From contig JAYGFR010000144.1 of NCBI GenBank assembly GCA_046581755.1, positions 1 to 28,666 of the forward strand: DNA of 28,666 nt. Direction: 5' to 3'. Positions 1 through 28,666 of the stretch are shown here, one piece after another. The position numbers were made by a program, and so were the translations under genes. Positions within the stretch are counted from its first letter, which is position 1. The number at the start of each line of letters is the position of its first letter. The notes under the pieces are model-generated. The model searched no databases, was not told where the DNA came from, and was given only the letters and a program-made list of their open reading frames with translations. The stretch is from Nitrospinota bacterium. GTDB taxonomy: Bacteria > UBA8248.

Positions 1-289
1 GCACCCCGTTGACCGGAGCTACAATACCCACGAGAGCCCCTACGGCGCGGTGGACATGGCCGGAAATGTCTGGGAGTGGGTGAACGACCGGTACGGGAAG
101 GATTACTACCGGAATGCGCCTGAAAGGAACCCCAAAGGACCTGATGCGGGAATTGCGCGCGTTCTCCGTGGGGGCTCCTGGGACATCTACGATTCGGGGT
201 TCTTCCGGGCTGCGTACCGGAACTGGAGCAACCCGTACTTCTGGTTCGACGGCGGGGGGGGATTTCGATGCGCGAAGGCTTCCGGGTAA
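1..289 (+). CDS. FGE-sulfatase (SUMF1/formylglycine-generating-enzyme-like, C-type lectin fold) domain protein, 3' part only; candidate DGR target
   Basis: Frame open from position 2: HPVDRSYNTHESPYGAVDMAGNVWEWV...RVLRGGSW...GFRCAK. The SPYG-DMAGNVWEW, RGGSW and GFRC motifs are characteristic of the family. Truncated by the window start. Confidence 0.9.
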   Translation, partial: HPVDRSYNTHESPYGAVDMAGNVWEWVNDRYGKDYYRNAPERNPKGPDAGIARVLRGGSWDIYDSGFFRAAYRNWSNPYFWFDGGGGFRCAKASG

Positions 290-372
290 CCCTTGGCGCT
301 TTTTCACTTTTACCCTTGGTTTGGATTTTTTTAGAGTAGCCCTTCCTTGGCGAGATGAAGCCATAAAACGAA

Positions 373-399
373 TTACCCGTGCTTACCTACTGCTTACCC
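373..399. repeat. Short direct repeats TGCTTACC x2 (380-387, 391-398) plus TTACCC (373-378); possible integrase arm-type sites
   Basis: Repeats seen directly about 50-70 nt past the tRNA 3' end; function is inferred. Confidence 0.4.
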
Positions 400-401
400 A
401 G

Positions 402-438
402 AAAAAACAACGGGTCAGGGATTACCCGTAACCCGTTG
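402..438 (-). terminator. Intrinsic terminator downstream of tRNA-Ala
   Basis: Minus strand CAACGGGTTACGGG-TAAT-CCCTGACCCGTTG followed by TTTTTT. Confidence 0.7.
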
Positions 439-445
439 ATTTATT

Positions 446-521
446 TGGTGGAGGCGTGGGGGCTCGAACCCCAGACCTCGTGGGTGCGATCCACGCGCTC
501 TCCCAACTGAGCTACGCCCCC
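446..521 (-). tRNA. tRNA-Ala(CGC)
   Basis: Minus strand GGGGGCG TA GCTC AGTTGGGA GAGC G CGTGG ATCGCAC CCACG AGGTC TGGGG TTCGAGC CCCCA CGCCTCC A CCA: 76-nt cloverleaf, G3:U70 Ala identity pair, anticodon CGC, encoded CCA. Confidence 0.97.
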
Positions 522-535
522 CAAAAGGATTTATG

Positions 536-564
536 AAATTAGGTCAACGCTTGGCTGGTGTCAA
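536..564 (-). promoter_or_regulatory. Sigma70-type promoter of tRNA-Ala
   Basis: Minus strand TTGACA (564-559), 17 bp, TAATTT (541-536), 14 nt upstream of the tRNA 5' end. Confidence 0.7.
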
Positions 565-580
565 GCGATAGAAAATTCTC

Positions 581-629
581 AAAAAGGGAGGGCTGGTGAG
601 TAAGCCTACGAGGCTACCCACCAGCCCTC
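581..629 (-). terminator. Last hairpin of the array followed by a U-tract; probable terminator of the nrdJ/array transcript
   Basis: Minus strand GAGGGCTGGTG...CACCAGCCCTC-CC-TTTTT, just upstream of the tRNA promoter. Confidence 0.55.
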
Positions 630-870
630 GGCCCGTCGCAGAGTCCGCCCGTTACCCCCACGACGGGATACTACTTTTTTTTGGCGAGGACCGGAAGGCA
701 AGCCTCCGAGGCCGCCTTCCGGTCCTCATCCTGGTGCAGAGTCCGCCCGTTTGCCCCACACCAGGAAATCTTACTTCCACAAATTGGGGAGGGCCGGCAG
801 ACGAACCGCCTAGGCCGTTTGCCGGCCCTCGTCCCGCCACAGAGTCCGCCCGTTTCCCCCTGTGACGGGA
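586..870 (-). ncRNA. Tandem array of three ~85-nt two-hairpin structured units (unassigned RNA motif) downstream of nrdJ
   Basis: Invariant CAGAGTCCGCCCGTT at 639-653, 737-751 and 840-854, each inside a stem of different sequence. Each is flanked by a 42-nt hairpin (588-629, 686-727, 789-830). Stems show compensatory changes, and G-U pairs favour the minus strand. Confidence 0.7.
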
Positions 871-882
871 AATATCGTCAAA

Positions 883-3800
883 TCACGAACATCCACTTGT
901 CGAGCCGCATGTCATGCATTTGAGGCAAGTGCCATTTCGAACAAGAGAAAAGGACCCACATTCCGAACAAGCCTCCCCTTCGTATCCTTTGGCCTTGGCT
1001 TCTACGCGGACATTTGAATTGGCCGGTTCGGAAATAGCTCTCACCTCGGACCCAGGAACCGCCTCTTGAGTCCCCTGATCAAAAGATCGCCTTTCTGGTG
1101 CGAGATGAAGATGTTCGCTCCGGGGAAGGTCTGGGCTCACTCCCTCGCGCAAGGTTTCAATCACTTCTTCTTCCTCGGCGTCGAACTCGGGAATCTCGTC
1201 CTCGGGCCGGCCGATGGTGTCACCGCGTAAATCCTCAGGCTTGACCTGGACGAGATCGTTCCGGCCGAGGTAGCTGAGCGCCAACTCGCGGAAAATGTAG
1301 TCGATGATGGAAGTGCTCATTTTAATATGTTGATTGCCCTCGACGATGCCGCCCGGCTCGAACCGGGTGAACACGAAGGCGTCCACGAATTCGTCCAGCG
1401 GCACGCCGTGCTGGAGGCCGAGCGATATCGCGATGGCGAAACAGTTCATCAGGCTTCGAAAGGCGGCGCCTTCCTTGTGCATATCGATGAATATCTCGCC
1501 AATCGTCCCGTCGGTGTATTCCCCGGTCCGGAGATAAACCTTGTGACCCCCGACGATGGCCTTCTGGGTGTATCCCGCCCGTCGGGAGGGAAGCTTGCGG
1601 CGGCGCGATTGGTATAAGTAGCGCCGGACGATTTTCTGCGCCACGCGGACGGGGCCGCTTTCGGCCGAGCCCTTCTCGTCGCTATCGAGCCCATCGAACA
1701 AGTCGACCGAAAACTGCGCCGATAGCGGCTGGCTGAGCTTGGAGCCGTCCCGGTAGAGGGCGATGGATTTGGTCATCCGGTTCCAGGACTCCATGTGGAG
1801 GCCCTTGATTTCTTCGATAGTCGCCTCGTTTGGCAGATTAATCGTCTTGCTGATCGAACCGGAGATGAACGGCTGCGCCCCGGCCATCATCCGCACATGG
1901 GCCATGGGGCTGATGTACCGGGTCCCTTCCCGGCCGCACTTGCTCGCGCAGTCGAATATTTCATAGTGCTCTTCCTTGAGGTGCGGGGCGCCCTCCAACA
2001 TCATCATTCCGCATATGTAGCTGTTTGCTTCCTTGATCTGGTCCGGAGTGAAGCCGATGGCTTCAAGGATGCTCAGGTTCCAGTCGGCGAGTTGCTCATC
2101 GTTGAGGCCCAGTTTTTCCCGGCAGAAGTCTTCGCCAAGAGTAATTTTGGTGATGGCAAACTGAAGCTCAAACGCCCCCTCGAGCGCCTCTTCCACCGAT
2201 TCGAGCGCTTTCTCGGTAAACCCTTTTTCGAGGAGCGATTCCGGGTTGATATGAGGCGCATTTTTGAGGCTTCCCCGGCCCCGGCAGTAGGCGACGATCT
2301 CCTTGATCTGTTCTTCGTCGTAGCCCAGCCTTCTGAGGGCCGCCGGTACGGAGTGATTGATTATTTTGAAGTATCCGCCGCCGGCCAGTTTCTTGAACTT
2401 CACAAGTGCGAAGTCGGGTTCGATTCCGGTGGTGTCGCAATCCATCACAAGACCGATCGTGCCGGTGGGGGCGATGACGGTGGCCTGGGCGTTGCGGTAA
2501 CCGTGCCGCTCGCCCAGTTCAAGCGCCTCATCCCAAGCTTTTCGCGCGGCTGATAGAAGGTAGGGTTGACATAGGCTGGGGTCGATCCCGACGGGTGTTT
2601 TGGAAATGCCTTCATATTCCGCAGGAGATGCCGCATACGCCGCCCTGCGGTGATTTCTCACGACGCGCAGCATATCTTCCCGGTTGGCATCGAAGCGCTC
2701 AAAGGGCCCCAGTTCCGAAGCCATTTCCGCACTCGTTGCATACGAGAAACCCGTCATGATGGCCGTGAGCGCGCCGCACCATGCCTCGGCCTGAGGCGAG
2801 TCGTATGGAATTCCGAGCACCATGAGCAGGGTGCCCAAGTTCGCGTAGCCAAGGCCCAGAGTGCGGTACAGGAAAGACCTTTTGGCGATATCCCGGCTCG
2901 GAAATTGGGCCATCAGGACGGAAATTTCGAGTACGACCGTCCAGAGACGGATGGTGTGCCTGTACTCGTCCACCCGGAATCCGCCCGATTCCGTGTCGAG
3001 GAACCGCATGAGATTCATCGAGGCGAGGTTGCAGGCCGTATTGTCGAGGAACATATATTCCGAGCATGGGTTGGAGGCGTTGATTCGGCCTTCCGCCGGA
3101 CAGGTATGCCAATCGTTGATAGTGGTGTCGAATTGAAGGCCCGGGTCCGCGCTGCACCAGGCGGCATATCCGATCTGGTCCCACAAATCCTTGGCCTGGA
3201 GCTCCTTCACGACTACGCCGTCCGTACGGCGGGTCAGCTTCCAAGTCCCGTCGTCCTCGACGGCTTTCATGAATTCATCCTTCAGGCGAACCGTGTTGTT
3301 CGAGTTTTGGCCCGAGACGGTGGCGTATCCTTCGCCTTCCCAGTTGGTGTCCAGTTCATCCAGAAGGATTTCCTTGAACCCTTGCTGGGCGAGTTGAAGC
3401 GCCCGCTGGATGTAGCTGCCCGGGACGCCGGAATTGCGAGCGGCACGGACCGCTTTGCGGAGGTCGGGATTTTCTTCCGGTTGATAGAGCCCGCCGTTCA
3501 ACTCGGCCTGCTTGTTCGGATCGCAAGCGGCGATGATGGCGTTCATATGCCGGTTGCACAACATGCTGCCGGATACCAAGGCGGCTACTTTTTGTTCCTC
3601 TTTCACCTTCCAGTTGATGAATTGTTCAATGTCGGGATGATCGGCATCGAGGATGACCATTTTCGCTGCGCGGCGGGTGGTGCCCCCCGATTTGATGGCG
3701 CCCGCCGCGCGGTCGCCGATTTTCAGGAAGCTCATCAGACCGGAGCTTTTCCCTCCTCCGGAGAGGGGCTCGTTCTCGCCGCGCAGGTTCGAGAAATTGG

Positions 3801-4497
3801 AACCCGTGCCCGAGCCAAACTTGAAGATGCGCGCCTCGCTGACCCAGAGGTCCATGATGCCGCCTTCGTTCACGAGGTCGTCACTGACGGACTGGATAAA
3901 GCAGGCGTGAGGCTGCGGCCTCTCGTATGCATTTTGCGATCGGTTCACTTCTCCGGTGTCGGGGTCGCAGTAGTAATGACCCTGGGCTGGGCCCTCGATT
4001 CCGTAGGCCCAGTGGAGGCCGGTGTTAAACCACTGAGGGGAATTGGGCGCGGCTATCTGGTTGGCAAGCATGTAGGTAATTTCATCGTAAAACGCCCTGG
4101 CATCCTCTTCGCTGTCGAAGTAATTGTTTTTCCATCCCCAATAGGTCCAGCAACCCGCCATTCGGTGAAATAAAACGCGCGAATCCCGTTCCATGCCCAA
4201 CCGCTCGTCCTCTGGAAGAGAGGAAAGAGCTTCTTCATCTGGTATGGAACGCAGGAGCCAATCGGGGACGCCCTCTTCGGGCACTTTTTTGAGCTTCGCT
4301 GGGACCCCCGCTTTCCGGAGGTATTTTTGGGCGATGATATCGACGGCAACCTGGGTCCAGTTTTCGGGAACTAGGATGTCTTTGGCTTCGAATACGATGG
4401 TGCCGTCTGGATTGATGATTCGGGAGATGCGGGGAACGAAGTTGACTTCCCTGCGGGAGCTTTTCCCGGAATGAGTGAAAAGTCGTTCAAATTTCAT
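883..4497 (-). CDS. nrdJ: Vitamin B12-dependent (class II) ribonucleotide reductase, single chain with C-terminal TSCPD-like and Zn-ribbon domains
   Basis: 1204 aa; [33 protein letters not shown] and APTGTIG motifs; C-terminus CSECG...[19 protein letters not shown]. Confidence 0.97.
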
Positions 4498-4508
4498 TTA
4501 AAACGTCC

Positions 4509-4534
4509 TTTTGAATTTCGGGCGAAATTCAAAA
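4509..4534. repeat. Perfect 12-bp inverted repeat abutting the nrdJ RBS
   Basis: TTTTGAATTTCG-GG-CGAAATTCAAAA. Confidence 0.8.
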
Positions 4535-4684
4535 AATACTGGTTATTATCGTATTTTATTCGCCTATTCGTTTTTTTTCAACCCCTGTGCCGAGTACTCT
4601 TTTCTAATTTCGCTATCAAACCAGACTATCTTCCTAAACCCAGAAACAAGGGGTTTAGTTGAGTATATGTTGTATAAGGACTTA

Positions 4685-4714
4685 AAGATATTACACTAGA
4701 TATGGGGTTGTCAA
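4685..4714 (-). promoter_or_regulatory. Sigma70-type promoter of nrdJ
   Basis: Minus strand TTGACA (4714-4709), 18 bp, TATCTT (4690-4685) in an AT-rich intergenic region. Confidence 0.6.
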
Positions 4715-4779
4715 GAATAATTTATGATAATCCACAACAACAGGTGGCATTATTCACATTTTATCCCCAGATATTGTGG
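4693..4779. promoter_or_regulatory. NrdR boxes (4693-4708 and 4764-4779 strong; 4732-4747 weak)
   Basis: ACACTAGATATGGGGT, TCCCCAGATATTGTGG and CCACAACAACAGGTGG versus the NrdR consensus acaCwAtATaTwGtgt; located upstream of an RNR gene; 4732 and 4764 are 32 bp apart. Confidence 0.75.
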
Positions 4780-4854
4780 GTATAAAAATGACAAAAAAGC
4801 AAAATTCCTGGCCGAAAATGGAGTGTTTTTCAGATATAATATAAATTATATAAT

Positions 4855-5814
4855 TTACGGGGAGGAACTTGCGGTTTTTGTTTGCCAATAGGCCAGGGTA
4901 TCTTTCAAAGTTTGCTCGAAAGGGATTTCGGGGCGCCAGCCGGTGGCGTGGGCGAGTTTTGAGTAGGTTGCGGAAAATACACTGGAATCGTTGGGTCTTT
5001 TCTTGGGGTCCTGCTCGATGGAAATGGAAACTTTCGCCAGCGACAGGAGTATATTCAGGGCTTCTCGAATCTTTATCGAGTGGCCGGAGCAAACGAGATA
5101 AGCCTCTCCGGGGGTTCCATGTTCGGCCGCGAGGGCATAGGCCCGGACAACATCGCGTACATCGGAAAAATCCCGCCAGGACTCCAGATTGCCGGTTCGC
5201 ACTATCGGTTCTTTTTCTCCGGCTTCGATTTCCGATATCTGCTTTGCCCAATCGGGTATGGCGAATCCGGTGGCTTGGCGCGGGCCCGCATGGTTCATCG
5301 GCCGCATGCGCACAAGGTGCATTCCATTGGCTTTTGCGATTTGTTCTGAAGCCAGGTCCAGGGCAAGTTTGCTGATGGCATAGGGGTTTTTGGGAGCGAA
5401 GGGGATTTCTTCGTTGATCTCGCCCGAAAGTTCGCCGCCACCGTATATTTCCGCCGAGCCAACGAGAAGGATGCGCACCTGGCTTCCGAGCGCCCTGCAC
5501 GATTCGAGCAGGTGAATCCCTGCGATGAGGTTGGTCTCGAACGTCTTGGCCGGATCGTCCCATGATGCGGCGACAGAACTCTTGGCCGCCAGATGAAATA
5601 CGCGATCGGGGCGGTTGTCTTCGATAATGGCTCGTGTGTTTTCCTTGTCGAGCAAATCGCTCCGGTAGAGAGAAATTCGATCGATGATGTGCTTCAGGTT
5701 ATCCGGCGCGATGTTCGGGAGGGAGATGCCGGAGACTTCATGGCCCTGCGCTAGAAGATGCTCGGCCAAATGACTTCCCGCGAAACCGGCGATGCCCGTA
5801 ATCAGGGCTTTCAC
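4855..5814 (-). CDS. NAD(P)-dependent epimerase/dehydratase, GDP-4-keto-6-deoxymannose reductase (Rmd)-like
   Basis: GTG start at 5814 overlaps the upstream TGA (GTGA coupling); ALITGIAGFAGSHL Rossmann motif, YAISK, NHAGPRQ, GNLESWRDFSDVRD; 319 aa. Confidence 0.85.
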   Translation of the reverse strand: MKALITGIAGFAGSHLAEHLLAQGHEVSGISLPNIAPDNLKHIIDRISLYRSDLLDKENTRAIIEDNRPDRVFHLAAKSSVAASWDDPAKTFETNLIAGIHLLESCRALGSQVRILLVGSAEIYGGGELSGEINEEIPFAPKNPYAISKLALDLASEQIAKANGMHLVRMRPMNHAGPRQATGFAIPDWAKQISEIEAGEKEPIVRTGNLESWRDFSDVRDVVRAYALAAEHGTPGEAYLVCSGHSIKIREALNILLSLAKVSISIEQDPKKRPNDSSVFSATYSKLAHATGWRPEIPFEQTLKDTLAYWQTKTASSSP

Positions 5815-6770
5815 AAACGATCCCGCCAGTAGTCCAGAATGTCCTGAAGGGTCTGCTCGAAGGGTATTTCCGGTTTCCAGCCGGTAGCTTCGCGGAAATT
5901 CGATGAATCCCCCAGAAGGATCGGCACATCCGAAGGCCGCATCCGGGCGGGGTCTTCTTTCACCTCGATGGGCGTGGCCGAGCGGGCGATCAGCATATCC
6001 AGTATTTCTTGGATGGCCCAGGCGGTGCCGGAGGCGATGTTGTACACCTCGCCCGCCTCGCAATGTTGAAGCGAGAGCCAGTAGGCCTTCACTACATCGC
6101 GCACGTCGGTAAAATCCCGCTTGGCTTCCAGGTTTCCCACATAGATCACGGGCTCGCGCCTCCCCTTTTCGGCCTCGACGATTTGCTTGGCGAAATCGCT
6201 GCAAACGAAAACATCCCCACGACGAGGACCGGTATGGTTAAATGCGCGGGTGCGGACGAGTTTCATGCCGTAGCTTTGAAAAAATTGATAGGCGAGCAGG
6301 TCGGTGCCAACCTTGCTCACAGCATAGGGGGAAAGGGGCCTGAGCGGGTTGGATTCCCGGATAGGGGTTTCCTCCGGGTGGACGAGACCGTATTCCTCGC
6401 TGCTTCCGGCGATCTGGATCCAGGGGTCGATGCCGGCCTGGCGTACGCCTTCGAGGAGGTGGAGGGTGCCGATAATGTTGGTGTGGAGGCTTTCTTCTGG
6501 GGCCGTCCAGGAGGCGGGCACAAAGCTTTGGGCCGCCAGGTGAAAAATCCTCGTGGGCCGGATTTCGGCGAGAATCCGGTTGACGGAACCCTGGTCGCGC
6601 AGGTCGCACTCGAGGATTGGGACCCGGGAGGTGAGGTGATCGATATGCTCGGTTCGGCTGCGCCACCGCCGCATGCCGAATATTTCGATATCCTTTAGGG
6701 TGATGAGGTAGTCCACCAAGTGGCTGCCGACGAACCCCGTGATTCCTGTAATTAGAACGCGTTCTGCCAC
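5811..6770 (-). CDS. gmd: GDP-mannose 4,6-dehydratase family protein
   Basis: GTG start at 6770 after AGGAGAAG RBS; LITGITGFVGSHL, HLAAQSFV, SSEEYG, SPYAVSK, FNHTGPRRG, GNLEAKRDF; 319 aa. Gmd versus Rmd assignment is uncertain. Confidence 0.8.
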   Translation of the reverse strand: MAERVLITGITGFVGSHLVDYLITLKDIEIFGMRRWRSRTEHIDHLTSRVPILECDLRDQGSVNRILAEIRPTRIFHLAAQSFVPASWTAPEESLHTNIIGTLHLLEGVRQAGIDPWIQIAGSSEEYGLVHPEETPIRESNPLRPLSPYAVSKVGTDLLAYQFFQSYGMKLVRTRAFNHTGPRRGDVFVCSDFAKQIVEAEKGRREPVIYVGNLEAKRDFTDVRDVVKAYWLSLQHCEAGEVYNIASGTAWAIQEILDMLIARSATPIEVKEDPARMRPSDVPILLGDSSNFREATGWKPEIPFEQTLQDILDYWRDRL

Positions 6771-6805
6771 CGCTTCTCCTTTCAGGGTGCCCGAATGTGG
6801 CCCGA

Positions 6806-6835
6806 ATCCTACTGGGCGCGGCCTTGGCAGGTCAA
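6806..6835 (-). promoter_or_regulatory. Putative sigma70 promoter of the GDP-sugar gene pair
   Basis: Minus strand TTGACC, 18 bp, TAGGAT, about 35 nt upstream of the GTG start. Confidence 0.45.
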
Positions 6836-7020
6836 TGGACCACCGCACGAGAAGAGCGCCCTGAGTCATCCCCGGCTGCCCGCCGAAACTCGGGGGAGCG
6901 GGGGGGAATAGGGATAGGGAGCAGACAGTTTTCGTCTCCAGGAGTATTCTTAGGCGGGATGGCCGAAAGAAAATATTTACAAAATCATCGATTCCGGCGC
7001 TGCCGGATGCGGGAGAAACC

Positions 7021-8424
7021 ATGACAGATTCCAGCTACGATTTTGCTGTCATCGGGGGCGGCCCTGCGGGCTATGTCGCGGGTGTCCGGGCGGCCCAGCG
7101 GGGCGTGAAATCCATCGTTATCGAGCGGGACGCCATGGGCGGCGCGTGCCTCAACTGGGGATGCATCCCCAGCAAGAGCCTTATCCGCGCGGCCGATGTG
7201 TTGAGGACCATCAAAAACGCCTCCGCCTTCGGTATCGAGATCAAAGGTGAGGTCATCGCCAACCTGGCCGAAATGATCGACCGCAAGGACAAGATCGTGG
7301 CCGGTTTGGTCCGGGGAATCGGCGGCCTCTTTAAAGCGCACCGGGTCGATCATCTCGCTGGAGAAGCATCGATCGAGGAGTCCGGCCGGATCCGAATCCG
7401 GCTCAAGGAGGGCGGCGAGGAGGAGATCCGGGCCGAGAAAATACTCATCTCCACCGGATCCCGCCCGGCCCAGATTCCGGTTTTCCCCATTGACGGCAAG
7501 CGGATCATCTCCAGCGATCAGGCGGTACACCTCAAAGAACTCCCAGGCCGTCTCCTCATCATCGGAGCGGGGGCCATCGGGTGTGAATTCGCCTGTTTTT
7601 ACCGCGAAATGGGGGTGGATGTGACTGTGGTCGAATTGCTCGACCGGGCGCTACCGCTGGGCGATGAGGATGTATCCAAGCTGATCGGGCGGGAGTTGAA
7701 AAAACAAAAGATCAAGCTTCTGACCGGGAAGAAAATTCTCAAGGTCGAACAAAGCGGCGACGATATGGTTGCGCATATCGAGGGCAGCGACGATATCGCC
7801 TCGGACCTGGTACTCGTATCCATCGGGAGGACCTTCAATACCGACGGCCTGGGTCTGGACAATATCGGCTTGGAGCTTGGACCCCGGGGCGAGATCTCGG
7901 TGAACGAGAAGATGGAGACCAATGTCCCCGGCGTGTACGCGGCCGGAGATGTGATTGGGGGGCTCATGCTCGCCCATGTGGCTTCGGCCGAGGGGATCGT
8001 CGCCGCCGAAAACGCGTCGGGGGGAGATTCCTCAATGGACTACCTTGGGATTCCGGCGGGTATCTTCACCCATCCCGAGGTGGGCGTCGTCGGCCTTACC
8101 GAAGGGGAGGCCAGGGCAAAGGGCCTCGATGTGCGCGTGGGGCGCTTTCAGATGCGGGGGCTCGGGAAGGCGCACTCGGAGCGGGAGATAGCCGGAGAAG
8201 TGAAGGTCATTGCCGGAGCGGCCGATGATGTTATTTTAGGGGTGCATGTGGTGGGATCCCATGCGGCCGACCTGGTACACGAGGCGGCGGTCGCGATGCG
8301 CAACGGTATTTCGGCCTCCGGCCTCGGCGGGACAATCCATTCTCATCCGACGCTTTCCGAGGCCATCATGGAGGCCGCCCACGATGTGCACGGGACCGCC
8401 ATTCACAATCCCCCGAAAAAATAG
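7021..8424 (+). CDS. lpdA: Dihydrolipoyl dehydrogenase (E3)
   Basis: GGGPAG FAD motif, GGACLNWGCIPSK redox disulfide, GAGAIG NAD motif, HPTLSE; 467 aa. Confidence 0.95.
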   Translation: MTDSSYDFAVIGGGPAGYVAGVRAAQRGVKSIVIERDAMGGACLNWGCIPSKSLIRAADVLRTIKNASAFGIEIKGEVIANLAEMIDRKDKIVAGLVRGIGGLFKAHRVDHLAGEASIEESGRIRIRLKEGGEEEIRAEKILISTGSRPAQIPVFPIDGKRIISSDQAVHLKELPGRLLIIGAGAIGCEFACFYREMGVDVTVVELLDRALPLGDEDVSKLIGRELKKQKIKLLTGKKILKVEQSGDDMVAHIEGSDDIASDLVLVSIGRTFNTDGLGLDNIGLELGPRGEISVNEKMETNVPGVYAAGDVIGGLMLAHVASAEGIVAAENASGGDSSMDYLGIPAGIFTHPEVGVVGLTEGEARAKGLDVRVGRFQMRGLGKAHSEREIAGEVKVIAGAADDVILGVHVVGSHAADLVHEAAVAMRNGISASGLGGTIHSHPTLSEAIMEAAHDVHGTAIHNPPKK

Positions 8425-8448
8425 CGGCCGGCCAGCCAGGAATTTTCG

Positions 8449-9128
8449 ATGATGCCGCCTGTCCTGAAACAGAGACGTATCGATCCGGCCCGGGCCCTCC
8501 TCCTTTGCGGCCTGCTCTCCATTCTCGCTTCCGGCTGCCCCGATCCCTACACGTTCGGCGACCGCCTGTACTCCGTTCCCTGGGGGTCGAAATGCCCGTT
8601 CCGGCGGGAGCTGAAATCATCTACGACCGGTCTTCGGTCTTCTTGTCCTCCCGCCGGCGCGATTGGAGCTTGATTCTTTCGGTAGGGCGCGTTTCCGGCA
8701 GCGGGCGCCGGAGGGAACTAGGCGGAGAGGGCGTGCTTCGGGGTTTATTGGAAAAAGGAAAACGCCTTGCCCGCACCCTCCCCGGAAGGCGGTGGATCGG
8801 GGGCAACCTCGCCACGATAGGGGGTGCGCGGGGCGTACAATTTGATTTCGAGGGGCCGCCCGGAAAGGGGCAAGGGGCGGTTTATTTCAAGCCCGGCGAA
8901 ACCGTATATCACCGGGTGGCTGTCCTAATGTTCCGGCGCCGGGTTTACCGGATGCACTTTCAATCGCTCCGCTCCGCGAGGCGGTTTTCATCGGCCATCT
9001 GGACGAACGTCGCGGGAGGTATCCGGTTTACCGGAGAGAGGGGAATTACTTTCAATTCGGTGAATTTGCCCGAAAGCGATTTGGGGGAAATGGTGGAGGG
9101 TGTCCTGCGGCATGCCAAAAAAGAGTGA
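8449..9128 (+). pseudogene. Lipoprotein (possibly PsbP/DcrB-like fold) split by a single-base frameshift at G5 run 8582-8586
   Basis: Frame of 8449 gives a signal peptide with lipobox LASG-C then ...LYSVPWG. Frame of 8505 gives GVEMPVPAGAEII... to the stop at 9128. One extra G joins them. Confidence 0.65.
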
Positions 9129-9315
9129 CGCGACCTCTAGGGAGATTCCGGTCCAACGGCCTTACGGGACCGGCTGTCCGGGTACGGCCCCGGCCATCTC
9201 TCCTGAATGGCGCTGAATTCGTCTTCGGTACGGGAATTATGGGCAAGGACGGGGAATCCCCGGCAGACAAAGACGATCCCGGGTGCAATGAGCGGATTGA
9301 ATCTGGGTGGAAGGT

Positions 9316-10305
9316 TTAATAGGGGATGTCGATCAGCCTGCCTTCGCCCGCTTTCATATCTTCTTCGAGCAGTTGAAGCATGGCCTTCGATACAGGGCCG
9401 GGCTTTCCGTCTCCGATGACATGGCCGTCCCACTCCACCACGGGCGCCACGTAAATCGAACTTCCGATCAACATCATTTCGGCGGAGTCCATCGCTTCCT
9501 CGACCGGGATATCGCCAATTTTTATGTCCTGAATGATTCCCTGGGTCACCAGGACCGGGGCCAGTTCGAGGAGGCGCAATACGGTGCATCCGGAGAGAAT
9601 TTTGTCGAAGCGGGGATGTTTCAGGACCCCATCCTTGGTGACAAAGGCCATGTTCATGTTCGAGCCTTCCCCGACGTTGCCGTCCGCATCGATGAAAACT
9701 CCGTTATCCAGGCCTTTTTCTTTTGCTTCGAGCTGCATCAGGACGTTCGGAAGATAATTCGTGCTCTTGGTTATCGCGTAAAGGGCGGGTTTGATGGGGT
9801 AGGTGGTGGTCATCACCCGCATCCCGTCCGTGTAAAACCTTTTATCGTAGGCCAGGCCCGGAAAGATCATGACGAAAAATCCGGTTTCCGCGTCGGCGGC
9901 GGGCACCAGGCCCAGATTTCCGGACCCGGAGGACATCCAGTACCGGATGGAGCCTTTTTTCTGGCCCGAGGCCGCAGCCGTTTGAACGATGATCTCGCGC
10001 ATTTCGTCCCGGCTGCAGGGAGGGGTCAGTTTCGATGCCTCGGCCGAGCGGTGGAAGCGGTCGAGATGGGCCTCGAGGTCGTATATTTTTCCGTCCACGA
10101 TGGAGGCCGTATCGAAGATTCCGTGCCCCCGGTGCACCATATGGTCGTCGAAGGGAATCACCATCAGCGAGGGGTCGGTGACCACCCCGCCGAGGTAGCT
10201 TGAATAAAAAGCGGAGAACGGGACGGGCTGCTTTTCTCTCAACCCCCGCAGGCGCGCGATGACATCGTCGGGGCCGAGGGTTTGAATTTTTTCGGGCGAA
10301 GACAT
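9316..10305 (-). CDS. Class IV (fold-type IV PLP) aminotransferase, D-amino-acid transaminase/ADC-lyase-like
   Basis: DDHMVHRGHGIFDT, HLDRF, KSTNYL (PLP lysine), EGSNMN, ILSGCT motifs; 329 aa. Confidence 0.9.
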   Translation of the reverse strand: MSSPEKIQTLGPDDVIARLRGLREKQPVPFSAFYSSYLGGVVTDPSLMVIPFDDHMVHRGHGIFDTASIVDGKIYDLEAHLDRFHRSAEASKLTPPCSRDEMREIIVQTAAASGQKKGSIRYWMSSGSGNLGLVPAADAETGFFVMIFPGLAYDKRFYTDGMRVMTTTYPIKPALYAITKSTNYLPNVLMQLEAKEKGLDNGVFIDADGNVGEGSNMNMAFVTKDGVLKHPRFDKILSGCTVLRLLELAPVLVTQGIIQDIKIGDIPVEEAMDSAEMMLIGSSIYVAPVVEWDGHVIGDGKPGPVSKAMLQLLEEDMKAGEGRLIDIPY

Positions 10306-10396
10306 GAGGGCAAACCTCCATGAAATTTATTTCGCGAATGACTCCGTTTATCATGCACCCAGCGTGAATTTCCGGCAATAGGAGATGCCGGGGGGG

Positions 10397-12484
10397 TTAT
10401 TCCTCCAGCGCCTCGGCCACAAGCTCGGCGATGTCGGCGGCCCGGATCGTTTGATCGGGGTCCAGCGTCTTGAGCGCGTCGTCGAACATCCGCATGCAGA
10501 AGGGGCACGATACGGCCGCGGTCTTGGCGCCGCAGGCTTTTACCTCCTCGATGCGGAGATGGTTGATCCGCTGCTTCGGGTCGTCGTCCATCCACGCATA
10601 TCCCCCGCCCGCCCCGCAGCAAAGGGCGCGGTCCTTGTTCCTGCGAAGCTCCTCGAACCCACCGGGGGCGGAGATTCGATCGAGCACCTCACGGGGGGCA
10701 TCGACGACGCCGTTGTGCCGGGCCAGGTAGCAGGGGTCGTGATAGGTGACCGAACCGAGGGTTCTTTTGAGCTTGAGCCGCCCGTCCTGGATGAGCTCGC
10801 TGATGAGCTGGGTATGGTGGACCACCTCATACTTGCCGCCAAAATCGGGATACTCGTTCTTATAGGTATTGAAGCAGTGCGGGCAGGTGGTAATGATTTT
10901 TTTGACCCCGTAGCCGTCCAGGGTCCCGATGTTTTTCTTCGCGCACATCTGAAAGGTGAACTCTCCGCCCGCGCGCCGCGCCGGATCGCCCGTGCAAACC
11001 TCCTCGGGTCCGAGGAGAGCGAAATCCACGCCGGCGGCCTGGAGGATTTTCACCATGGCGCGGCTGACCTTGATGTTGCGGTCGATCATCGAGCCCGTGC
11101 AACCGACCCAGTAGAGATACTCGGCCGTCTCCCCTTGGCCGAGCACCTTGACCTCCAGATCCTCGTACCACTCCTCGCGGTTGTGCTGGGCGCCGGTCCA
11201 GGGGTGCATCCGCTCGTCCATGTTCTTGAGAAACTGGCGCGCGTCCTCGCTCATCTTCGATTCCATCATCACCAGATAGCGCCGCATATCCACCATCTTG
11301 GGGATGTGCTCGATGAACACCGGGCATTCGCGCTGGCAGGCCCCGCAGGTCCGGCAACCCCATAGGACCTCTTCGGTCACGGCCGGGTGAAGACCCTCGG
11401 CGCCCTCATCGAGGGCTTTCCCGAAAAGGGGAGCGCCCTCCGGCGGCGGTCCGCTTTCCCCGGATTCTCCCCCGCCGGCCGCGCGTGCCTCGATGAGGGC
11501 CGGGCCGGCGCCGCTCAGGTGATCCTTCATGTCGCGGATCAGCTTGCGCGGGCTCAGCGCCACCCCGCTCAGATGGGCCGGGCAGACATCCTCGCAGCGC
11601 CCGCAGTTCATGCACGCGTCCAGGTCAAGCAGGCCCTTCCAGGAATACTGGTCGATTGCCTCCACGCCCAGCGTCTCGATCGAATCGGGGTCGGTATCCA
11701 TCGCCGCCTCGATATCGATGAACGAGAGCTTCCCGCTCGGCTCCAGGTTGCGGAAGAAAATATTCGTTAGCCCAAACAGAATATGGCCGAGTTTTCCGTA
11801 GGCCATGTAGCCGATGAAGACAAACGCCGTTCCCGCGTGGAACCACCAGCTGAACCGGTGGAAGGCCTCGATCCGCCCCGGGCCCAGGTTTTGCAAAACC
11901 AACGCAACGGCGTAGCCCCCCGGCGACCAGGGCGCCAGATCGGGCTGTTGATGGAGTTCCGTCGCGGCGATGCGGAGCCCTTCGATGAGGAATCCCTGGA
12001 GAAAGATCAGGAGAAGCAGCGCCAGTGCGACCCAATCGTCCATGACCGAATGCAGGCGCGCCGGGCGGAGGACGGCCCGCCGCCAGATCGCCATGCAGAT
12101 CCCGATAACGCCCAGGATGCCGAACACATCGCTGATGAGCGAAAAGGCAAGATAAAAATTTCCGCGGAGAAAATGAATCCCCGTCCACTCCTGGACGGCG
12201 ATGAGCGAGGTCGCAATGAGCGAGACGAAAAAGCCATAGAATATAAACAGGTGCGCGATGCCCGGAAGTGGGTCCCGAAGCTGCCGCCGGTGGCCGAACA
12301 CCTCCGCCAGGAGCCCCCACAGCCGCTCGGGCAGGCGGTCGAGACGCGCCTCCTCCTCCCCCAGCCTCCAGAGGCGCACCCGCAGGTAAATCCCGTAGCC
12401 CAGGAACCCCACCGCGATCAACGCGAAGCCGTATATCAACAGCCCGCCCGTGATATTCCAGTAAATCTCCCTCGTCGGCGTCAT
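10397..12484 (-). CDS. FadF/HdrD-like membrane-bound Fe-S oxidoreductase (membrane domain, 2x[4Fe-4S], two CCG domains)
   Basis: N-terminal TM helices; CMNCGRCEDVCP, CRTCGACQRECP, YWVGC, EVCTGD, TTCPHC, YHDPCYL, CCGAGGG, SCPFC; ATG at 12484 after GGAGAG. Confidence 0.9.
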   Translation of the reverse strand: MTPTREIYWNITGGLLIYGFALIAVGFLGYGIYLRVRLWRLGEEEARLDRLPERLWGLLAEVFGHRRQLRDPLPGIAHLFIFYGFFVSLIATSLIAVQEWTGIHFLRGNFYLAFSLISDVFGILGVIGICMAIWRRAVLRPARLHSVMDDWVALALLLLIFLQGFLIEGLRIAATELHQQPDLAPWSPGGYAVALVLQNLGPGRIEAFHRFSWWFHAGTAFVFIGYMAYGKLGHILFGLTNIFFRNLEPSGKLSFIDIEAAMDTDPDSIETLGVEAIDQYSWKGLLDLDACMNCGRCEDVCPAHLSGVALSPRKLIRDMKDHLSGAGPALIEARAAGGGESGESGPPPEGAPLFGKALDEGAEGLHPAVTEEVLWGCRTCGACQRECPVFIEHIPKMVDMRRYLVMMESKMSEDARQFLKNMDERMHPWTGAQHNREEWYEDLEVKVLGQGETAEYLYWVGCTGSMIDRNIKVSRAMVKILQAAGVDFALLGPEEVCTGDPARRAGGEFTFQMCAKKNIGTLDGYGVKKIITTCPHCFNTYKNEYPDFGGKYEVVHHTQLISELIQDGRLKLKRTLGSVTYHDPCYLARHNGVVDAPREVLDRISAPGGFEELRRNKDRALCCGAGGGYAWMDDDPKQRINHLRIEEVKACGAKTAAVSCPFCMRMFDDALKTLDPDQTIRAADIAELVAEALEE

Positions 12485-12794
12485 TTCTCGCTTCTCTCCG
12501 TTGGCCGCGCGGGCGCGGGCCGCCATTTAGATACAGCCGGTTTCATGGCCAAAAAATTTAAACGACCATACCAGAAAACCTCTGATTGCCAAGGCCTCCG
12601 GGCGATGCGCCGAATCCGCGCCAAGGCCCGCAGGAGCCGCCCGCCAAGACGATTTGCTGGAGGGGTGAGGCCAAAGCGAAAGACGGCCGGGCCGGTTTAT
12701 TCTGGGGAGGCCGCCGGGTTTGCCGGAGCGGGTTCGAAGGTTCGCCTGAAATGGTAGAATCGGATGGCGTTGGGAAATGAGGAGGAGGCGAGCG

Positions 12795-13211
12795 ATGAAC
12801 AGGCGGGCGCGGATACTGGTGGCGAAGCCGGGACTGGACGGGCACGATCGGGGTGCGAAGGTGGTGGCGCGCGCTCTCCGGGACGCGGGGATGGAGGTCA
12901 TCTACACGGGTATCCGCCAGACGCCCGAACAGATCGCCGCCACCGTCCTGCAGGAGGATGTGGACGGGGTCGGCCTGTCGATCCTCTCGGGGGCCCATAA
13001 TTTCCTGTTTCCCAAGATCCGCGAACTCCTCGACGCGCAGGGGATGGGGGACGTGCTCCTGTTCGGGGGCGGAATCATCCCCCAGGAGGATATCGCCGCC
13101 CTCAAGAAAAACGGCGTGGCGGAAATTTTCACGCCCGGAACGACGCTGGATGCCATTGTCGATTATGTCCGGAAGGCCGTTGAAGAAAAATGGGCGCGCG
13201 ATCATTCCTGA
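12795..13211 (+). CDS. Cobalamin-binding subunit of an acyl-CoA mutase (methylmalonyl-/isobutyryl-CoA mutase small subunit)
   Basis: [11 protein letters not shown] (DxHxxG), [31 protein letters not shown] before ATG 12795. Confidence 0.92.
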
Positions 13212-13212
13212 C

Positions 13213-14064
13213 ATGAGGCCCGCAGTGTCCACCTCTTGCGTCCCCGCGGTTCTCGCCGCGTTGGTTTTCGCAGCGGGGTGCTCTTCAAGGGAAATTCGGC
13301 CCGCTTCGCCGCCGGCAGGCGCGAAAAAATCCTCCCTTTCGTCTTCACCGAAAAAACCGGGGGCGCCCCGAAGCGGGGAGGCCATCCGCCTGTTTAACCG
13401 GGCCCAGGAGGAGATCTCCCGGGGCAGGATGCCTGCCGCCGAAACCCTCCTCGTGGAGGCGGTGCGGCGGGATTCGAAGCTTTTCCCGGCGCATGAGGCG
13501 CTGGGCCGCGTCTACGAGAAGCTGGGGAAAAAGGCGAAGGCGGCCGGAGCCTACCGGCGCGTCCTGGAGCTTCGGCCCAGCAATGCGGAAAGCCACATCG
13601 CGCTCGGGAGGCTGGCTCTTGCGGTGAAAAACGGCGAGAGCGCCATCTTTCACCTGGAGAAGGCCCTCACGCTCAAGCCGGATTCCTTCATGGCGCACTA
13701 CCGGCTGGGGCTGATTCGGCGGAACCGCCGCCAGATGGCGATGGCGGTCTACCACTTCAAGGCAGCCTCTCGCATCTCGCCCGGGCACCGTGCGGGGCGC
13801 TACTGGCTTTGGCTGAGCGTGGCCGAGCGTGGCGGGGCGGATAAATGGGAGGTCGAGCTCGGACGGGAGGTCGTCGAGGCGGGAAACGACGCCCCCGTCC
13901 GTTTCTACCGGGGCCGGGCGGGCCGGTTTTTCCGCAATGGCCGGACGGCCCGGGCGATCCGGACCATCCAGAAGGCGGTGGACGTGAACCCCCTGTGGCG
14001 GGAAAAGCGTTGGCGGGGGGTTCTGGCCGACATGTCGCGCTACCGGAGGGCCCTGAAAAAATAA
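13213..14064 (+). CDS. Tetratricopeptide-repeat lipoprotein
   Basis: ATG 13213 immediately after the upstream stop; lipobox AAG-C; repeated TPR patterns (AHEALGRVY, SHIALGRLA, AHYRLGLI). Confidence 0.8.
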   Translation: MRPAVSTSCVPAVLAALVFAAGCSSREIRPASPPAGAKKSSLSSSPKKPGAPRSGEAIRLFNRAQEEISRGRMPAAETLLVEAVRRDSKLFPAHEALGRVYEKLGKKAKAAGAYRRVLELRPSNAESHIALGRLALAVKNGESAIFHLEKALTLKPDSFMAHYRLGLIRRNRRQMAMAVYHFKAASRISPGHRAGRYWLWLSVAERGGADKWEVELGREVVEAGNDAPVRFYRGRAGRFFRNGRTARAIRTIQKAVDVNPLWREKRWRGVLADMSRYRRALKK

Positions 14065-14181
14065 CCAGGGCAAGCGGTAATCCGCCCCGCGGCAAATTGA
14101 CCCCGCTCGTTGCGCCTCCCTATACTTTGGCCCGGATTGGGCATTGGTTTCCTTGGGATCATTTTGATGAACGGAGTTTTT

Positions 14182-14628
14182 ATGAATCGCAGGTGGTTGT
14201 GGGCGGCTCTCTTGTTGGGCGTGGTGGTGGTATCGGGCTGCTCACCCACTCCGATTGAGCGGGCCGTGAAAAGGGAGCTTCTCCCGAGCGAGGCCAATGT
14301 CGTAGTGAGCGAGCATTGCCGGAGCTGCCATATTCATGCGCAGTTTTTGGCCAATTCGCACTTGGAACAGGTTAAGGCCAAATTTCCGAAGGGCAATCCG
14401 CTCCGCGAGGCGAAGGAATGCCTGGAGTGCCATCGCCTGCGCCTGAAGTCGATATTCCGGAAAGAGCTGCGCAGCACCACCCGGCCGCATGGCCGGCTCC
14501 TGGAGATGGCGACCATCCCCATCCCCAGAGAGGTGGCGGCCAGAATGCCGGTGGTGAAAAAGAAAAAAGAAGAGAAGAAAACGGAAGAAAAGAAAGAAAG
14601 GAAGTGGTATTTCCTCTATCTGTTTTGA
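14182..14628 (+). CDS. Small diheme c-type cytochrome lipoprotein
   Basis: GGAG RBS; MNRRWLW... lipobox VSG-C; two CxxCH motifs (CRSCH 14317-14331, CLECH 14419-14433); Lys/Glu-rich tail. Confidence 0.75.
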   Translation: MNRRWLWAALLLGVVVVSGCSPTPIERAVKRELLPSEANVVVSEHCRSCHIHAQFLANSHLEQVKAKFPKGNPLREAKECLECHRLRLKSIFRKELRSTTRPHGRLLEMATIPIPREVAARMPVVKKKKEEKKTEEKKERKWYFLYLF

Positions 14629-15425
14629 GCCGGGTCCAGCCAATCGCGAAGTCCGTCTCCTAAAATATTCAGCGACATCACGGTCAGGGCGAGTGCGATC
14701 CCCGGATACAGTGTCAGATGGGGGGCGATGAGAAGAAAGTCCCGCCCCTCGGCCAGCATGGCCCCCCAGCTCGGGTCCGGCGGTTGAACGCCGAGCCCCA
14801 GGAACGAAAGCCCCGCCTCGGCGACGATGGCGCCCGCCATTCCGAAGCTCGCCTCCACGATCACGGGCGATATGACGTTTAAAAGAATGTGCTGGACGAC
14901 TACCCGGAGCGGCCGTGCGCCAGCGGCCCGGGCGGCGGCCACGTACTCGCGCTCGCGGAGGGAGAGCACCTGGGCCCGCACCAGCCGCGCATAGCCCACC
15001 CAGCCGAAGGCCGCGAGCGAGAACACGACGTTGGCCACGCGGGGCTCAAGGACGGACATCAGGGCGATGGCCAGAAGGATTCCGGGAAACGCCATGAAAA
15101 CGTCCGTCACCCGCATCAACACTTCGTCCCATATCCCTCCGGCGTAGCCGGCCACCGCCCCGACCATCGTTCCGATCAACACCGATATGAGCACGGCCGT
15201 GAATCCGACCATGAGGGAGATTCTGCCCCCGTGGAGAACGCGGCTGGCAATGTCCCGGCCCAGCTTGTCCTGGCCGAACGGATGAGCCCAGCCAGGGGTG
15301 GCGAGGCCCTCGGCGAGGCGTTGAGAGAAAGGATCCTGGGGAGCGAGGAGGGGGGCCGCGATCGCCAGGAAAATAATGACGCCGAGCACCGCGGCCCCGG
15401 CCCGGATGGAGGCATTGCGCCGCAT
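14616..15425 (-). CDS. dppC: Peptide/nickel ABC transporter permease (DppC/OppC family)
   Basis: HPFGQDKLGRD, EYVAAARAAGA (EAA loop), LSFLGLG, SWGAML, GDGLRDWLDP. Confidence 0.9.
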   Translation of the reverse strand: MRRNASIRAGAAVLGVIIFLAIAAPLLAPQDPFSQRLAEGLATPGWAHPFGQDKLGRDIASRVLHGGRISLMVGFTAVLISVLIGTMVGAVAGYAGGIWDEVLMRVTDVFMAFPGILLAIALMSVLEPRVANVVFSLAAFGWVGYARLVRAQVLSLREREYVAAARAAGARPLRVVVQHILLNVISPVIVEASFGMAGAIVAEAGLSFLGLGVQPPDPSWGAMLAEGRDFLLIAPHLTLYPGIALALTVMSLNILGDGLRDWLDPAQNR

Positions 15426-15426
15426 A

Positions 15427-16347
15427 TCAGCCGAGTCTCACACGCGGGTCAAGCCAGGCGTAGGCGATATCGGCAATCAGGTTTCCGGCCACATAGACGA
15501 ACGAGATGAACAGGACGCATCCCTGGACGAGGGGATAGTCACGGGCGGCGATGGCCTGGATGGTCAGCCGACCCACCCCCGGCCAGGCGAAAACCGTCTC
15601 GGTAATAATGGCCCCCGAGAGCAGCGCTCCGAGTTGAAGGCTCAGGATGGTGATGAGAGGAAGCCCGGCGTTCGAGAGAGCGTGAATCCAGAGGACCCGC
15701 CGCTCGCTCAGCCCTTTTGCCCGCGCGGTGGCGAGGTAGTCCTGGGGCAGGACATCCAGAAGGCTTGAGCGGGTCATCCGCATCAAAATAACAGAAAGGG
15801 CGGTCCCAAGGGTGAGGGAGGGGAGAATCAGGCTCAGCGGGCCCGAGCGGCCTGAAACCGGAAGCCATCCCAGGTCGATGGAAAACAAGATGATGAGAAG
15901 GGGGCCGAGCCAGAAAACCGGAATGCTCGCGCCCAGAACGGCAAGCCCACCGGCGGCGAAATCGACCGCGGAGCCCGCCCGCCGGGCGGCCAGAACGCCG
16001 AGCGGAAGGGCGATGGCCAGCGCGATGGCCAGCGATGTAAAGGTCAGTTCGGCCGAGGCCAAAATGGGCTCGGCCAAAAGCTGGGCGACAGGGCGTTTTT
16101 GGTGGATCGAGGTGCCCAGGTCCCCGCGGAGGAGGCCGGCCAGATAACTTGCGTAGCGGACCCGAAGCGGGCGATCGAGCCCCAGGGCTTTCCGGAGGAC
16201 TTCCCGCTGGGCGGGCCGGGCCGTCTCGCCCAGCATGAGATCGACCGGGTCGCCCGGGAGGATGTTCGTCACGGCGAACACAAGGGTGGCGACCCCCCAC
16301 AGGACGGGCACGAGGAGAAGGAGTCTTCTGAAAAGGTAGCGCCGCAT
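15427..16347 (-). CDS. dppB: Peptide/nickel ABC transporter permease (DppB/OppB family)
   Basis: LPGDP, GDLGTS, DYLATARAKGL, ETVFAWPGVG, RDYPLVQG, LDPR. Confidence 0.9.
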   Translation of the reverse strand: MRRYLFRRLLLLVPVLWGVATLVFAVTNILPGDPVDLMLGETARPAQREVLRKALGLDRPLRVRYASYLAGLLRGDLGTSIHQKRPVAQLLAEPILASAELTFTSLAIALAIALPLGVLAARRAGSAVDFAAGGLAVLGASIPVFWLGPLLIILFSIDLGWLPVSGRSGPLSLILPSLTLGTALSVILMRMTRSSLLDVLPQDYLATARAKGLSERRVLWIHALSNAGLPLITILSLQLGALLSGAIITETVFAWPGVGRLTIQAIAARDYPLVQGCVLFISFVYVAGNLIADIAYAWLDPRVRLG

Positions 16348-16348
16348 T

Positions 16349-17893
16349 TCAGCGGCCCCCTTTTTCCGGCGGGGCGAGGCGCGCCCTGGCCAGGGAGATG
16401 AGGTCTTCGTTCGGGTAGACCCGGTATCCGAGCAGGCGGCGGTCGAGTGCGGCGACGTTCACGCTGTGCCAAAGATTCACGTAGGGCAGGTCGGTGCCGA
16501 CGATTTTTTGGGCCTCGGCATAGAGCTGGGCCCTTTCCCGGGGGTTGGCGCTCCGGCGCGCGGCTCCGAGCAGCGCATCCAAACGCGGATTCTTGTAGTG
16601 GCCCCGGTTGAGCCCCCGGGGCGGCGTGAAGCGGCTGTGGAAAATGGAGCGGTAGATATCGGGATCGGAGATGCCCACCCAGGTCAGGCTGTAGAGCTGG
16701 AAGTTTCCGTTGCGGATGTCCCCGAAAAAAGTTCCCCACTCATACGCCCGGACGCGGATGCGAATCCCCACACGGCGGAGCTGGTTCCCGATGACGGTGG
16801 CGATCCGCCTGCGGAGCTCGTTCTGGGAGGTCTTGTAGACGAGCGAGAAGCGCGGGAGCGGTCCCGGCCCGTCAGGATCGCGAAGGCCCGCTTCATCGAG
16901 GAGCCGCCGGGCAAGCGCCGGATCGTGGGGGTAGCGGGGCAGCCCCCCGGGATGGGCCCAGTGCTCCCCGGGCAGCAGGCTGTCCGCCTCGGTGGCGAGT
17001 CCCTTGAGGATGTAGCGGATGATGGGGCCCCGGTCGATTGCGTGGGCGATGGCCCGGCGCACTTTTTTCCGCGAAAGGATCGGATCGGTGAGATTGAACC
17101 CCAGGTAGGTGAAGTTGGTTCCGGCCCGCTTGAGAATCCGCAGCCGGGGGTTGGCGGCGAGCCGGGGGAGGATGTCGGGCGAGAAGGCGTTTTGAATTAT
17201 GGTGAGGCCGCCGCTCTCGAGTTCGAGGATGCGGATCGTCTCCTCGGGGATGATGCGGAAGATCAGCCGGTCGAAACGGGGGGCTCCGCCGAAATATTCC
17301 GGATATGCGGCGAGGGTGATGCGCTCGTCGGGCTTGAAGCGTTCGAACCGGAACGGTCCGGAGCCGACGGGGCGGGAGGCAAAGGTTTTTCCGGCGCCCC
17401 CAGCGCTTTTGGGAACAATGCCCACCATGAGCGACTCCGCGAAGGCCGCCGAGGGCTCTTTCAGATAAAACACCACGGTATCGGGCGATGGCGTCTCCAC
17501 CCGGTCGAGTTCGCGGAGGCCCGCCGCCCGGGGCGAGGCGAGGGCGGGATCGCGTATCGAGTCGAAGGTGTATTTCACGTCGGCCGAGGTGAGGAGGGTC
17601 CCGTCGTGAAAGCGGACGCCCTTGCGCAGGCGGAAGCGGTGGATGAGGGGGGAGGGCCGCTCCCAGGACTCGGCCAGCTCGAGTTGCAGGCGGTTGTTTT
17701 CGTCGTGCCCGATAAGCTGGCTGAACAAAAACCGATGAACCTGGCCCGAAACGGCGTCCTGGGAAAGGCGGGGGTCGAGCTGGGTGGGATTGCTCTCCAG
17801 GCCGACGATGACGTTGCGTCCCGGCGGAACCGGGTCGCTTCCGCACCCGGCGAGTATTACAAGGAGCACCCCCCCCGCCAAGCGCGCCGCCAT
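16349..17893 (-). CDS. dppA: Peptide ABC transporter substrate-binding lipoprotein (family 5)
   Basis: Lipobox LAG-C; LAESW, FRLRKGVRFHDG, DVKYTF, PVGSGPF, VRRAIAHAIDR; exact start uncertain. Confidence 0.88.
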   Translation of the reverse strand: MAARLAGGVLLVILAGCGSDPVPPGRNVIVGLESNPTQLDPRLSQDAVSGQVHRFLFSQLIGHDENNRLQLELAESWERPSPLIHRFRLRKGVRFHDGTLLTSADVKYTFDSIRDPALASPRAAGLRELDRVETPSPDTVVFYLKEPSAAFAESLMVGIVPKSAGGAGKTFASRPVGSGPFRFERFKPDERITLAAYPEYFGGAPRFDRLIFRIIPEETIRILELESGGLTIIQNAFSPDILPRLAANPRLRILKRAGTNFTYLGFNLTDPILSRKKVRRAIAHAIDRGPIIRYILKGLATEADSLLPGEHWAHPGGLPRYPHDPALARRLLDEAGLRDPDGPGPLPRFSLVYKTSQNELRRRIATVIGNQLRRVGIRIRVRAYEWGTFFGDIRNGNFQLYSLTWVGISDPDIYRSIFHSRFTPPRGLNRGHYKNPRLDALLGAARRSANPRERAQLYAEAQKIVGTDLPYVNLWHSVNVAALDRRLLGYRVYPNEDLISLARARLAPPEKGGR

Positions 17894-18093
17894 GGAATCC
17901 GATGGAAAGCGGGTATGTATCTCGTTCAATTTCAAGGCAGAACCGGCGCCGGGCGGGGTTAATTCCGCGAACTTGTCACACAAGGGAGCTTCCGTCAATG
18001 AAGAGGTTTTCTCCGCAGTTTACAGCCGAGGGAGCAGGGTCTACCATTTCGGCTTGAATGCCGCTGGATTATCAATTAGGAGAGATTTCCTCC

Positions 18094-18642
18094 ATGAAAA
18101 AAAGGCGCTTTATTTTCGGACCGGGCCTCCATGCCGCGGCGGTTGTATTTTCCTTATTGATTGTTGCCGCCATGCTTCTTGCCCCCTCGGGCGCGGTTGC
18201 CGGTGCTGTCCGGGTGGGCGATCGGGCGCCCCAGTTCGAGATTCAGGGCTTCAATTCCCAAAAGCTTCAGGGCGAGAAGAATATTCTCCTGGTCTTCTAC
18301 CGGGGCCTGTTCTGAAGCTATTGCCAGAGGCAGCTGGTTCAGCTGCAGGAATATTCAAAGAAAATTGCCGAGAGCAACACCCAGATTGTAGCCATCAGCA
18401 CGGACGGCGAGAAAGCGATCCTGAGAACTTCACGGGAGCTTGGCGTTCGCTTTCGGCTGATTTCCGACATCGAACGCAGGATCATCAACCTCTTTGGCGT
18501 GCTTCATCCCAAGGAAGGAATGTCGCGTCCCGCCACCTTTATCATCGACAAGCGGGGCGTTGTCCGCTATCGCCATATCGGGAAGGACTTTTCCGACCGG
18601 CCGCCGATAAAAGGGCTTCTTCAAGCGTTGGCCTGGTTGTAG
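18094..18642 (+). CDS. Exported AhpC/TSA (peroxiredoxin-like, thioredoxin fold) selenoprotein, Sec at UGA 18313-18315 (U74-S-Y-C77)
   Basis: AGGAG RBS, signal peptide, VGDRAPQF...LLVFYRGLF-UGA-SYCQRQL...IVAISTD...RPATFIIDKRGVVRY continues in frame to TAG 18640-18642 (182 aa). UGA occupies the first Cys of CxxC. Confidence 0.88.
18330..18346 (+). promoter_or_regulatory. Bacterial SECIS-like hairpin
   Basis: GCAGCTG-GTT-CAGCTGC perfect 7-bp stem, G-containing apical loop about 21 nt after the UGA. Confidence 0.7.
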
Positions 18643-18713
18643 GGGATGCGCCGTTTCGGGATTTGGCCCGTCGTTCGATTTGCCACCCCGTCCGTTGAAA
18701 TTCTAGGTATTGG

Positions 18714-20345
18714 ATGAAAATTTTCCGCTCCTACTTTGCCGGACCGCTTTGCGGATTTTGCGTGCTCCTTTTGGCGGTGTCCGCTCCTCCGCCAGATGCA
18801 CATGCCGCAAGGGCGAAGCGGAATGGAAGCCAGCGCATATTGTCGAAGGAATTGTTCCGGAAAAAAATCCGCGCCGCCATTCGCCGCGAATGCCGAATCA
18901 CCGGCAAGGTCGGCGTCTACATTCGCTCCATATCGGCGCGGGAGACCCTTTTCGATCACCGGGCCACGGAAAAGCGCATCCCCGCCTCGAACATAAAGCT
19001 GCTCACGACGGCGGCGGCGCTGAGGTATTTGGGCCCCGACTACACGTTTCCCACCGATGTCTATGCGCATGGGGAGATCGAGGGCGGCTACCTGTTCGGC
19101 GATCTATACCTCAAGGGATACGGAGATCCGAGTCTTGTTCAGGAGCGGGTCAGGGAACTGGCATTTTCTATCCACTTAAAAGGCATCCGTCGGATTTCGG
19201 GCGATTTGATCGGGGACGACAGTTTTTTCGACTCCGAGCGCTACGGGAAAAAATGGAAGGTCAAAGGCTCGGCCAAGGCTTACCTGGCTCCCTACTCGGC
19301 GCTCGCCGTGAATTTCAGCCTTGTCCGCGTCCTAGCCGAAGCGGGCCCGAAACCGGGTGCCCTTGCCCGGGTGCAGCTTGTTCCTCCCTCGGACGCCATT
19401 GGCCTGAAGAACACTTTAAAAACGACATCGCGCCGGAGGCGGGCGCGGGTGTTGGTCAGGCGCCGGGCCGGGAAAAGGAAGGATTGGATTCACGTCAGCG
19501 GCCGGATCCCTTTTCGGAAGGGGACGCGCCGCTACGCGGTGGCGGTGTCCGATCCCACCCGGTTCGCCGCCGGTACGTTTTCGGCGCTTCTTAAGAGAGA
19601 GGGAATCCGAATTCAGGGAAAGGTTCTTACCGGAACGACGCCGCCCGAGGCCCGGCTCCTCATCAGGCAAAATTCCCGCCCACTTGGCGAAATCATTCGC
19701 GGATTGAACAAGCACAGCAACAACCTGATGGCGGAGCTGATACTCAAAACCATGGGAGCCGAGATGTTCGGCCTGCCGGGGACCACCGAAAAGGGGCTCC
19801 TGGCGGTTCAACGGCTACTCATCCAGGCGGGCGTTCCGCCGGGTTCGTTCGATCTGGCCGATGCCTCGGGGTTGAGCCGGCTGAACAAGATTACGCCCAA
19901 AGCCATCGTGGCCGTGCTGGAGAGCATGTTTCATGATTTTCGTCTGTTTCCCGAATACCTCGCTTCGCTGGCCGTTGTCGGCGTGGACGGGACCATCCGC
20001 AAACGGCTCCGCCGGAGTTCGGCCGCGCGCCGCGTTCGGGCGAAGACGGGGCTGTTGGCCGGCGTTCACGCGCTGAGCGGATATGCCGCCGCCGACAACG
20101 GCGAAACGCTGGTGTTTTCGATTCTTTCGAATTCGCAAGGATGCCGCCCGAAGCGGTTGATGAACCGGATTTCCCTGGCCATGGTTCACTTGGATAGGCC
20201 GCTTCCCAAGGGTCTTTACCGGAGACTCTTTCCCTCCCGGCAAATGCTTTCGCGCCCCATGCCCATTCCCCAAAAAAGGGACCGCTGGCGGCGCAGCCGG
20301 CGGGCCCGGAGCGGCGGAGAAGGGGCCCTGGGCGGAGCGCGCTGA
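18714..20345 (+). CDS. dacB: D-alanyl-D-alanine carboxypeptidase/endopeptidase PBP4 (peptidase S13)
   Basis: PASNIK (SxxK), GYGDP, SNN, DASGLSR and KTG motifs; signal peptide; Arg-rich tail. Confidence 0.93.
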   Translation: MKIFRSYFAGPLCGFCVLLLAVSAPPPDAHAARAKRNGSQRILSKELFRKKIRAAIRRECRITGKVGVYIRSISARETLFDHRATEKRIPASNIKLLTTAAALRYLGPDYTFPTDVYAHGEIEGGYLFGDLYLKGYGDPSLVQERVRELAFSIHLKGIRRISGDLIGDDSFFDSERYGKKWKVKGSAKAYLAPYSALAVNFSLVRVLAEAGPKPGALARVQLVPPSDAIGLKNTLKTTSRRRRARVLVRRRAGKRKDWIHVSGRIPFRKGTRRYAVAVSDPTRFAAGTFSALLKREGIRIQGKVLTGTTPPEARLLIRQNSRPLGEIIRGLNKHSNNLMAELILKTMGAEMFGLPGTTEKGLLAVQRLLIQAGVPPGSFDLADASGLSRLNKITPKAIVAVLESMFHDFRLFPEYLASLAVVGVDGTIRKRLRRSSAARRVRAKTGLLAGVHALSGYAAADNGETLVFSILSNSQGCRPKRLMNRISLAMVHLDRPLPKGLYRRLFPSRQMLSRPMPIPQKRDRWRRSRRARSGGEGALGGAR

Positions 20346-20380
20346 ATTCCTGAATAAGTGCGCGAATCGAAGGAGTTCGA

Positions 20381-22216
20381 ATGTCCCCGGCGGAAAAAGC
20401 CAAGATTAACGGAGAGGAGCCGAACCGGCTCTCATCGCCTGGCCCCCCGGTATTTCCGCGGCGGTGGACCTTGAAGGGTGTCGATGAGGCAATCGCCGGG
20501 CGTTTGTCGGAGGAGATGAACCTCCATCCCTTGCTGGGAAGATTACTTGCCCTGCGTGGGATATCAGGTCCGGACGAGGCCGAAACATTCCTGAACGCAC
20601 CGCTTGCGGCTTTGCACGATCCTTTCTTGATGAAGGGGATGGAGGAGGCGGCGGCGCACCTGGTCCGGGAAATTATGCAGGGCCGCCCCATCGGAGTGTA
20701 TGGGGACTACGATACCGACGGGATTTCCTCCACCGCCCTGATGGTTCTTTTCTTCACCTCGCTGGGCGTGGCCGCGCCCTATTTTATCCCCCACCGCATG
20801 CGGGAGGGGTACGGCCTCCATCTTTCAGGTTTAAAAGAGTTGCAAGCGGCTGGATGCGAAACGGTTGTCACCGTGGACACGGGCATCACAGCGGTGGAAA
20901 CCGCGCGGGTGGCCAAGGCCGAGGGCATTCACCTGATCGTTACCGACCACCATGGCCCGGCCGATCAACTGCCCGAGGCGGTGGCCGTGATCAATCCGCG
21001 CCAGGCGGGGTGCGAATATCCGTTCAAGGAACTCAGCGGCGTGGGCGTGGCATTCAAACTGGCGGCGGCCGTCCGGCGCCGGTTGCGGGATGAGGGGTTC
21101 GAGGGGGCGCTCCCGAACCTCAAACAGCATCTGGACCTGGTGGCCTTGGGAACAGTGGCCGATATCGTTCCGCTTCGGGACGAAAACCATATCCTGGTGC
21201 GCGGCGGGCTGGAGGTGCTTTCGGCCGCGTTGGGACGGAATGGCTCCCTGCCGTCCGGCCGCCCGGGCAAGCCGGGTCTTCGCGCCCTTGTGGCGGCTTC
21301 GGATTTGAAGGCGGATGCATTGACGGCGGGCCACATCGGATTCGTGCTGGCTCCCAGGCTCAATGCCGCGGGCCGGGTGGGGGATGCCCGGCTGGGAGTG
21401 GATTTGCTCACCGGGGACGATGGGGCGGAGGCGAGGGGCCGCGCGGAAAAACTCGAAGAATGGAACCGCCAGCGGCGGAATCTCGAGCGCGAGGCCCATG
21501 AAGAGGCCTTGAATCGGCTTGAGGCGGACGGGCTGCCGGGGGAGAGGCGTTCCATCGTTTTGGCGAGCGAGCGGTGGCATCCCGGCGTGATCGGAATCGT
21601 CGCCTCGCGGCTGGTGGATAGCTTTCATCGGCCCGTCGTGCTTATCCATCTCGACGGAGACGAGGGAAAAGGCTCGTGCCGGGGCGTGGCGGGAATTCAC
21701 ATGGTCGAGGCCCTGGGCGGTTGCTCCGATCTCCTGATTCAATTCGGTGGCCACAAGGGGGCCGCAGGGTTGTCCATCCGGAGAAAAGATGTCGAGCCGT
21801 TCATCGAGCGGTTCGAGGCGATGGCCCGCGAAACTATGGGAGATGAGCCCATGGAGGCGGAGCTTTTCCTCGATGCGGCAGTGGATTTCGCCGAGTTGGG
21901 CCTGCCGTTGTTGGAGTCGATGGAGAAGATGGCCCCGTTCGGGTCGGGCAATCCCCAGCCCATATTGGCCACAGCCGGGGTCGAGGTGGCGGGGAGGCCG
22001 GAGGGTGTCGGGCAGGGCGCAAAGCACCTCAAGATGAGGTTGCGGCAGAGAGGGGAGATTGTTGACACAATCGGATTCGGCTTGGGCGGTCTTCTGGAGG
22101 ATCCGGATTTTTTGAAAGGAAAGCTCGACGTGGCCTATCATGCCGGCGTGAACCGCTGGCGGGGGAGGTCGAGCGTGCAGATTCAAATTAAGGCGCTCCG
22201 CCCCGCGGGCGGCTAG
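20381..22216 (+). CDS. recJ: Single-stranded-DNA-specific exonuclease RecJ
   Basis: YGDYDTDG, EGYGL, TVDTG, TDHH, LGTVAD, PRLNAAGR, GGHKGAAG, PFGSGNPQP. Confidence 0.96.
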   Translation: MSPAEKAKINGEEPNRLSSPGPPVFPRRWTLKGVDEAIAGRLSEEMNLHPLLGRLLALRGISGPDEAETFLNAPLAALHDPFLMKGMEEAAAHLVREIMQGRPIGVYGDYDTDGISSTALMVLFFTSLGVAAPYFIPHRMREGYGLHLSGLKELQAAGCETVVTVDTGITAVETARVAKAEGIHLIVTDHHGPADQLPEAVAVINPRQAGCEYPFKELSGVGVAFKLAAAVRRRLRDEGFEGALPNLKQHLDLVALGTVADIVPLRDENHILVRGGLEVLSAALGRNGSLPSGRPGKPGLRALVAASDLKADALTAGHIGFVLAPRLNAAGRVGDARLGVDLLTGDDGAEARGRAEKLEEWNRQRRNLEREAHEEALNRLEADGLPGERRSIVLASERWHPGVIGIVASRLVDSFHRPVVLIHLDGDEGKGSCRGVAGIHMVEALGGCSDLLIQFGGHKGAAGLSIRRKDVEPFIERFEAMARETMGDEPMEAELFLDAAVDFAELGLPLLESMEKMAPFGSGNPQPILATAGVEVAGRPEGVGQGAKHLKMRLRQRGEIVDTIGFGLGGLLEDPDFLKGKLDVAYHAGVNRWRGRSSVQIQIKALRPAGG

Positions 22217-23403
22217 CCGCGCAGTGTGGCGAGCGATTCCCGGTCGCCGGGTTTCATTGAAAAGGCGGGAAATTCGGTCTCGCCAAGGCCCTTCGTGAGC
22301 AGCATGACCTTGATGGCCCCCCCCAGCCCCCCCGGATCGAGCAGTCCCATGGCGCTCCGGCGTTCGGTGGCGGCCCGGGCCATGTCCTCCGTATCCTGTT
22401 CCATCGCCTCGGCTATTCCCGCTCCTAAAAGAAAGTGCGTCTGATCGGTGAATCCCCCGAGCGAGAGCCCGAGCGATTCGGCGGTTTTGAGGATGGATGA
22501 GTAATCGACATGCGCGGTCAGGTCGGTCTCGCCGGGTTTTTCGAGCGGATCGAGTGTCATGGCGTGTTGGCGGTAGCCGCGAATCGTTCCCTCCATGCGC
22601 GAGGGGTGGTAGAGGACCTGGCTGGAGAATCCATAGTCGAAAAGCAATACGCCGCCCTTTTGCATGCGGCGGCCCACCGCCTCGATCCATTCGAGGGCCG
22701 GAAGGCACACCTCGGCCGCCTGCCCGGGCCGAAGCGCCACCCCCAGCCCCGCGAACCAGCCATCCAGCCGGCCGTCGGATAGAGGGCCTTCGCAAAAGGA
22801 GAGTTTTCCTGCGCGAAGTTCGACATGCCGCTCGGCTAGCCCGGCTTCGGTTTGCACGAGAAGGTGAACTGGAAGAGCGTCCAGAAATTCATGGGCGATG
22901 ACGAGCCCCGAGATTTGGCCGGGGAGTTCGGAATGGCCCGGACCGGGAATATCGAGGCGTGCGCGGGGTCGGCCGGGCGCCCCTTCCATCCACCGGGCGA
23001 GGCGAGAGGCGATCCGGCCGGTGGCGGGCGGGCTCTGCTCGATCAGGACATACTCCAGGGCCTCGGCGAGGGGGCCGTGGGCGCCGGTCTCGATGGCATC
23101 GAGAATATCGTGGGCGAGCCATCCCTCGCCGGGGCCGAATTCGAACAGGGAAAAGGCCGCCGGGCGGCCCATGGCGCGCCAGATTTCCACGGCCTGGCGG
23201 GCCACCATCGCGCCGAACCAGCGGCTTTGATGGGGGCTGGTTTTAAAATCGCCTCCCCGCCCGGTGCGGGGCGAGGGCTGGCGGTAATACCCGCCCTCGG
23301 GATGGTAGAGCGCCAGTTCCATGAAATGCTTGAATGGAATCGGCCCGTGCCGGAGTTCGGCTTCGAGCGCCTCGGCCAGGCCTGGTTGAGCGCAAATGTT
23401 CAT
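22213..23403 (-). CDS. SAM-dependent methyltransferase, MidA/NDUFAF7 family
   Basis: FMELALYHPEGGYY, GDFKTSP, EFGPGEG, HEFLDALP, FDYG, DLTAHVD motifs; start approximate. Confidence 0.9.
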   Translation of the reverse strand: MNICAQPGLAEALEAELRHGPIPFKHFMELALYHPEGGYYRQPSPRTGRGGDFKTSPHQSRWFGAMVARQAVEIWRAMGRPAAFSLFEFGPGEGWLAHDILDAIETGAHGPLAEALEYVLIEQSPPATGRIASRLARWMEGAPGRPRARLDIPGPGHSELPGQISGLVIAHEFLDALPVHLLVQTEAGLAERHVELRAGKLSFCEGPLSDGRLDGWFAGLGVALRPGQAAEVCLPALEWIEAVGRRMQKGGVLLFDYGFSSQVLYHPSRMEGTIRGYRQHAMTLDPLEKPGETDLTAHVDYSSILKTAESLGLSLGGFTDQTHFLLGAGIAEAMEQDTEDMARAATERRSAMGLLDPGGLGGAIKVMLLTKGLGETEFPAFSMKPGDRESLATLRG

Positions 23404-23610
23404 ACGCCCGAGTATAAGGCGGGCGGGCACCCGTTGGGGAGTCGTTCCGGGAGGCGATTCGCCTTGCTTCCGCCTCGTTAGCCTTTTATTCTGCCCTCGA
23501 GCAGGGAGGCGGTTCGGTCCGGACCGGATTCGGTCCAACCGGGAGATTCCCGCCTTCCGGTCATCGTTTCGTTTCCATGGCATTTCGTTTCCATGGAGAG
23601 AGGAGCCCCA

Positions 23611-23862
23611 ATGCGGGTGCGGATAAAATGTTTCGCCTGGGCCCGGGAGGTGACGGGCGAGGATGAAATTGAACTGGATATTCCCGAGGGGGGGACGGTC
23701 AAAGAGTTGCGCGAATCGCTGGGCGAAAAATTCCCGTCCTTTGCCCAAAAGATGGAATCCATCGCGGTATCGGTCAACCAAGAGTTCGCCGGCGACTCAC
23801 ATTCCGTCTCGGCGGGAGACGAACTGGCTCTGATTCCCCCCATCAGCGGAGGCGTCCGGTGA
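23611..23862 (+). CDS. moaD: Molybdopterin synthase sulfur carrier subunit
   Basis: Ubiquitin-like FAWAREVTG...GDELALIPPISGG, followed by an extra VR; GAGGAG RBS; coupled to moaE. Confidence 0.9.
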   Translation: MRVRIKCFAWAREVTGEDEIELDIPEGGTVKELRESLGEKFPSFAQKMESIAVSVNQEFAGDSHSVSAGDELALIPPISGGVR

Positions 23863-24290
23863 TTTGCCGGGTGGTCGAGCGGCCCATTGATATGAGCGTA
23901 CTGGTCAATGATGTGGCCGGGGACGACATCGGCGGCGTGTGCACCTTTATCGGCCTCGTGCGCAACCATAGCCGGGGCCAAAGGGTCACCCACTTGGAGT
24001 ATCACGCGTATCCCGAAATGTCCGAGAAGAAAATGCGCCAGGTGATCGAAGAGATCGCGGAGCAATACGGGGTGGACCGTATCGCGGTGGAACACCGGAT
24101 CGGCACCCTCCAGATCGGCGAAATCGCTGTCGGAATCGCCGCCTCCTCCGCGCATCGAGATGCCGCCTTCAAGGCCTGCCGCTATGCCATCGACCGAATC
24201 AAGCAAATTGTGCCGATTTGGAAGAAAGAGTTCGGCGACGATGGGGCCGTCTGGGTGGAGGAAAGCCCGGTCGATGCGGAAACCCCCTGA
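23859..24290 (+). CDS. moaE: Molybdopterin synthase catalytic subunit
   Basis: FIGLVRN, LEYHAY, HRIG, SAHR, IKQIVPIWKKE; GGAGG RBS and GTG start overlapping the moaD stop. Confidence 0.95.
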   Translation: MICRVVERPIDMSVLVNDVAGDDIGGVCTFIGLVRNHSRGQRVTHLEYHAYPEMSEKKMRQVIEEIAEQYGVDRIAVEHRIGTLQIGEIAVGIAASSAHRDAAFKACRYAIDRIKQIVPIWKKEFGDDGAVWVEESPVDAETP

Positions 24291-24530
24291 TTATCTCCTA
24301 AAAATTCTTTGACTTCCGTTCAAATCCGGGTAATATTACCCCCTCATCAATCGGGAACCATGCTGATTCGGGCCGGGAGGCGGATTTCGGTGCTCTGCCC
24401 CCGTCGCTGGAATTTCCGTGACTCGTGGTCAGGAAATGAATTGGCTCCATTGTTTTACAGAGATGGAATTTCGGATCGTATTACCCGGTTAAATCTAAGA
24501 AGTAATGGTGCGGACAGGAGGGTCCTCAAA

Positions 24531-25724
24531 ATGAAACGTGGCTTAATGTTCGGTCTGGTTGCTGTTTTTGCCATCTCGCTTTCCTGGTCCGCCAAGTCCT
24601 GGGCGGCCGGGGAAGTCACGGTCGGCGTGGCCGTCTCGATGACGGGCCGGTATGCCGAGCCCGCCGGGCGGTTCGTGAATTCCTGGAAACTTTTTGTCGA
24701 TCAGCGCAATGCTGCTGGTGGCTGGCTGGGAAAGAAAATCAAGCTGACTATCCTGGACGACAAATCGGACAAACAGCAAAGCATCAAACTTTTCGAGAAA
24801 CTGATCACCCAGGATAAGGTCGATCTCACGATGGGTCCCTATTCCTCGGGAATTACCGATGCCGTGGCGAACATCTTCGAGCGCTACAAGTATCCGACGA
24901 TGGCGCCGGGCGCGGCCTCGGGCATCATCTGGAAGAGGGGGCGCAAGTATCTCTTCAATATCGTCGCCGTTGCCCAGGACTATCAAAAGGGGGCGCTCCA
25001 TATCGCCAGAGATATCGGCATCAAGCGCATCGCCGTCGTCGGCGAGGACAGCCTCTTCCCGCGCCAGACCGCAGAGGGCGTGCGGGCATGGGCGAAGAAG
25101 CTGGGACTCAAGATTGTTCTCGAGGAAAGCTATCCGAGAAAGCAGCAGGATTTCACCGCTCTTCTTCAAAAAATCAAGTCCCGCGGCGCCGAGGCCTTGA
25201 TTTCGAACAGCTACTTCGCCGACTCCACCGCCCAGATTCGCGGCCTCCGCGAGTTGAACATCAACCTCAAAATGTTCGCCGGAACGGTGGGCCCGGCCCT
25301 TCCGAAGTTCGCCAAACAGCTCGGCGCGACAGCCGAATATGTTCTGGGCTTCAGCCAATGGGAGCCCAAGCCCGACATCCTCAAGCGTCCCGGGATGAGG
25401 AAGTATATCGCAGCCTACCAGAAGCGCTACGGCGTAAAGCCCAACTATCACGCTGGCCAGTCCTACGCGGTTTTCCAGGTTCTGGAAGCGGCCATCAACA
25501 AGGGTGGCTCCACCGAACGGGATAAGGTCTGGAAGACACTACGCACGATGAGCACAACGTCCATCATAGGTCCCTGGAAAGTGGACAAGAACAACCTCAA
25601 CAATCATGAAGGGTTGACCTTCCAGATTTTGGACGGACAGCGGAAGATCGTCTGGCCCCCGAAGCTGGCGGAGGTGAAGTACAAGCTCCCGATGCCTGCT
25701 TGGAAGAAACGCTCGAAAAATTAA
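24531..25724 (+). CDS. livK: Branched-chain amino acid-type ABC transporter substrate-binding protein
   Basis: AGGAGG RBS, signal peptide, SMTGRYA, DDKSD, GPYSS, DFTALLQKIK; first gene of a liv-type operon; true substrate unknown. Confidence 0.85.
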   Translation: MKRGLMFGLVAVFAISLSWSAKSWAAGEVTVGVAVSMTGRYAEPAGRFVNSWKLFVDQRNAAGGWLGKKIKLTILDDKSDKQQSIKLFEKLITQDKVDLTMGPYSSGITDAVANIFERYKYPTMAPGAASGIIWKRGRKYLFNIVAVAQDYQKGALHIARDIGIKRIAVVGEDSLFPRQTAEGVRAWAKKLGLKIVLEESYPRKQQDFTALLQKIKSRGAEALISNSYFADSTAQIRGLRELNINLKMFAGTVGPALPKFAKQLGATAEYVLGFSQWEPKPDILKRPGMRKYIAAYQKRYGVKPNYHAGQSYAVFQVLEAAINKGGSTERDKVWKTLRTMSTTSIIGPWKVDKNNLNNHEGLTFQILDGQRKIVWPPKLAEVKYKLPMPAWKKRSKN

Positions 25725-25859
25725 CGGGCGAGATTGCAGGGTTTCGTTGAGATAAAATAGGTTCACTAAGCGCACATCACCGGGGTCACGGCTGTGGCCC
25801 CGGTGATTTTTGAGCCGGCTGTGCTTGCCCGATTCGGGCCAAAGGAATATATCTGGAAC

Positions 25860-26846
25860 ATGGAAAAGGCTGATCGCAGAAGCAAATTCATGCTGGGTGG
25901 GTTCCTCGTAATCGCCTACACCCTGCCGTTCGGCATCGGCATATACACCGATAATGTATTCTTCACCCGGCAATGGCTCCTGGACCTGACCACGGTTGTT
26001 TTGAACGGGTTCATGCAGGGCGGCGTTTACGCGATGTTCGCCGTGGGCCTGACGATGATCTTCGGCGTCATGCGCATTATCAACGTGGCGCACGGCGAGA
26101 TGGTTATGCTGGGGGCCTATCTGAGCTGGGCTTCGTTTTTCTGGATGGGCTTCGATCCCCTGGCTGCCATGTTTTTCACCCTGCCCATCGCATTCGGCTT
26201 GGGATGGATGATTCAGAAATTCCTCCTGAACGCCGTGGTCGGGGGGCCCGAGCTGACGCCGCTGCTGATGACCTTCGGCCTCGGCCTCTCCATGATCTAT
26301 GGGGTCGAGTTGATTTTCACGACCGACTTCCGGACCATCCCCTACGCTCCCGACTCCTTTCAAATCGCCGAGTCGATCGTGGTCGGGAGGAGCCGCCTGA
26401 TCAGCTTTGGGATGGCGTTGGTGATCTCCGTCGGCGTCTTCATGTTCCTGAAGGTCCACCGGCTTGGAAAGGCCATCCGGGCCACGGCGCAGAACGCCGA
26501 TGTCGCCATGGTGTGCGGGATCAATATTTACAACATCTATATGATCACCTCGGGAATCGCGGCCGCGCTTGCCGTCGCGGGCGGGGCGCTGGTATCGATT
26601 CAGTTCGGCTTCAATCCCGAGACCGGGATCATCTACACTCTCCAGGCCTTCGCCATCATCGTACTCGGAGGGCGCGGCCACTTTATCGGGGCCATGATCG
26701 GCGGAGTGATGTTGGCCGTTATGGAAAGTCTCATATCCTTCATGCTTCCGAACGGAACGGCGCTGGTCGAAATCGCGGCCTACGGCCTCATGATTTTCGT
26801 GCTGTTGATTCGCCCGCAAGGCCTGATGGGCGCAAAAGAACTCTAG
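25860..26846 (+). CDS. livH: Branched-chain amino acid ABC transporter permease
   Basis: AVGLTMIFGVMRIINVAHGE, GKAIRATAQN, VLGG, RPQGL; start approximate. Confidence 0.88.
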   Translation: MEKADRRSKFMLGGFLVIAYTLPFGIGIYTDNVFFTRQWLLDLTTVVLNGFMQGGVYAMFAVGLTMIFGVMRIINVAHGEMVMLGAYLSWASFFWMGFDPLAAMFFTLPIAFGLGWMIQKFLLNAVVGGPELTPLLMTFGLGLSMIYGVELIFTTDFRTIPYAPDSFQIAESIVVGRSRLISFGMALVISVGVFMFLKVHRLGKAIRATAQNADVAMVCGINIYNIYMITSGIAAALAVAGGALVSIQFGFNPETGIIYTLQAFAIIVLGGRGHFIGAMIGGVMLAVMESLISFMLPNGTALVEIAAYGLMIFVLLIRPQGLMGAKEL

Positions 26847-26858
26847 CGGAGAGAGTCA

Positions 26859-27797
26859 GTGAGCAAAAAGGACAATTTGCGAAATCTCGGATTCCTGGCC
26901 GGCGGGATCGTTCTGCTTTTGTTCGTTCCGCCGATCTTTTCCATCTATGTTCGCTCATTCTTCATGTTCATGATGATGTATGTGATTCTCTCCCTGAGCT
27001 GGAACATCATCAGCGGCTACACGGGTTACATCAACTTCGGCCATGTCATCTTCTACGGCGTCGGCTCCTACGCCACCGCGATACTGGTTGTTGACTACGG
27101 ATGGCACTGGATACCGTCCCTATTCGCGGCCGCGGTGGCCGGTTTTATTTTCGCCATCGTGCTCGGGTATCCCGTTCTGCGCCTGAAAGGCCCCTATTTC
27201 GCCATCGCCATGCTCGGCGCCTCCGAGGGGATCCGCGTCATTGCCATCAATTGGCATAGCTTGACCCACGGCGCCGACGGAATCTCTTTTCCCAATGTCG
27301 AGAACTCTTGGGAGACCTACCATGCGATGATGGTGGTGATGATCGCCACCATCATCGTTTCCTACTGGGTGGGCCATTCGAGATTCGGCATTCGCCTCAA
27401 CGCCATACGCGAGGACGAGGTCGCGGCGGAATCCCTGGGCATCAACACCACATTCTACAAACTGGCTGCCTTCGGGCTCTCGGCGGTATTTGCGGCCATG
27501 GCGGGCGGAATTCAGGGCTACAAAACCCTGTACCTCGAGCCGGAATCGGAATTCTTTATTTTAATCACCATCTATATGAAGCTGTTCGCCATGTTCGGCG
27601 GGAAGGGCACCGTGATTGGCCCGATATTGGGCGCGGCCCTTCTCTACTCCGTTCAGGAGTACACCTGGATCCGTTTCCCGACGGCCCATCTCATCACCTT
27701 TGGAATATTCATCATCCTCGTCGCCCGGTTCATGCCGCGCGGGCTCATGGGGTACGCAATAGACAAGGGCTGGGCCCGGAAGGGGATGGTTCACTAA
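26859..27797 (+). CDS. livM: Branched-chain amino acid ABC transporter permease
   Basis: SWNIISGYTGYINFGH, RLKGPYFAI, AIREDEVAAESLG, GGKGTVIGP, PRGL. Confidence 0.9.
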   Translation: MSKKDNLRNLGFLAGGIVLLLFVPPIFSIYVRSFFMFMMMYVILSLSWNIISGYTGYINFGHVIFYGVGSYATAILVVDYGWHWIPSLFAAAVAGFIFAIVLGYPVLRLKGPYFAIAMLGASEGIRVIAINWHSLTHGADGISFPNVENSWETYHAMMVVMIATIIVSYWVGHSRFGIRLNAIREDEVAAESLGINTTFYKLAAFGLSAVFAAMAGGIQGYKTLYLEPESEFFILITIYMKLFAMFGGKGTVIGPILGAALLYSVQEYTWIRFPTAHLITFGIFIILVARFMPRGLMGYAIDKGWARKGMVH

Positions 27798-27820
27798 AGA
27801 GCCATACAAAAAAGAGACAA

Positions 27821-28549
27821 ATGCCTGAAACGGATGAAATCGCTCTCACTGTCAAGAATTTAAAAAAGCACTTCGGCGGCATCAAGGCCGTCGATGGGTG
27901 CAGCTTCGAAATTCCCAAAGGAAAAATTTCGGGCTTGATCGGACCCAACGGCTCCGGGAAAACCACGACCTTCAACCTGATGACGGGCGTGCTCGAGGCG
28001 GACAGCGGCGAGGTCATATACAACGGGGAGAATATCGTCAATCTGCGGCCCTACCGCATTTTCAACAAAGGCATCAGCCGGACCTTCCAGATCACGCGCA
28101 TCTACCGCGAGATGACGGTTTTCGAAAACATGCTCTCGGTCTCAAGCTTGCGCGTGCCCGAGAGAGAGGCGCGCGCCATGGCCGAACACCTCATGGAATT
28201 CGTCACCCTGACGAATCTTCGCGGGGAGTACGGCGGGAACCTTTCCTACGGGCAGCAAAAGCTCCTCGAATTCGCGCGCGCGCTGATGACCGACCCGGAC
28301 ATCATTCTCCTGGACGAGCCCGCCGCCGGCGTCAACCGGACGCTCCTCAAGTCTCTTCTCGAGCACATCCATTTCCTCCAGGAGGAGGAGGGAAAAACCA
28401 TCCTCATCGTCGAACACGATATGAACGTCATCATGAATCACTGCGAGAAAATCTTCGTGTTGGACTACGGGGTGAAAATCGCCGAAGGCCCACCCGAGGA
28501 AATCCAGAACAACGAGAATGTCATCGAAGCATATTTCGGGCGAAAATAA
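27821..28549 (+). CDS. livG: Branched-chain amino acid ABC transporter ATP-binding protein
   Basis: FGGIKAV, GPNGSGKTT, RTFQ, LSYGQQK, LLDEP, VEHDM, AYFG. Confidence 0.92.
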   Translation: MPETDEIALTVKNLKKHFGGIKAVDGCSFEIPKGKISGLIGPNGSGKTTTFNLMTGVLEADSGEVIYNGENIVNLRPYRIFNKGISRTFQITRIYREMTVFENMLSVSSLRVPEREARAMAEHLMEFVTLTNLRGEYGGNLSYGQQKLLEFARALMTDPDIILLDEPAAGVNRTLLKSLLEHIHFLQEEEGKTILIVEHDMNVIMNHCEKIFVLDYGVKIAEGPPEEIQNNENVIEAYFGRK

Positions 28550-28666
28550 ATGAGCTTACTGGAACTGAAAAGTATTGATGCGGGCTACGGCCGCATCCAG
28601 ATTCTCCACGACGTTTCTCTCGATGTGAACGAGGGCGAGGTGGTTTGCGTCATCGGTCCCAACGGC
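28550..28666 (+). CDS. livF: Branched-chain amino acid ABC transporter ATP-binding protein, 5' part only
   Basis: ATG 28550 right after the livG stop: MSLLELKSIDAGYGRIQILHDVSLDVNEGEVVCVIGPNG; truncated by the window end. Confidence 0.88.
   Translation, partial: MSLLELKSIDAGYGRIQILHDVSLDVNEGEVVCVIGPNG

What the first reader, a model, noticed from the sequence alone, without database searches (positions are those of the whole stretch)
586..870. Unassigned three-unit structured RNA array downstream of nrdJ: covarying stems, fixed geometry, invariant loop
Seen: three units with periods of 98 and 103 nt, starting 13 nt after the nrdJ stop. On the minus strand each unit has two hairpins. Hairpin A has a stem that differs in each copy but stays paired (TCCCGTCACA/TGTGGCGGGA; TCCTGGTG/CACCAGGA; CCCGTCG/CGACGGG) and encloses GGGG-n-AACGGGCGGACTCTG with the 15-mer invariant. 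Hairpin B is exactly 42 nt in all three copies (789-830, 686-727, 588-629), has compensatory swaps (GAGGGCCGG/CCGGCCCTC; GAGGACCGG/CCGGTCCTC; GAGGGCTGG/CCAGCCCTC), and has a bulged U under a short GCC apical stem. The 15-mer lies at the same offset (9 intervening nt) from hairpin B each time. Linkers are short and AT-rich, and only the last unit ends in a U-tract. Most plus-strand A-C mismatches become G-U pairs on the minus strand, so the RNA is probably co-oriented with nrdJ. Inference: structure and loop are under selection while stem sequence drifts, the opposite of REP or recent tandem repeats. This fits a multicopy sRNA or protein-binding RNA array processed from the nrdJ 3' UTR, and would thus be under NrdR control. 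I do not recognise it as any known family. It is the best candidate for an undescribed system here.
Basis: partly seen in the sequence, partly recalled or inferred. Interest (0 to 1): 0.9.

Follow-up and report, generated by a model that had tools for sequence, protein, structure and literature searches.

The report
Kissing RNA pair at nrdJ tail
Behind this bacterium's gene for making DNA building blocks (nrdJ) lie three copies of a conserved two-hairpin module whose unchanging loop is the exact complement of a bulge in a second conserved hairpin encoded elsewhere in the same bacteria, so the two likely dock as RNAs by a loop-bulge 'kiss' that would tune the enzyme's messenger RNA.

Summary
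The array is real. Three two-hairpin units follow the nrdJ stop. One to four units follow nrdJ in all 37 family genomes where that flank is assembled, and none occur in 9 other genomes of the phylum or behind 80 outgroup nrdJ genes. Stems covary, G-U bias fixes the nrdJ strand, and the 12-nt loop carries an invariant CGGGCGG. This scan noted the array before in at least 6 other genomes.

New here is a candidate partner. Searching for the loop's complement found a second, unlinked, single-copy ~115-nt RNA gene (G000:C262:~1347-1460) with a conserved promoter-like site. Its long hairpin displays YCGCCCG-A as a one-sided bulge. It occurs in 39 of 41 other family genomes, plus one truncated copy. 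In 36 genomes with both, the 7-bp pairing is perfect in 28, ends in G-U in 7 and has one mismatch in 1. The geometry matches a branched kissing loop, and the phylum lacks Hfq.

Pairing is inferred, not shown: both sides are nearly invariant, so there is no compensatory change, and 16S rRNA also carries the 7-mer. Neither RNA has an Rfam match. Best reading: a dedicated small RNA docks on multi-site 3' modules and sets nrdJ mRNA decay.

The parts
883..4497 (-). nrdJ, long class II (B12-dependent) ribonucleotide reductase, 1204 aa; the only RNR found in the genome
   Evidence: Pfam PF08471, PF02867, PF12637; one hit per genome; class I beta 0 of 5 and class III 0 of 5 genomes of the genus
832..870 (-). 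unit 1 hairpin A, 13-bp stem; loop presents CGGGCGG at 846-852
789..830 (-). unit 1 hairpin B with apical CCU-NGG-RGG-type cap (CCUAGGCGG here)
729..766 (-). unit 2 hairpin A; CGGGCGG at 743-749
686..727 (-). unit 2 hairpin B
632..667 (-). unit 3 hairpin A; CGGGCGG at 645-651. All three loops are complementary to the bulge CCGCCCG of the partner RNA outside the window (G000:C262:1410-1416, + strand; hairpin 1398-1458; promoter-like site 1311-1340)
588..629 (-). unit 3 hairpin B, followed by U5 at 581-585; possible terminator here, U-tract not conserved
536..564 (-). TTGACA-17-TAATTT promoter-like site of tRNA-Ala; suggests the tRNA is transcribed separately from the array
   Evidence: read from sequence; similar site in relatives; the strict scanner did not call it
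446..521 (-). tRNA-Ala(CGC), a neighbour, not part of the element
   Evidence: within 200 nt of the last loop in 26 of 37 genomes
4732..4779 (-). pair of NrdR boxes with 16-bp linker (6 of 6 and 4 of 6 key positions, C4 and G13 in both)
   Evidence: against the positions given in PMC13584703; same pair in G007 and G020
4693..4714 (-). third NrdR box (6 of 6 key positions) abutting a TTGACA hexamer of the nrdJ promoter

Best explanation
The array is one to four conserved two-hairpin modules in the 3' tail of nrdJ, and its invariant loop likely serves as a docking site for a separately encoded small RNA whose bulge is its exact complement, a contact predicted to set the lifetime of the nrdJ message. 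Shown: both elements, their folds, their opposite strands, the 7-nt complementarity and their shared family range. Inferred: the partner (~115 nt: a small 5' hairpin, an AU-rich linker and a ~60-nt bulged hairpin) is made from its own sigma70-type promoter. Its CCGCCCG bulge pairs with the CGGGCGG loop as a 7-bp branched kissing loop, without Hfq. Kissing helix, hairpin A stem and the partner's inner stem would stack into one long helix, and one partner binds per module, so module number sets dose response. Most speculative: occupancy changes access of RNase III or a single-strand endonuclease to the AU-rich linkers, adding a post-transcriptional layer to NrdR repression. Hairpin B's conserved cap is predicted to bind a protein that reads or stabilises the complex.
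For: Found by prediction. The complement of the loop, searched in four AT-rich relatives, gave one non-array site shared by all four (30 of 36 sites fetched). Three control 8-mers gave none shared by three or more genomes (59 sites). An independent bulged-hairpin scan of G000 ranked the orthologue first of 4446 CCGCCCG sites, and the three array loops are the top three hairpin-loop displays of CGGGCGG among 4446 sites. The partner is in 39 of 41 other family genomes at E<1e-9, plus a 3' half cut by a contig end in G006, and in 0 of 9 other genomes of the phylum. Partner stems covary (9 of 22 pairs). G-U vs A-C counts are 78 vs 7 on the CCGCCCG strand and 269 vs 10 for the array. A TTG-17/18-GAAAAT-type site points at the partner in 35 of 41 rows vs 52 of 8200 shuffles. 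Pairing in 36 genomes: 28 perfect, 7 terminal G-U, 1 mismatch. Both 7-mers are mostly predicted single-stranded (median 0.93 and 0.91). The NAA-7N-A loop and 7N-A bulge resemble the 2A-6N-1A loop and unpaired bulge A of solved bKLs (PMC8457670). Hfq 0 of 51, RNase III 41 of 42.
Against: No compensatory double change links loop and bulge: both are nearly invariant, and C-to-U is also the commonest mutation. G010 has an uncompensated central C-to-A. The 7-mer also occurs once in 16S rRNA and in two tRNA genes shared by two relatives, so conserved RNAs can hold it by chance. In the bulge scan 4 of 41 control 7-mers (2 sites) scored as high. In G000 itself three bulge bases are predicted partly paired (0.16-0.22 unpaired), and only 27 of 41 partner rows exceed 0.7. 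Co-occurrence is not independent, since both elements are family-wide. The promoter pattern was written after seeing the data, and G000 misses it by one base. Nothing here shows an effect on mRNA stability or its direction.
Confidence: 0.5

Rival explanations
1. Same kiss, opposite logic. The modules are cut out of the nrdJ tail as ~85-nt RNAs and act as a multi-copy sponge that titrates the partner RNA when NrdR lifts repression, releasing the partner's other (protein or RNA) target.
For: AU-rich linkers between units, and copy number varying 1-4. Precedent: CcsR1-4 are cut by RNase E from a 3' UTR (PMC8034643); SroC-type sponges (PMC8383071).
Against: No other conserved unpaired RNA target of either 7-mer turned up in the AT-rich relatives. 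One RNA-run contig spans all three units and the nrdJ 3' end, though contigs cannot show single transcripts.
Confidence: 0.2
2. The modules are protein-binding sites (IRE- or CsrB-like) and the partner is an unrelated sRNA; the complementarity is coincidence.
For: Hairpin B's conserved cap is not explained by the kiss. The G010 mismatch is uncompensated. A GC-rich 7-mer recurs in conserved RNAs.
Against: The match covers the partner's whole conserved bulge, on the strand fixed independently by G-U bias and promoter. Controls gave 0 of 3. CsrA-type GGA is in only a minority of hairpin B caps.
Confidence: 0.17
3. The loop pairs with the CCGCCCG site near the 3' end of 16S rRNA (an immature or idle small subunit), and the partner is a decoy for it.
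For: 16S of G010 and G015 holds one such site. The A before the 7-mer (71 of 74 units) could add an eighth pair there if a U follows the site (U recalled, not shown by a call).
Against: One match in ~1550 nt is expected by chance roughly one time in five (my estimate). The site is paired in helix 44 of mature subunits (recalled). The site is universal but the array is family-restricted.
Confidence: 0.06
4. A DNA-level repeat (REP/BIME, attC-like site, MITE) or just stacked terminators.
For: Palindromic units; small ORFs are inserted next to the array in one genus.
Against: One locus per genome. Strong strand bias. Invariant loop with drifting stems. Outgroup nrdJ genes end in ordinary short terminators.
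Confidence: 0.03

Closest known systems
Branched kissing loop (bKL) motif, engineered and natural (PMC8457670; passages read)
   Same: An apical loop pairs with a one-sided bulge. Loop purines flank the pairing bases on the 5' side with one A on the 3' side, and one unpaired A follows the bulge bases.
   Different: 7 bp rather than the designed 6. It would form in trans between two separately encoded bacterial RNAs, one repeated in an mRNA tail. The paper's natural intermolecular examples are T-box/tRNA and phi29 pRNA.
CcsR1-4 'cuckoo' RNAs of Rhodobacter sphaeroides (PMC8034643; passages read)
   Same: Tandem two-hairpin modules in a 3' UTR, conserved loop sequence, AU-rich cut sites between copies.
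   Different: CcsR loops both carry anti-Shine-Dalgarno CCUCCUCCC and lie behind a DUF1127 gene. Here the loops are G-rich and unequal, the host gene is nrdJ, and the complement is one dedicated ncRNA.
S. aureus RNAIII-rot kissing complexes; 3'-UTR-derived sponges SroC and chb (PMC8383071; passages read)
   Same: RNA-RNA recognition through GC-rich loops, RNase III as a possible effector, and a 3' region that binds an sRNA.
   Different: Those targets are 5' UTR or RBS sites, or single unstructured sponge sites. Here there are 1-4 structured sites after the stop codon, and no sequence similarity.
Iron-responsive elements in the transferrin-receptor 3' UTR; ColE1 RNAI-RNAII kiss (both recalled, not read)
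   Same: Multiple 3' hairpins that set mRNA stability; a 7-bp kissing helix.
   Different: IREs bind a protein and are eukaryotic. RNAI/RNAII are cis-antisense and go on to a full duplex, whereas cofolding predicts no strand exchange here.

Membership tests
Any Rfam family (array) | score at or above gathering threshold | tested here: not met
   0 hits at gathering (its fast filters also missed the tRNA). With permissive filters only the tRNA passes; the best other hits are generic hairpins far below cut-off.
Any Rfam family (partner) | score at or above gathering threshold | tested here: not met
   No hit on the element at E<=1 in 8 loci. SRP RNA and 6S RNA lie elsewhere in 5 of 5 genomes.
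CcsR/cuckoo RNAs | CCUCCUCCC in both hairpin loops | tested here: not met
   loop inventories vs PMC8034643
CcsR/cuckoo RNAs | tandem two-hairpin units in a UTR | tested here: met
CcsR/cuckoo RNAs | RNase E processing into single units | not testable with these tools
   only assembled contigs were served
Branched kissing loop | apical loop complementary to a one-sided bulge, both single-stranded | tested here: met
   exceptions are the G010 mismatch and partial self-pairing in G000
Branched kissing loop | compensatory change between loop and bulge | tested here: inconclusive
   7 genomes C-to-U (G-U kept), 1 uncompensated mismatch, no double change in 36
Branched kissing loop | physical complex with coaxial stacking | not testable with these tools
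   needs gel shift, probing or a structure
REP/BIME/MITE | many dispersed genomic copies | tested here: not met
   3 exact 15-mers, all in this array; model hits only here
CsrB/RsmZ-type sponge | repeated GGA displayed in short hairpin loops (consensus recalled) | tested here: not met
   hairpin B caps carry GGA in a minority; NGG, G or U variants dominate
Hfq-dependent sRNA | Hfq in the genome | tested here: not met
   0 of 51 genomes of the phylum; control genomes ring
NrdR regulon (host gene) | two 16-bp boxes, 15-16-bp linker, C4/G13; nrdR present | tested here: met
   binding itself not tested

The most novel reading that the evidence does not exclude
A two-gene, all-RNA recognition system of a new kind. 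A stand-alone bulged-hairpin RNA and 1-4 receptor modules on the tail of the cell's only ribonucleotide reductase message assemble through natural trans branched kissing loops into a multi-subunit RNA complex, with hairpin B as a protein or ligand arm. This controls dNTP supply without Hfq, the bacterial counterpart of multi-site 3'-UTR targeting.
Probability: 0.35. Interest if true: 0.93.

Novelty: new variant of a known kind. Interest (0 to 1): 0.8.

Why it matters
Bacterial sRNAs are mostly known to act at 5' ends with a chaperone. A dedicated, pre-folded sRNA docking on repeated structured sites after the stop codon of an essential gene, in a phylum without Hfq, would be a distinct regulatory layout. 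It would also be a natural example of a motif mainly known from RNA nanotechnology. It turns an orphan RNA array, flagged repeatedly without a function, into a two-oligonucleotide experiment with a built-in compensatory-mutation test. Both RNAs survive in 2-Mb AT-rich genomes of the family, which suggests the cell needs them. The search trick (look for the complement of an invariant loop in AT-rich relatives) can be reused for other orphan motifs.

Tried and rejected
Expression: RNA-run contigs cover the array (X1 527-1005; X2, X3, X5 in part) and, in 1 of 4 runs, the partner (X1, L122:1232-1479). They give no strand, ends or level, DNA carry-over is not excluded, and no silent stretch was laid, so this is presence only. 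X2 and X5 both stop at 734 with adapter ends; not used.

Distant homologues: none behind 80 metagenomic nrdJ genes at 49-59% identity (one E=0.022 hit ~1 kb from the stop). Viral pattern hits (9 and 8) and three distant genome hits fail both models.

Link to tRNA-Ala: rejected as the defining tie, since it is close in only 26 of 37 genomes.

Small DUF6566-like ORFs beside the array in one genus: Pfam hits are below cut-off and there is no homologue in G000, so they are not core and there is no type III toxin-antitoxin reading.

SECIS-like readthrough: stops vary TGA/TAA/TAG and there are no in-frame stops.

Extended pairing of the partner's 5' arm with the base of hairpin A, and of its linker with hairpin B's cap: seen in some genera only, and cofolding predicts no strand exchange.

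Partner read on the other strand as a 3'-UTR motif of its neighbour: rejected by G-U bias and promoter direction. The first G000 blast lead (C235) was coding and chance. The weak R2 hits in G006 and G018 are not the element.

Literature: ten searches listed no paper on either RNA. The library lacks most subscription papers, and motif catalogues in supplements were not searched.

Full report
OBSERVATION. On the minus strand each folds into two adjacent hairpins with z-scores of -4.6, -7.6 and -5.8, better than the plus strand in every case. Hairpin A's stem runs on through GGGG/CUCU, leaving a 12-nt loop. The upstream gene is a 1204-aa class II ribonucleotide reductase, the only RNR found. The downstream gene is tRNA-Ala(CGC), with a promoter-like site of its own. 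Rfam has no family for the array. The genome holds no other copy.

RANGE. A covariance model from 38 units finds the element in 36 of 41 other genomes of the family and 0 of 9 other genomes of the phylum. Public records carrying the motif are titled Nitrospinota, Nitrospinaceae or Ca. Tectomicrobia bacterium; I recall this as the UBA8248 lineage, which no call shows. Of the five misses, two have contig ends 38 and 7 nt after the nrdJ stop and three have no assembled nrdJ. So 37 of 37 assessable genomes have it. Copy number is 1 (5 genomes), 2 (9), 3 (18) or 4 (5). The first stem starts about 6-27 nt after the stop in 34 of 37; three genomes of one genus have insertions. tRNA-Ala is close in only 26 of 37. 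None of 80 metagenomic nrdJ genes at 49-59% identity carries the element.

SELECTION ON RNA STRUCTURE. On a plain MAFFT alignment 93.7% of cells pair, and 17 of 28 pairs show changes on both sides. On 74 distinct model-aligned units the figures are 96.4% and 23 of 28 (fitted to the structure, and kin are not independent). G-U outnumbers A-C 269 to 10, which fixes the nrdJ strand. Only CGGGCGGAC is invariant (74 of 74). Hairpin B ends in a conserved CCU-NGG-RGG cap.

A PARTNER. An invariant, exposed, all-GC loop suggests base-pairing. I searched its complement in four AT-rich 2-Mb genomes of the family, where it is rare (36 sites, 30 fetched). Besides the array itself, one site is shared by all four. 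It is intergenic and sits as a one-sided bulge in a long hairpin. A bulged-hairpin scan of G000 ranked one site first of 4446, at C262:1409. It proved to be the orthologue: blastn finds only this ~60-nt hairpin in 29 more family genomes. A second model finds it in 39 of 41 other family genomes at E<1e-9 and in 0 of 9 outside. G006 holds its 3' half at a contig end. G018 lacks it along with nrdJ and the usual neighbour. It is single-copy except in G065, a bin with 9% contamination. Neighbours change (PEP-hydrolase-like, NYN domain, Na+/H+ antiporter) but always lie on the opposite strand, so it is nobody's UTR. G-U vs A-C is 78 to 7 for the CCGCCCG strand and its stems covary (9 of 22 pairs; that alignment included 9 reverse-strand rows). 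A TTG-17/18-GAAAAT-type site 53-76 nt upstream points at it in 35 of 41 rows against 52 of 8200 shuffles. That pattern is post hoc and G000 differs by one base, at C262:1311-1340. This predicts a ~115-nt transcript. It is not SRP or 6S RNA and has no Rfam match.

THE FIT. In 36 genomes holding both, the seven loop bases pair with the seven bulge bases perfectly in 28, with one terminal G-U in 7, and with one central mismatch in G010. Both 7-mers are mostly predicted unpaired. The layout, NAA-7N-A loop and 7N-A bulge, resembles the 2A-6N-1A loop and single unpaired bulge A of crystallised branched kissing loops (PMC8457670, passages). Hfq is missing from 51 of 51 genomes, which suits pre-folded recognition; RNase III is in 41 of 42. 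Controls: three permuted 8-mers gave no site shared by three or more of the four genomes (59 sites). In the G000 scan 4 of 41 control 7-mers, at 2 sites, scored as high, so that scan alone is not decisive.

AGAINST. No compensatory double change exists, because neither side varies enough. G010's mismatch is uncompensated. The same 7-mer occurs once in 16S rRNA and in two tRNA genes shared by two relatives, where it lies in stems (read by eye). In G000 three bulge bases are predicted partly paired. Co-occurrence within one family is not independent evidence. Hairpin B's cap stays unexplained. RNA-run contigs cover both loci but show neither strand nor ends. I put the physical pairing at about 0.7.

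MECHANISM. Shown: two conserved structured elements on opposite strands, with complementary exposed 7-mers. Inferred: NrdR controls transcription of nrdJ and its tail (nrdR 5 of 5; boxes with a 16-bp linker, judged by PMC13584703, passages). The partner kisses each module. Speculative: the docked, stacked helices change nuclease access at the AU-rich linkers and so the half-life of the message. I prefer this (0.5) to the sponge version (0.2) because no other conserved unpaired target turned up. Protein docking with chance complementarity gets 0.17.

KNOWN SYSTEMS AND NOVELTY. It is built like the CcsR array (PMC8034643, passages) but fails its loop test. It would work like RNAIII-type kissing or SroC-type sponging (PMC8383071, passages) but is a member of neither. 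Ten paper searches listed nothing on either RNA; supplements with motif catalogues were not searched and may bear on this. Earlier agents of this scan reported the array in at least six other genomes with partner unknown; look-ups for the partner found nothing. Verdict: two undescribed RNA families forming a likely new variant of trans RNA-RNA regulation, directly testable with two short transcripts.

Noticed in passing
G000:C262:1311-1460 (L122), + strand: The partner ncRNA gene itself: a conserved promoter-like site, a variable 5' hairpin, and a ~60-nt bulged hairpin. It is worth a family entry of its own whether or not the kiss holds.
   Followed up: yes
L013:1113-1370, L037:1231-1482 and 1921-2163, L045:1159-1413, L049:951-1205 and 1585-1953: In one genus, small 80-120-aa ORFs weakly like DUF6566/DUF365 (below cut-off) sit directly after the array and, in two genomes, also between nrdJ and the array; one insertion goes with loss of hairpin A of the first unit.
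   Followed up: partly
window 389-446 and G000:C398:3239-3291, C323:247-278: An inverted repeat and terminator-like hairpin follow tRNA-Ala. Matches to the tRNA's 3' end and flank lie on other contigs, as expected of integration-site remnants; an IS-like gene follows the array in G065.
   Followed up: no
L016, L017, L061 (second unit); L086:4384-4451: Half-units persist: three genomes keep an orphan hairpin B without hairpin A, and G010 keeps a hairpin A with truncated B.
   Followed up: no
window 734: Contigs of two RNA runs from different studies (X2, X5) both end at 734 with adapter sequence, inside the 3' arm of unit 2 hairpin A; possibly a processing or priming hot spot.
   Followed up: no
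window 4855-7022 (minus): Two tandem GDP-mannose-4,6-dehydratase/epimerase-family genes lie upstream of the nrdJ promoter region.
   Followed up: no
phylum-wide: The family has a long ~1200-aa NrdJ, while family f4 has a ~950-aa form and f2/f3 only distant hits; array and partner track the long form's family.
   Followed up: partly
window 1-28666: The Rfam scan at gathering threshold missed a 60-bit tRNA that the permissive scan found, so its blank is weak on its own.
   Followed up: yes
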